57,403 nt of DNA, from the NCBI GenBank assembly GCA_964549685.1, contig CAZJVE010000007.1:1-57403 (forward strand). Reading direction: 5' to 3'. Shown here piece after piece: positions 1 through 57,403 of this stretch. Under the pieces are notes generated by a model, which made no database searches, was not told the DNA's origin, and saw only the letters and a program-made list of their open reading frames with translations. Source of the stretch: an uncultured archaeon (GTDB lineage: Archaea > Altiarchaeota > Altiarchaeia > IMC4 > QMZM01). Numbering within the stretch: position 1 is the stretch's first letter; each line of letters begins with the position of its first letter. Made by a program: the position numbers and the translations under genes.

Positions 1-1154
1 CTGACATACCAAATGCCACCGAGCAGCGATATAATAACCAGGATGAAGAGGACATCTCTCAGTCTAATTCTTTTGAGATAGACCATGCCTACAAGACAAA
101 GGATGAAGAATGCAAGATAATAGAAGGCCAGATATGATGTCAATAATGAGAATGCCACAAGAATGGATGACGGTATCATGTACCTGTTATCGCCTTTGAC
201 CAGTGTCAGGATTATGAACAATATGGAGAGGATTATGAACAGCGTCAATAGGATGTAATAGGTGCAGTATACCGAGTATTTGATAAACCACTGGAACATC
301 ACAAGCACCAGTGCTGAGAAGAGCCCATATTTTCTATCCCCGATTAATGACCCCAACCTGTATACGGTCAGTATCACAAGAAGCCCCGCAATCGGCGGGA
401 TTATTCTCAGATAGAAATCATCGAAATTATCTATCAGGATGTAAAGGAAAGCGCCTATGGCGGAAAATAATGGCGGATAATTTGCACTCATCTCAATTCC
501 GATGGAGGGCCCAGCCATCAATGGCATCCCCATGTTTTCATAAATCAACCGTGCAGTTTCTGCGTGATAAATCAGCGCGTCCCACTCCAGAACAGGATAC
601 AAAATGGCGTGATAATGGCTGAAAAAGACAAAGAAGCCGAGAATCAGAACAATTATAACTTCCGTAGTGTGTTGCTTTATATCCCTCATCTCAATCCGCT
701 TGAAGTCCATCTTCCTTATCCTAAACCCGCGGGAATAGGCCAGTCCACCGAGTATCAGAATCAGCGATAGAAGAGCAAGGACTAGCGACAATCTGCTCAG
801 GACACCGGAAACGACAAGAACGGTCGTTATCGTCCCGGCAATCCCCAGCCCCAGAGTTATTGACGTTATTATAAACAATATTCTGTCCCTGTGCGATTCC
901 TTGGGCAGCACCAGATACGTCAGAAACACACCCGCTATGATGATAGACAGGAAAGATACGCCTCCTAGGAGAGGGTTATGCACCTCTATCGGTTTATAGT
1001 GAAACTGTGGATTCAGCATCCATTCCCAAAGCTGATTTACTGTAGCAGAAATCCAATTATAGCTCTGCCCCACGTATATCACTGAGAGAACTGCAAAGAA
1101 TACGAAGGAAACAGCGGTTACGTAATTTATTAGCGTTTCTTTAGTGATTACCAT
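1..1154 (-). CDS. GT-C fold (ArnT/PMT-like) membrane glycosyltransferase, 3'-truncated by window edge
   Basis: Not in the ORF track because there is no stop in the window. Manual translation from ATG 1154 (MVITKETLINY...) stays open to base 1. Many TM segments; loop motifs 'EWDALIYH' and 'NYPPLF' typical of GT-C enzymes. Confidence 0.75.
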   Translation of the reverse strand, partial: MVITKETLINYVTAVSFVFFAVLSVIYVGQSYNWISATVNQLWEWMLNPQFHYKPIEVHNPLLGGVSFLSIIIAGVFLTYLVLPKESHRDRILFIITSITLGLGIAGTITTVLVVSGVLSRLSLVLALLSLILILGGLAYSRGFRIRKMDFKRIEMRDIKQHTTEVIIVLILGFFVFFSHYHAILYPVLEWDALIYHAETARLIYENMGMPLMAGPSIGIEMSANYPPLFSAIGAFLYILIDNFDDFYLRIIPPIAGLLVILTVYRLGSLIGDRKYGLFSALVLVMFQWFIKYSVYCTYYILLTLFIILSILFIILTLVKGDNRYMIPSSILVAFSLLTSYLAFYYLAFFILCLVGMVYLKRIRLRDVLFILVIISLLGGIWYV

Positions 1155-1161
1155 TTTGCTA

Positions 1162-2847
1162 CTATCTAACCTTTGATTTGTATATCAAAAGTACAGGTCT
1201 TTTCTCATCAGGACATTCCCTAAAATAACACTCGTTAGGCATTTCTATCTCCCCTATAACCTCAAAATTATTAATGTGTTGTTCAAACCTATCCTGCACA
1301 TTATTGATTATCTCCATTTCACGCTCCAAACTCATGAACCCATATTCATCCTTGAATGTTAATACACGGTCAAACTGGAGGTAGGTGCTGTTGGGTGGAG
1401 GGCTATGGCAGAGGTCAGATACCCCTAAGCAAAAGTCAGGCACTGCAAAATAAATCCTGATTGGTAATCTGCGATAGTAGGACTCATACCAGATGGCACA
1501 TGAGACCCCCGGGTTGTTTGGGATAATGAGTACCGTAACCGGCTCATGGTCTGTATCTTTACTGATTGTATGTAAAATCTCCTCCGTCTTCCAATCATCT
1601 GTTCTGACTCTGGGCACTATCCATATCTCCCTGGTAAACAGGTTAATGGTACCAACTGGTGGATCAAAATGAATCAACGGGATATTTTTAGGCGTACTAT
1701 CTATGCCATATGAAATTGCAAAATATTGTAGGGAAGCAAGGATTACTATTAATGAGATTAGTATTATTTTTATTCTCTCTGGATTTATCCTTTCAAGCCC
1801 AATTGCAGATATAAGCGCCACTGCTGGGAGGGATGGCATTATGAACCTGAGATCTTTAGTCCTGATAAGTGAGAATATAATAAAAGGTACAATAATCCAT
1901 AAAATTAAAAATGAAACACGGTTTGATTTTAATTTTAGTAGATACAACGTAGCAACTATTAACAATAAAAATGACATGAAAGATAAAACATCAAGTGAGT
2001 TAATAATATAGTACAAAGCCGATTCCATGGTAAATATTCCTGGGAGATTATGTAACTCGCCCCAATCATCCGCATTATAAATTACTTGTTCTAGGAATCG
2101 ACCTGTGTTGGGCACATACCAAACGGATGAAATCAGACAGCAAAATATTACTGAATACAAGATATTGATTATATGCTGCTTACCAATAAATTTTGATTCA
2201 GTTCTTAGGATATAAATCAATGGCCCCATGACGAATATGGGGTAGGTAAACTTCGCAAGCATCCCCAAACCAGATACGATTCCAAAAAGTATCGAGTATT
2301 TCCTGTTTCTAAAACTATCAGTGAGCAGTAAAAGATAAATTCCCAATGAAACCATGGCCACAAGAGAAAGGTCTAACATAAACCACCTGCTCTGCCCGAA
2401 GACCACGGGATACATTGTAATGATAAAGGATGCCAAAATACCGGCATTCTTATTGTACAGCCTCCTCCCCAGGAAATAGACTGAGAATATTATGATGAAC
2501 AAAAAAATACTGTTCATTGCCAATACTGCAGTATCGGGACGTCTTCCGAATATGGCGTAGATGGGCATTACTGCAATCTTTGCGAGTGGCGGATAGGCCG
2601 TATCCACGTCTGCTATTTCCTGCAGGATGTTGATTGAGGGATGACTTAATACTTCAAAGTAGCTAAGACTGACAAGGTAATGTCGGGCAGAGTCCCAAAC
2701 CAATGGGAATGTATCTATTTTCAGCCAGATATAGTTGTTTATCAGATGGAACACCCATAGTGAGATTAAGAACAGATAATGGACGTTGAATGATTCAGTT
2801 ATACCCTTTCTAATCCCTCCTATTTCTAGATTCAACATATTCATCAT
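1162..2847 (-). CDS. GT-C fold glycosyltransferase (ArnT/PMT_2-like), AT-rich
   Basis: 561 aa, multi-TM; 'WDSARHY...YPPL', 'GLGMLAKF', 'KDLRFIMP' motifs. Confidence 0.8.
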   Translation of the reverse strand: MMNMLNLEIGGIRKGITESFNVHYLFLISLWVFHLINNYIWLKIDTFPLVWDSARHYLVSLSYFEVLSHPSINILQEIADVDTAYPPLAKIAVMPIYAIFGRRPDTAVLAMNSIFLFIIIFSVYFLGRRLYNKNAGILASFIITMYPVVFGQSRWFMLDLSLVAMVSLGIYLLLLTDSFRNRKYSILFGIVSGLGMLAKFTYPIFVMGPLIYILRTESKFIGKQHIINILYSVIFCCLISSVWYVPNTGRFLEQVIYNADDWGELHNLPGIFTMESALYYIINSLDVLSFMSFLLLIVATLYLLKLKSNRVSFLILWIIVPFIIFSLIRTKDLRFIMPSLPAVALISAIGLERINPERIKIILISLIVILASLQYFAISYGIDSTPKNIPLIHFDPPVGTINLFTREIWIVPRVRTDDWKTEEILHTISKDTDHEPVTVLIIPNNPGVSCAIWYESYYRRLPIRIYFAVPDFCLGVSDLCHSPPPNSTYLQFDRVLTFKDEYGFMSLEREMEIINNVQDRFEQHINNFEVIGEIEMPNECYFRECPDEKRPVLLIYKSKVR

Positions 2848-2853
2848 CTGTAT

Positions 2854-3933
2854 TCATACAAAGGATTTAATGCATGCCACTGGAAAGTTCTGGATTATGG
2901 TCTGCAAAGCCTCGCAGGGAGTCCAGCATCCCGGGCAATTACTGCTCTTTATTTCTCTTTGAACCCCTTTAAAGGAATCGCCTCTGAGCAATTCTCCAAG
3001 GTCAAATTCATAATCCCTTAGATTCTCAACGGGATTCATCATTATGCACGGCTTTACATTGCCGTGGGGGCCGATGAATACCGAGGCAAATGAGGAATAG
3101 CACGGTATAACCTGCCTGCTCAAATCATTCAGTTGCCTCTTTGCCAGTCTGTAGAATATCTTGCTGGCTATTCCTTCATATCCCCTTATGCCGCTCTTCT
3201 TCAATATTCTGTCCATCCCCCGGACATAGCTGACCGGGACCTTGACGTTTTCCTCATTGTTGTAGTAGTCCGAATTCTGAGCGAAGGCGAACGCAATCTC
3301 ACAGTCCCTGCATATATCCGACTCCAGGAAATCACCCAGCTCATCAACATTATACTCGCTTATCACCGTTTCGGCATACACGTTCAGGTTCTTATACCTC
3401 TCCGAGAGCTTTTTGAGCGAATATATGGTATCCGTGGTCTTTTCATAGGACCCCTTGATTCCCCGCAGCCTTTCATGCACCTTCTCAGTCCCGTCAAGGC
3501 TAATTACGCTGAAGAATCTCCTGGACGGGTTCATGGATAGAATCTCCTCCATGTCTGCAAGAACCTTATCGCTTGAGAGACCGTTCGTGTTTATGCTTAT
3601 CAGCGAGAGATTCCTGCAGTTTTTCGTTGCACTGTTAACTATGTCCACGAGGTCATCTCTCATGAAAGGCTCACCACCCGTTAGAGAAAGCCAGAGAAGG
3701 GAATTTCCCATATCCCTGAAAATCAACTCAATCTCTTCCAGAGTGAGCTCTTCTTTCCTCAGTCCGGGCTTTTCCTTATATATCTTCCATATGCCACACA
3801 GCTTACATCTGCTGTTGCACGAGTAGGTTACAGAAAAGGTTATCTTATATGGCATCTGGAACGGAAAACCAAGATTCCTGTAGGAAATGCATTTCAGTGC
3901 TCTGGTTGCAAGTTTTGGAGGGAACAAATCCAT
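2854..3933 (-). CDS. Radical SAM protein with SPASM/twitch-type C-terminal Cys cluster
   Basis: CxxxCxxC (CNSRCKLC), 'TGGEP', C-terminal C...GNVKPC...CPGCWTPC. Start moved to ATG 3933 (MDLFPP) to avoid overlap with the divergent gene. Confidence 0.85.
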   Translation of the reverse strand: MDLFPPKLATRALKCISYRNLGFPFQMPYKITFSVTYSCNSRCKLCGIWKIYKEKPGLRKEELTLEEIELIFRDMGNSLLWLSLTGGEPFMRDDLVDIVNSATKNCRNLSLISINTNGLSSDKVLADMEEILSMNPSRRFFSVISLDGTEKVHERLRGIKGSYEKTTDTIYSLKKLSERYKNLNVYAETVISEYNVDELGDFLESDICRDCEIAFAFAQNSDYYNNEENVKVPVSYVRGMDRILKKSGIRGYEGIASKIFYRLAKRQLNDLSRQVIPCYSSFASVFIGPHGNVKPCIMMNPVENLRDYEFDLGELLRGDSFKGVQREIKSSNCPGCWTPCEALQTIIQNFPVACIKSFV

Positions 3934-3974
3934 TATTTTAACATTTCCATTCAAATCTAATAAACAGGAAAAGG

Positions 3975-4805
3975 ATGAAAACCCCAAACCTCGCTCCTGA
4001 GGAGATGCGGCTGGACATCGAGTACGTGAACAGAATTCTCGGGATGGAATTTACTAGCAAAGACGTTAAAGAACTGCTCGAAAGGATGCGCTATGGGGTG
4101 AATCTGAAGGCCAATAAAATCCAAGTCCTTATTCCGGCCTACAGGGCTGACATCTTGCATCCAATCGACCTGGTTGAGGACATAGCCATTGCTTATGGCT
4201 ATGACAGATTCAAGCCGGAATTACCCGGGCTATACACCCCCGGCTCGAAGGAAGGGATTGAGAAATTCTCATCGAGCACGAGGGAATTAATGATTGGTTC
4301 TGGCTTCCAGGAGATAATGAGCCTGATTCTCACAAACAAAGAATCCCTCTTCAGCATGATGAATCTCCCTGAGGAGGATGCGGTTGAAACGAAGCACCCT
4401 GTATCTCTTGAGCATTCCGTTGCAAGGACCTGGCTTCTCCCGGCATTAATGTCAATCCTCCAGAGGAACAAGAATCGCGAATATCCGCAGAAGTTGTTTG
4501 AGCTCGGTCTCTGCATAGACTCAAAGGGAATGGATAACAGAAAACTGGCAGGGGTCATTGCCCACTCGACAACAAACTTCTCGGAGATGAAGGCAACAAT
4601 AACCGGCATAATGGAGAGCATCGGTCTGGAATACAGGATAAAGAAGTCAAATCATGGCTCCTTCATTCCCGGAAGGGCCGCTTCCATCGGCCACGGACTA
4701 TTTGGTGAGATTCATCCGCAAGTGCTTGATAATTTCGGACTCGAGGTTCCTGTGACGGCATTCGAGCTCAACCTGGACGAGATTTTTGCAAAACTGAGTG
4801 ACTGA
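3975..4805 (+). CDS. pheT: Phenylalanine-tRNA ligase beta subunit, C-terminal half only (B5 plus catalytic-like domain)
   Basis: 'PAYRADILHPIDLVEDIAIAYGY' B5 motif, 'RTWLLPAL', 'YPQKLFE', 'GEIHP'. 276 aa versus about 550 for a typical archaeal beta subunit; in-frame stop at 3939-3941 upstream. Confidence 0.85.
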   Translation: MKTPNLAPEEMRLDIEYVNRILGMEFTSKDVKELLERMRYGVNLKANKIQVLIPAYRADILHPIDLVEDIAIAYGYDRFKPELPGLYTPGSKEGIEKFSSSTRELMIGSGFQEIMSLILTNKESLFSMMNLPEEDAVETKHPVSLEHSVARTWLLPALMSILQRNKNREYPQKLFELGLCIDSKGMDNRKLAGVIAHSTTNFSEMKATITGIMESIGLEYRIKKSNHGSFIPGRAASIGHGLFGEIHPQVLDNFGLEVPVTAFELNLDEIFAKLSD

Positions 4806-4852
4806 CAGGAATTTATCCGTTCAGTTCCATATATCTTCTCTAACAATTCAAG

Positions 4853-5941
4853 ATGGACGCGAAACAGGCATACAAACTAAGGAAGCTGGTGAATGAGCTT
4901 AAGAGCAAGCAGGGCAGGCATACGGAGCTTGTCTCAGTGTACATTCCGTCCGGATATAACATAAATAATGTCTTGAATCAGCTGGCGAACGAGCAGGGAA
5001 CAGCCTCCAATATCAAATCAAAATCCACCCGGAAGAACGTCACGGACGCCCTGGAAAGGGCAATCCAGAACCTCCGGCTCTTCAAGCAGACGCCTGCCAA
5101 CGGCCTTGCGCTCTTCTCCGGCAACGTATCGGAGAGGGAGGGCGTTCAGGACCTGCAGATTTGGAGCGTCGAACCCCAGGAGCCGATAAAGACCAGAATC
5201 TATCAGTGCGACCAGAAATTTGTTACCGAGCCATTGGAGGATTTGATAATTCCAAAGGACGTCTACGGCCTTATAGCAATAGACAATAAGACCGCAACCA
5301 TTGCAACCCTGAAGGGTGATAACTACAATGTCGTCAAAAAACTTACTTCCGGCTATTCAGGAAAGCACAGGGCGGGCGGGCAATCACAGAGGAGGTTCGA
5401 ACGGCTAATAAGGGAACAGTCCCATGAATTCAAGGTGAAGGTCGCGGAGAGAGCGACGAATACCCTATTGCCCAACGTAAAGAACCTAAAAGGCATAATA
5501 ATCGGTGGCCCCGCAGGCACGAAGGACGATTTTGTTGATGGCGATTACTTGCATCATGAGCTGAAAAAGAAGATTATTGCAGTAAAAGACATTACCTATA
5601 CCGACGAATCAGGTATACGGGAATTGATTGGTAAGTCTCAAGACGTCCTGGCCGAGGTACAGATGGTGCACCAGAAATCCCTTATGCAGAGGTTCATGAA
5701 GGGTCTGATACACGATGGCAACATAGCCTATGGCGACGATATCAAGAATGCCCTCGATGCAGGGGCAGTGGAAACACTCCTTATATCCGAGAACCTTCCC
5801 GAGGAGGAAATCGACTCCCTGTATGACGCTGCGAAGGCAACCAATGCAAATGTTGAGATAGTCCCTGACAATTTTGAGGAGGGTTTTCAGCTCTGGAACA
5901 CCTTTGGAGGCAAGGCAGCCCTGCTCAGGTTCAAGGTCTGA
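4853..5941 (+). CDS. prf1: Peptide chain release factor aRF1
   Basis: NIKS, YxCxxxF (YQCDQKF) and GGQ motifs. Confidence 0.97.
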   Translation: MDAKQAYKLRKLVNELKSKQGRHTELVSVYIPSGYNINNVLNQLANEQGTASNIKSKSTRKNVTDALERAIQNLRLFKQTPANGLALFSGNVSEREGVQDLQIWSVEPQEPIKTRIYQCDQKFVTEPLEDLIIPKDVYGLIAIDNKTATIATLKGDNYNVVKKLTSGYSGKHRAGGQSQRRFERLIREQSHEFKVKVAERATNTLLPNVKNLKGIIIGGPAGTKDDFVDGDYLHHELKKKIIAVKDITYTDESGIRELIGKSQDVLAEVQMVHQKSLMQRFMKGLIHDGNIAYGDDIKNALDAGAVETLLISENLPEEEIDSLYDAAKATNANVEIVPDNFEEGFQLWNTFGGKAALLRFKV

Positions 5942-5997
5942 GATTCCTATTTATACGAGCGATTTTAATAAATAAGGTGGTCTTCGGAGGTAAAAAA

Positions 5998-7632
5998 TTG
6001 CAGAAATTTAGGTATCACGCTTTAATTCTAACCGTTCTGTTTGCAATTTCCGCACTTGGTGTGGGCGAGTATTACTGCGATGTCGAGATAAAGGACCCTG
6101 TCAAGGGGATAGATGTTCTTGTCGAAGACTGCAGCAATGTAGGCACATTCTCTATCGGTGGAATCTATAATGGCCAGTGGGAAAGGCTGACCTATAACTA
6201 CCCAATTCCTTGGAGGGGCACGTTCATCAGCGTCAAAGTGGGGGACAAGATATATTCCAATTCAGTCCAGCCAAAGGATAAGATATCCCTGGACGACTAT
6301 GTTATTCAATATCCTCGGGTGGAGGGCAATGCAATAATAACGCGGTGGGAACTTCCCGAGAACCTGGTGCTGGAGCAGAAGATAGAGGTTCTCGATAACA
6401 TTGCGAGAATCAGGATAAAGGTGACCAATTCCGATTCAAGCTCACTCAATGCCGGAGTGAGGCTCCATCTCGATACAATGCTCGGCTATAATGACGGCGC
6501 TCCAATCTATATCTATGGGGAGGGCCTGCAGAGCTATGAGAAGGAATACTTGGAATCTGACATGGGCTTCAAGTACTGGGAGGCATACGACCGGGAGGAG
6601 AACCCCAGCATAGTCTCAACAGGAGCCATAAAGAACGAGGACCTGACCTATACTGCTCCAAGCAGTCTAATACTCGCCAACTGGAAGACGAGCATGCGCT
6701 CAGCCTGGGATTATAGTGCTGACAGTTCCATTCCAATCACCGGGGACTCTGCCGTAATCCTGTACTACCCCGAGGAGCTGCTGCTGCCCGGGGAGTCAAG
6801 GGAAGTGGTATTCGGCTATGGCAGGGGCGAGGGGGCCAAGGAAACCGAGCCTGTAACCACCATACCCACAACCGTCCCAGAGACAGGTTCACCAACCACG
6901 GTTCCGGTCTCAAATGAACTTGGCATAAAGAGCGTGGTTGCCGACAGGCAGGATTCATACTGCCCGGGGGATTCCGTAACGATAGGGGCTAACCTTGAAA
7001 ACGGGAACGAAGAGAATTCAGGCACCGTAAAGGTCGAGGTCAAGGACAACGAAGGCAAGACTCTCTTTGTCGAGAGAAAGGAGACAGGGGTTCTGAATCC
7101 AGGCTGGGCAGGAGCATTGAGATTCACCTGGGAAGCCGTTGATGTGGGGCTAGAGGACTTTACAGTAATTGCAAGCCTATATGATTCCGAAAACAGGGAG
7201 ACGGACAGAAAAACAGCAACAATCAGAATCGACAGGCTTTCCTGCCCGCAGGAGGCGGTAGCAATGAACCCGTTCTTCCTTGGGCTTCTACTTGCATTAA
7301 TACTGATAGTTCTTGCTTACATAATCTACACGAGGATGCCCCATGGCATGGTCGAGGTAAAGAAGCTAAAGGACGGGGACCTTTCAAAGATTGTCGTCTG
7401 GAACAAGACGAACTACCCCATAAAGAAATGTGTATTGCATGACAAGCTGGTGAAGGGCGCTGAAGTAAGCGTTTCAACAATTAACGTCCATAGGCACGGC
7501 AATTCATTAACATGGAATCTTGGCAGCCTGAAGCCGGGCGAGAAAGCGGTTCTTGAATACACAATCAAGGGAGCAAACGTCCTTCCCAAGGCAACGCTTT
7601 CCTGGGAAGGTGGAGAGGCCGAATCCTCCTAG
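5998..7632 (+). CDS. Membrane-anchored cell-surface protein (signal peptide, beta-rich domains, Thr/Pro linker, TM helix, C-terminal DUF11/Ig-like domain)
   Basis: TTG at 5998 preceded by GGAGGT (5986-5991); hydrophobic N-terminus; 'PVTTIPTTVPETGSPTTVP' linker; TM 'FFLGLLLALILIVLAYIIY'; 'LTWNLGSLKPGE' motif. Confidence 0.7.
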   Translation: MQKFRYHALILTVLFAISALGVGEYYCDVEIKDPVKGIDVLVEDCSNVGTFSIGGIYNGQWERLTYNYPIPWRGTFISVKVGDKIYSNSVQPKDKISLDDYVIQYPRVEGNAIITRWELPENLVLEQKIEVLDNIARIRIKVTNSDSSSLNAGVRLHLDTMLGYNDGAPIYIYGEGLQSYEKEYLESDMGFKYWEAYDREENPSIVSTGAIKNEDLTYTAPSSLILANWKTSMRSAWDYSADSSIPITGDSAVILYYPEELLLPGESREVVFGYGRGEGAKETEPVTTIPTTVPETGSPTTVPVSNELGIKSVVADRQDSYCPGDSVTIGANLENGNEENSGTVKVEVKDNEGKTLFVERKETGVLNPGWAGALRFTWEAVDVGLEDFTVIASLYDSENRETDRKTATIRIDRLSCPQEAVAMNPFFLGLLLALILIVLAYIIYTRMPHGMVEVKKLKDGDLSKIVVWNKTNYPIKKCVLHDKLVKGAEVSVSTINVHRHGNSLTWNLGSLKPGEKAVLEYTIKGANVLPKATLSWEGGEAESS

Positions 7633-8573
7633 ACAGATTCAATACTTTTTATCCACTCAACCTCCTTCTCAAGGCCTTCCCTGAGGGACACCTTTGGCTT
7701 ATACCCGAGGTCCTTGGCTGCCCTGCTCGTATCTGCATACGTATGTTTCACATCACCCTTCTGGATTTCAGTATTCCTCACAATGGCATTCTTCCCTGTA
7801 ATCTCCTCCAGAACCTTGATGCAGTTATTCACGGTTGTTCTGGAGCCGCCTGCAATGTTATACAATCCTGCATCCTTCTTTGACTTCATTGCAAGGATAT
7901 TGGCCTCAACGGCATCATCTATGTATGTGAAATCCCTCGTCTGTTTTCCATTACCATAAACCAGAATCTCCCTGTCATTCAGAATTGCCCTGGTGAATCT
8001 GTTGAATGCCATGTCCGGCCTCTGCCTTGGTCCATAGATTGTAAAGTATCGCAGGGACATGGAATTGATGCCGTAGTTCTTGTAGTACAGGTGGCATAGA
8101 TGCTCCCCGGCCAGCTTTGAGACGCCGTAGGGGGAGATGGGCCTCGGCAAATCCGACTCCTTCATGGGCAATGAGTCAGTATCTCCATAGACGGAGGAGG
8201 AGGACGCATAGATAACCTTCTTGACGTCGGATTTCCTGCAGGCCTCGAGGAGCCTCTGCGTCGCAAGTATATTGTTGTCTGTATAGACTCCAAAATTCCT
8301 GCCCCAGGAGTGCCTCACCCCCGCCTGTGCTGCCTGGTGGAACACATAGTCCACATCATTTAGAATCTCATTGAGGTCCAGATTGAGGAGGGAGTAGGGA
8401 GTGAAAAGGAAATTCTCATTCTCCTTAAGGCCTTTAAGATTCATCTCCTTCATATCCCTCGGATAGTAGTCTATGAAGCAGTCTACACCTATCACTCTGT
8501 GACCTAATTCCAGAAGCCTTTCCGTTAACCAGCTTCCTATAAAGCCCGCGCACCCAGTAACCAGCGAAGTCAT
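7629..8573 (-). CDS. NAD-dependent nucleotide-sugar epimerase/dehydratase (extended SDR)
   Basis: TGCAGFIG, 'ASSSSVYG', YxxxK (YGVSK), 'YGPRQRPDMA'. Confidence 0.92.
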   Translation of the reverse strand: MTSLVTGCAGFIGSWLTERLLELGHRVIGVDCFIDYYPRDMKEMNLKGLKENENFLFTPYSLLNLDLNEILNDVDYVFHQAAQAGVRHSWGRNFGVYTDNNILATQRLLEACRKSDVKKVIYASSSSVYGDTDSLPMKESDLPRPISPYGVSKLAGEHLCHLYYKNYGINSMSLRYFTIYGPRQRPDMAFNRFTRAILNDREILVYGNGKQTRDFTYIDDAVEANILAMKSKKDAGLYNIAGGSRTTVNNCIKVLEEITGKNAIVRNTEIQKGDVKHTYADTSRAAKDLGYKPKVSLREGLEKEVEWIKSIESV

Positions 8574-9490
8574 TCCTCTTTCCTGTTAAAATAATCGAAT
8601 GTGAGCTTAAGACCCTCTTCGAGCGAAACCCCTGGCTCCCAGCCAAGCCCCTCTTTTGCCATGGAATTGTCAAGGACGCTTCTCCTCACCTCACCCTTCC
8701 TCTCATCGCCATGAATCGGCTCTATGCCCTTCCCGGCAATCTTTGCCAACCTTTCATACAGTTCGTTGACGGAGGTCTCCTTGTTCGTCGATATGTTAAA
8801 CTCACCGTTGCCCTTTTCCAGGGCTATGATGGTTGCATCGACCACGTCTCCAACATATGTGAAGTCCCTGGTCTGCTCCCCGTCGCCAAATATAGTTACC
8901 TTTTCATCGTTCACCAGTTTCTTGCAGAATATTGCAACCACTCCCCCCTCCCCCGAGGAATCCTGCCTTGGGCCATAGACATTCGGGTACCTGAGCGATA
9001 CATAGTCTATGCCATAGAGCTTATTGTAGAGGGCAAGATAATGCTCCACAGTATGCTTGGAAACCCCGTAGGGGCTCTCAGGGCTTACTGGGTGCGACTC
9101 TTTCATCGGCAGATTGTCCTGATTGCCGCTCATTGCTCCCCCAGAATTCCCGTAAACGAATCTCCCCACCCCGTATCTCCTGCAGTTCTCCAGCAGATTT
9201 ATGCTCCCTACTATATTGCTGGTGGCATCGAGAACAGGGTCCTCAAGGGACCTGGTGACCCTGACCTGGGCTGCCTGGTGGATTACGTGAGTGAAATTAC
9301 CATTTTTGAATATATCTGCAATACCATCTGAATTTATGTCCAGCTTGTGGAATTCTGCCTTGGGATTCAGGTTCTCCTCACTTCCAGTACTCAGGTCGTC
9401 TATCACCGCCACTTCATGCCCTTTCTCTACCAGTTCATCCACCAAATGGGAGCCGATAAACCCTGCTCCCCCGGTAACAAGAATCTTCAT
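8570..9490 (-). CDS. galE: UDP-glucose 4-epimerase-like extended SDR
   Basis: TGGAGFIG, YGVSK, 'RYPNVYGPRQ', 'GEGGVVAIF'. Confidence 0.8.
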   Translation of the reverse strand: MKILVTGGAGFIGSHLVDELVEKGHEVAVIDDLSTGSEENLNPKAEFHKLDINSDGIADIFKNGNFTHVIHQAAQVRVTRSLEDPVLDATSNIVGSINLLENCRRYGVGRFVYGNSGGAMSGNQDNLPMKESHPVSPESPYGVSKHTVEHYLALYNKLYGIDYVSLRYPNVYGPRQDSSGEGGVVAIFCKKLVNDEKVTIFGDGEQTRDFTYVGDVVDATIIALEKGNGEFNISTNKETSVNELYERLAKIAGKGIEPIHGDERKGEVRRSVLDNSMAKEGLGWEPGVSLEEGLKLTFDYFNRKEE

Positions 9491-9555
9491 CTTATCAATA
9501 GGTATTTATAATGTGAAGGGAGTAATAAATGACATATCCCAATATATTAACTAAG

Positions 9556-10521
9556 ATGCCACCGGAAAAAATATCAATTGTGATTCCCGCATATAACGAA
9601 GAGAAGAGCATCCCTGAGCTCTACTATGAGCTGAGTTCGGTGTTTAAGGTGATGGAAAAGCCATATGAAATAATATTTGTCGATGATGGCTCAACTGATA
9701 GCAGCTTCGACCTCATGGAGGACATCTATTCAAGAGATAAAGAGGTTAAGGTTATAAAGTTCAGAAGGAATTTCGGGCAGAGCTCTGCAATTCTCGCTGG
9801 TTTTGACCACGCGGAAGGCGATATTGTAATAACAATGGATGCCGACATGCAGAACGACCCCAAGGACATCCCAAAGCTGCTGGAGAAGATTAACGAGGGC
9901 TATGATGTCGTAAGCGGATGGAGGGCAGACAGGAAGGATCCGTTCATGAGCAAGAAGCTTCCCTCAAAGCTCTCGAACTGGCTTGCAAGAAAGATGACTG
10001 GCGTGAATATTCATGACTCCGGCTGTACTCTGAAGGCATATAAGAGCAGGGCACTAAGAAACCTTGAGCTGTATGGTGAGATGCACCGATATATCCCCGC
10101 TCTCCTGGCAAGGAAGGGATTCAGGATTACCGAGCTGAAAGTAACCCACAACCCCAGAAAATTCGGCAAAACAAAGTATGGAATTCGGAGGCTTTTTCAC
10201 GGTCTCTTGGACCTCATAAACATAAAGTTCTGGAATCAATACTCCAAAAGGCCCCTGCACTTTTTTGGACTCATGGGAATTTCACAACTCCTTTTCGGAT
10301 TCCTGATAGGGGCTTATCTTTTGGTGCTGAAATTCATCTACGGCCAGGGAATTGCTGACCGACCGCTCCTCCTCCTATCGGTTCTCCTGCTAATACTTGG
10401 GATACAGTTTATAATCTTCGGGCTCATGAGCGATATCCTGATTAAGGTGTATTACACTGGAAGAAAAAGCTATGATATAGAGAAGTACATAGTCAAGAAG
10501 GGAGAGGGCTACGAGGATTAA
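9556..10521 (+). CDS. GT2 polyprenol-phosphate glycosyltransferase (DPM1/ArnC/GtrB-like)
   Basis: 'VIPAYNEE', 'VDDGSTD', DAD motif, two C-terminal TM helices. Alternative start at 9529. Confidence 0.9.
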   Translation: MPPEKISIVIPAYNEEKSIPELYYELSSVFKVMEKPYEIIFVDDGSTDSSFDLMEDIYSRDKEVKVIKFRRNFGQSSAILAGFDHAEGDIVITMDADMQNDPKDIPKLLEKINEGYDVVSGWRADRKDPFMSKKLPSKLSNWLARKMTGVNIHDSGCTLKAYKSRALRNLELYGEMHRYIPALLARKGFRITELKVTHNPRKFGKTKYGIRRLFHGLLDLINIKFWNQYSKRPLHFFGLMGISQLLFGFLIGAYLLVLKFIYGQGIADRPLLLLSVLLLILGIQFIIFGLMSDILIKVYYTGRKSYDIEKYIVKKGEGYED

Positions 10522-10525
10522 TCGG

Positions 10526-10795
10526 TTAGAGCCTGTTAACATCAATAACATTGACCTCTCCGACCCCCGGAAGATTTCTAATCTCTGCTTCTATCTCCTC
10601 CATCCCGCCCTGGGAGTCGTTCAGGAGAATCGCAATGTCCAGTGAATTCAAACCAAACGCAATCGGCTTTATCTCGGTCGAGTGAATCTTACCATACTTC
10701 TCCACAATCCCTGTCAGTTTCTCCTTGATATCATCCAGATTCACATCAACGCTCTCAGGCATAATCCTGAGCCGTGCAGCAACGTTCAGTTCCAT
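10526..10795 (-). CDS. ef1b: Translation elongation factor aEF-1beta
   Basis: 'RIMPES', 'PIAFGL' motifs; start at ATG 10795. Confidence 0.93.
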   Translation of the reverse strand: MELNVAARLRIMPESVDVNLDDIKEKLTGIVEKYGKIHSTEIKPIAFGLNSLDIAILLNDSQGGMEEIEAEIRNLPGVGEVNVIDVNRL

Positions 10796-10796
10796 T

Positions 10797-11327
10797 TTAA
10801 CTACTAACAGGCTTAATAACAATCTTCATGTTTCCTGGCAATTTACTCGTGGCTATCTTCAGGGCTCTTTTCACACTCTTCATCTTATCATCTGTCTTGC
10901 TGAGGAATACCGTAAAGACGGCCTGGTTTTTGTTTATTCTGGCGGCAAAACCCATCGGTTTTCCAAAGGCACCCCTCATTCCCGACTGCACTCTGTCGGC
11001 TCCGGCACCGGTGGCCATTACGTTCTCCCTCATAACGTGGTGGGGAACAACCCTCACCTTGAAATGGTAATTGTTCACTCCAAGATCTTCCTCAAGAATC
11101 TTGTTGGTGGCAATTCTTGCCGCCTCCAGTGCATTATGCCTTATCTGAATCTTCATATCACTGACTACCGAAACCTCGGTGTCGAACTCCCCCTTCATAT
11201 TCCCCATATTGTAGTGTGTCAGCTTGGTACCCGGGATTCCGGTAATGAAGGAATCTGCCGGATTCTTTGACTTCCGGGTATATGCCGGGGAGTCCCAGTG
11301 ATAGCACTTGGCTGGTCTTAGTCCCAT
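10797..11327 (-). CDS. rpl10e: 50S ribosomal protein L10e (uL16)
   Basis: 'RPAKCY', 'ALEAARI', 'GAGADR...GMRGAFGKP'. Confidence 0.97.
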   Translation of the reverse strand: MGLRPAKCYHWDSPAYTRKSKNPADSFITGIPGTKLTHYNMGNMKGEFDTEVSVVSDMKIQIRHNALEAARIATNKILEEDLGVNNYHFKVRVVPHHVMRENVMATGAGADRVQSGMRGAFGKPMGFAARINKNQAVFTVFLSKTDDKMKSVKRALKIATSKLPGNMKIVIKPVSS

Positions 11328-11372
11328 TCTATTAGTAAATTAGTCTAATAACTTTACATCTAATGAATAAAA

Positions 11373-11948
11373 ATGGTCGGCGCAGCCCCAAGCTTCTCGG
11401 AAGCCCACATTGTGAGGGCCCTCCTGATGTTGAATTCCGGGAGAGTTGGAAGAAAGAACCTCGTCAGGATTCTCGGCGTTGGAGAGGGTTCGGTAAGGAC
11501 GATAATCAAGAGACTAAAAGGAAACGGGTTGATAAAGTCCAGCAAACAGGGACACGAGCTGACGGAGAAGGGCAGGGAGACGGCCGAGAATTACCTGGAT
11601 AAATTTTCAATGCCCGGGGAATTCAAGGCGGACGAACTGGCCATCAATCCCGGTGAATTCTCCTCAATTATAGCAGTCCATGGGGCATCAAATAAATTCG
11701 GCTCGGGCATAGAACAGAGGGACACCGCAAGGGACGCCGGAGCCACTTCAATAGCAGTTCTACTATACCAGAAAGGAATCCTTGAATTCCCTACGCCGGA
11801 GGCCAGGCTTTCCCAGTTTCCGGACAGCAAGAAGGAACTGGAGAAGATGGAACTCAGGGAAGGAGATATAGTTGTCATATCCTTCGGAAAAAGCAGGGCA
11901 AGTGCAGAGAATGGAGCCGTTGCTGTAGCCCTCCAGCTTAGGAACTAG
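11373..11948 (+). CDS. Winged-helix protein, DUF4443-like putative regulator
   Basis: 'VGRKNLVRILGVGEGSVRTII' HTH; 'GIEQRDTA' C-terminal motif. Confidence 0.75.
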   Translation: MVGAAPSFSEAHIVRALLMLNSGRVGRKNLVRILGVGEGSVRTIIKRLKGNGLIKSSKQGHELTEKGRETAENYLDKFSMPGEFKADELAINPGEFSSIIAVHGASNKFGSGIEQRDTARDAGATSIAVLLYQKGILEFPTPEARLSQFPDSKKELEKMELREGDIVVISFGKSRASAENGAVAVALQLRN

Positions 11949-12610
11949 AACTCAAACAGAGACGTCTGCTTCGATTTGTCCAGGGTATTCCAGCTTCTTC
12001 TGACGCAATCCGGGAGGTTCCCACCCCTCACGCACTCCCTGATAAACTCCTGAGTTATGGCATCGCTGGGATAACCGCTCCCGAAATCTCCCAGCTCCTC
12101 CTTCAGGAGCTCTATCTGTCTATCCCTGTCCACCTTGGCCAGAATCGATGCCGCGCTAACCTCCAGATAATTATCATCGGCTTTATGCTCCGAAATCAGC
12201 TCGGGAATTTTAAAGTCATCATTTATTGAGTTTATACAGTTCATAATCCTTCTTCTGTAGTTCTCGGCCACAGAATCGGCAGCATCTACTATAATCCTGT
12301 GTGGGGAGTTCTCCAGCGACATTATGAGCTCAGCAGTCTTCCTTGCCTCAATCAGATTTAACGACTCCTTCTTCCTCATCCAGTCTATCTCGTTTGGCTG
12401 AATCCTTGCAATCCTATACTCAATGGCAAGGTCCTTTATCTTGAGCTCAAGGGGTTCCCTCCTTGACCTGGCTACCTTCTTCGAGTCTCTGACGTTCAGC
12501 TTTCGCAGCTCTTGCTTGGCATTATCGTCCAGAACAACGCAGCCTATAACCAGCGGACCTATGACTGGCCCCCTACCAGCCTCGTCAATGCCACAAACAA
12601 GCCCCTTCAT
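11945..12610 (-). CDS. rnhB: Ribonuclease HII
   Basis: 'GIDEAGRGP', 'DSKK', 'SAASILAKV', 'GSGYPSD', C-terminal PIP-box-like 'QTSLFEF'. Confidence 0.97.
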   Translation of the reverse strand: MKGLVCGIDEAGRGPVIGPLVIGCVVLDDNAKQELRKLNVRDSKKVARSRREPLELKIKDLAIEYRIARIQPNEIDWMRKKESLNLIEARKTAELIMSLENSPHRIIVDAADSVAENYRRRIMNCINSINDDFKIPELISEHKADDNYLEVSAASILAKVDRDRQIELLKEELGDFGSGYPSDAITQEFIRECVRGGNLPDCVRRSWNTLDKSKQTSLFEF

Positions 12611-14070
12611 ACCGTACTCCTCCTCAGCCAGTCCAGGTCAGAGACGTATAAATCTCTGATGTCATTAAGACCCAGGCTCAGTGCAACCAGCCTGTCGAGA
12701 CCAAGACCCCATGCCAGAACCGGGCAGTCAAAACCAAGCAACGGCTTGACCACCTCGGGCCTGAATATACCTGCCCCTCCAAGTTCAATCCATTCCCCCT
12801 TTTCCTTGAGATAGATTTCGGTCTCAACGCTCGGCTCCGTATAGGGGAAATATGCCGGCCTGAACCTTACCTTGAGACTCATCTGCTGATAGAATTCATT
12901 CAGAACCCCAAGGAGATGCCGGAAATTTACCCCCTCATCAACGACAATTCCCTCGACCTGGTAGAATTCCGGCAGGTGCTTGTAGTCAATGGCCTCGTTG
13001 CGGAAGGTCTTTCCTATAGAGAAGACCTTTGCGGGCATGTCCTCCTTGCCCAAAGCGCTCAGATACTTACATGTTACTGCAGTAGTATGAGTCCTGAGCA
13101 ACGCCTGCCTTGCAACATTCTCATCCCAGTCGTATTGCCACCCCCTTGAACCGGTTGTCCATCCATCCTCGTGAGTCTTCTTCACAGCACCTTTGAACTT
13201 CTTGAATCCCTCTATCCTGGCATTCTTTGACCCCTCCAGATAGAAGGTATCGTGCATGTCCCTTGCGGGGTGGTCCTGCGGCTGGAACAATGCATCAAAG
13301 TTCCAGAAGGCAGATTCAATCAAAGGTCCGGATATCTCCTTGAAACCCATCTCAACGAAGATATTCTTTACTCTATCGATCATCATCTGCAGTGGGTGCT
13401 TCTTTGCAGGATAAGCTGGAGTTACAAAGACATTAACGTCATAGGCCCTGAATTTTGTCTTCTTCCATTTATCAGACATGAGATGCTTTGTTGTAAGCTG
13501 TGATATTGACTCTTCCACCCTTCCTTTGCCCAGTTCCATCCCTTTCTTGGTTGGAATCAGGATAATTCTTTTCCTCTCCGCGACCCTGACGACGTTCTGC
13601 CTCGTTTTCAGCAGCTCAAGACCTCTTTTTAATTCAGCCGTCAGCTCATTTGAGACTAATTTCCCCTTACTGAGCACGGAGAGGAGCTTTTCATCATCGG
13701 TCTTTTCCTTGTCCAGGACCTTTACCTTTCCCCCATCAATCGAGGCAAGGTTCTTCTTCTTCAGCCAGCCGACAGCAATCCCAAACTCCTTGTGACCAAT
13801 CTTCCCACGAATCTCCCCGATATCCTTCCCAGCCAGCTCAATAACCTGTCTCTCCGGAAGCCCCTTTTCCGCATATATCTTGCCCTCTTCCCCCAGCGAG
13901 ATTTCTTCATATGGGGTTTCATCGACCTTGATTAGGTCCTTGGTGGAAAGCCATGACGATGCCCTCATTACCGCATCCAGTGGGAGGTCCGCCTTCTTCG
14001 CAACCTCCTCAGGACCAGATTTCTTCTTCAGCACCTTCAGGATTCTCAGCTCATGGTTATGGAGATTCAT
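12607..14070 (-). CDS. pheS: Phenylalanine-tRNA ligase alpha subunit
   Basis: 'WNFDALFQPQDHPARDMHDTF', 'LRTHTT', 'YFPYTEPS'; full archaeal length. Confidence 0.97.
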   Translation of the reverse strand: MNLHNHELRILKVLKKKSGPEEVAKKADLPLDAVMRASSWLSTKDLIKVDETPYEEISLGEEGKIYAEKGLPERQVIELAGKDIGEIRGKIGHKEFGIAVGWLKKKNLASIDGGKVKVLDKEKTDDEKLLSVLSKGKLVSNELTAELKRGLELLKTRQNVVRVAERKRIILIPTKKGMELGKGRVEESISQLTTKHLMSDKWKKTKFRAYDVNVFVTPAYPAKKHPLQMMIDRVKNIFVEMGFKEISGPLIESAFWNFDALFQPQDHPARDMHDTFYLEGSKNARIEGFKKFKGAVKKTHEDGWTTGSRGWQYDWDENVARQALLRTHTTAVTCKYLSALGKEDMPAKVFSIGKTFRNEAIDYKHLPEFYQVEGIVVDEGVNFRHLLGVLNEFYQQMSLKVRFRPAYFPYTEPSVETEIYLKEKGEWIELGGAGIFRPEVVKPLLGFDCPVLAWGLGLDRLVALSLGLNDIRDLYVSDLDWLRRSTV

Positions 14071-14077
14071 CGTTTAA

Positions 14078-15328
14078 TTATTTATCGGATTCTGTTATAT
14101 CTGCGCCAACCTTCGTCAAATCCTTAAAGAATTCAGGATATGATTTTTTGACGCAGTCTGAATTTTCAATCACAGTTTCTCCATCGGCATTGAGCCCCGC
14201 AACGGCGCAGGCCATCGCTATCCTGTGGTCGTTGTGGGGGTCTATCCTGGCGCCGGAGAGCCCACCGCCCGTTATGGTTATGTTATCCTCCCCGTCTGTG
14301 ATATCAGCACCCATCTTCCCCAGCTCCTTGGAAATGGCAGCCAGCCTGTCGGACTCCTTCCCCCTCAATCTCCCGGCGTTGAGAATCCTCGTCTCCCCCT
14401 CCGCGAAGCAGCCGAGCACCGCAAGAACCGGAACCAGGTCGGGAATGTCCCTGACATCGATGTCAATTCCTTTCAAATTCGATTTTTTTATTTTAATCGA
14501 ATCACTAAGCGCAATTTCAGAATTCATTTCTTTTAGAATCTCAATAATTCTTCTGTCCCCTTGCAAAGATTCTTTCTTAAGGCCGGTAACCTCCACCTCG
14601 CCATTAATCGCCCCGGCAGCAAGCAGGAAAGCGGCAGAGGAGTAGTCGCCCTCTACTTCATATTCTCTGGCTTTGAAGCTCTGCCCGCCATTGACCTTAA
14701 GCCCGCCGGCTTCAATTCCAAAATCCTTCATCACGGAGATGGTCATGTCCACGTAGGGCCTCGACTCAAGTTCCGTTGTCAATTCAATATCAATCCCCTC
14801 CTCCGTGAGGGGGGCGATGAACAGCAGCCCGGAAATGAACTGAGAACTCACGTTGCCGGGGATTCTTACCTTTCCGCCTTTGATTTTATCTTTTCCATGA
14901 ATAATAACTGAATTTCCCTCGGCATTCACCTCAACACCAAGCTGCTTCAGCGCATCCAGCAACGGCTCTATAGGCCTCTCAGCCAGCCTGCCCTCCACTA
15001 GAAGTCTTGTTTCGCCCTCGGCGAGAGCGGCCAGCGGAAGCAGAAACCTGTATGTAGTCCCCGAGGCCCCGAGCTTTATCGGCTCCTTCGGAGCCTTCAG
15101 CTTAGAGCCGAAGATATTCAGCACATCTCCAGTTTCATCAATGGAATTTCCAAATCTTCTTAATGCACCAATGGTTTCCCTGCTATCATCGCAGTCTAGA
15201 AAATTGATTATTTTAGAATTCCCATCTGCCAGGGCTGCACATATCAGGGCCCTGTGCGTGTAGCTCTTCGACGCGGGGGCCTTGATGCTGCCCTTCAGCT
15301 TCGATCTCTTAATAATAACTTCGCTCAT
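14078..15328 (-). CDS. aroA: 3-phosphoshikimate 1-carboxyvinyltransferase (EPSP synthase)
   Basis: 'SKSYTHRA', 'SSQFISGLL', 'KESDRL', 'DHRIAM'. Confidence 0.97.
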   Translation of the reverse strand: MSEVIIKRSKLKGSIKAPASKSYTHRALICAALADGNSKIINFLDCDDSRETIGALRRFGNSIDETGDVLNIFGSKLKAPKEPIKLGASGTTYRFLLPLAALAEGETRLLVEGRLAERPIEPLLDALKQLGVEVNAEGNSVIIHGKDKIKGGKVRIPGNVSSQFISGLLFIAPLTEEGIDIELTTELESRPYVDMTISVMKDFGIEAGGLKVNGGQSFKAREYEVEGDYSSAAFLLAAGAINGEVEVTGLKKESLQGDRRIIEILKEMNSEIALSDSIKIKKSNLKGIDIDVRDIPDLVPVLAVLGCFAEGETRILNAGRLRGKESDRLAAISKELGKMGADITDGEDNITITGGGLSGARIDPHNDHRIAMACAVAGLNADGETVIENSDCVKKSYPEFFKDLTKVGADITESDK

Positions 15329-15362
15329 ATAATAATTCTGGAATGCGGGGTAAAAAGACTAC

Positions 15363-16769
15363 TCACGCATACCCAAAGCCCGCAACCTCGACCTTTTCAG
15401 CTACCTTGAAGTCGAACTTCTTCTGCTTCTCCTTTTCGACCTCAATCCTGTCAACATCGCAGACGAGGAAGGGAATCCTGTTCATAGCTCCTGCTATTAT
15501 ACACTCTCCCACATCAAGGCTGTCCAGGTCCTTTATTATCTCGTCGTTTATGGATTCAAAGGACTTCCGGATGTGGTCCTTGTCGTTCGGGTTCGTGATG
15601 TGCATGTAGATTCCGGTATTGCATTGGGAAAGAATCTCCTCGTCTATCTTGCTGGGTTTCTGCGAGATAACGCAGAGCCCTAGGCCGAATTTCCTCCCCT
15701 CCGATGCTATTCTCTGCAGTTGGTACTTGCATGAATGGGAAAGCTTGGCACTGCAGTAGTTGTGGGCCTCCTCAACCACAAGCAGGAGAGGGAATTCCAC
15801 CCCGTTCTCCATCTGGTTCTCCTTTCTTATCCTGCCCTGTAACAGTTCCTTCGCTATGTAAGAGACCACCGCCTGCCTTACACCTTGCGAGGCATAGGAT
15901 GCATCAATGACCGTTATCTGATACGGCTTCACCATGCCGACTATGTCTGTTCCAAGCTTGTCGAAGACGTTTTTGAATGTCCTCTCCAGCCCCATCAGCC
16001 TTCTCTTCAGGGCATTTGCGGTCTCCTCATGAACTGCCTTATCATCGACATTATCACACTCCCCGATTATGTCCTGCAGCAGGAATTCCCTTCCACTTAG
16101 CCTGTCCAGGATTAGTCCCAGTGCAGACCTCTGGTTTTCGTTAAGATAGACGAAATGTGAGAAGTCCTCGGCCGACAGCTCGGAGACGGGGATTTTGAGT
16201 TCCTTGTAGCCCTGCTTCGGATGCTTTACTGTATGAATGTCGATTATGGTTGAATTCTCGACACATTTAGATAATAATTTTGGATACTCCCCGTGCGTAT
16301 CGACGACTATTACTGGAAGACCAAGAGAAGAGAATTCCTTTATCAGATTCGCTGCAGCATACGACTTCCCTGCTCCCGTACTAGCGAGAATTGCGAGATG
16401 CCTGTCGTATTCGGCGGGATTCAGGAACGCCCTTGCCTCGGTCCCATAGACCCTGCCCATGCTGATGTTTGATTCGGAGGAGAGGATTCCCTCAAGCTCC
16501 TCCTTGTTTGCAAGGAGGACTTCAGTATATGGCTCGATGGGCCTCTTGATTCTTACAAGGCTTCCGTCAGATAGCTTGCCGAATATCTGCACCCTCGCGA
16601 TTAACTTCTGTTTTGAGCCTATCTTCTCATCCTCCTTGTAGAGCATATAGGCAACGATGCCGTAGGACTCGGAGATTTTGAGTATTGTGCCTAATTCAAC
16701 TGAATCGCTCTTCACGAGAACGTCAACCTCGCTCCCCTCCGATGAGATGACCATGCCGACGGAAGACAT
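15363..16769 (-). CDS. HerA/FtsK-family ATPase (DUF87) with HAS-barrel-like N-terminus
   Basis: 'RHLAILASTGAGKS', Walker B 'VVEEAH', 'EGRKFG', 'SQKP'. Confidence 0.88.
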   Translation of the reverse strand: MSSVGMVISSEGSEVDVLVKSDSVELGTILKISESYGIVAYMLYKEDEKIGSKQKLIARVQIFGKLSDGSLVRIKRPIEPYTEVLLANKEELEGILSSESNISMGRVYGTEARAFLNPAEYDRHLAILASTGAGKSYAAANLIKEFSSLGLPVIVVDTHGEYPKLLSKCVENSTIIDIHTVKHPKQGYKELKIPVSELSAEDFSHFVYLNENQRSALGLILDRLSGREFLLQDIIGECDNVDDKAVHEETANALKRRLMGLERTFKNVFDKLGTDIVGMVKPYQITVIDASYASQGVRQAVVSYIAKELLQGRIRKENQMENGVEFPLLLVVEEAHNYCSAKLSHSCKYQLQRIASEGRKFGLGLCVISQKPSKIDEEILSQCNTGIYMHITNPNDKDHIRKSFESINDEIIKDLDSLDVGECIIAGAMNRIPFLVCDVDRIEVEKEKQKKFDFKVAEKVEVAGFGYA

Positions 16770-16801
16770 GTAAATCTATCAGATTCAGCGGATATAAGAT
16801 G

Positions 16802-17749
16802 CTATACTAGGACCCCCTGAAGGATGTTGAATACATAACCAAGGACTATTATCCCTGCAGAAACGAGCCCGAAGAAGAGCAGAATCAGCCTTATCTTCAT
16901 CACCCTTCTCAGTATTATGGCTTCCGGCAGGCTTAAAGCAGCAGTGGCCATCATGAAGGCCAGGGCGGTTCCCAGGGGCACGCCCTTCTGGAACAGGACA
17001 AGGGCTATCGGAACCACTGCGCTGCAGTTTGCGTAGATTGGAACGCCGAGTATTGCTGCTATCGGCACAGAGAGAATTCCTGCCTGGTTTATGGCATTCT
17101 GTATGAATTCCTCGGGAACAAAGCCGTGGATTACTGCCCCGATTCCAACTCCCAGAAGAATCCAGAGCCATAGCTTTCTGACTATATCGACTGCCTCCTG
17201 GATGCCGTAGTCAATTCTGCTTTTAAGATCGGTGAATTCATCATCACTATTCCCGTTGCCGGAAACAAGGTCTGCCACTATCTGGTCCTCCATCTTCAGC
17301 CTCCCTATTACAATGCCTGAAACCGTACCGAGCAGGATTCCCAGACCTATGTAAGCAAGGGTTATCTTCCAGCCGAAGAAGCCGAGCATCAATACTGCAA
17401 GGTATTCATTTATCAGCGGCGAGGTTACGAGAAAGGCGAATGCAGGGCCGAGGGGAACCCCCGCCTCGAGGAAGCTTATGAAGATTGGTATCGATGAGCA
17501 CGAGCAGAAGGGAGTTATCGCCCCAAATGAGGAAGCAAAGAGATAACTCAAACCCTTCTTTCCGGACAACCATCCCTTAATCTTTTGCTGGGGTATGTAG
17601 CTCCTGAGAAAGCCTATTGCCGCAATCATGAAGAAGAGAAGCAGAATAATCTTGACGGAGTCGTAGATGAAGAAGTGCAGCGTCTCCCCAAGTGCGGAAT
17701 CCCCCAGCCCGAGCGATAGAATGAGCCAGTCGCAGAAGGACTCTAACAT
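16802..17749 (-). CDS. ArsP/DUF318-family permease
   Basis: 'TPFCSCSSIP' signature, 'GVPIYAN', 'LSLPE'; multi-TM. Confidence 0.9.
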   Translation of the reverse strand: MLESFCDWLILSLGLGDSALGETLHFFIYDSVKIILLLFFMIAAIGFLRSYIPQQKIKGWLSGKKGLSYLFASSFGAITPFCSCSSIPIFISFLEAGVPLGPAFAFLVTSPLINEYLAVLMLGFFGWKITLAYIGLGILLGTVSGIVIGRLKMEDQIVADLVSGNGNSDDEFTDLKSRIDYGIQEAVDIVRKLWLWILLGVGIGAVIHGFVPEEFIQNAINQAGILSVPIAAILGVPIYANCSAVVPIALVLFQKGVPLGTALAFMMATAALSLPEAIILRRVMKIRLILLFFGLVSAGIIVLGYVFNILQGVLV

Positions 17750-17875
17750 TTAACCGCAGCACCCCTTCTTCTTTTCCTCCTGCTTGCAGCCACAGCTCTC
17801 TTCCTTGGATTTCTCCTCAATCTTCCCGTCCAGCTTGTCCAACAGCTTCCCGATGAAACCCTTCTTGCCTGACAT
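17750..17875 (-). CDS. 41-aa Cys-rich microprotein (putative metal/metalloid-binding)
   Basis: Manual translation: MSGKKGFIGKLLDKLDGKIEEKSKEESCGCKQEEKKKGCCG*. Its stop abuts the permease ATG (TAAATG). Confidence 0.75.
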   Translation of the reverse strand: MSGKKGFIGKLLDKLDGKIEEKSKEESCGCKQEEKKKGCCG

Positions 17876-17905
17876 GATATTAATAGGGGAAACAAAAACT
17901 TAAAG

Positions 17906-18505
17906 ATGGCCGATGTAAAATTCTACAGCCTCAAGAAGGAGATTCGAATTCTTGGCATTGACGATGCCCCCTTCGACTTCAGGAAGGACAAGGAGACGAT
18001 GCTGATAGGCACGGTATTCAGGGGCGGCGAATGGTTGGACGGAATTCTCAGGACAGAGGTCAAGGTCGATGGCAATGACGCTACTGACAAGGTCATTGGG
18101 GTTGTGAAAAGATGCAAGTTCAAGGACTTGCGAGTGATAATGCTCGACGGCCTTGGCTTCGCCGGCTTCAATCTGGTCGACATAGAGCGGGTGTTCGAGG
18201 AGACGGGTCTCCCCGTCATCGTCGTTGTCCGGAAGATGCCGGATTTCAATAAAATAAAGAAGGCAATAAAGAATCTAACCCACTCTGAATTCTACAATCA
18301 ATGCATAACGAAGGCAGGAATCCCCAAGAGGGTCGAGACAAAGAGGGGGAAATTCATCCACATCCAGTTCCATGGGCTCAGGTTCGAGGATGCAGAAAGG
18401 ATAGTGAAATTATCCTCCACCCGAAGCCTTATCCCGGAGCCCATAAGAGTTGCTCATCTCATAGCATCCGGGGTCGCTCTCGGAGAATCAAGAGGCAACG
18501 CCTAG
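17906..18505 (+). CDS. DUF99/UPF0215 endonuclease V-like protein
   Basis: 'RILGIDDAPF', 'VDGNDAT', 'FAGFNLVD', 'PEPIRVAHLIA'. Confidence 0.9.
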   Translation: MADVKFYSLKKEIRILGIDDAPFDFRKDKETMLIGTVFRGGEWLDGILRTEVKVDGNDATDKVIGVVKRCKFKDLRVIMLDGLGFAGFNLVDIERVFEETGLPVIVVVRKMPDFNKIKKAIKNLTHSEFYNQCITKAGIPKRVETKRGKFIHIQFHGLRFEDAERIVKLSSTRSLIPEPIRVAHLIASGVALGESRGNA

Positions 18506-19650
18506 CTGTACTCGGCATTAATTTTCACATACTCTGGAGTAAGGTCGCAGCCGAACGCGGTCGCTTCTCCTTTACCCAGATTAAGATTAACGAGAATTCT
18601 TATTTCTTTACCCTTGAGAACTTCACTCGCCTTATTCAAATCCTTTACAGAGCCATGCTTCACAACCTCTACCTTACCCTTCTCTGATTGAAACTCTATA
18701 TCTATCTTTTCGAAATTCAATTCGATGACAGAACCAAGTGAAGATAGAATTCTACCCCAATTTGGATTCTCCCCGTATATGGCGGACTTTACAAGGTTTG
18801 AGGAAACGACCGCCTTGGCACCCTCTCTCGCGGTTTCATTATCGGCAGCGCCAGAAACCTCCACCTCGATGAGTTTTGTTGCCCCTTCCCCGTCCCTGGC
18901 AATCATCTTCGCCAGCTCTACAGTGGCATAGTCCAGCACCGTCTGAAAATCCCCTGAGGAGCAGTCCTTCTTTCCGTTGCTCAACAAAAGAACGGTATCG
19001 TTTGTGCTCATATCTCCATCCACGGAAAGCATATTGAAGCTGCTGTCAACGCTCTTTGAAAGGGCTTTCTGTAGCTCCTCTCTGCTCAGATTGGCATTGG
19101 TCGTCAAAAAGCAGAGCATCGTCGCCATATCCGGGTTAATCATCCCGGCTCCCTTGGCAATTCCGCCAACCTTTATGCCGTTGAATTCAACAGAGATTTC
19201 CTTTGAGAAGGTATCCGTAGTCATTATCGCCTCTGCCGCCGACCTACTTCCTTTCTCCGAGAGATTCTTGCCTGCTTCCTTGCTGAGTTCCTCAATAATC
19301 CCCAAATCGAGCTTCTTGCCGATTATTCCGGTCGAGGCTACTGCAACATTATCAGCATCAATCCCGAGCTCTTTTGCTGCCAGTTCGCACATCTTTCCGG
19401 CATCCTGCAGGGCATTTTTCGTGCAGCAGTTGGCGTTTCCGGAATTGACTACGATTGCCTGAATTCCGCTTTCCAGTTTCTTTCCGTCAAGTAAGACGTG
19501 GGCAGCTTTGACACTATTCCTGGTAAATACTCCTGCGCTTTTGCAAACTCCGTCATTTACGATGAGGGCAAGCCCATACTTACCTCTCTTCAAACCGCTA
19601 GCTTTGAAGCCATCTATGCATACTCCCTGCTCGCCTTTTTTCATATCCAT
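18502..19650 (-). CDS. argJ: Ornithine acetyltransferase / glutamate N-acetyltransferase
   Basis: 'NSGNANC', 'STGIIG', 'KGAGMINPDMATML', 'RDGEGATK', 'PNWGRI'. Confidence 0.96.
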   Translation of the reverse strand: MDMKKGEQGVCIDGFKASGLKRGKYGLALIVNDGVCKSAGVFTRNSVKAAHVLLDGKKLESGIQAIVVNSGNANCCTKNALQDAGKMCELAAKELGIDADNVAVASTGIIGKKLDLGIIEELSKEAGKNLSEKGSRSAAEAIMTTDTFSKEISVEFNGIKVGGIAKGAGMINPDMATMLCFLTTNANLSREELQKALSKSVDSSFNMLSVDGDMSTNDTVLLLSNGKKDCSSGDFQTVLDYATVELAKMIARDGEGATKLIEVEVSGAADNETAREGAKAVVSSNLVKSAIYGENPNWGRILSSLGSVIELNFEKIDIEFQSEKGKVEVVKHGSVKDLNKASEVLKGKEIRILVNLNLGKGEATAFGCDLTPEYVKINAEYS

Positions 19651-19687
19651 TGCAATTATTAAACTTTTGATAGGATATCTTTATATA

Positions 19688-21052
19688 ATGAAGCCTCGCC
19701 ATGAGTGTGCAGTCTTTGGCATAAAATCAGACTCTGATGTTTTCGATAAGATATATCTCGGCCTTTATTCCATGCAACACCGCGGCCAGGAATCCGCGGG
19801 GATTGCGACCTTTTCTGACAAGATTGATGTTCACAGGGAGATGGGCCTCGTTTCCGAGATATTCAAGGGCGTTTATCTCGAGGGGAATTCCGGCATAGGG
19901 CATGTCAGGTATTCAACGACCGGCGAATCAGGAATAGAGAACGCCCAGCCATTGACGATAAACTATGCCGAGGGAAGCTTTGCCATCGCCCATAACGGAA
20001 ATCTGATAAATTCCAAGGAACTGAGAGATGAGCTGGAGAAGAAGGGCAGCGTTTTTACTACGACTACGGATACCGAGATTATAGCCCAGATGATAGTGCA
20101 GGAGCATCTAAGGAGCGGAGACTTTATGAAAGGCCTGAAGGAGGCGATGAAGCAGCTGAGGGGCGCCTATTGCCTCGTCATCCTCAAGGGCGAGGAGATT
20201 ATAGCCATAAGGGACCCCTGGGCAGTCCACCCCCTGGTTCTCGGAAAGTCAAAGGACAGCTATGTCATAGCTTCAGAGAGCTGCGCCCTTGACACCGTTG
20301 ATGTACCTCTTGTGAGGGACATAAAACCCGGGGAGATTCTCGTCATCGGGGATGAGTTGAAATCATATTCCCTAGGTAAGGAGAAGATATCACGCTGCAT
20401 GTTCGAGTACGTATATTTTGCAAGAGCCGACTCCGTTCTGGACGGAATCAACGTCTATGACGTCAGAAAGAATCTCGGCAGAACACTGCACAAGGAGGCC
20501 CCTGTAAAGGCAGACCTGACTACGGCAGTTCCTGATTCCGGCATTACCACTGCAATCGGATATTCAAGGGAGTCGAAGATTCCCTACGGAGAGAGCCTGA
20601 TGAAGAACCGATATCTTGGCAGGACATTCATAATGCCGGAGCAGAAGGAGAGAGAGGTTGGAGTCAAGCTGAAGTTCAACCCCATAAAGAGCGAGATAAA
20701 GGGCAAAAAGATAGTCCTTACTGACGACTCAATAGTCAGAGGCACTACGGTAAGGAACCTGATAAATCTCCTGAGGAAGGCCGGGGCAAAGGAGGTGCAC
20801 GTGAGAATCTCCTGCCCTCCTGTGAAACACCCCTGCTTCTATGGGATTGACATGCAGACTGAGGAAGAATTCATTGCTTCAAATAAATCGGTCAAGGACA
20901 TATGCAATGAGATTGGCGCTGATTCACTGGCATATACAAGCCTCGAGGGACTGATAAAGGCCATAGGAATCCCCAAGAAGAATCTGTGCCTTGCCTGCCT
21001 TACCGGAGACTATCCGATAAAAGAGGAGCAAACGAAGCTGAAAGTTGAATAA
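19688..21052 (+). CDS. purF: Amidophosphoribosyltransferase
   Basis: Start at ATG 19688 (MKPRHE-C, short propeptide); 'QHRGQ', 'GHVRYST', 'DDSIVRG', Fe-S cysteines 'CLAC'. Confidence 0.96.
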   Translation: MKPRHECAVFGIKSDSDVFDKIYLGLYSMQHRGQESAGIATFSDKIDVHREMGLVSEIFKGVYLEGNSGIGHVRYSTTGESGIENAQPLTINYAEGSFAIAHNGNLINSKELRDELEKKGSVFTTTTDTEIIAQMIVQEHLRSGDFMKGLKEAMKQLRGAYCLVILKGEEIIAIRDPWAVHPLVLGKSKDSYVIASESCALDTVDVPLVRDIKPGEILVIGDELKSYSLGKEKISRCMFEYVYFARADSVLDGINVYDVRKNLGRTLHKEAPVKADLTTAVPDSGITTAIGYSRESKIPYGESLMKNRYLGRTFIMPEQKEREVGVKLKFNPIKSEIKGKKIVLTDDSIVRGTTVRNLINLLRKAGAKEVHVRISCPPVKHPCFYGIDMQTEEEFIASNKSVKDICNEIGADSLAYTSLEGLIKAIGIPKKNLCLACLTGDYPIKEEQTKLKVE

Positions 21053-22114
21053 CGACAGGCCTTATCTGATTGCCGGAATAGACCCTGGCACGACCACAGG
21101 GATAGCGATTCTCGATTTTGATGGAGAACTTCTCAGTCTTTTCAGCTCCAAGGACCTGAGTCTGGACAAGGTGATAAAATACCTTACTGGATTCGGAAAG
21201 GTTTCTCTCATAGCGGTTGACGTGAAACCAGCTCCCGGCTTCGTTACGAGGCTTGCGACAAAGCTGGGCTCTTATCTTTTTGTGCCTGAGGAGCCATTGC
21301 ATGTCAGCGAGAAGATTGAACTGACAAGGGGCAATAAGACCAAGAATTCTCATCAGCGGGATGCACTTGCTGCGGCATTAACAGCCCATCATAAATTCAA
21401 GAATAAATTCATGAAAATAGACTCCCTTGGCCTTGGGGATGAGGTGAAGGATTTGGTTCTTCATGGGATATCGACCAATGATGCGGTGAAGATGCTCAAG
21501 GAGGAGGAAGAGGAGGAAATAGTAGAGCTGGAGGAAGAAAGTCCCGCGAGAATTCCTTCACCGAAGGAAATTAGGATAAGGAAGTTAGAGAAGCAGAACT
21601 CAACCCTCAGGAAGGAGATTCTCGCGAGGGAAAAGGAGATAAAAGAGCTGAAGGAGGGCATGGTGAAGATAAAGGGCACCTACCGCTTGAGGCTGAGGAA
21701 GGAAAAGGAGATTGAGAAAAGGGACGGCATAATCAAAAAGCTTGAGAAATCGGTCATTGAACTTAAGGGAAAACTCAGGGGCGTTGACAAACTCGGAGAT
21801 ATACTCCGGGAAATGGCCATGGGTAGAGCTAAAGCAGTTGGAGTCTTCCCTGAGGTCTATGACGGGCTTTCTATGATAAAGAAAAATCCAAGAAAGAAGG
21901 AATCCTCCATCCTTGGGGAGGTTCAGATAGCGTTCGTTGACGACCAGGGGATAGAAAAGCATCTGCAGGGAATGGGAATATTCACGGCCGATGCGAAGGA
22001 TCTTAAGGACATTGAAGGATTCCTCTCCGTAGATAACAAAAAGCTGCAAAAAATCAGGAAATCAAAGCGAGTGCCTTTACATGACATAGTCAAGAGCTAC
22101 AGGGATAGTAGGAA

Positions 22115-22118
<4 letters not shown>
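21045..22118 (+). CDS. DUF460-family protein (RNase H-like fold plus coiled coil)
   Basis: 'IAGIDPGTTTGIA', 'HQRDALAAA', coiled-coil middle region. Confidence 0.85.
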
Positions 22119-23448
<1,330 letters not shown>

Positions 23449-23517
23449 CTATATCACCTTCTTAATACTTTATCGTCTTTATTTATATCCTCTTTAGCTC
23501 TATATTCTATTAGGAAC

Positions 23518-23991
23518 ATGAAACCAAAGATTGAGAATAAATATGTTGGATTATTTCTGCCCTTCTCCATATTGGTTCTCATATTCGTTGCCCTTATGAT
23601 CTCAGTTACCCTAGGTGGCATGGACTCCGCCCTTGACCCCTATATCCTGCTCTCCGTCATCCTGCTATTTTTCTTTATCGTCATGATTCTTGTGATTACC
23701 GTTCTCTATCTGATGTTCACCAGCGTCTTCTTACACAGGAAAGACGTCCTTGAAATAGAGCCAGAGCAGATAAGGAAGATGAACGACGCCGAGCTGTCTG
23801 ATTTACTCCACCAACTAAAAATCAAAAAGGAAAAGATTGAATACATGCTGAAGATAGCAAAGTCCAAATATCACAAGAGGGAGATGGACGAGAAAAGTCT
23901 CCAGGAGATAACAAAGGAGAACCAGGAAAAGTTACTCAGGATTGAAATGAAGATGAAGGAGCTCGGGGACCAGATAAATAAGATCAAATAG
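23518..23991 (+). CDS. Hypothetical membrane protein (2 TM plus cytoplasmic coiled coil)
   Basis: Two hydrophobic helices followed by a K/E-rich helical tail; TTTATATC box about 30 nt upstream. Confidence 0.7.
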   Translation: MKPKIENKYVGLFLPFSILVLIFVALMISVTLGGMDSALDPYILLSVILLFFFIVMILVITVLYLMFTSVFLHRKDVLEIEPEQIRKMNDAELSDLLHQLKIKKEKIEYMLKIAKSKYHKREMDEKSLQEITKENQEKLLRIEMKMKELGDQINKIK

Positions 23992-24005
23992 AATAATATG
24001 TAAAA

Positions 24006-24746
24006 ATGACGGTTGAAAGGATAGAAACAGGGATAGACGGCTTTGATGCTCTTATTGAGGGCGGTTTCCCAAGGAAATCATGTATTCTTCTTTCAGGAAT
24101 GCCCGGAACCGGAAAGACAATCTTCGGGCTCCAGTATCTCTGCCATGGTGCAAGGAACGGTGAAAAAGGCCTCTATGTGACCTTTGAGCAGAATATGGAC
24201 GACCTTATATCCAATGTCAGTGCATTTGAGTGGGACATCCCCGGTTTGATGGATACCGGCAATCTAGAATTACTCTCGATGGACATAGCGGAATTCAAGA
24301 TTGATGAGCTGGTGAAAAGGTTAAAAGACGGGGGCCATAAAAGGCTTGTTCTGGACTCCCTATCCACAATTCTTTCTCACCCCAAAATACTGGAGGAGGT
24401 TGACACATCCTACATGTTCGTCGACAAGCTGGACAGGCTGATTCCAACAATCACGGACATAAGCATCGCCACCCGCTTTATTGTATACAACACAGTCAAG
24501 AAGATAAAATCCCTGGACTGCACCACCATCATAACCTCAGAGCTTCTGATGGACTCAAAGAGCCTCAGCAGGGACACAATATCGGAATTCCTTGCTGACG
24601 GAGTAATAACTCTTCAGTATATAATGTCCGGTGTGGATACAGGCAGGAATCTCATGATAAGGAAGATAAGGAGCACCACCCACAGCGAGAACATCCACCC
24701 CATAGAGTTTAAAAAAGGAGTTGGCTTCAGCGTTCTTACACCCTAA
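24006..24746 (+). CDS. Single-domain KaiC/RAD55-family ATPase
   Basis: 'ETGIDGFD', Walker A GMPGTGKT, 'LVLDSL', 'EFLADGVI', 'IRKIRST'. Confidence 0.9.
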   Translation: MTVERIETGIDGFDALIEGGFPRKSCILLSGMPGTGKTIFGLQYLCHGARNGEKGLYVTFEQNMDDLISNVSAFEWDIPGLMDTGNLELLSMDIAEFKIDELVKRLKDGGHKRLVLDSLSTILSHPKILEEVDTSYMFVDKLDRLIPTITDISIATRFIVYNTVKKIKSLDCTTIITSELLMDSKSLSRDTISEFLADGVITLQYIMSGVDTGRNLMIRKIRSTTHSENIHPIEFKKGVGFSVLTP

Positions 24747-24787
24747 TTCTGGAATTTAATGATAGATTGCATATATTTCTACTACAC

Positions 24788-24860
24788 GCGTCCATAGTCT
24801 AGTCTGGTAGGACTTCGGCCTTCCAAGCCGATAACTCGGGTTCAAATCCCGATGGGCGCA
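24788..24860 (+). tRNA. tRNA-Gly (TCC)
   Basis: Acceptor GCGTCCA/TGGGCGC, anticodon arm TCGGC-CTTCCAA-GCCGA, T-loop TTCAAAT; no intron, no encoded CCA. Confidence 0.95.
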
Positions 24861-24896
24861 AACGGCTCACTAAAAGGCTAACAGAAACAGAATTCA

Positions 24897-25058
24897 CTAC
24901 TTGTCATTCTCATCAGAGGTGTGTTGTTCGCACTGTTTTGCATAGTCAGCAGCTATGACGATATTAAAGCAATTGCAGAAGTTTGCCGGCACCGAGTCCA
25001 GTTCGCTATGGTGTCTGCATTCGTTGCAACTCCTCATCACTCTGTTGAATATTCCCAT
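24897..25058 (-). CDS. 53-aa Cys/His-rich small protein
   Basis: Manual translation: MGIFNRVMRSCNECRHHSELDSVPANFCNCFNIVIAADYAKQCEQHTSDENDK*. Fills the gap between the two tRNAs. Confidence 0.55.
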   Translation of the reverse strand: MGIFNRVMRSCNECRHHSELDSVPANFCNCFNIVIAADYAKQCEQHTSDENDK

Positions 25059-25107
25059 TTTAAGGTCTATATTTTAATATCTCAGTCAAGATTAATATAT
25101 CCCTAGG

Positions 25108-25180
25108 AGCCCCGTAGGGTAGTGGACAATCCTGCAAGGCTTTGGACCTTGTGACGGAGGTTCGAATCCTCCCGGGGCTA
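25108..25180 (+). tRNA. tRNA-Gln (TTG)
   Basis: Acceptor AGCCCCG/CGGGGCT (A1-U72, typical of archaeal tRNA-Gln), anticodon arm CAAGG-CTTTGGA-CCTTG, T arm GGAGG-TTCGAAT-CCTCC. Confidence 0.95.
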
Positions 25181-25386
25181 AACTGTCACGTCAGTTTACA
25201 CCGAAACGGGTTTGTGGGGTTAATGGAAAACCTTTTGGTTTTTCATTTTTTGCAAATCTTCGATTTGCAAAATCGCTAACGCTCAACCCCACTTAACGCA
25301 TTGTGAATTCCCTAGCGAAAAGCAAGGGAATTCAAGGGAGGTGTCGGAACCGTAGGTTCTGACGTTCGAATCCTCCCGGGGCTAAA
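25160..25386 (+). repeat. 23-bp direct repeat of the tRNA-Gln 3' end (25160-25182 and 25364-25386)
   Basis: GTTCGAATCCTCCCGGGGCTAAA occurs twice, identical. Confidence 0.92.
25183..25363. mobile_element. 181-bp multi-hairpin non-coding insert (putative non-autonomous element or structured RNA)
   Basis: Five clear stems of 8-11 bp, lying between att-like repeats. The mobile-element call is inferred. Confidence 0.5.
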
Positions 25387-25391
25387 ATATT

Positions 25392-26357
25392 CTAACCCCT
25401 CGCTATGATGAATGCCAGATAGCAGATATAAAGGGTAACGAAGAGGAGCCCCTGCCACCTCTCCAATTTGTGTTTCTTTCCAACGAACATGAACAGGAAC
25501 AAAAGGACTGTTACGAAGACCAGGAATAAGATATCAATATTTATGAAGTAGGGGATTTTAATTGGGGTTATCAGGGACGTGACTCCAAGTATCCAGAATA
25601 CGTTGAATATGTTCGAGCCGACGATGTTGCCTACTGCCAGGTCAACGTCCTTCTTCATCACGGCGATAATGGAGGTTACAAGCTCCGGAAGAGAGGTTCC
25701 AAGAGCAACTATGGTCGCGGATATCAGGAACTGGCTCATTCCAAACTGCTCCGCAATAAAGACAGCACCCTCGACAACCCACCTCCCTCCAAGATACAGG
25801 CCTACTAATCCACAGGCCATCATCAAAGAGATTCTGGCATAGGTAAGTTCCTTAATCTCCAGCTTCTCGTCCTCAAGATACTTTTTATTCTTCCTTGCTG
25901 ATTCGATGGTGTAATAGAGGAATATCGTAAAGAAAAGCAGCAGGATTAATCCATCGCCTCTTGTCAATGAGAATACCCCTATCTGGTCTATGATGAAATC
26001 GTTGGAGACCACGAACAGGGCAATAACTGCAAGGAGGGAAAAGGGAATCTCCTTCCAGACCGTGGATTTCTTAAGTCTCAGGGGATAGAGAATGGCTGTC
26101 AGACCCAGAATCAGGAGAATGTTCGAGAGGTTGCTGCCTATTATGTTTCCGAACGTTATGTCCGTGGTGCCCTTAATGGCAGCAAATACATTCACAATCA
26201 ATTCTGGCGTGGAGGTTCCGAAGGCGACTATGGTTAGGCCTATCATGAGCGTGGGTACGCCCATTTTTTTGGCCATAGATGATGATGCGTCGACCAGAAA
26301 ATCGGCTCCTTTGAGCAGAAGAACGACCCCCGCGATGAATAGAATATATTCAATCAT
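25392..26357 (-). CDS. Ca2+/Na+ antiporter (YrbG/NCX family)
   Basis: Two alpha repeats: 'GTSTPE...GNIIGSN' and 'GTSLPE...GNIVGSN'. Confidence 0.95.
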   Translation of the reverse strand: MIEYILFIAGVVLLLKGADFLVDASSSMAKKMGVPTLMIGLTIVAFGTSTPELIVNVFAAIKGTTDITFGNIIGSNLSNILLILGLTAILYPLRLKKSTVWKEIPFSLLAVIALFVVSNDFIIDQIGVFSLTRGDGLILLLFFTIFLYYTIESARKNKKYLEDEKLEIKELTYARISLMMACGLVGLYLGGRWVVEGAVFIAEQFGMSQFLISATIVALGTSLPELVTSIIAVMKKDVDLAVGNIVGSNIFNVFWILGVTSLITPIKIPYFINIDILFLVFVTVLLFLFMFVGKKHKLERWQGLLFVTLYICYLAFIIARG

Positions 26358-26361
26358 GATA

Positions 26362-29300
26362 TTAAGTCAGCTTAACCCCTACAATCTGCGACAGCCCCTC
26401 CGTCATGGAGACGCCTATCACAGAATCGGCGTGCTTTATGACATAATCGTTATGGGTTATCAGCATAAACTGGGCTGCAGATTTCTTGAGCATCTCCGCA
26501 AACCTGAGGGAATTCTCCTTGTCGAGGGGGGCATCAAGCTCATCCACGATGTAGAAATCAGCAGGCCTGTACTGCTGTATCGCAAGCAAGAATGCCGAGC
26601 AAGTCACCACCTTCTCGCCCCCGGACATGGAGTCCATGTTGACAAGTCTCTTTCCCTTGGGTGAGGCGCTTATCAGCAAGCCAGAGTCTGATATCTCCCT
26701 TGGGTTGTTCAGTGTCAGGGTACCTTCCCCTCCTGACAAATCGTGATACATCCCCTCGAAGTTCTCCTTTATTACATTAAATGTCTCCATGAAGACCTCC
26801 CTCTTCCTTGCCTCGACCTTTTCCATGAACTCAAATATAGACTGCCTTTCCTCCTTGAGAGTGTCGAGCTTATTACTGACGTCCTCGAACTCCTCATTCA
26901 CCTTGTCGTAGGCCTCAATTGCTCTCATATTTACTGCCTCGAAGCCCTCCAGCTGCGCCTCAATATCGGCGACCTGCCTCTCCATCTGACTGACGCTGCC
27001 CTCCAGAACCTCAACATCAGTATAGATTTTGAATTCCAGCTCAAGGTCTGAGAGTTTGGTCTCGACCTTCGCCTTGTTTATCTGCATCTTGTTTAGTCTC
27101 TCACTGATTGCATTTATCTGATGTTCCGTCTCCCCTATACTCTCGCCCAGCTTGGTTATGCCATCCTCAATCTCTGCTCTTTTAGTCATTAACTTTTCCA
27201 CTCTTTCAGCAATATCGTTGTTCTCCTTTACCTTACTTTCCAGTTCCTTTTCAAGACTTGCAACGTCCTTTCTTTTCTGCTCCAGTTCCTCTGTGAGGGA
27301 ATCCATCTCTTGCTTTAGAGTAGAGGATTCGCTCTTGATTTCCTTAATCTGCTCCTCTATCAGTTGCTGTCTTTCCAGCAGCTTGTTCTTCTCTATTTCG
27401 ATGTCTCTCTTCTTATCCCTCAGCTCCTCCAGCTCACTGAGGTCGGCCTGCGGTGCCTTCTTCCCGACCTTTTTGAGTTCTTCCCCATAGGTTTCAATAT
27501 CCCTTTTTATTCTCTCTGTTTCGGAATCGCCATCTGATATCTCCTTTTTAAGATTCTTAATCTTGTTGTTGATTCCATTAATGTCCTTCTTTAATTCCGC
27601 TCTCTTCTCCTTTATCGAGTCCTTCTCCACCTTTATCCTTTCAACGTTGGTTCTTCCACTTCCTACTGGGGCTTCAAGGTTCGATAATCTGTCCTCGATT
27701 TTCCTTTTCCTGAGTTCGAGTTCCTGTCTCTCACCATCAAGTGCGAGTATCCTCTTTTCGATATCTCCTATATCATCCTCAAGGTCCTCCGTGTTTGAAA
27801 AAGAGAGAGAAATCTTTTTTGTATAACCTCCCGTCATGGCCCCAGAGAGCTCTACCAGGTCTCCATCAAGAGTGGCCATTCTCCATTTCCCTATCCCTAT
27901 GGACTTTGCACTCTCAAGATTGTTTACCAGGATGGTGTCCCTGAAGACATACTCAAATATGGGTTTGAATTTATCCTTCGTGTCTATGAAATCCCTTGCA
28001 AAGCCTATTGAACCCTTTGGAGCATTGCTCTTTATTATCGCTTTGACCTTATTTAGGGGGAGGAAGGTTGCCCTGCCTATTTTCCTGTCCCGGAGGTACT
28101 TTATGCATTTATTGGCGCTATCCTCATTATCGACCACTATATTCATCATCCTGCTTCCGGCAGCTATCTGCAGGGCGGTCTCATACCTCGAATCGGAAAC
28201 GGAGCCGAGCTGAAACACTGTTCCATGAATTCCTGGGATTACCTCCTTCAGCTTCATCACAGCACCCACGCCCCTCATAACTCCCCCGGAGCTCTTCTCC
28301 AGGGTCTTTACCTCCGTTTTCTTCTCTGTTAATTCCAGCCTGAGTGCATTGAGCGAATTCCCGACCTTCCTCTCCTTCTCCAGAATGGATGGAAGCTCCT
28401 TTTTTAGCCCTTCGAATTCGTCAAAGTTCTCTTTATTCTGTGTCAGCTTTTCATCTATGTTCCTCGCCAGGATTTTCTCATTCTCGAGGAGGCCGTTCAT
28501 ACTCTCTTCCAGTTCCTGCACCTCCTTCTCCAGAGAGGATATCTCCTCCAGACCCCTTTCCTTCAGACTCAGAATCGTGTCTCTCTTCGATTGCAGCTCA
28601 AATATTTTCGTCTTGAACCTGTCCAGCTTTCCATCAGCCTTGGAATCAACCACCTTCTTGGACTCCTTATTTATCTTCTTTGACAAGTCGGCAAGCTTCT
28701 TGTCGAATTCTTCAATGCCGTTACTTATCTCCTTGTTTTCTCTCCTGAATTCATTGACCTTTTTATCCCTTTCCGACGTCTCATTATCTGCCCTCTCAAG
28801 GTCCTGCTCAAGGCCCTCGACTCTGTCCTGCATTCTCAGGAGCTCGCCTTTCAGCTCGTAAACGCCACCCTGCCCCCTTTCCTCCTCCAGCTTCAGAATC
28901 TCGGAGTTTATATCCTTCAGCTCTCCGTTCTTCTCTGAGATGTCGTTCCTCACAGTTGATATTGAATTCTCACTCTCACCCTTTTCTTTCTCAAGCTCTT
29001 GAATCTCTTTCTCAACGTTCCCGAGCTTCTCCTTATGCCTGCCTATGAGTATGTGGAGAATGCTACCCTTATATTGCTCAAGGTCACTCTTAAACTTTTT
29101 GTACCTGAGTGCATCATCTCTTTCCTTCCCAAGTTGATTGAGGTAGCCCTGCTTTTCGCCCAGTATCAGCTGCGTATCAGAAATCCTCTTCTCGACCTTC
29201 TCCAGTTCCCTGATGGCCTTCTCCTTCTTCTTATCGTATTCTCCAATACCGCAGAGGTCATCGACAACTTTTCTCCTGTCCTTTGGATTCATGTCTATGA

Positions 29301-29706
29301 GCTTCGTGATGTCGTCCTGCAGAATTATGTTATACTCATTGTCTCCAAGCAGTTCTATCAGCTCCTGCTTCGTTGTCCTCTTGTCGTCCTTCCGGTATAT
29401 GCTCTTGCCCTCCCCGTCGACCTCTCTCGAAACCTTGACCTTATTTCCGTTGCCGTCGTTGAGGTGCATGCTTACAACTGCTATATCCGAGGAATCTCCA
29501 TGCAAGCCTCCATTACATATGAGGTCCTGCATATTATTCGACCTTATGCCCCTGTTCCGACCAAGAACGAAGCATATGGACTCAACAATGTTGCTCTTCC
29601 CGGAACCGTTTGGACCCACAATGGCAGTGAATTCACTTGGGAATTCGAGAACCGTTTTGTCCTTGAAGGACTTAAAACCTTTAATCTCTATTTTATCTAG
29701 ACGCAT
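26362..29706 (-). CDS. smc: Chromosome segregation protein SMC
   Basis: Walker A GPNGSGKS, hinge 'GRATFLPL', signature 'MSGGEK', Walker B 'IVDELD', long coiled coils. Confidence 0.96.
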   Translation of the reverse strand: MRLDKIEIKGFKSFKDKTVLEFPSEFTAIVGPNGSGKSNIVESICFVLGRNRGIRSNNMQDLICNGGLHGDSSDIAVVSMHLNDGNGNKVKVSREVDGEGKSIYRKDDKRTTKQELIELLGDNEYNIILQDDITKLIDMNPKDRRKVVDDLCGIGEYDKKKEKAIRELEKVEKRISDTQLILGEKQGYLNQLGKERDDALRYKKFKSDLEQYKGSILHILIGRHKEKLGNVEKEIQELEKEKGESENSISTVRNDISEKNGELKDINSEILKLEEERGQGGVYELKGELLRMQDRVEGLEQDLERADNETSERDKKVNEFRRENKEISNGIEEFDKKLADLSKKINKESKKVVDSKADGKLDRFKTKIFELQSKRDTILSLKERGLEEISSLEKEVQELEESMNGLLENEKILARNIDEKLTQNKENFDEFEGLKKELPSILEKERKVGNSLNALRLELTEKKTEVKTLEKSSGGVMRGVGAVMKLKEVIPGIHGTVFQLGSVSDSRYETALQIAAGSRMMNIVVDNEDSANKCIKYLRDRKIGRATFLPLNKVKAIIKSNAPKGSIGFARDFIDTKDKFKPIFEYVFRDTILVNNLESAKSIGIGKWRMATLDGDLVELSGAMTGGYTKKISLSFSNTEDLEDDIGDIEKRILALDGERQELELRKRKIEDRLSNLEAPVGSGRTNVERIKVEKDSIKEKRAELKKDINGINNKIKNLKKEISDGDSETERIKRDIETYGEELKKVGKKAPQADLSELEELRDKKRDIEIEKNKLLERQQLIEEQIKEIKSESSTLKQEMDSLTEELEQKRKDVASLEKELESKVKENNDIAERVEKLMTKRAEIEDGITKLGESIGETEHQINAISERLNKMQINKAKVETKLSDLELEFKIYTDVEVLEGSVSQMERQVADIEAQLEGFEAVNMRAIEAYDKVNEEFEDVSNKLDTLKEERQSIFEFMEKVEARKREVFMETFNVIKENFEGMYHDLSGGEGTLTLNNPREISDSGLLISASPKGKRLVNMDSMSGGEKVVTCSAFLLAIQQYRPADFYIVDELDAPLDKENSLRFAEMLKKSAAQFMLITHNDYVIKHADSVIGVSMTEGLSQIVGVKLT

Positions 29707-29750
29707 CGTGTTAATTATCTATTCGATGAACAGGTTTATAATTATTAAGT

Positions 29751-30290
29751 ATGATTTCAATCCTCTATGATGTGAATCGCTACAGGAAATTCCTGGCTGA
29801 ACAGGTTAATGAAGGCAGCGTTGTGATAGAGATTGGACCCCACCTCGGGGAGAGCACGAAGCTTTATGTTGAGAAGACAAAGCTTACCGTTGCTGTAGAC
29901 AAGAGCAGTCAGACCGAGAAGGCATTTGAAAAGATTCTACCTGAATTCAAAAACTTGAGATTGGTGAAGGGAGATGCAAGGGATTTCGAAACTATAAAAA
30001 AAGCCATGAATCTAACAAAAAGGTGCGACGTCCTTGCGGTCGACATGGGAGGGGGCCGCTTTTCCGATACGGTCTTCAAGGTCTGGGCGACATGGGCCGG
30101 AATCTTCAGGCCCAAGCACTCGGTGCTGAGGAACCGTGGCCTTGCGGAATTCATCCAGCGGGCAGAGATTCACGACAAGTCAGTAATCAAGAAATTCCCG
30201 GACGACGGATGGCTCGCGGAGTGGGGCAGAAAAACGCCACATGCCCTTGAGAAGCAGCTAAAGGAATTCGAGTTCTGGGTCGATTTATAG
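29751..30290 (+). CDS. Class I SAM-dependent methyltransferase-like protein
   Basis: Motif I 'VIEIGPHLG', 'AVDKS', 'KGDA'. Confidence 0.75.
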   Translation: MISILYDVNRYRKFLAEQVNEGSVVIEIGPHLGESTKLYVEKTKLTVAVDKSSQTEKAFEKILPEFKNLRLVKGDARDFETIKKAMNLTKRCDVLAVDMGGGRFSDTVFKVWATWAGIFRPKHSVLRNRGLAEFIQRAEIHDKSVIKKFPDDGWLAEWGRKTPHALEKQLKEFEFWVDL

Positions 30291-31235
30291 TTCAAGAAGG
30301 GCCCTTACAGGGCTTATATCTACTTCCTCCACTGAAAGCTCTACCCTCTTTGCAGCCTCCCTGGCAAGAAAAGCTCCCGAGCCACAGACGAATGCATTAT
30401 CAATTCCTTCCCTTTTTGAAATATTTGAAATAGAATCTGAAATTTTTCCAATCTGCCTTTCCTTTATGAATTCTGCAATCTTCTCAATCTGCTCCTCACC
30501 CAATTCATTCGTGTCGGAGCAGACAACCCTTGCAATCCTGCTCCTGCAGTCTTCAATACCCCTGCCTTTCCCGTCAGGGGTTTCACAGGCATATCCCTCT
30601 TCAGGAATATCGCCGAGGATTCTGTAGACATCAGCAGCAATTGCAAAGCGCTCCGATGACACCGGAGTTGGAATTCCCCCCATTGAAATTTCATCAACGA
30701 TAGCGGCAACGTTTGTCCTTAAAATTCCAGAATAGATTAATTCGTGATTTTGTAATCTTTCCAAATCGCTTTTACCTTTTGCAACAATCCCCCCATCCTT
30801 TACGGGAATTACATCGGTTGTTGTACTACCAATATCAATCAGAATTCCTGTTTTGAATTTCTTTGCTATCCGGAGAGAGGTTGCCACCCAATTCGCTGAT
30901 GCCACTTTATATGGGTTGGAGGATGCTTCCTCGATGGACAGGAGCTTTCCATCTACCGACAGGGCCTCAGAGTTAGGCACTACATTCCCCACACAACCAA
31001 GAATATGCTTCACTCCCTCGTCCTTCGTCCTGTAGCAGTCCGCCAGCTCGGCGGTCATCGTCACCCTGACTTTATCGGCAGGGAGGAATTCCCCAACATG
31101 CTCCCTAAGAAAATTCTCAAAATCATTTTTCTTTTTCCAAAACGGAAAATAATGTGAGAATTCCCTCACCCCTTTATTGTCAGCAACTGCGACCTTGAGG
31201 TTTGCACCCCCGATGTCCAGAGCGAGAATTTTCAT
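30285..31235 (-). CDS. mfnF: Hydantoinase A-like methanofuran biosynthesis protein MfnF
   Basis: 'DIGGANLK', 'TMTAELAD', 'ASANW', 'DIGSTTTD', 'GILRT', 'TPDG'; adjacent to mfnD. Confidence 0.82.
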   Translation of the reverse strand: MKILALDIGGANLKVAVADNKGVREFSHYFPFWKKKNDFENFLREHVGEFLPADKVRVTMTAELADCYRTKDEGVKHILGCVGNVVPNSEALSVDGKLLSIEEASSNPYKVASANWVATSLRIAKKFKTGILIDIGSTTTDVIPVKDGGIVAKGKSDLERLQNHELIYSGILRTNVAAIVDEISMGGIPTPVSSERFAIAADVYRILGDIPEEGYACETPDGKGRGIEDCRSRIARVVCSDTNELGEEQIEKIAEFIKERQIGKISDSISNISKREGIDNAFVCGSGAFLAREAAKRVELSVEEVDISPVRALLEL

Positions 31236-32179
31236 TTTGCTTCTTCGAACCTCAATCCTTTGAGCCCCTTTTTGAATCGAATCCTCTTCTCGAATTCCGG
31301 CTGCTCAGGCAGCTCCCCTAAAAAACTCCCAAGCGCAGCCTCTCCAACATTGAGCCCGGACGCGAGCTCAAGGGCAACCATCGACGTAGTAACGCGAGGA
31401 TTTATCTCGATGACAAAGGGCTTTTCAGCCAGGACAAGGTCAACTCCTATGCAGCCCTTTAACCCCGCCATTGATTCTGTTGCCTTCTTTGCAGTCTCAA
31501 GCGCCGCCTCCCCGAGGCTGTGCTCGAAGGGAACCTCCCCCCCAAGATAGGTTCCTCTCCCCCCCTTAAATTCAATATCCTGTTTGTTAAGCGATACTGG
31601 AACCGCACTTTCACCATTCGAGAATAATGTAACGCTTACATCCTCCCCATGAATAAATTCTTGTAAAATTATATTAGAATCAACAGGAATCTCATCCCCA
31701 CTATTAACAATCCTAAGACCCTTGCACGCCACGCCGTATCTATCCTTGACTATTACTGGGAATTCCGCCTCGTCTGCACTAGCTATTTTTGGAGTCTTAA
31801 TCCCACCCTCTTTCAATCGGCGGCAGGCCTCCAGTTTGTCAGCAGCTATCCTGATGGCTTCGGCATCAGAGGAGATGCATCTAATTCCCTCAGAGCCCAG
31901 GCCCTCCACTAGGCTGGCAAGCTCAGCATCCGGAGCGATAGGAAATACGTAATCGGCATCCAGTTTTTTTGCAACCTCACTAACATCGCCGCCGGGAACA
32001 ATCTCAGAACCTATCTCCCCCATAGCCCTGCCATCATCACCAAGCATCGTGAAGACCTCATTTCCAGCCCGTTGCAGGCCTTCGGAAATCAGCTTGAGCA
32101 TCGAAAAGCCCTCGGCAAGAATCCCATCACTATGCTTCATAAAACCGCTGGAGGCAAATTCAACAGCAAGAATTCTCAT
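31232..32179 (-). CDS. mfnD: ATP-grasp tyramine--L-glutamate ligase MfnD-like
   Basis: 'EF...EGFSML', 'SLNKQ', 'YLGGEVP', 'GVDLV', 'EINPRVTTS'. Confidence 0.8.
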   Translation of the reverse strand: MRILAVEFASSGFMKHSDGILAEGFSMLKLISEGLQRAGNEVFTMLGDDGRAMGEIGSEIVPGGDVSEVAKKLDADYVFPIAPDAELASLVEGLGSEGIRCISSDAEAIRIAADKLEACRRLKEGGIKTPKIASADEAEFPVIVKDRYGVACKGLRIVNSGDEIPVDSNIILQEFIHGEDVSVTLFSNGESAVPVSLNKQDIEFKGGRGTYLGGEVPFEHSLGEAALETAKKATESMAGLKGCIGVDLVLAEKPFVIEINPRVTTSMVALELASGLNVGEAALGSFLGELPEQPEFEKRIRFKKGLKGLRFEEAK

Positions 32180-32186
32180 TTCAGGA

Positions 32187-32615
32187 TTACTCTTTCTCAC
32201 CTGGTTTATTTATATACCTCAGAACCACCCGGTATCTCATAAACAGCCCGGCAGCAAAGAGAACGGCAAACGCGGTCTTCAACAGCCCATAAAGCTTTAT
32301 GTTATTTATGAGGCCAAAGGTAAGGCCCACCTCAGATAGGGCATACAGAATAAATCCAATACCAATGAGCCTCCATGATAGAATTATGGTGTCCATGTTC
32401 AGGAAATGGGCCGACTTGAGAATCTTATGGTATTTCTCGTCCGTCAGAATGATAATTATTGCAAGCACAAAGAGTGAGCAGATCAGAATGAGGACCGTAT
32501 TCATAAATTCGACAACCTTCAGGGAGTCATAATCCAAATCTGCAGATGCAAGATTTGGTAGTATCGCAATCAGAATTACGAAACATTTGGACAGTGTGTT
32601 AACCCTTCCCATCAT
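32187..32615 (-). CDS. Hypothetical membrane protein (signal-like helix plus 3 TM)
   Basis: Hydrophobic segments; ATGA overlap with the Lrp gene. Confidence 0.7.
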   Translation of the reverse strand: MMGRVNTLSKCFVILIAILPNLASADLDYDSLKVVEFMNTVLILICSLFVLAIIIILTDEKYHKILKSAHFLNMDTIILSWRLIGIGFILYALSEVGLTFGLINNIKLYGLLKTAFAVLFAAGLFMRYRVVLRYINKPGEKE

Positions 32616-33082
32616 TTGTCAACATAGTATTCAAGGCTTTTGAGCGTTTGCCCGGGGATGGAGCTCTCGAACTTAACTACATCATGTACTGGGAAGACAT
32701 CCATCTCGAAGCCATTCAGTTTCGTAAGGAAATTTTCCCAGCTCTGGTGTCCGTCCCCCGGAATTACTACCTTTGCTATGACCTTTCCATCGAATGTTCT
32801 GAAGACCTTTCTGACCTCATCAAAGTCCGAAAGGCTGCTGGCAACGTCCTTGGATTTGGAGGGCGGGCTGTTGACGAAGACGAAACCAAGCTGAAGTCCC
32901 AAATCCTGGGGATGCAGTATAGCGGAAAAATTCTTTATTACGCCTCTTTTGACAAGCCTCTCAGCGCGCGTAAAAACAGTCGTGTGGGGAATGTTCAGCT
33001 TCCTTCCGAGTTCCCTAAAACTGAGCCTGGCGTCATCCTGCAGATGTTTGATTATCTCAAGATCAAGATTGTCTATTTTCAT
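32612..33082 (-). CDS. Lrp/AsnC-family transcriptional regulator
   Basis: 'DLEIIKHLQDDARLSFRELGRKL...TVFTRAERL...GVI' HTH plus RAM-like domain. Confidence 0.92.
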   Translation of the reverse strand: MKIDNLDLEIIKHLQDDARLSFRELGRKLNIPHTTVFTRAERLVKRGVIKNFSAILHPQDLGLQLGFVFVNSPPSKSKDVASSLSDFDEVRKVFRTFDGKVIAKVVIPGDGHQSWENFLTKLNGFEMDVFPVHDVVKFESSIPGQTLKSLEYYVDK

Positions 33083-33092
33083 TTTGCGATAT

Positions 33093-33112
33093 ATTTTATA
33101 AAATCTACGTAG
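33093..33112. promoter_or_regulatory. Adjacent palindromes in divergent promoter (candidate bidirectional TATA/operator)
   Basis: ATTTTATAAAAT (33093-33104) and CTACGTAG (33105-33112). Confidence 0.4.
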
Positions 33113-33142
33113 TTAAATATTAGCTGGAATAATATATAAAAA

Positions 33143-33850
33143 GTGATACGTGATTCGGAATACCTGGAAAGGATAATTCCTGTCATAGATATAAGGGGAG
33201 GCGTTGCCGTTGGAGCGAAGGGCGGCAACAGGAATGAGTACATGCCCCTCGAAAGCGTTATCTCCGATTCTCCCGACCCGGTCGAGATTGCAAAATCCTA
33301 TGAGAAGAACGGCTTCCGGGAGATATACATTGCCGACCTTGACGGCATCATTGACGATAATCCCAACATAGACATCCTGAAGGAGATAACCTACAAGACC
33401 ACAATCAGGGCGATGGTGGACATAGGTATCTGGGATGCCGAAAGGCTGAGGACCCTTTCGAGGCTTAAGCCCATAATAGCCACCGAGACCTTCACGTCAC
33501 TGAATCTCCTGGAGATTCCCGGTGAATTCGTCCTGAGCATTGACACCCGAGATGGTAAACTAATATGTGAGATGAACATGGACCTTGACAGGTTCATCGA
33601 CATTGTAATCAGGGACAGCGGAAGAATTAATGAGATAATTCTCCTCGACCTGGCGAGGGTCGGCATGTCCGGGGGCCCCAACCTTGAGCTATGCAGACAC
33701 GTCCTTGAGAGAATTCCCAACAAGAAGATTATCTACGGTGGGGGCGTCAGGAACCTGTCTGACATAGGCTCCCTGTTCCAGATTGGAACCTCAAGGGTTC
33801 TCGTGGGCAGGCTAATCCATGAGGGCGGAATTTTTAAGCCTTCATGCTAA
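33143..33850 (+). CDS. HisA/HisF-related TIM barrel (C1-pathway-associated type)
   Basis: 'IIPVIDIRGGVAV..KGGNRNEY.PL', 'YIADLD', 'LDLARVG', 'GGGVR'. Confidence 0.85.
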   Translation: MIRDSEYLERIIPVIDIRGGVAVGAKGGNRNEYMPLESVISDSPDPVEIAKSYEKNGFREIYIADLDGIIDDNPNIDILKEITYKTTIRAMVDIGIWDAERLRTLSRLKPIIATETFTSLNLLEIPGEFVLSIDTRDGKLICEMNMDLDRFIDIVIRDSGRINEIILLDLARVGMSGGPNLELCRHVLERIPNKKIIYGGGVRNLSDIGSLFQIGTSRVLVGRLIHEGGIFKPSC

Positions 33851-33860
33851 TTATCCTCCT

Positions 33861-34973
33861 ATGGAGAAGGACCAGATACTCAAAAAGCTTAGAGACCTAA
33901 GGGAGAAAGACCCGAAATTCTCCGACGGCAGGATTATATCCTCGGTATCAACAGAGCCGCTGGATTTTGCTGTTGAGGCATTTAGCATATTCTCAGACAC
34001 CAATGCCCTTGACGTAAATATCTTTCCAGAGGTACAGAAACTCGAAAGGGAAGTAATAGACTGGTTTGGAACCGCCTTGAAGAACCCGGAGATAGACGGG
34101 TATATAACCACCGGCGGGACAGAGGCAAATGTCGCAGCACTCTTCGTTGCAAAGAAGATGAATCCCGACAGGAAGGAGATTCTCGTTCCTGAATCAGCCC
34201 ACTACTCAATAAAAAGAGCAGCCGAGCTCATGGACCTGAAAATCAAATGGGTAAAGCTCGATGAGAATTTCAGGGCCGATATAACAGACCTCGAATCAAA
34301 GATTAGCGAAAAGACACTCGCAGTCGTTGCAACAGCTGGCACATCCTCCATGGGCGTCGTCGACCCCATAGAGGAGATAAATTCCCTTTGCGATGACATA
34401 TTCCTTCATGTGGATGCAGCCTTCGGCGGCTTTGTCCTCCCATTCATGGAAAACGCTCCATGCATCGATTTCTCTCTCAAAAATGTTGACTCCATAACCA
34501 TCGACCCCCACAAGATGGGCATGAATCTTATTCCATCAGGCTCGATACTCTTCAGGGACAAATCATATCTCGAGAGGATTAGGGTATCTCCCCCATATCT
34601 CTCGTTCAGCACCAGCACCATATCCGGCTCCAGGTCTGGGGGAGCAATAGCTTCTGTATGGGCCACAATAAACTATCTTGGTTTTGACGGCTACAGGAAT
34701 ATAGTCAGGAAGTGCCTGAACAATACCGAATTCCTCTGCAACGAGATAGGGAAAATCGACGGTGTTGAGATTGTCAGGAAGCCGGACATCAATGTCGTTG
34801 GAATAAGGATAAAGGACATGGAGCATGTCTCAGCAGAATTGATAAATAGGGGCTGGGACATCATGCCCGACCTGAAATCAGGAAGCGCCCGGGTCGTTGT
34901 CATGCCTCATGTAACGGAAACGGTAATAAAGAACCTGGCCAGTGACCTCAGGGATATTCTCGCAACTACTTAA
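33861..34973 (+). CDS. mfnA: L-tyrosine/L-aspartate decarboxylase MfnA
   Basis: 'TGGTEAN', 'HVDAAFGG', PLP lysine in 'DPHKMG', 'RVVVMPH'; start at ATG 33861. Confidence 0.9.
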   Translation: MEKDQILKKLRDLREKDPKFSDGRIISSVSTEPLDFAVEAFSIFSDTNALDVNIFPEVQKLEREVIDWFGTALKNPEIDGYITTGGTEANVAALFVAKKMNPDRKEILVPESAHYSIKRAAELMDLKIKWVKLDENFRADITDLESKISEKTLAVVATAGTSSMGVVDPIEEINSLCDDIFLHVDAAFGGFVLPFMENAPCIDFSLKNVDSITIDPHKMGMNLIPSGSILFRDKSYLERIRVSPPYLSFSTSTISGSRSGGAIASVWATINYLGFDGYRNIVRKCLNNTEFLCNEIGKIDGVEIVRKPDINVVGIRIKDMEHVSAELINRGWDIMPDLKSGSARVVVMPHVTETVIKNLASDLRDILATT

Positions 34974-35592
34974 TCTTATAGTGAAGAATTATATGGTCGC
35001 CGTACTGGATTATTCCCTCGACCTTCAGGCCAATCTCCTCCTCCAGCTTCTTGTTAAAGAAGGACTCGCCACCGCCCATGATTGCGGGGCAGAGGTTGAC
35101 GTACATCTCATTGACAAAGCCCTCCTTGAACATCCTTCTCGGCAAATCGCCGCTGCCCTCGACCAGTATCCTCTCAATTCCCTTGTCGTTTAACTCGCGC
35201 AGCAGCTCCTTCAGGTTTACGACGTACTTACCGCACCTCATTATATTGACGTTCTCCTTCCGTCCAAGGGTCTTGACCTTTGACTCGCTCGCATCTCCGG
35301 AAGCAACGACTATGACCTTCTCATAACCAAGAATCTTGGCATCATGTTTTATATCACATTTGCTGTCTATGACAATCCTCCAGGGCTCCTCCTCGCTCAG
35401 CTCATGCGCCTCAAGAAGCGGGTCGAATTTCCTCACAGCCTCGACATCAACCATTATCGCATCCACAGAACCCCTCAGCCTGCTTATCCTGTACTTCTCC
35501 TGCCTGTTTGCAAAGAACTCCTCCCTACCCTCTATTCTCCCATCAAGGCTTGCCGCAGTGTTGAATATAACGTGACTCTTTTGTTTTGCCAT
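34966..35592 (-). CDS. RibD C-terminal/DHFR-fold reductase (divergent)
   Basis: 'ASLDGRI', 'DAIMV', 'RIVIDS', 'ILVEGSG'. Confidence 0.85.
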   Translation of the reverse strand: MAKQKSHVIFNTAASLDGRIEGREEFFANRQEKYRISRLRGSVDAIMVDVEAVRKFDPLLEAHELSEEEPWRIVIDSKCDIKHDAKILGYEKVIVVASGDASESKVKTLGRKENVNIMRCGKYVVNLKELLRELNDKGIERILVEGSGDLPRRMFKEGFVNEMYVNLCPAIMGGGESFFNKKLEEEIGLKVEGIIQYGDHIILHYKIK

Positions 35593-35639
35593 TTTTCCCA
35601 GCTAGGTTAATATATAATCATCAATAAAAATAACCAAAG

Positions 35640-37301
35640 ATGAATCTTCAGGAGATAATAAGGAAGCACGCCATGAGCAATAGGGTTCAGTATGGGAAGG
35701 CGAACGGCAAGGCGGTTCTTGGCAAAGTACTGGCCGAATTCCCTGAGGCGAAGAAGGACATGAAGGGCCTGATAGCCGAGGTGAAGTCCATAATAAAGGA
35801 CGTGAATTCAATGCCCTTCGAGGAGCTGAGGGGTCTTGAAATCGAGAAGACTCAGTCCTACAAGAAATCTGGAATAGCCCTGCCCGGAAGCCCCTCTAAG
35901 GTCAGGACGAGGTTTGCCCCAAATCCCAACGGTCCTGCGACAATAGGCAGCGGGAGGGGCATTGTTGTGAATGCCGAGCTGGCAAGGAAGCATAAGGGGG
36001 AGTTCATCGTCAGGTTCGATGACACGGACCCAAAGACCAAGAAGCCCTTGCCCGAGGCATATGACTGGTATCTTGAGGACTGCGAGTGGCTGGATTCCAA
36101 ACCGGACGAGGTCTATTATGCATCTGAGAGAATTGAAAAATACTACGAATTCGCCGAAAAACTCATAAAGATGGAGAAGGCCTACGTCTGCTTTTGCTCC
36201 CAGGAGGAATTCAAAAAACTGAAGGACGAGAAGGGGGAGTGCCCCCACCGGGGAACCTCATCCAAGAAGAACCTGAAGCTCTGGAAGGACATGCTGAAAG
36301 GAAAATACAAGGACGGCGAATCCGTGCTGAGGATAAAGACAGACATCGAGCATAAGGACCCTGCACTAAGGGACTGGGTTGCTTTCAGAATCATAAAAGA
36401 GGAGCACCCCCGCACTGGCAAAAAGCATATTATATGGCCGATGCTCGACTTTGAATCAGCAATAGAAGACCATATACTCTCAGTAACCCATATCGTCAGG
36501 GGCAAGGACCTCATGGACTCTGAGAGGAGGCAGAGATTCATCTATGAATACCTGGACTGGGACTACCCAGTAACGCTGCACTGGGGCAGGGTAAAGGTGG
36601 AGGAATTCGGAAGGCTGAGCACATCTGAGATAAGGAAGGGTATAGAGGACGGAAAATACACCGGCTGGGACGACCCCGCCTTACCGACACTGAGGGCACT
36701 GAGGAGGAGAGGAATATCCCCGGAAGCCATAAGGAAATTTATCCTCGCTCTTGGAATAAACGAGAACGACATCTCCATAAGCATGGAGAACCTTTTTGCA
36801 GAGAACAGAAAGATTATGGATCCAGAAGCGAACAGGTACTTCTTTGTTCCAGGTCCTGTAAAAATGATAGTCAGGGGCGTGCCCCGGGCAAAAGTAAAGA
36901 TACCCCTCCACCCAAGCTTCAGGGAGAGGGGCTACAGGGAATACGTGCTGAAGCCAGATAAGGGGGCCATAAGCCTTTCCATACCTGAGGAAGACGCCAA
37001 GAACTTCAAAGAGGGGGATGAAATAAGGCTCATGAACCTCTTCAATGTGAAAATCCGGAAGAAAGGGAAGGGAATCATCGCGGAATATCTCCCAGAGAAG
37101 AACCTCAACGTCCCCAAAATCCAGTGGCTCAAGGATTCAATCCCTGCGGAGATTCTCCTCCCCGGAGGAAGCCTCAAGGGAATCTGTGAGACATCCTGCA
37201 AGGATATAAAATTGAATGATATAATTCAATTTGAACGTATAGGATTCTGTCACCTCGAGAATAAAAACGATAGGCTGGTTTTCTGTTTCGGGCACAGATA
37301 G
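35640..37301 (+). CDS. gltX: Glutamate-tRNA ligase (archaeal type)
   Basis: 'RFAPNPNG', 'RFDDTDP', 'RGKD', 'GWDDP', 'QFERIGF'. Confidence 0.97.
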   Translation: MNLQEIIRKHAMSNRVQYGKANGKAVLGKVLAEFPEAKKDMKGLIAEVKSIIKDVNSMPFEELRGLEIEKTQSYKKSGIALPGSPSKVRTRFAPNPNGPATIGSGRGIVVNAELARKHKGEFIVRFDDTDPKTKKPLPEAYDWYLEDCEWLDSKPDEVYYASERIEKYYEFAEKLIKMEKAYVCFCSQEEFKKLKDEKGECPHRGTSSKKNLKLWKDMLKGKYKDGESVLRIKTDIEHKDPALRDWVAFRIIKEEHPRTGKKHIIWPMLDFESAIEDHILSVTHIVRGKDLMDSERRQRFIYEYLDWDYPVTLHWGRVKVEEFGRLSTSEIRKGIEDGKYTGWDDPALPTLRALRRRGISPEAIRKFILALGINENDISISMENLFAENRKIMDPEANRYFFVPGPVKMIVRGVPRAKVKIPLHPSFRERGYREYVLKPDKGAISLSIPEEDAKNFKEGDEIRLMNLFNVKIRKKGKGIIAEYLPEKNLNVPKIQWLKDSIPAEILLPGGSLKGICETSCKDIKLNDIIQFERIGFCHLENKNDRLVFCFGHR

Positions 37302-37347
37302 CTATTTATTAATCCTAGATACTATATCTTAAATTCTAAACGTTAGA

Positions 37348-37376
37348 CCAATGAGGATTCGCTGGAATCCGGAGGG
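37348..37376 (+). promoter_or_regulatory. Candidate K-turn hairpin overlapping the Shine-Dalgarno of rpl7ae
   Basis: CC-AAT-GA-GGATTC-gctg-GAATCC-G-GA-GG; SD GGAGGG at 37371-37376. Confidence 0.5.
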
Positions 37377-37382
37377 ATGAAA

Positions 37383-37742
37383 ATGAGTTATGTAAAATTT
37401 GAGGCACCCAAGGAGGTTGTTGATAAGGCTCTGGAGGCCTTGGAAACCGCAAGAGACACAGGGAAGGTAAAGAAGGGCACAAACGAGGTAACGAAGGCAG
37501 TGGAGCGGGGAAAGGCAGCCCTTGTTCTTATCGGTAATGACATAACCCCCCCCGAGATAGTAATGCATTTGCCCATGATATGCGACGAAAAGAACATACC
37601 CTATCTCTATGCCCCCAAGGAGGACATAGGTGAGGCGGTCGGGATTCACGTATCTACCGCTGCAGGATGCATAGTCGAGGAGGGGAAGGCAAAGGATTTG
37701 GTTGCCGATGTTGCGGAGAAGCTGAAGGGAGCCAAGAAGTGA
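37383..37742 (+). CDS. rpl7ae: 50S ribosomal protein L7Ae (eL8)
   Basis: 'KKGTNEVTKAVERG', 'PPEIVMHLP'. Start 37383 is preferred on SD spacing (alternative 37377). Confidence 0.97.
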   Translation: MSYVKFEAPKEVVDKALEALETARDTGKVKKGTNEVTKAVERGKAALVLIGNDITPPEIVMHLPMICDEKNIPYLYAPKEDIGEAVGIHVSTAAGCIVEEGKAKDLVADVAEKLKGAKK

Positions 37743-37756
37743 TTCTGTAATTCAAA

Positions 37757-37948
37757 ATGGTTTCGGCCCAAGTTGTCAAGATAATCGGAAGGACCGGCAT
37801 ATACGGCGAGGTAATACAGGTAATGTGCAAGATAACGGATGGCGAAAGCAAGGGAAGAGTAATAAGGAGGAACGTCCGCTCGCCGGTAAGGGAGGGGGAC
37901 ATCCTCGACCTCAGGGACCCATCCAGAGAGGCAAAGCCGTTGAGATAA
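37757..37948 (+). CDS. rps28e: 30S ribosomal protein S28e
   Basis: 'IGRTG..GEVIQV', 'RNV..PVREGDIL'. Confidence 0.95.
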   Translation: MVSAQVVKIIGRTGIYGEVIQVMCKITDGESKGRVIRRNVRSPVREGDILDLRDPSREAKPLR

Positions 37949-37949
37949 A

Positions 37950-38465
37950 ATGAACTGCTCCTTTTGTGGCAATAAAATCGAACTTGGAACGGAAAAGATA
38001 TTCGTCAGTAAAAAGGGAAAGGCGTTTTACTTCTGCTCAAGCAAGTGTGAAAAGAACCTCCTGAAGCTCAAGAGAAAGCCCAGGAGGGTCAGATGGACGG
38101 CCGAGTACAGAAAGGAGAAGGCGATAAGGCTCAGGGGCATGGAAAAGCCTGCAGAGAAGAAAAAGGAGAAGCCGGCTGAGCACAAGGAGAAGCCAGAGAA
38201 AAAGGCCGAGGAAGAGAAGCACCCAAAGCACAAAGAGAAGCATGCTGAAGAGAAGGCCAAGGAAAAGAAGCATCCAAAGCACAAAGCAAAGCACAAGGAA
38301 AAGCACGCTGAAGAAAAACACAAAGAGAAGCCAGCAAAGCACAAAGAGAAGCATGCCGAAGAAAAGCACAAGGAGAAGTACGCCAAAAAACCCAAACCAA
38401 AGGAGAAAAAGACCGAGAAACCAAAGAAAGACAAAAAATCAAAATCAAAAAAGGATAAAAAATGA
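37950..38465 (+). CDS. rpl24e: 50S ribosomal protein L24e with long His/Lys/Glu-rich C-terminal extension
   Basis: 'CSFCG...FCSSKC...PRRVRWT' core followed by a low-complexity repeat tail of about 105 aa. Confidence 0.93.
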   Translation: MNCSFCGNKIELGTEKIFVSKKGKAFYFCSSKCEKNLLKLKRKPRRVRWTAEYRKEKAIRLRGMEKPAEKKKEKPAEHKEKPEKKAEEEKHPKHKEKHAEEKAKEKKHPKHKAKHKEKHAEEKHKEKPAKHKEKHAEEKHKEKYAKKPKPKEKKTEKPKKDKKSKSKKDKK

Positions 38466-38893
38466 AAACTCTACTCCTGATGAAACCGTGGGCCGTACAG
38501 AGAGGCCTGGTGGGGGAAATTCTGAGCAGATTCGAGAGAAGAGGCCTGAAGATAGCGGGCCTTAAGATTTTGGACGTGAGCAAGGAGCAGGCAGAGGAAC
38601 TCTATTCGATACACAAGGGCAAGGACTTCTATGACGACCTGATAGAACATATAACCTCATCTGCAATAGTCGCTACTGTTCTCGATACCGACGTTCTGGA
38701 GCCGGACGCTGCAGTAGCGCTCGTAAGGAAGATTATCGGAATCACCGACCCGGCAAAGGCCGAGATGGGCACCATAAGGGGCGACTTCGGCCTGAGGATT
38801 GACAGGAATGTTGTTCATGCCTCAGATTCGACGGAATCGGCAAAGAGGGAGATACCTATCTTTTTCAAGAAGGAGGAGTTAGTAACCTACTAG
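38462..38893 (+). CDS. ndk: Nucleoside-diphosphate kinase
   Basis: 'GTIRGDF', 'RNVVHASDS'. Confidence 0.95.
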   Translation: MKTLLLMKPWAVQRGLVGEILSRFERRGLKIAGLKILDVSKEQAEELYSIHKGKDFYDDLIEHITSSAIVATVLDTDVLEPDAAVALVRKIIGITDPAKAEMGTIRGDFGLRIDRNVVHASDSTESAKREIPIFFKKEELVTY

Positions 38894-38894
38894 A

Positions 38895-39314
38895 ATGGCA
38901 ACAGCATACGATGTTTCAGCTGAAGAGCTCATACCCAAGGCCGCGGAAGACCTCAAAAATAAGGTAAAGCTTGAGATGCCGGACTGGGCCTCTATGGTTA
39001 AGACCGGAGCTCACAGAGAGAGGATTCCTGAAAGCGAGGACTGGTGGTGGTTCAGGGCGGCCTCACTTCTAAGGAAGCTATATGTCAGGGGGCCGACCGG
39101 CGTTCAGAAACTGAGAACCCTCTACGGAGGAAGAAAGAACAAGGGTGTAAGGCCCGAGAAATTCTACCCTGCTGGGGGCAAAATAATCAGAGTAATCCTC
39201 AAGGAATTCGACGAGCTTGGATTCACGGAGAAGATAGATAAGGAAGGCAGAAAGATAACCCCCAAGGGGCAGGCCTATCTGGATAAGATAGCCACTGGAA
39301 TTCTAAAACAATAA
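38895..39314 (+). CDS. rps19e: 30S ribosomal protein S19e
   Basis: 'PDWA..VKTG..RE..P...DWW..RAAS.LRK', 'YGG'. Confidence 0.96.
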   Translation: MATAYDVSAEELIPKAAEDLKNKVKLEMPDWASMVKTGAHRERIPESEDWWWFRAASLLRKLYVRGPTGVQKLRTLYGGRKNKGVRPEKFYPAGGKIIRVILKEFDELGFTEKIDKEGRKITPKGQAYLDKIATGILKQ

Positions 39315-39315
39315 A

Positions 39316-39651
39316 ATGTCTGAACTTGAGGAGCTTAGACAGAGAAGAATCAAGCAACTGGTGGAACAGCAGAGACAGTCCCAGGGCCAGCAGCTGCAGC
39401 AGCAGATGAAGGAGCAGGAGATAGAGGCCCAGATAAAGCTCATCATCACAAAAATTCTCACTCCAGAAGCAAGAGAGAGGCTCGGCAACATAAGGATTGC
39501 TAGGGCACAGTTCGCGAGGCAGATTGAAATCTTTCTGATTCAGCTTCATCAGGCCGGAAGACTGCCACAGAAACTTACCGACGAGCAGTTCAAGCAGATT
39601 CTTGAGAAACTAAAACAGGGAAAGAGAGAATTTAATATAACGAGAGAGTAG
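39316..39651 (+). CDS. PDCD5/TFAR19-family DNA-binding protein
   Basis: 'ELEELRQRR', 'ILTPEARERL.NI'; usual position after rps19e. Confidence 0.92.
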   Translation: MSELEELRQRRIKQLVEQQRQSQGQQLQQQMKEQEIEAQIKLIITKILTPEARERLGNIRIARAQFARQIEIFLIQLHQAGRLPQKLTDEQFKQILEKLKQGKREFNITRE

Positions 39652-39653
39652 CG

Positions 39654-40916
39654 CTATTTCTTTTTACCCTTTTCCTTTGGCACCGGCTCTTCCGGCAATG
39701 GCGCTTCCTCGCCCAAGTCAAGTTCTTCCTCGGTTCCTGGGGGGCCAATCTCCTCACCGAACTCCAGCTCTTCCTCTCCCCCCTCCTCTTCAAATTCGTA
39801 GCCAAGCTCCCCCACATCCTCATCAGCCACCTTTTTACTTTTCCTGGCAAGGGCCCTCTGAGCCGACACGAGAATCAACATAATCACAAGAACAACGATG
39901 GTTGAATAGGTTACTGACCATTGCTCCAGGAAATATGCGCCCTTAATCTCTTCAATCTCCTCCTCGGTTTCATCCAATTGCGCTACAAGGCCCCTATTCT
40001 GGGAACTCAACTGCTCCCTCTCCGATTCAGCCTCAGCAAGTGTTTCATTGAGCTTGTCTCTATCCAGTTTCAATTCACCCATCATAATCCTGAGGTCCTC
40101 AATGCTTATCTCATCCGGGAGGTCGCTTGGTATTGATAACCACTCCACAACGTTCATGCCAAGCTGTAGGTTGTCATACTTATACACCGCCGTGTTCAGA
40201 TGCGTATCGTCCATAATCTCATCATCCGATATGAAGAACACGAGGCCCTTGCCAACCCTGCTTGATATAGCGACGTTGGGTTTACTGCCAGGTGGAAAAG
40301 AGCCGGTACTTGTGGAGGTGTCCCAGTCCCCTGTAAGTACTGGCTTTACAGAATCTCCGGAAACATATATACCATTCCCTCCAAAGAAACCAACCTCATA
40401 AACCTTGTACAGCAGCGTTTTGACGGTTGAATCATCCCTTGAGAACGGTGCCTTCACAACGAAATCATTCTTGTTCGTTCCAGGCTGCCTTGTGCCTGCG
40501 TCCACTACTGGGTCTGTAGAATCCTCCAGCTCCACATCGTCAACGACAACGCCGAACGGAAGCAACTGGTTGACATACTCTCCCCCACCAATGATAAAAA
40601 GACCCCCACCGTCTCTCATGACAAAATTCGCAATGGCGCTCAGCTCGTTCGAATCAAGCTGGCCGGTCAGCCCTGGGATTACGATAACGTCCGGGTCATA
40701 GTCCTCAATAACGGTCTTTGACAGAGGAACTTCGGCCCTTAATATGTTATAGCCTTCCTTCTCAAGCTCCTCCTTGAACATGGAATAACCGGAATCTATG
40801 GTATACTTGGCCTTGTCTTCATAGAAGAACACTCTGTTTCCCGCTGATGCCAGGCCGGCAATTGAAATTAACAGAATTGGGATTGAAATTAGGGTTAATG
40901 TTCTACTCAGCGTCAT
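39654..40916 (-). CDS. Membrane-anchored GldG/DUF4350(GIFT)-like protein with coiled coil and acidic tail
   Basis: Signal peptide; 'GYSMFKEELEKEGY', 'FVMRDGGGLFIIG', 'GKGLV...D', 'DNLQLGMNVVEWL'; heptad region; TM; Glu-rich tail. Confidence 0.7.
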   Translation of the reverse strand: MTLSRTLTLISIPILLISIAGLASAGNRVFFYEDKAKYTIDSGYSMFKEELEKEGYNILRAEVPLSKTVIEDYDPDVIVIPGLTGQLDSNELSAIANFVMRDGGGLFIIGGGEYVNQLLPFGVVVDDVELEDSTDPVVDAGTRQPGTNKNDFVVKAPFSRDDSTVKTLLYKVYEVGFFGGNGIYVSGDSVKPVLTGDWDTSTSTGSFPPGSKPNVAISSRVGKGLVFFISDDEIMDDTHLNTAVYKYDNLQLGMNVVEWLSIPSDLPDEISIEDLRIMMGELKLDRDKLNETLAEAESEREQLSSQNRGLVAQLDETEEEIEEIKGAYFLEQWSVTYSTIVVLVIMLILVSAQRALARKSKKVADEDVGELGYEFEEEGGEEELEFGEEIGPPGTEEELDLGEEAPLPEEPVPKEKGKKK

Positions 40917-40955
40917 TGTAATCTAATATTCGTTTATATGCTTAAATAAATTCAT

Positions 40956-41633
40956 TTATATCTTTTCAAACTTCAGGTGGATTCTTTCTCCAATGCCCAG
41001 GATTCCGGCCCTTTCGTTCGACACCGGGCCTATATTCACTATTCTACTCTTACCTATCTTGTCCTCCTTACCTGCGGATTCATGCACATGGGAACAGAGA
41101 ACCAGATTCGGCTGGAACTCCTCCACTATCTGCCTTACCGCGCTGCTTCCGACATGCAGCCCGCTACCCGTCATGTCGCATGCGGTGTCCTTTGGAGGAC
41201 AATGCAGTACAAGCACAACCTGTTTATCCTCTACTTTCTTAAGCAACGGCTTCAGTTTCTTGTAGATTTCCTTCTCGGTAAGCTCAAAGGGCGTGCCAAA
41301 CGGGGTTGGACCTGAACCGCCCAAACCCACCAGAACGGCATCATCCACAGCAATCGCCTTCCTGTGCAGATTAACCTCGTGCTTGTCGAATATCTTGAGA
41401 ACGCTCTCCCAGTCGCAGTTACCTGGAATGGCAAGGAGGTTGAAGTTGCTCATAATCGAGAGGACGTGTTTAACGTCCTTCTCGTTCTGTTTTCTGTCCT
41501 TGAATGCTCCATGCCCCGAGAAGTCGCCCAGAATTATCGCATCGCCAATATTGCTGGATGCCGCGAATTCCCTCATCCTCAGCAGCCCCTGTATATCCCC
41601 ATGTATATCTGCAACGCAGAGGATTTTTCTCAT
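40956..41633 (-). CDS. Metallophosphoesterase (Icc-related)
   Basis: DIHG, GD, GNCD, HCPP, HVHE motifs. Confidence 0.92.
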   Translation of the reverse strand: MRKILCVADIHGDIQGLLRMREFAASSNIGDAIILGDFSGHGAFKDRKQNEKDVKHVLSIMSNFNLLAIPGNCDWESVLKIFDKHEVNLHRKAIAVDDAVLVGLGGSGPTPFGTPFELTEKEIYKKLKPLLKKVEDKQVVLVLHCPPKDTACDMTGSGLHVGSSAVRQIVEEFQPNLVLCSHVHESAGKEDKIGKSRIVNIGPVSNERAGILGIGERIHLKFEKI

Positions 41634-41669
41634 AGTTAAGATATTACCTCAAAAATTAAATAAGTAAAA

Positions 41670-42446
41670 ATGCCCTCCATAACCTTCCTGGGCACGGGAG
41701 GCGGAAGATACGTCCTTCTGAGCCAGAGGAGATACACCGGCGGGATATGGCTGAACCTGGAGTCCAGCCTTGTGTTAGACCCGGGGCCTGGCTCACTCAT
41801 AAGAGCACTACAATTCGGCAAGAACCCTGAGAAGCTGGACGCCGTTATGGTTTCTCACAAACACCTTGACCACTACAATGATGCTGAGCTGATGCTCGAG
41901 GCGATGACAAAGGGCGTAAAACGAAGGCACGGTTACCTGGTGATTGACGAAAACGCCCTCGAATACGTCTCAAGCTATCACCAGAACTCCGTCGACGTTC
42001 TGGTTCCGAAGCCGGGCGACAGCTTCCGTCTTGGTTACCTCAAGGTGCAGGCAATCCCCGCCAAGAGCCACGAGGGAATGGGCTTCAGGTTTCTATCTGA
42101 TGATGGCACAGTAACCTACACCTCCGACACGGACTACTCCAAGGACCTCATAAAGCATTACAAGAACTCGAGAATTCTAATCATAAACTCCATCTTCCCC
42201 TCTGGCATGAACATAAAAAGCCACCTCAATGCCGATGATGCTCTCAGGATTGTGGAAGAGGCAAAGCCGGAACTTGCTGTTCTGAACCACTTCGGGATGC
42301 AGATGCTGAATCGCGGCCCCGAAAAGGAGGCCAAAAGAATCCAGGAGAAGACGGGCATAAGAACCATCGCAGCCAGAGACGGCATGACCCTCGACCTGAA
42401 AAAACTGGACGAGGAGGTAAAGCAGCTCAAGCTGGGCAACTTCTAG
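41670..42446 (+). CDS. Metallo-beta-lactamase-fold hydrolase
   Basis: 'FLGTGGGR', 'DPGPG', HxHxDH (HKHLDH), 'YTSDT'. Confidence 0.92.
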   Translation: MPSITFLGTGGGRYVLLSQRRYTGGIWLNLESSLVLDPGPGSLIRALQFGKNPEKLDAVMVSHKHLDHYNDAELMLEAMTKGVKRRHGYLVIDENALEYVSSYHQNSVDVLVPKPGDSFRLGYLKVQAIPAKSHEGMGFRFLSDDGTVTYTSDTDYSKDLIKHYKNSRILIINSIFPSGMNIKSHLNADDALRIVEEAKPELAVLNHFGMQMLNRGPEKEAKRIQEKTGIRTIAARDGMTLDLKKLDEEVKQLKLGNF

Positions 42447-42447
42447 G

Positions 42448-42681
42448 ATGAAACTGACGAAGGAGACCAAAACCGCGGCAACGGCCGGAATCTGCATGTT
42501 CCTGATTGCGATAATCTCGGCCATGCAGGGAAAATACCCCAATCCGATAATTCTCGCAGCCCCGGGATACATGCTTGCCATTCACATAATCCTGAAGGAG
42601 CAGTTCAACTGGACCTGCAAACACTGCGCCCTGAACATAATTGCAGTTACGCTGGTTGTGATTGCGCTGTTTCTACTATAA
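42448..42681 (+). CDS. Small 3-TM membrane protein with CxxC
   Basis: 77 aa, three hydrophobic segments, 'WTCKHC'; starts 1 nt after the MBL stop. Confidence 0.65.
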   Translation: MKLTKETKTAATAGICMFLIAIISAMQGKYPNPIILAAPGYMLAIHIILKEQFNWTCKHCALNIIAVTLVVIALFLL

Positions 42682-42685
42682 AAAT

Positions 42686-44464
42686 CTACTCCACAGTCAC
42701 GCTCTTTGCCAGGTTACGCGGCTTATCTGGGTCCAAGCCCTTCGCATTGGAGATATGGTATGCAAGGAGATGAAGCGGGACTATGTACAGAATCGGTGAC
42801 AGCAGCGGGTCTATGACCGGGACCTTCAGATCCCCGCTCTCCCCCACAACCAGGACGGTGGCCTCCCTCGCCTTCGCCTCCTCTATGTTGCTCTCCATCT
42901 TCTCCAGCAGGTCGTCATTGGGCTTTATTGCTATCACAGGGACGCCCTTCTCTAACAGGGCCAGGGGACCGTGCTTCAGTTCTCCAGCAGGATAGGCCTC
43001 GGCATGAACGTAGCTTATCTCCTTTATCTTCAGCGCCCCTTCAAGGGCAGTCGGATAGTTCAGCCTCCTCCCGATGTAGAAGAAGATATTCTTCTTGGCT
43101 AATTCCTTGGCCAGATTCTTTATTTCATCCTCCTCATTAAGAATAGATTGAATTTTCTCTGGAAGTGCATTCATGTCGTCGAGAATTTCATTCATATATT
43201 CCTCCGTAATCCCCTCCCTCTCCCTGGCGAGGAACAGCGCCAGCATAGTAACAGAAACAAGCTGCCCCAGATAGGCCTTCGTCGAGGCGACCGCAATCTC
43301 CGGGCCCGAATATGTATAGATGACATCATCGGAAATCCTTGTCAGCGTTGAGCCGACGACATTGACTATTGATGCGAGGTATGCGCCCTTCTCCTTGGCC
43401 CCCTTTGCGCTCGCTATGGTATCAGCAGTCTCCCCGGACTGCGAGATAAGGATTACTGCGCATTTATCATCCAGCGTGTTTATCGTGGAATACCTGAATT
43501 CTGATGCAGCCATGGTCTCGGCGGAAATCCCGAACCTCTCGAGGAGGTACTTTCCAACCAGCCCTGCATATGAGGCAGTGCCGCATGCAACCAGATAGAT
43601 TCTATCATAACCCTTCAGTTTTGCCGCGACCTTCCCGACATCATCGGCCCCCTTCAGAGCATTTCTAACTGCCTGTGGTTCTTCGAATATCTCCTTGAGC
43701 ATGAAGTGCTCATAGCCCTCCTTCTCCGCCTCCTTCAGGCTCCACTCCACCTTTTGAACGTCCTTCTTCAACTCATCTCCGGTCTGGAGGTCCTTCAGCA
43801 GGACCGAGTCCTTGCCAACAATCCCGTAGTCGAAGTCGTCCAGAATGATTATCTTCTTGGTGTAGGGAATTACAGCCGGAGTGTCTGAGGCAATGAAATT
43901 CTCCCCCTTGCCGATGCCTATGATGAGGGGGCTCTCCTTTCTGGCTACAAGAATCTTGTCAGAATCATCGGGAGAGATAACAGCTATTGCAAAGCTGCCC
44001 CTCAGCTTTGAAATGGCCTTGACGAACGATGATTCGAAATTCTTTTCTTCCTTGTAGAACTCCTCTATGAGGTGGGGAATGACCTCGGTGTCCGTCTCGG
44101 ATTTGAATTCGTGACCCTGCTGCTGCAGTTCCTCCTTCAAATCCCTGTAGTTCTCCACAATCCCGTTATGAACGACGGTAAAATTCTGGCTGCAGTCCTG
44201 ATGGGGATGAGCATTGTCCTGCGAGGGAATTCCGTGCGTGGCCCAGCGGTTATGGGCTATGCCCAGCTTCGCGGGAATCTTCTTGGAGTTCATCTCCTTC
44301 CCGACCTCATCGACCTTGCCCCTGTCCTTGGAGACGACTATCCTTCCCTCAGAGATGCACGCAATTCCCGCAGAATCATAGCCCCTGTACTCCAGCCTCT
44401 TCAGCATCTCGAATAGAATACTCTGTGCCTTACCCTCTCCGATGTAGCCAGCTATTCCGCACAT
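42686..44464 (-). CDS. glmS: Glutamine--fructose-6-phosphate aminotransferase
   Basis: 'MCGI', 'EYRGYDS', 'RWATHG', 'SQSGET', 'PRNLAKSVTVE'. Confidence 0.98.
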   Translation of the reverse strand: MCGIAGYIGEGKAQSILFEMLKRLEYRGYDSAGIACISEGRIVVSKDRGKVDEVGKEMNSKKIPAKLGIAHNRWATHGIPSQDNAHPHQDCSQNFTVVHNGIVENYRDLKEELQQQGHEFKSETDTEVIPHLIEEFYKEEKNFESSFVKAISKLRGSFAIAVISPDDSDKILVARKESPLIIGIGKGENFIASDTPAVIPYTKKIIILDDFDYGIVGKDSVLLKDLQTGDELKKDVQKVEWSLKEAEKEGYEHFMLKEIFEEPQAVRNALKGADDVGKVAAKLKGYDRIYLVACGTASYAGLVGKYLLERFGISAETMAASEFRYSTINTLDDKCAVILISQSGETADTIASAKGAKEKGAYLASIVNVVGSTLTRISDDVIYTYSGPEIAVASTKAYLGQLVSVTMLALFLAREREGITEEYMNEILDDMNALPEKIQSILNEEDEIKNLAKELAKKNIFFYIGRRLNYPTALEGALKIKEISYVHAEAYPAGELKHGPLALLEKGVPVIAIKPNDDLLEKMESNIEEAKAREATVLVVGESGDLKVPVIDPLLSPILYIVPLHLLAYHISNAKGLDPDKPRNLAKSVTVE

Positions 44465-44466
44465 AA

Positions 44467-44811
44467 TCAGCCCTTCAGTTTCATTATCGCGGCCGCAAGA
44501 TCGCCGCCAGCCTCTTCCAGGGCGGCCTTGGCCTCATCCTCAGTGACTCCTGCCTGTTCCGCAACCATCGTTATGTCCTCTGCCTCAATCTTGACCTCTG
44601 CCTCGACTTCCTCCTCCTTAACCCTGCCGCCCATGATGTTGTACATCTCCTGTCCCTGTATGACCGTCTTCGAGACCTCTGGGTCCTCTATTACAATCTC
44701 CTTGTCAGGACCGTGGATTACGACAATACTTGCGTCAATCTCCTCCACCTTGATGCCCATCCTCTTCATCATCTGCTTCATCTGCTTCGGATTCATGTTG
44801 CCTGGGAACAT
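44467..44811 (-). CDS. nac: Nascent polypeptide-associated complex protein
   Basis: 'MNPKQMKQMMKRMGI', UBA-like tail 'GDLAAAIM'. Start ATG 44811 (alternative TTG 44817). Confidence 0.95.
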   Translation of the reverse strand: MFPGNMNPKQMKQMMKRMGIKVEEIDASIVVIHGPDKEIVIEDPEVSKTVIQGQEMYNIMGGRVKEEEVEAEVKIEAEDITMVAEQAGVTEDEAKAALEEAGGDLAAAIMKLKG

Positions 44812-44855
44812 TTTCAATCACACTTATTATTATCTCTAAGGAATTAAGAATTAAC

Positions 44856-45404
44856 ATGAGAGCCTTTATAGCGGTCCCATGCCCGGATGAGCTGAAGGAT
44901 GCAATGGTCGAGATTCAGGAGCAAATCAAGGAACTCGGCAGGCTGACTCTCGTAAAGCCGGAGAATATCCACCTCACCATGAAGTTTCTGGGCGAGGTTG
45001 ACGAGGGCAAAATTCCTGATATAACCAAAAGATTAGAATTTCTCTCCGAACTGCAGAGCTTCGACATCTCGCTCAAAGGCATCGGTGCCTTCCCCAGCAT
45101 GGACTACATCAGAGTAATCTGGGTCGGGGTGGACAAAGGAGCCAGTGACATAGTCAAAATCCACTCCGAAATCGACCATAATCTGAAGGAACTGAACTTC
45201 AAAAAAGATAAAAACTTCCACCCTCACCTAACGATAGCGAGGGTGAAATTCCCAAAAAAGAAGGAAGAGTTGAGGAACATCATCCAGAAGAATTCAGCCA
45301 GGGACTTCGGCAGCTTTCAAGTCGAGAGAATTGAGCTTATGCAGAGCAGGCTGAGTCCGAAGGGGCCGGAGTATTCAGTAATTCACGAAACCCGGCTCAA
45401 ATAG
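44856..45404 (+). CDS. thpR: RNA 2',3'-cyclic phosphodiesterase (2H family)
   Basis: 'MRAFIA', two HxT motifs (HLTM, HLTI), 'GPEY'. Confidence 0.94.
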   Translation: MRAFIAVPCPDELKDAMVEIQEQIKELGRLTLVKPENIHLTMKFLGEVDEGKIPDITKRLEFLSELQSFDISLKGIGAFPSMDYIRVIWVGVDKGASDIVKIHSEIDHNLKELNFKKDKNFHPHLTIARVKFPKKKEELRNIIQKNSARDFGSFQVERIELMQSRLSPKGPEYSVIHETRLK

Positions 45405-45444
45405 AAGATATTTATATCAGGCAAAGGTAATTCTTATTAGAGAT

Positions 45445-46173
45445 ATGGAACTGGAAAGGGTATCGACCGGAGTTTCGGGGCTTGACGAGATTCTCAGCGG
45501 CGGTCTTATAAAAGGAAGGCCATACCTGGTAGCCGGAGGCCCCGGCGCAGGAAAGACAATCCTCTGCATGCACTTCCTTCTCGATGGTTTAGCTAAAAAT
45601 GAGAAGGGTCTCTACATATCGCTTGAGGAGAATGCAGACCACTTACGACAGGATATGGCAGTCTTTGGATGGGACCTTGCCAGGCTTAGAATCATGGACA
45701 CCATGCAGGACCTGGGCAGTGACAAGTGGGTCCTCAAGACAGAGAAGGCTGTTTCAAGACCGGAGTTTACTGTAATAAACCTCGTTAAGGTAATCGAGGA
45801 GAAGCTCAAGACCTACAGGCCAAAGAGGCTCGTCATAGACTCGATAACGAGCGTCAGGATGCTCTACGACAAGGAGTTAAATGTCAGAAGGGAATTACTC
45901 TCCCTTATGAATTTCCTGACAAAGGCCGACTGCACCACTCTCCTTACAAGCGAATCCTACATGCACAACAGCGAGGTGCAGATGGAGGAGTTCCTGGCAT
46001 CAGGCGTTATAAAGCTGCACAAGATAGAGAGCAAGGGCGAGAGAATCAGCGCAATATCGGTTGAAAAATTCAGGGGGAGCGGCTTCGACAGGGCCACGAG
46101 GCCGATGAAGATAACCGGCGAGGGCATGACCGTCTTCCCGGGGGAGAGCATCTTCGAGCCGGCGCAGTTCTGA
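45445..46173 (+). CDS. Single-domain KaiC/RAD55-family ATPase
   Basis: 'STGVSGLD', GGPGAGKT, 'LEE', 'VIDSI', 'EKFRGS'. Confidence 0.9.
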   Translation: MELERVSTGVSGLDEILSGGLIKGRPYLVAGGPGAGKTILCMHFLLDGLAKNEKGLYISLEENADHLRQDMAVFGWDLARLRIMDTMQDLGSDKWVLKTEKAVSRPEFTVINLVKVIEEKLKTYRPKRLVIDSITSVRMLYDKELNVRRELLSLMNFLTKADCTTLLTSESYMHNSEVQMEEFLASGVIKLHKIESKGERISAISVEKFRGSGFDRATRPMKITGEGMTVFPGESIFEPAQF

Positions 46174-46174
46174 T

Positions 46175-47020
46175 TCAAATAAAGACAGGGCTTACAAAGA
46201 CCTCAATAAGTGCAGCAACCACCAGAAGAAGGACAGAAACTACAATCAAATCCAAGGAATCCACAAGTACGTGCCTGAATTCTTTGCTTCTGACGCTATG
46301 GTTTACAACAGCTACTGATATTATGCCTCCGCCCAGGGCTCCAAGGAAGTATGCCGCTATTTCTGGAATTCCATGAACCATGTAGGCAAAGCTCACAGGG
46401 AATGCACTAAGATAGCCGGTCAGGGCACTTCCTTCCAGGCTGCCATGGAGCGACAGTGACCTCCTTATGGTGAAGCCAACAACGACTCCGATTACGGAGG
46501 CATTCAGCGTAAGGATGAAGATAGCCCCCGCACCATAGAGGAATGAAAAGAGGACACAGAAAAATAGGACCCTGAAGTTATTGAGGAGAATCATTGTAAA
46601 GGCACCCCCCGGGTTGCTGAAATTTCCAACAGCCTTGGGATTGACCGAATTTATTATCTCGAGCTGGAATTCGAAGAGCCTTTCCACCTGCCCCTCCGGG
46701 AGCACGACAAACCAGAGGGAATAGGAGATGAGCATTCCGATAAAGAGGAACATGAAAAGGGAGAGGGCCTTGCCGTGCGCCTTTATAAGGAACCTCTCCT
46801 TCTGAATCTTCTCATCCTTGGACTCCTCATACTTTATCGTATTGTACATTATCACTATCAGCGGTATTGCGGTTATGAAGATGGCAGAGATACTTGCATA
46901 TTCTCCAAGAACAATGCTTGCAAGCAAAAGCCCCAGTGATGAGTAAAAGAACCCTACCCAGAGCATCCCCCCTGGTTTCTTTTCCATCTTCGATGGCCTG
47001 ATTATGGATTCAAGTACCAT
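46175..47020 (-). CDS. SpoIIM/DUF95-like membrane protein
   Basis: 'ILLNNFRV', 'LNASVIG', 'HGIPEI', 'AALIE'. Confidence 0.85.
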   Translation of the reverse strand: MVLESIIRPSKMEKKPGGMLWVGFFYSSLGLLLASIVLGEYASISAIFITAIPLIVIMYNTIKYEESKDEKIQKERFLIKAHGKALSLFMFLFIGMLISYSLWFVVLPEGQVERLFEFQLEIINSVNPKAVGNFSNPGGAFTMILLNNFRVLFFCVLFSFLYGAGAIFILTLNASVIGVVVGFTIRRSLSLHGSLEGSALTGYLSAFPVSFAYMVHGIPEIAAYFLGALGGGIISVAVVNHSVRSKEFRHVLVDSLDLIVVSVLLLVVAALIEVFVSPVFI

Positions 47021-48311
47021 TTTGCTCAAATGCATACATCACATCAAGGACCTTCTGGTCGTCAAGTGCCTTGCCAATTATCTGAAGCCCTGTGGGAATT
47101 CCGCCGACCTTCCCGGCTGGAACAGAGCCTGCGGGAATCCCCGCAAGGTTTGCAATCACCGTGAATATATCATAGGCATACATAATCATCGGGTCATCTA
47201 TCTTTGTCCCGAGCTTATGGGGCAGCTTCGGAACTACCGGCCCCGCAAGCACATCGACCTTATCCAGGGCAGATTCAAGCTCTTTCCGAATCACCGACCT
47301 AGCCTGCAATGCCTTCTTGTAATACCTCCCTGAATACTCCTTCTGCGATATGTAGGAGCCCAGAAGAATTCTGCGCAAGACCTCCTCGCCGCAGACCTCC
47401 TCTATCCTGTGCCCATACCTTCTCCCGTCATACTTCCTCGTGGCAGAGAAGAATTCTACATACACGTTGAGGTAGTAGGTCGGCAGCGCAATCTCAAGGT
47501 TCGGCAGGCTCACATCAACTATCTCAGCCCCGGCAGAGGTCAGCTTATCGAGGGAATTATGGATTAATTTTTTTATTCCCTTGTCCGAAATCAGCTTGTC
47601 GAATTCCCCGGCGTAACCGATTTTGGTTCCCTTCAAATTCTTATTCAAATTTTTAGAAAAGTTATAGAATTTTTTATCCAGTTGCAGGGAGGTTTCATCC
47701 CTCTCATCATGGCCCGCAATAACCTCCAGCAGCAGGACAGCCTTCTCGACATCTTTTGCAATTGGGCCTATCTGGTCTAGGGACATCGCAAGGTCTATCA
47801 AACCATAACGGGAGACCACACCATAGGTCGGCTTGAAGCCAACCACCCCGCAGTGCGAGGCGGGGTTCCTTATCGAGCCCCCGGTGTCGCTGCCTATTGC
47901 AACATCGACAAAACCGGCAGCAACAGCAGCAGCAGAGCCGGAGGAAGAGCCCCCCGGAATATTCTCCGGAGCGGCAGGATTCTTCGTCGCCCCATAATAG
48001 GAGGTCTCGCCACTACCGCCACAAGCAAATTCATCCATGTTGCACATTCCCATAATCTGGCCTGAATCCTCCTTTATTTTCTTAACAACAGTAGCATCAT
48101 ATGGGGCGATGTAATCCTCAAGCGTCTTCGACCCTCCCGAGGTGAGAAGCCCCTTAACGCAGATATTTGATTTAATCCCTACCGTGAGGCCGTCAAGCCC
48201 GCCGCCCTTCTTGACATCCTTTCTTGAGGCCCCCTCCTTATCAAGGACGATGAACGAATTGATATCCTTATCTCCCTTCTCGATATCGTCTAATCTTTCC
48301 TGAATCGTCAT
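47010..48311 (-). CDS. gatA: Asp/Glu-tRNA amidotransferase subunit A
   Basis: Amidase signature '[12 protein letters not shown]', 'GSDTGGSIR', '[10 protein letters not shown]'. Alternative start at 48326. Confidence 0.95.
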
Positions 48312-48338
48312 ATTAATAATAATCATTGGACGAATAAA

Positions 48339-49508
48339 ATGGAGATTGGCATAGTAGGAAAACCCAACGTGGGCAAATCAACGTTCTTTAAGGCCTTAAC
48401 ATTGGCCGAGGCTGAGATAGCAAACTTCCCATTTACAACCATCAAGGCAAACATCGGTGTCGGCCATGCAAGGAAGGAGTGCGCCTGCAAGTCCCTGTCT
48501 GTTGAATGTAACCCGAACAACTCCATCTGCAAAGAAGGCAACAGATTCGTCCCGGTAAAGGTGATAGACGTCGCAGGTCTCGTTCCTGGGGCGCATGAGG
48601 GAAAGGGCCTCGGAAACCAATTCCTCGACGATTTGAGACAGGCCGATGTTCTTATCCACATAATCGACATATCGGGAAGGACCAACGAGAAGGGGGAATC
48701 AACGGAAGGCCACGACCCCGCAAATGACATAAAATTCCTGGAGGAGGAGATAGACCTCTGGTTCTACGGAATCCTGAAGAAGAACTGGAAAAAGATATAC
48801 AACAAAGCGAAGCACAACCACAAGGATTTGATTATCGAGTTGGCAGAGCAGCTGTCCGGCCTTGAGGTTAACGAGGAGCAGGTAGGGGAGGCCGCAAAGA
48901 AGTCCGACCTGACCGAATCTACCGACTGGAGCGACGAACAATTGCAGGAATTCGCAACCAACCTGAGGGAGATTTCCAAGCCCATCATTATAGCGGCAAA
49001 CAAGATTGACCTTGATAGCGGAAACTTCGACAGGCTAAAGGAGAACTACGACCTGGTACCTGTCTGCTCCGAGGCAGAGCTGGCGCTAAGGCAGGCAGAG
49101 AAAGCGGGCATTATCGGCTACCTCCCAGGGGATAAGGAATTCAAAATTATAAAAGACGTTGATGAAAAACAAAAAAAAGCACTGGAATTCCTCCAGAATA
49201 ATATTCTAAAAAAATATGGCTCCACAGGAGTCCAGAACTGCCTCAATACCGCAGTCTTTGAGATGCTTAAGCAGATTGTCGTCTACCCGGTCGAGAACGA
49301 GAACAAATTCACGGACAACAAGGGCAACGTCCTGCCCGATGCCCACCTCCTTCATGAGGGAAGCACGGCACTGGACCTGGCCTACAAAGTCCATACCGAC
49401 ATCGGCGACAAATTCATCGGAGCCATTGATTGCAAGACAAAGATGAAAGTTGGAAAAGAGCACGAACTGAACGATTGCGACGTCATAAAGATTATTGCGG
49501 GGAGATGA
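48339..49508 (+). CDS. ychF: Obg-family YchF-like GTPase/ATPase with TGS domain
   Basis: GKPNVGKS, 'NFPFTT', 'DVAG', 'NKID', 'VHTD'. Confidence 0.92.
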   Translation: MEIGIVGKPNVGKSTFFKALTLAEAEIANFPFTTIKANIGVGHARKECACKSLSVECNPNNSICKEGNRFVPVKVIDVAGLVPGAHEGKGLGNQFLDDLRQADVLIHIIDISGRTNEKGESTEGHDPANDIKFLEEEIDLWFYGILKKNWKKIYNKAKHNHKDLIIELAEQLSGLEVNEEQVGEAAKKSDLTESTDWSDEQLQEFATNLREISKPIIIAANKIDLDSGNFDRLKENYDLVPVCSEAELALRQAEKAGIIGYLPGDKEFKIIKDVDEKQKKALEFLQNNILKKYGSTGVQNCLNTAVFEMLKQIVVYPVENENKFTDNKGNVLPDAHLLHEGSTALDLAYKVHTDIGDKFIGAIDCKTKMKVGKEHELNDCDVIKIIAGR

Positions 49509-50452
49509 TTCAAGTAAAAACACCGGCAAGACTGCATCTTGGAATTCTCGACCTTACCGGCGATTTGGGGAGGATATACGGTTCCATCGGAGTTGCAGTG
49601 GAAGAACCTGGCATCGTTCTGGAGGCAAGGCCCTCAGACGGGCTGAGTATTACGGGCGGCGATGAGGCCGTGAATTCATTGGTGAAGAGGATTCTTATCC
49701 ATTATAATCTTGAACCTGAAATCGAGATAGAAATAAAGGAAAGAATCCCCTCCCACGCCGGGCTTGGCTCCGGGACGCAGCTCTCCCTCGCACTGGGAAC
49801 TGCAATCACAAAAATCCACAGCATCGATGCAGACATAGCCAGCCTGGCAAGAATTGCTGGAAGGGGCTCCCTCTCTGGGATAGGAATAGCAGCCTTCGAG
49901 CATGGCGGCTTTATAGTTGACGCTGGCCAGAGAGTCAACAGCAAAGGGGGGGTGCCACCCGTCATCTTCAGGCAGCCCTTTCCCGAAGACTGGGAATTCA
50001 TAATAGCAATCCCCAGAACGGAAAAGAAAGTCTATGGCCCGGAGGAGAAGGAGGCATTCAAGAGAATAATTCCCGCCCCGGCCGGAATATCGGCAGACAT
50101 CTGCCGCCTGCTGCAGGTAAAGCTTCTTCCCTCCCTAATGGAAAAAAATATCGTGGAATTTGGCCACGCCCTAACCGAGATTGACCAGAGAGTGGGTCTC
50201 TTCTTCAAGGACGTCCAGAATGGAATATACATGGATGATTCATCAAAGCAGCTGGTTCAATTCATGCTGAACAACGATTTCCACGGCGCGGGCCAGAGCT
50301 CATGGGGCCCGTCGGTCTATACTGTTGCCGAGAGTAAGAAGGCCAAGGAGAAGGAGTCCTTCTTGATGGAATTCATGCACGAGAAAGGCATTGCCGGAGA
50401 AATCATAACGACAAAGGCTAACAATTCAGGAGCTCAGGTGAATATTTTATAA
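49505..50452 (+). CDS. mptG: Beta-ribofuranosylaminobenzene 5'-phosphate synthase (GHMP family)
   Basis: 'PARLHLG', 'HAGLGSGTQL', 'RGSLSGIG', 'GGFIVDAG', 'GQSSWGP'; ATGA overlap with ychF. Confidence 0.88.
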   Translation: MIQVKTPARLHLGILDLTGDLGRIYGSIGVAVEEPGIVLEARPSDGLSITGGDEAVNSLVKRILIHYNLEPEIEIEIKERIPSHAGLGSGTQLSLALGTAITKIHSIDADIASLARIAGRGSLSGIGIAAFEHGGFIVDAGQRVNSKGGVPPVIFRQPFPEDWEFIIAIPRTEKKVYGPEEKEAFKRIIPAPAGISADICRLLQVKLLPSLMEKNIVEFGHALTEIDQRVGLFFKDVQNGIYMDDSSKQLVQFMLNNDFHGAGQSSWGPSVYTVAESKKAKEKESFLMEFMHEKGIAGEIITTKANNSGAQVNIL

Positions 50453-50472
50453 CAAAAACAAATATTAACATA

Positions 50473-51321
50473 ATGACAGAAAAACTGCAGGACATCCTCA
50501 AGAAGGGTTGGGGTATATGGAGGAAGAACCTCGTACTCTCCGTACCGTTCATCCTGAGCATTGTTCTCATCATAATGCTTGTCCTAGTCTTTGGCATAGT
50601 CATGGTGTTCCTGCTCTTACCTGTATTCGCATCCGGTATAACCGGGACTGCGGGAATGGGTATGGTGAATACAATACTCCTCATAGCAGGCATAATACTC
50701 TTGATTCTATTGATAAGCCTCACATCATCCTTCTTCTCGGCTGGAGCCATAGGGATGTCAAAGAAGGCAATAGAGCAAAAAAAACCGAACCTTGATGAGA
50801 TGACGGACTACGGTAAGAGAAAATTTATCGACCTCTTCATTGCTTCGCTGATAATCATGGCAATAACGCTTGTTTCACTGATACTGCTCGTCGGGGTCTT
50901 CATAGGAATCCCGCTGGCGCTTGGAATCTCGCCGTCGGATTCGCTAGTCTCCTTTATCCCCCTGACAATCGGGACAGCAATCTCGGTCCTATTCCTCATC
51001 GTGATTGGACTTGCACTTGCCATGGTTCCCTACGCAGTCGTAATCTCAGACCTTGGGCCCATGGATGGCGTAAAGAAAGGAATCAGCTTCTTCATGAACA
51101 ACAAGCTGCATACCTTTCTGCTCTGGCTCATTGTCATGGTAGTATCGATAGCATCCTCAATAGTCTTCAACGTGGTTCAGTTCATCATTGAGCAGATACC
51201 CGTCCTTGGAATAATCCTGAGCATCATAATCTCGCTGATATCGGTAGCGTTCTCCACAGTAGTTATTGCCCCCCTCTCAACAGTATGGTATTCATACTTC
51301 TACATGGACCGGGTCAAATAG
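50473..51321 (+). CDS. Hypothetical polytopic membrane protein
   Basis: About 6 TM; 'PYAVVI...G..DG.K.G' pattern. Confidence 0.8.
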   Translation: MTEKLQDILKKGWGIWRKNLVLSVPFILSIVLIIMLVLVFGIVMVFLLLPVFASGITGTAGMGMVNTILLIAGIILLILLISLTSSFFSAGAIGMSKKAIEQKKPNLDEMTDYGKRKFIDLFIASLIIMAITLVSLILLVGVFIGIPLALGISPSDSLVSFIPLTIGTAISVLFLIVIGLALAMVPYAVVISDLGPMDGVKKGISFFMNNKLHTFLLWLIVMVVSIASSIVFNVVQFIIEQIPVLGIILSIIISLISVAFSTVVIAPLSTVWYSYFYMDRVK

Positions 51322-51323
51322 AA

Positions 51324-51866
51324 CTATAATTCTTCAAGAATACGTTCAAACCTTGAACCAGGAGCAACCTTCCTGACAACCCGCAGGTTCTCTTTAATCT
51401 TCCTTTTGAGAAATTCCTTATCCTCATCAGAGACGTGAGGAATTTTCGTCTTGGCTATAAGGCCCTCCAGAGCCAGGGACTCGGCACGATTCACCGGCCT
51501 CGGGGCATTGATAATCCCGAACGCAAGAGGAACGGCCTTCACCCCCGCCTTATCACCCATCTCTTTTATTTCCCCCACTTCCACTTCGATGAATGCATCG
51601 GCATTCTTGAGACGCATATCCTCGAATTCAATTCTTTCTTTCTCAAAGATTGAATCATAGAAAATTGTTATATCACTTAAAAAATTAATCACGAATTTTC
51701 CTTCCCCTAGTATATTCTCATAAGTCTTCGAGCCCTTGTAAATCTCCAGCTCTATACTCTCGGAATCCCTGGTGAGAATCCCTATCGGGGCTGCGTTTCC
51801 TGCCGCAGTTACGATAACCTCGTAAACCCACCCCTTCCTGAGTCCGAATTCATCCGGAATCTTCAT
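51324..51866 (-). CDS. DUF447-family protein
   Basis: 'YEVIVT...NAAPIG', 'GSKTYEN', 'NRAE'; start at ATG 51866. Confidence 0.85.
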   Translation of the reverse strand: MKIPDEFGLRKGWVYEVIVTAAGNAAPIGILTRDSESIELEIYKGSKTYENILGEGKFVINFLSDITIFYDSIFEKERIEFEDMRLKNADAFIEVEVGEIKEMGDKAGVKAVPLAFGIINAPRPVNRAESLALEGLIAKTKIPHVSDEDKEFLKRKIKENLRVVRKVAPGSRFERILEEL

Positions 51867-52458
51867 TTCCCATCCCCAGAAAATATTCGTGAAGCCTCGA
51901 GTCACTGGTCAGTTCGGGATGGAAGGCAACGGCAAGGAGGTTCTTCTGCCTAGCCATAACTATCCTATCCTCAAACCTCGCCAGGACATCGACTCCCTCC
52001 CCGGCCTTATCTATTGCCGGAGCCCTGATGAAGACGGCATGACATGGTTCCTCCCCGAGAGCAGGGATATCCAAATCAGCCTCAAAACTCTCCCTCTGCC
52101 TGCCGAATGCATTCCTCCTCACTTTGATATCCATAAGGCCAAGGAGGGACTGCCCTGTTTTGGCTACCTCTTCATCACCCTCATTCGCGACGAGGACCAG
52201 CCCCGCACATGTTCCCATTATCGGAATTCTCCTCTTTGCCAGGCTCTTGATTTCAGAATCAATTCTATATTTTTTAATCAATTTCCCAATAGCCGTGCTC
52301 TCCCCGCCGGGAATCACCAGGGAATTCAAATCCCTGAGTTCATCCTTTCTCTTGACCTCAATGACTTCGCCATTAAACTTCATCTTCCTCATAGCATTTC
52401 GCATCGCAACCAGGTGTTCAGAAACATCTCCCTGCAAGGCGAGAACCCCGACCTTCAT
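51850..52458 (-). CDS. pdxT: Pyridoxal 5'-phosphate synthase glutaminase subunit
   Basis: 'GVLALQG', 'PGGEST', 'GTCAG', 'RNAFGRQ', 'FIRAP', 'FHPEL'. Confidence 0.96.
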   Translation of the reverse strand: MKVGVLALQGDVSEHLVAMRNAMRKMKFNGEVIEVKRKDELRDLNSLVIPGGESTAIGKLIKKYRIDSEIKSLAKRRIPIMGTCAGLVLVANEGDEEVAKTGQSLLGLMDIKVRRNAFGRQRESFEADLDIPALGEEPCHAVFIRAPAIDKAGEGVDVLARFEDRIVMARQKNLLAVAFHPELTSDSRLHEYFLGMGNEDSG

Positions 52459-55103
52459 CACTTGCCCTCCTTGACCACGGCCCCGAATATCAGGCTCAGT
52501 ATATAGAATGCAACGAGCCCGGCAAGAATTCTGGCCCATTCGCTAACGCCCAGGGGAACCACCCTGAAGTATTCCGCTGCCGGGGTGTAAAGCACCATGA
52601 GCTGCAGAAGCAGGGATATGGCAAGAGCCAGCAGAAGGTATTTGTTCGATAATATGGTCAGCTTCTCCTTGTTCCTTATAATCTGAACCCTGACAAGCTC
52701 AAAGACAACAAGGCATGTGAAGGCGATTGTCTGGGCCTTTACGAGATTCTCCAGCGGGTTCGCTTCATAGAACAGCAGCAGGGCTATGATGCTGATGGCT
52801 ACTCCCATGAAGATTATGGAATAGGCGGTGTCCCTGTTTATCACTCCCTCATCCCTGCTTCTTGGCTTTCTCTTGAGAATATCCGGCTCGGCGGGGTCGA
52901 CTCCCAGCGCCAGGGCCGGCAAACCGTCCGTCAGTAGGTTAATCCAGAGAAGCTGCACGGCAGTCAAAACTATGAGCGGCTTCCCGAGGATGAATGGCAG
53001 CGATGCTATGAATACGATAAGGACCTCGGCGAGATTGCATGAGAGCAGATAATTCACGAACTTCCTCACGTTGTCGAATATCCGCCTCCCCTCCTCTATG
53101 GCATTCCTTATGGTAGCAAAATTATCGTCGAGTAGAATTATGTCGGAGGTCTGCTTCGCAACATCAGTGCCTCTAATCCCCATGGAGATTCCGACATCCG
53201 ACGCCTTGATGGCGGGAGCATCATTTACTCCATCCCCCGTCATTGCAACGACGTGGCCGTTCTCCCTGAGGGCCTGCAGAATCGTGTATTTATGCCTTGG
53301 AGAGACCCTTGCGAATATGTCGACCTCCTCGACCTTTTCCCTGAGCTCCTTCTCCGAGATTTCATCCATGTCCTTACCCTCCATGGACCTTGCCCCTATT
53401 CCAATCTCATCCGCGACGGCCTTTGCCGTCATCACGTTATCGCCTGTAATCATGATAACCCTTATCCCTGCGGTCTTGCAGTCCTCGATGGCCTGCTTCA
53501 CCTCCTTCCTTGGCGGGTCCATCATCCCCTGCAGCCCCAGGAAAATCAGACTCTCCTCTGCGTTATCGCCGAACGGCCCCTCCCGGTAGGCCATCGCTAT
53601 AACCCTCAGGGCATTCTTCGCCAGCTTCTCATTACCCTTCAACATCTCCTCCCTCATACCATCTGTAAGGTCCTTTACTACTCCATTCTCATAGACCCTG
53701 CTGCAGGAATCCAGGACAACCTCAGGGGCTCCTTTAACGAACGCAATCTTTTTCCCCTCATACTCATGGATTGTGGTCATCATCTTTCTCTGGGAGGAGA
53801 AGGGAATCTCATCGACCCTCTTATACTCTCCCTCAAGCCCTTTCTTGTCAAGCCCCGCCTTACTGCCGGAAATCATGATAGCGACCTCGGTGGGGTCACC
53901 CAGGAATTTTTCCTCGCCATCCTCGTCATAGCCAATTCTCGCATTATTGCAGAGAATTCCAGCCCTCAGCACCGGAATGATATCATCAGACTTTACCTTT
54001 TTATTGTTTTCTGTGAATTCTCCCTTCATGCTATATCCAACCCCTGAGACATCAATGAATTTTCCATTAATCATCAACTGCTTTACAGTCATCGTGTTCT
54101 CGGTCAATGTGCCTGTCTTGTCGGTGCAGATTACATTAACCGAGCCCAGCCCCTCGGCAACGGGAAGCTTCCTAATCAATGCATTCCTCTCGACCATCCT
54201 TCTCGCCCCTATGGCCAGGGACAGGGTAATTACTGCGGGAAGGCCCTCTGGAATTGCCGCCACTCCAAGAGCTATGGCAATCAGAATCATCTCCATGGGG
54301 CTGGCCCCGCCCATGAAAATGCCTATGGCGGCCACGAATACGCTGATGAAAACTATGGCTATTCCAATCCTCCTGCCGAGGGCGTCCATCTTTAGCTGGA
54401 ACGGCGTCTTCTCGTCCTTTATGCTGCCTATGTCCTCGGCAATCTTCCCCAGCTCGCTAGACATTCCGGTTCCCACGACAATGGCCTTCCCCCTCCCTCT
54501 CAGGACGGAGGTCCCTCTGAAGAGCATATTCTTCCGTTCTGCCAGAATCGTTTCTTCAGGCAGTTTCTCAATCCCCTTCGAAACACCCTCCGATTCTCCT
54601 GTTAGTGAGGATTCGTCCACCTTCAGATTATTCCCCCAGAGAATTCTTGCATCTGCAGAAATGCTGTCGCCCTCCTCGAGCAGTAAAATGTCCCCCGGAA
54701 CCAGGTTCTCGCTTTTGATTTCGACCTCTTTACCGTTCCTCATGACAGTGCTCTTCGGTGACGAGAGTTTCCTCAGGTCCTCTATGGCTTTTTCGGCCTT
54801 GTAGTCCTGGACAAAGCCGAAGATGCCGTTAAGGAGAACGATTGCAATTATCAGGGAGCCGTCAACAAACTCTCCGATATAGAGTGAAAAGGCCGCGGCA
54901 ACGATAAGGATTATTATCAGCATGTTTTTGAACTGCTCCAGAAGAATCTCAAGGGGGCTCCTGCCGCCCCTCTCCTCTATAACGTTCTTTCCGTATTCCT
55001 CCAGACGCCCCTTTACCTCGCCCTCGGTAAGGCCTGTCTCTTCGCTGTCAAGCCTTTTGAATACGTCATCTGTGCTCAGAGAATGCCAATTATCGTCATT
55101 CAT
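52458..55103 (-). CDS. P-type ATPase, type IIA (Ca2+-transporting)
   Basis: TGES, IPEGL, DKTGT, GDGVND, 'WINLLTDG'. Confidence 0.95.
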
Positions 55104-56158
55104 AGTACTATCCTGCTTAAATCCTCTCCCCCGGCCTCCTTTATCTCCCTCGCAATCCTCCTGCCGGTGCTCATCGGTTCGTCATAAAGCAGCTGTGAAT
55201 ATTGCGAGCCCTGCATGTAGAGGTTCGTCCCGGCGACAATCCTTGCAGATATCTCGAATACAATGAACTCTAGTTTCTCAGTACAGATGCTCTCGATGCA
55301 GAAGGGCCCGACCATGCCCGGCTTGAACAGGTCCTTTGACGCATTTACCAGGTTCTCGGCTATGTCCATCATCCTGGGGAGAAGAGACTCCCTCGCAACG
55401 ACGGGGATGTTGCCTGCAACGACAAAACTCGGGTTGGGGTGCTCACTAAGGAGGTGAGAGATTCTCGCAACGCCATCCACATTAGTCTCGTACCTTATGT
55501 CAATGCCGAGCAGCTCGACCCTGTCCTTCAGTGGCGAGTAGAAGTAGTGAGGGTAAAACCTCGTCCCGATTATGTACTCCTGGATTGTGAAATTCTCTCT
55601 ATCCTCCAGTTTCATCCCCTTTATGTTCTCCTCGAATTCCTCGGCGTTGTTGGCCAGGAAGTAATTCCTGCCCCCCCTGGCGCCTGGAAATTTCACTATT
55701 GAAAGGCAGTCGATATCCTCCGGCCTGTCAAACTCTTTTGGCACCTTGAGTCCTGCCTTCATGAGCCATTCCCTCTCCCTGCCCCGGTCAGACTCCCAGT
55801 CCAGAACTGCCCTGTTGCCAAAGACCGGAACCCTTAGTTTATCCTCTATATTCTTTGCCCCCACATATTCAACGAACGAACCATGGGGGATGAGGATTAC
55901 GTTCTTCTCTATTAATTTCTGCTGGAATTTATCATCAAGGACGTCTATATACTCCTTGACCGAGAGAATATCATCAGCAATATCGAACCTCCCGTAGAAA
56001 TCCTCCTTCCCGGGCCTGCAGATAGCAAGGGTCCTGAAGCCCTCGTCCTTTGCCCCCTTTAGAATCTGCAGGGCGGTATGGCTCCCTATTGTTGCTATGG
56101 TAAGCTTCTTCCTGTCATAGCCTTCCAGCACCTTGTGAATCTCCTCCTTGGAAATCAT
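55100..56158 (-). CDS. purP: Formate--phosphoribosylaminoimidazolecarboxamide ligase PurP
   Basis: 'SHTALQI..GAKDEG', 'PHGSF', 'RYETN.DG', 'FEISARIVAGTN'. Confidence 0.9.
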   Translation of the reverse strand: MISKEEIHKVLEGYDRKKLTIATIGSHTALQILKGAKDEGFRTLAICRPGKEDFYGRFDIADDILSVKEYIDVLDDKFQQKLIEKNVILIPHGSFVEYVGAKNIEDKLRVPVFGNRAVLDWESDRGREREWLMKAGLKVPKEFDRPEDIDCLSIVKFPGARGGRNYFLANNAEEFEENIKGMKLEDRENFTIQEYIIGTRFYPHYFYSPLKDRVELLGIDIRYETNVDGVARISHLLSEHPNPSFVVAGNIPVVARESLLPRMMDIAENLVNASKDLFKPGMVGPFCIESICTEKLEFIVFEISARIVAGTNLYMQGSQYSQLLYDEPMSTGRRIAREIKEAGGEDLSRIVL

Positions 56159-57282
56159 GTTACAATCTCCTGAACCCGTTTCTCATCAACCGCCTTCTTG
56201 AGCTCCATTGCAATTCTCTCTCCGACTGAGATTCCCCTTCCATGGAGATACTCGGAGTAGGGAGTAAACTTTGTTCCGGGGGAGCCCTGCACTCTCAGGC
56301 TTATGTCAAAGACTACTGCAATTTCCTTTGGAGGGCCTGGAGTAAAGGTGGCCTGCAGGGCAAAGGGACCTATGATGCCCGGGGCGTATTCCTTCTTCGA
56401 AACCTTCACAAACTTCTCCCCCAGCTCGAAAATCTGCTCCAGTAGCGACTCCTTGACAGTGCATGCTATATGTCCTGACTCGACGGTCTTCATATCAATA
56501 TGCTTCATGGCCTCGAGCTGCTGCTCTGCCGGAAGCCTGAGAATCCCGTCCAGGTTCGTCTGCCTTCTCGTGTCTGTGCCAAGCAATTCAAGCCTGTCAT
56601 CCAGCGGCGAGTAGAAATAGTTGAAATTCACCTGTGCCCCGACGACGAATTCCTCTATGACTGCCTTCTTCAGCGCATCCTCGGTAATCGTCCCTGCAGC
56701 AAGCAGTTCATCAGCCTTGTTCCTGTACTCCTCGGGACTGGAGGCAAAGAAGAACGCCCTCTCATAAGTCCTGTGAGCCTCACTGACCTTGACAAGAACG
56801 AGCCGGTCAATGTCACCGGGCTTCTTATAGACTTTTGGGAAGGGAATCCCCGCCTTCTCCATCAAGTAGTATTGATTCCTCGGAGCGTCCCTCTCCTCAG
56901 CCCTCAGCATTGCCCTTGAGCCAAACAGAGGCAGGAGGAATTCATTCTCAATTTTATCAAATCCAACATAGACCTCAAACGAGCGGTGGGGAAGGAAGAT
57001 TGTATTCCTCTTCTGCAATTCTGTAAGAATTTTCTTATCTGTAATATTTGCAAATTTCTCAAGCACTATGGTTTCATCAACCACGCCAAGCCCATCACCA
57101 CTCTTGTAATACCTCTCATAGGTCTTCTCCCTACCCTTCTGGCAGACGACGATATTCCTAAAACCATGCTCCTTCGCCCCCCTGCATATGTCAAGAGCAG
57201 AATGTGAGCCCAGCGCCCCGACTGTAATGTCTTTCAGATTATAGCCCTTCAGGAGCCCACCTATCTCCTCTCTGGAAATCAT
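56155..57282 (-). CDS. PurP-like ATP-grasp paralogue
   Basis: 'SHSALD', 'ERAFF', 'DTRRQTNLDG', 'SLRVQGSPG'. Confidence 0.88.
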   Translation of the reverse strand: MISREEIGGLLKGYNLKDITVGALGSHSALDICRGAKEHGFRNIVVCQKGREKTYERYYKSGDGLGVVDETIVLEKFANITDKKILTELQKRNTIFLPHRSFEVYVGFDKIENEFLLPLFGSRAMLRAEERDAPRNQYYLMEKAGIPFPKVYKKPGDIDRLVLVKVSEAHRTYERAFFFASSPEEYRNKADELLAAGTITEDALKKAVIEEFVVGAQVNFNYFYSPLDDRLELLGTDTRRQTNLDGILRLPAEQQLEAMKHIDMKTVESGHIACTVKESLLEQIFELGEKFVKVSKKEYAPGIIGPFALQATFTPGPPKEIAVVFDISLRVQGSPGTKFTPYSEYLHGRGISVGERIAMELKKAVDEKRVQEIVT

Positions 57283-57301
57283 TTTAACGACTTAAAATAG
57301 T

Positions 57302-57326
57302 ATTAACTAAATATTTATTAGTTAAT
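57302..57326. promoter_or_regulatory. 9-bp inverted repeat in divergent promoter
   Basis: ATTAACTAA-N7-TTAGTTAAT. Confidence 0.45.
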
Positions 57327-57332
57327 GTAAAA

Positions 57333-57403
57333 ATGTCAGCGAAATGGGTTTTATTGGCGGTTTTCTTGATATTAGTCTCAACAACCCCCGTGGCTGAGGA
57401 AGA
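57333..57403 (+). CDS. Start of a probable secreted protein (partial)
   Basis: MSAKWVLLAVFLILVSTTPVAEE...: signal-peptide-like, open to the window end. Confidence 0.55.
   Translation, partial: MSAKWVLLAVFLILVSTTPVAEE

Follow-up and report, generated by a model that had tools for sequence, protein, structure and literature searches.

A gene-less, hairpin-ended DNA cassette with a duplicated tRNA-Gln 3′ end in an Altiarchaeota genome, probably a mobile element moved in trans

The window, a 57,403 nt stretch of one contig from an uncultured archaeon of the Altiarchaeota, contains an intact tRNA-Gln(UUG) gene whose 3′ end is present a second time downstream (Table 1). The intact gene exceeds the RF00005 gathering threshold of 29 bits; the spare 3′ end by itself gives no tRNA call. 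The direct repeat spans 26 nt, of which 25 are identical in a repeat search, and its left copy comprises the end of the T-stem 5′ strand, the T loop, the acceptor 3′ strand, the discriminator and AA. The sole mismatch lies at 25159 versus 25363, and the exact repeats are therefore the 23-mers at 25160–25182 and 25364–25386 that the initial annotation had described. Between the repeat copies lies a hairpin-rich insert of 181 nt, or 204 bp when one repeat copy is included. The right copy is followed by a flank that directly adjoins tRNA-Gln in the same-genus genome G001 (alignment with G001:C69). Downstream of the cassette the next gene is convergent, leaving nothing to drive, and the ORF listing of the window holds no flanking integrase ORF.

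Table 1. Positions of features at the tRNA-Gln locus
Feature	Position	Strand	Evidence	Remark
tRNA-Gly(UCC), upstream neighbour	24788..24860	+	ARAGORN; Rfam RF00005 68.9 bits	context only
tRNA-Gln(UUG), intact, without encoded CCA	25108..25180	+	ARAGORN; Rfam RF00005 62.5 bits	
Direct repeat, left copy, within the working tRNA	25157..25182	+	repeat search	
P1 hairpin (AACTG / CAGTT, 6-nt loop), directly after the tRNA	25181..25196	+	sequence	
7-nt subterminal inverted repeat, ACGTCAG (25188–25194) / CTGACGT (25359–25365)	25188..25365	+	sequence	
P2 stem (GTGGGGTT / AACCCCAC)	25214..25292	+	repeat search, fold, covariation	
Conserved unpaired motif TTAACGCATT	25293..25302	+	alignment column counts	
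P3 hairpin (GAATTCCC... / ...GGGAATTC), optional module	25304..25334	+	repeat search	
P4 module, AGGGAGGT + hairpin GTCGGAACC-GTA-GGTTCTGAC, right cassette end	25335..25363	+	sequence matches	
Direct repeat, right copy, spare T-loop-to-3′-end tRNA-Gln fragment	25361..25386	+	repeat search; G001:C69 alignment	
Convergent 321-aa ORF	25392..26357	−	ORF listing	ends 6 nt past the spare tRNA end

The arrangement of tRNA-Gln, insert and second 3′ end is real, as confirmed by independent assembly support. A Logan contig from run X5 (record 14), a run not flagged as a possible source, covers 25040–25386 with 0 differences and thus runs unbroken from the tRNA through the insert into the second copy. 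A further Logan contig from run X4 (record 3) matches 24881–25364, also with 0 differences. No circle junction or empty-site joint was found in the contigs of four runs (X4–X7), which cannot show rare variants, and the lone joint listed in the run contigs (25219 to 25335) is cross-mapping of the 5S cassette.

The insert is predicted to fold at −73.5 kcal/mol, an energy matched by none of 200 shuffles (z = −7.1), and with the tRNA and second copy included the fold reaches z = −9.6. The pairings listed in the initial annotation were all recovered: the inverted repeats 25214–25221/25285–25292, 25248–25258/25262–25272 and 25304–25316/25322–25334 by repeat search, the triloop hairpin of P4 (25343–25363) and the two arms of the subterminal inverted repeat by direct reading, and the AATGGAAAACC/GGTTTTTCATT hairpin as paired in the predicted fold. 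P1 is followed by a conserved ACAC (25198–25201). P2 encloses two copy-specific inner hairpins (about 25223–25247 and 25248–25272) that are missing from the other copies in this genome. The unpaired motif has the family consensus AACGCA followed by a TTATAAA-like run; the AACGCA column counts in alignment A4 are A 41/43, A 36/43, C 31/44, G 42/44, C 42/44 and A 44/45. A promoter reading of this motif is unsupported for the tRNA-Gln copy because the next gene converges. The P3-type pattern occurs 16 times in the genome; P3 is present behind several tRNAs and missing from the 5S and tRNA-Ser cassettes. The P4 hairpin includes one G.T pair. The ACGTCAG/CTGACGT repeat could, judging from its sequence, close the cassette; the pair also flanks the 5S cassette and is missing from the tRNA-Ser cassette. 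In a cmscan of 24000–26500 the two tRNAs were the sole real matches, and no Rfam 15 family matched the insert; all other hits at E ≤ 10 in this region were at chance level (for example, snoR12 at 17.7 bits versus 39).

The insert is not unique, a point on which its dismissal as a decayed scar had in part been made to depend, and belongs to a multi-copy family. Pieces of it recur on contigs C8, C2, C21, C5, C17 and C1. The left module, P1-P2, has 9 strong matches and 1 weak match to model R1 in its own genome and matches in 31 of 60 relatives at E ≤ 0.01, and is kept across four families of one Altiarchaeota order. At the right end the 29 nt of P4 are 100% identical at C8:38742–38770 and C2:72583–72611, such that an identical P4 is common to three cassettes of this genome, behind tRNA-Gln, tRNA-Ser and 5S rRNA. 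Behind each P4 stands a copy of the 3′ end of the gene upstream, with identities of 25/26, 21/24 and 18/19, respectively. Across the order P4 was found at 23 sites in 10 of 49 genomes, and the reversed-pattern control gave 0.

Presence of the cassettes is polymorphic among close relatives. The empty-site allele that the initial annotation had proposed looking for exists in G001, where tRNA-Gln is joined directly to the downstream flank of the window; genome G002 has a different family member behind tRNA-Gln. Conversely, a P1...P4 cassette of ~330 bp without a flanking repeat lies behind tRNA-Val(GAC) in G001, and the genome studied here is empty at that position. Cassettes range from 50 to 330 bp and are gene-less, and the flanking repeats across copies measure 0, 14–30, 46, 73 and ≥ 80 nt. 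Minimal forms consist of P1-P2 alone (75–93 nt between flanking repeats; L035, L030, L039) or of P4 alone (about 50 nt, with an intact tRNA on one side and its relic on the other; L105, L143). Other forms carry cargo: in L065 an ORF of 166 aa separates P1-P2 from P4, and in L080 an HNH gene precedes P4 and a relic. Some copies are located behind protein genes, with long flanking repeats.

A covariation test, also among the checks suggested initially, showed that all 13 P1/P2 pairs (6 in P1 and 7 in P2, the latter compared across 44 distinct copies) change on both sides. Of 550 alignment cells 97.5% are paired, a value reached by 0 of 500 shuffles, and only 3 cells are G.U, i.e. the pairing is almost purely Watson–Crick. 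Conservation of P1-P2 across the families of the order, together with covariation, could alternatively reflect a host function.

Both ends are polar toward tRNA sequence. P1 abuts 10 of the 54 tRNA-gene ends in the genome compared with 2.4% of random positions; read outward, it adjoins five tRNA 3′ ends and, in opposite orientation, five tRNA 5′ ends among 27 tRNAs. P4 was detected in >121 metagenome contigs, and tRNA-type sequence is located just downstream of its TCTGA end in 27 of 80 metagenome loci and upstream in 3 of 80. The TCTGA end faces tRNA 5′ ends, 3′ ends, intron sites and T-loop relics; in at least 10 of the 80 loci the tRNA 3′ end that P4 faces is on the opposite strand. P4 also lies inside canonical-position introns of tRNA-Arg (L060) and tRNA-Ile (L101, L106, L113, L169), and in frame within integrase genes and unrelated ORFs. 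A pattern scan of the genome collection returned a single locus (L048), and the distribution of P4 outside the phylum therefore rests on the metagenome scan. Viral contigs gave 0 matches for the P4, P4 + AATC and P1-P2 patterns.

No enzyme for the movement of these cassettes was found in or beside them. None of the cassette copies carries a recombinase gene, and a search for integrases or HUH/Y1 transposases beside matching hairpins, as recommended in the initial annotation, revealed no transposase or integrase among the 134 neighbouring ORFs scanned. In this genome there is no match to tyrosine integrases (PF00589), Cas1 (PF01867) or Y1 transposases (PF01797); the genome is 85% complete, and thus the absence of an integrase is not proven. 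No RAYT-type gene was found in the genome either, and across the order no integrase lies on a contig with an Altiarchaeota P4 site. The genome's sole reverse transcriptase, a group II intron maturase, is encoded in two parts at the ends of contigs C19 and C20, and nothing was found tying it to the cassettes. Four TnpB genes are present, none of which is near a cassette.

Several candidate systems were considered and rejected. A TnpB omega-RNA, with its scaffold and a guide identical to the neighbour's 3′ end, is contradicted by the four TnpB elements themselves, whose right ends (terminating in GTAGTTNAC) do not match P4, and by their distance from the cassettes. Casposon or Cas1 integration, with its 14–15 bp duplication, agrees neither with the lack of a PF01867 match in the genome nor with the variable repeat length. 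Mismatches between repeat copies are not adenine-specific, as the template and variable repeats of a DGR would demand. Comparison of P4 by eye with the reverse complement of four Altiarchaeota 16S rRNA 3′ ends showed little beyond a Shine–Dalgarno-like GGAGGT.

The 204 bp are probably a gene-less, hairpin-ended mobile DNA cassette that was moved in trans and entered the 3′ part of the tRNA-Gln gene. The idea of a tiny non-autonomous tRNA-targeting element mobilized in trans had been put forward in the initial annotation, and it best fits the multiple copies, the empty site, the sister cassette at tRNA-Val and the lack of a recombinase gene. The cassette would be a mosaic, in which the left end, P1-P2 (about 75 nt without the extra inner hairpins), is a module of one Altiarchaeota order, the right end, P4, is a module of roughly 30 nt that adjoins tRNA sequence in many archaeal lineages, and P3 and the two extra hairpins may be optional filler. 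Insertion would leave the intact tRNA-Gln on the left of the cassette, and on its right the spare T-loop-to-3′-end fragment with the original downstream flank; spare tRNA ends would then decay over time. An enzyme provided in trans would recognize the hairpins in the DNA itself, whether in folded single-stranded form or as a palindromic duplex. Recognition at the level of DNA, supply in trans and the direction of events are what we infer from these patterns.

Two types of enzyme are each conceivable to the same degree, neither reaching an even chance: a tyrosine-type site-specific recombinase, for which a small circle with P4, the tRNA end and P1 would be the substrate, or a hairpin- or ssDNA-specific nuclease or transposase combined with repair. 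Homology-anchored illegitimate recombination is an improbable third route. The range of repeat lengths, from 0 to ≥ 80 nt, is compatible neither with a staggered cut of fixed size nor with a single att core. With regard to attL/attR sites, a repeat of the tRNA 3′ part (25/26) and an empty site in a relative (G001) are both observed; however, one core is not shared across members with the same arms, as the same P4 is found at three targets. The specific origin by a tyrosine integrase invoked in the initial annotation faces difficulties: no integrase was found in the genome (at the completeness given above) or on Altiarchaeota P4 contigs, and near-identical ends flank unrelated duplications of tRNA-Gln, tRNA-Ser and 5S with repeats of none to at least 80 nt.

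A related alternative is that a larger element, a virus or plasmid encoding a tyrosine integrase (SSV-type, with attP in the integrase gene, or pNOB8-type), integrated here by a T-loop crossover and later lost nearly everything between attL and attR, leaving the 181 nt as a decayed, inert and immobile scar. This is unlikely, even though integration at a T loop classically leaves a direct repeat that starts in the T loop and extends to the tRNA 3′ end, and P4 adjoins tRNA-derived att segments in integrase genes elsewhere. In L100 an intact 351-aa ORF consists of RHH, P4, an antisense tRNA half and a PF16795 domain; in L109 a C-terminal integrase piece is followed by P4 and a tRNA 3′-half relic, with the same geometry as at tRNA-Gln; in L169 and L101 a PF00589 integrase opens with ATG-P4 and reads through the tRNA-Ile 3′ exon. 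RHH-type ORFs run through P4 in 11 loci, with RHH confirmed by Pfam in all 5 that were scanned. The order does contain larger inserts that carry ORFs and end in P4 (L065 and L080), and Altiarchaeota carry ~400-aa integrases next to tRNA genes. However, P4 does not appear to be integral to the integrase: the P4-encoded peptide is found in 2 of 38 full-length homologues of the L100 integrase (plus one near variant by eye) and in 0 of 82 short forms, and 49 genomes of the order yielded neither PF16795 nor the L100 integrase family. The integrase loci inspected in Altiarchaeota are without P1-P2 and, save for one P4-like hairpin near tRNA-Lys (L096), without P4; the G001 integrase begins about 70 nt behind tRNA-His with no overlap. 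A scar is also difficult to reconcile with a gene-less architecture of identical P4 and similar P1-P2 at three targets here and a fourth in the congener, as independent deletions would not converge on the same ends. Presence and absence go in both directions between these two genomes, and the P4-only cassettes of about 50 nt have the same boundaries at different tRNAs in metagenomes.

It is quite improbable that the insert is a structured non-coding RNA transcribed together with tRNA-Gln and freed by RNase Z, the second tRNA end taking part in its fold or function. The insert begins directly past the discriminator base on the tRNA strand, and its folding scores, the P1 and P2 covariation and the retention of the family across the order would suit such an RNA, as would the conserved G.T position in P4, which would be a G.U pair on this strand. 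The trailer RNA suggested in the initial annotation is nevertheless disfavoured by the reversed P1 at tRNA 5′ ends, as frequent there as at 3′ ends, by P4 opposite to tRNA 3′ ends and in frame in long ORFs and integrase genes, and by the scarcity of G.U cells. Presence/absence at the locus among close relatives, the copies behind protein genes with long flanking repeats and the lack of an Rfam match also speak against it. Least credible, and very improbable, is an archaeal tRNA intron or split tRNA, in which the 5′ part would be spliced to the second 3′ end with BHB removal of the first end and the insert. P4 does lie in canonical-position introns, and trailer-like hairpin modules are also present in introns of relatives; however, the first copy already completes a normal tRNA, no BHB pairing was seen by inspection at either boundary, and the same-genus empty allele has one copy, which is the gene itself. 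In the tRNA-Ser and 5S cassettes, mutations prevent the second copy from standing in for the first. Folding of the P4-only tRNA-Ile intron of L113 yielded only a relaxed helix with 1-nt bulges (z = −1.8).

The mobile cassette favoured here shares features with several known systems. Integrative elements with tyrosine integrases are known at tRNA genes, including SSV-type elements that carry attP in their own ORF (PMC7253208 and PMC8371274, in the parts available). As in these elements, a repeat of the tRNA 3′ part flanks the insert, the intact tRNA is kept and the site is empty in a relative, and P4 adjoins a tRNA-derived att segment in some SSV-type integrase genes of other archaeal phyla. 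The cassettes differ in having no integrase in or near them, with none found in this genome, and in combining one near-identical end pair with three unrelated duplications, including 5S rRNA, and with repeats of variable length. Small gene-less tRNA-targeting elements that keep the gene intact are already known as integrase by-products; in the cassettes, the ends behave like independent modules with strict polarity toward tRNA-gene boundaries.

According to the available part of PMC11602168, ‘Ca. Altiarchaeum hamiconexum’ has the highest density of conserved MITEs among archaeal genomes (146 per Mb), and no description of the cassette family was found in that part. The cassettes resemble MITEs in being short, gene-less and multi-copy with short subterminal inverted repeats, in a host lineage that the same source portrays as MITE-rich. 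Unlike MITEs, which have terminal inverted repeats and a fixed-length duplication, the cassettes show only the 7-nt subterminal repeat, without clear terminal inverted repeats or a target-site duplication of fixed length, and their two ends are different modules that are also found alone and are strongly polar toward tRNA-gene boundaries. REP/BIME elements are likewise mosaics of palindromic units, extragenic and at gene ends, whereas the cassettes are archaeal, of different sequence and without a detected RAYT-type gene; polarity to both tRNA ends and occupancy of intron sites are features of the cassettes and not of REPs. Members of the IS200/IS605 family insert 3′ of a fixed tetra- or pentanucleotide without duplication. 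Palindrome-associated and TnpB-only derivatives of this family share with the cassettes subterminal hairpins at both ends and the lack of terminal inverted repeats; a logic of the ssDNA type would fit the Watson–Crick-only covariation, and the genome has TnpB genes. In contrast to that family, the left flanks of the cassettes share no tetranucleotide, duplications are present and no Y1 transposase was found.

Ssn GIY-YIG nucleases recognize NTS/SRM hairpin repeats as single-stranded DNA, and the available text on them describes a many-copy hairpin repeat around genes with a small dedicated nuclease encoded elsewhere (PMC11893778). By analogy, the Ssn system could serve as a working model for recognition of P1 and P4, although it is bacterial, has another motif and, in the text available, is not reported to duplicate tRNA ends. 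A tRNA gene of Caldiarchaeum subterraneum is disrupted by a 1.8 kb mobile element encoding a recombinase (PMC3293823, available part). That element, as described there, likewise leaves part of a tRNA behind and gives rise to intronic sequence, in parallel with the location of P4 at intron sites, in T loops and at gene ends; unlike that recombinase-encoding element, the cassettes are far smaller and gene-less. No match to the P4 core string was found in the literature, and no description of the cassette family was found in the literature on Altiarchaeota tRNA introns and mobile elements or on archaeal non-autonomous tRNA-gene elements.

P4, common to distant archaeal lineages, occupies the sites where archaeal tRNA genes tolerate extra sequence, namely gene ends, the canonical intron site and, if a spare end is present, the T loop. 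A broader and more speculative proposal, rather doubtful at present, is that P1/P4 cassettes constitute an undescribed class of gene-less mobile DNA that recognizes folded tRNA-gene DNA independently of integrases and spreads across archaeal phyla. If so, the recognized DNA would be the base of the acceptor stem (on either strand), the anticodon loop and the T loop. Cassettes at splice-competent sites would persist as tRNA introns and those at gene ends as leaders or trailers; T-loop cassettes would persist only with a duplicated 3′ end, and those in flexible protein linkers in frame. In this way the cassettes would supply, at the level of DNA, one origin for archaeal tRNA introns and for orphan tRNA fragments. 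The arrival of archaeal tRNA introns is still called an open question in the available part of a recent preprint (bioRxiv 10.64898/2026.10.13.758758), and a mobile module that can be traced by its 26-nt signature would open the origin of tRNA introns and fragments to testing in metagenomes. In practical terms, the cassettes break assemblies, and masking or annotation is advised for Altiarchaeota genomes. They also cause ARAGORN to miss or mis-call tRNA genes, as with a 191-nt ‘intron’ in L031.

The 181 nt between tRNA-Gln and the spare copy of its 3′ end contain every hairpin listed in the initial annotation and fold with a z of −7.1. The duplication claimed there is likewise present, and a contig from sequencing run X5, a run without a possible-source flag, covers 25040–25386 with 0 differences; thus, the duplication is not an artefact of a single assembly. 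The insert is not unique. BLAST against its own genome (G000; 1.17 Mb in 27 contigs, 85 % complete, the window being contig C7) placed pieces of it at six other sites, the reading of which revealed a modular element.

Features of the tRNA-Gln locus and modules of the cassette, left to right
Feature	Position in window	Sequence type	Remarks
tRNA-Gln(UUG)	25108–25180		
Direct repeat, 26 nt	25157–25182 / 25361–25386		25/26 identical; exact 23-mer begins at 25160
P1		hairpin, GAACTG/CAGTTC type	begins 0–2 nt after a tRNA
P1–P2 connector		ACAC plus short CG-rich turn	
P2		stem, GTGGGG/CCCCAC type	variable loop
Segment 3′ of P2		conserved AACGCA, then TTATAAA-like run	
P3		hairpin GAATTCCCC/GGGGAATTC	optional
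P4		AGGGAGGT plus hairpin TCGGAACC-GTA-GGTTCTGA	right-end module in three copies

The P4-bearing copies in G000 are located after tRNA-Gln (window), 5S rRNA (contig C8) and tRNA-Ser(GGA) (contig C2). Their 29 nt P4 is 100 % identical, and the upstream gene's own 3′ end is copied after P4 with 25/26, 18/19 and 21/24 identities, respectively. The AACGCA and TTATAAA-like run (window 25293–25302; columns 204–223 of the family alignment, A4) are unpaired, conserved and resemble an archaeal BRE/TATA pair; a similar GCATATATTT is found ~20 nt upstream of the 5′ end of tRNA-Gly in the window. The P1–P2 module might be a promoter carrier. The spacer between tRNA-Gly and tRNA-Gln (window 24861–25107) starts with AACGGCTCAC, which resembles the beginning of P1 but has no hairpin; the same spacer in relative G024 (locus L059) holds a complete cassette, its P4 ending 2 nt before tRNA-Gln.

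A covariance model of P1–P2 (R1), built from 8 own copies, was searched against G000 and its relatives and returned 9 strong matches and 1 weak match in the own genome. At E ≤ 0.01 it matched 31 of 60 relatives (families f1, 13/21; f4, 1/1; f6, 1/1; f7, 16/21), with no match in f2, f3 and f5 (0/4 genomes) or in f8 and f9, which are other families of the class (0/12); at E ≤ 1e-4, 24 of 61 genomes were matched, the own one counted. The covariation proposed as a check on the hairpins is evident: across 45 aligned matches (44 distinct), all 13 P1 and P2 pairs vary on both sides, and 97.5 % of 550 cells are paired, a value that none of 500 shuffles and no slid register comes close to. Fitting the alignment to the model favours the structure; the compensatory stems are plain in the raw listing too.

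An exact empty tRNA-Gln site, of the kind the initial annotation suggested looking for, occurs in G001, a relative of the same genus with flanks 84 and 93 % identical: a single repeat copy is present, and directly after tRNA-Gln comes the window sequence found 3′ of the second copy. A different family member lies behind tRNA-Gln in G002. At tRNA-Val(GAC), G001 carries a ~330 bp cassette that begins with P1, continues with several hairpins and closes with P4, and has no flanking repeat; G000 has 6 nt only at this position. The G001 cassette matches the window copy exactly in P4 and also shares with it an inner hairpin of TTGCAAATC type. The cassette is probably mobile, or was so until very recently.

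Flanking repeats were surveyed at 38 P1–P2 copies (29 from relatives and 9 own; direct-repeat score ≥12). A direct repeat ends ≤11 nt from the P1 start in 14 of the 38, with lengths of 13–30, 46, 73 and ≥80 nt, and 3 of these 14 extend into a tandem second copy. The repeated sequence may be taken from either end of a tRNA, 3′ or 5′ (the latter at L020 and L038), or from the end of a protein gene (L030, L032, L035); the smallest repeat-bounded units are P1–P2 alone, 75–93 nt. The degenerate copy is the downstream one at tRNA-Ser, at 5S (G000, and more decayed in G002) and at tRNA-Gln of relative G046. The 191 nt tRNA-Ile ‘intron’ called by ARAGORN at L031 (G024:C17) is really a cassette plus duplicated 3′ end, and ARAGORN misses several intron-bearing tRNAs beside cassettes; tRNA counts in cassette-bearing genomes are unreliable.

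P4 is a module in its own right and is distributed far more widely than P1–P2. A search for its hairpin allowing ≤2 mismatches found 23 sites, spread over five families and 10 of the 49 genomes of the order; a reversed-pattern control gave 0 sites in the same 49. Sites within the order adjoin mutated or intact tRNA T-loop-to-3′-end relics, or a 5S relic. At L059 P4 adjoins the 5′ end of the tRNA that follows, and at L060 it lies inside a canonical tRNA-Arg intron. Locus L066 (G046:C29, ~4987–5222) is a tandem P4 array of 31 nt period without spacers, with at least 4 copies and an interrupting N run, flanked by tRNA-Gln with a P1–P2 trailer on one side and a decayed tRNA-Gln 3′ end on the other. 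The exact pattern (22 specified bases) was found on >121 metagenome contigs, from which the 80 loci underlying all metagenome statistics were fetched, and on no viral contig in a viral contig scan. An ORF with a tblastn match in G000 is present at no more than 31 of the 80 loci (median identity 42 %), and source names of protein homologues include Aenigmatarchaeota and Bathyarchaeia; thus, P4 extends far outside Altiarchaeota. Another hairpin module, AACC-TTTTCTTTCTTT...AAAGAAAGAAAA with CGTTGAT or CGTTCAC after it, is seen at L059, L064, L072, L220 and L222 (f4, f7), both as tRNA trailer and as tRNA-intron insert, including in the tRNA-Ala of the 16S–23S spacer.

P4, like P1 at the other end of the cassette, is oriented toward tRNA sequence. 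Sequence of tRNA type is directly downstream of the TCTGA end at 27/80 metagenome loci and directly upstream of the GGAGGT end at 3/80. A same-strand tRNA 5′ end occurs at 1–3 nt (7/80), an opposite-strand tRNA 3′ end at 2–8 nt (10/80) and a same-strand T loop, in an intron or relic, ≤45 nt away (8/80). Six of the 80 loci have an intact tRNA 47–86 nt upstream, its 3′ end repeated after P4 over 14–26 nt; at two of these six, L105 and L143, the entire insert measures ~50 nt.

Read in frame, P4 encodes (K/M)GGIGT(V/E/A)GSD. At 11/80 loci a small ORF with, by sequence, an RHH-type N-terminus ends in or crosses P4, followed by tRNA sequence; all 5 of these ORFs scanned with Pfam match CcdA (PF07362). 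L100 is an intact 351 aa ORF comprising RHH, P4, an antisense tRNA 3′ half and an archaeal phage-integrase domain (PF16795, E = 4e-9), the same layout as that of SSV-type integrases, which carry attP inside the gene according to PMC7253208. At L109 a C-terminal integrase piece runs antisense across a tRNA relic and the P4 reverse complement, the geometry being P4 then relic, as in the window. At L169 and L101 a 447 aa PF00589 integrase starts ATG-P4 within a tRNA-Ile intron and continues across the 3′ exon. P4 as an integrase arm, an attractive reading at first, is nevertheless disfavoured: among the best 120 of 281 L100 homologues, the motif occurs in 2 of 38 full-length proteins (plus one near variant by eye) and 0 of 82 shorter ones, a search of 49 Altiarchaeota genomes did not find this integrase family, and P4 lies in frame within long unrelated ORFs (L102, L147, L157). 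Given this rarity and the in-frame copies elsewhere, P4 appears to behave as an insertion landing beside tRNA-like DNA, the att segment inside integrase genes included, rather than as a fixed recombinase part. The integrases themselves (L100 and P0001–P0120; RHH N-terminus plus PF16795) are a large archaeal family with full-length forms of ~330–405 aa and shorter forms without about the first quarter (77–83 % query coverage). The linkers of these proteins are translated from tRNA sequence, of one orientation or the other. A split of this kind is expected of SSV-type integrases; source names include Aenigmatarchaeota and Bathyarchaeia.

The integrase or Y1 transposase sought as a mobilizing partner did not emerge: the own genome (85 % complete) has no match to PF00589, Cas1 or Y1 transposase, and integrases, present in 30 of the 49 genomes of the order, share a contig with P4 in 0. 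The integrase loci inspected look like ordinary islands beside tRNA genes and lack the modules, excepting a P4-like hairpin in L096. The 134 ORFs that flank Altiarchaeota copies include three mobility-type matches, namely an HNH gene (L080) and two nucleases of Mrr type, with no others. The same cassette ends can enclose cargo genes (L065, L080).

The cassettes thus form a modular family with covariation, polymorphism and polarity. Taken whole, the best-supported account, held at somewhat better than even probability, is a gene-less mosaic of hairpin-ended DNA that is moved in trans and targets tRNA-gene DNA. Its hairpins would be recognized as DNA, its enzyme supplied in trans and the spare tRNA end lost by decay. 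The main reason for regarding the hairpins as DNA signals is the placement of P1, which, pointing outward from the gene, adjoins 5 tRNA 3′ ends and 5 tRNA 5′ ends (10/54; 27 tRNAs, own genome), compared with 2.4 % at random positions; all of these copies are of the GAAC...GTTC-ACAC type. Co-transcription with the tRNA cannot give such symmetry, which counts against the structured RNA in the pre-tRNA trailer that the initial annotation had offered as its alternative. Additionally, G.U appears in just 3 of 550 P1/P2 cells, unusual for an RNA helix and as expected of a DNA palindrome or ssDNA hairpin. A trailer RNA is accordingly improbable, slightly more so than inert remains of a larger element, themselves unlikely; an intron or split tRNA is very improbable indeed.

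The tRNA-targeting, non-autonomous element also put forward there stands as regards its multi-copy family, empty site and polarity, and less well as regards its tyrosine integrase. If a tyrosine recombinase crosses over within the T loop, the tRNA cases are accounted for, but the 5S cassette, the cassette lacking a repeat and the long repeats at protein genes are not. If instead a nuclease or transposase directed at hairpins or ssDNA acts and repair follows, polarity and the range of sites are accounted for, but no candidate gene is at hand. That the cassettes are a mobile-DNA class of their own, which seeks out tRNA structure and is also a source of tRNA introns, is a tentative, rather doubtful proposition.

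The closest known kinds include IS200/605-type palindrome elements and REP/BIME mosaics. Integrase-made tRNA att duplications with their mini derivatives are also among them, as are MITEs, with Ca. Altiarchaeum reportedly richer in these than any other archaeon (PMC11602168), and the hairpin repeats recognized by Ssn ssDNA nucleases (PMC11893778). Each misses at least one defining feature tested on the cassette. No description of the P1–P2 or P4 modules was found in the literature covered, namely main texts outside subscription journals.

Four TnpB-type genes (PF07282) are present in G000 (C27:2512–3768, C25:453–1637, C9:13526–14890 and C9:19635–20771), with right ends unrelated to the cassettes. 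The downstream ends of all four finish GTAGTT(C/G/T)AC, and the GTT(C/G/T)AC word also closes the cassette P1 hairpin. The two parts of a single group II intron reverse transcriptase/maturase gene lie at C19:14667–15173 (L058) and C20:13776–14634 (L057); since the maturase translations at the two contig ends overlap, C19 and C20 are neighbours. This intron sits between cobalt-transporter-like membrane genes.
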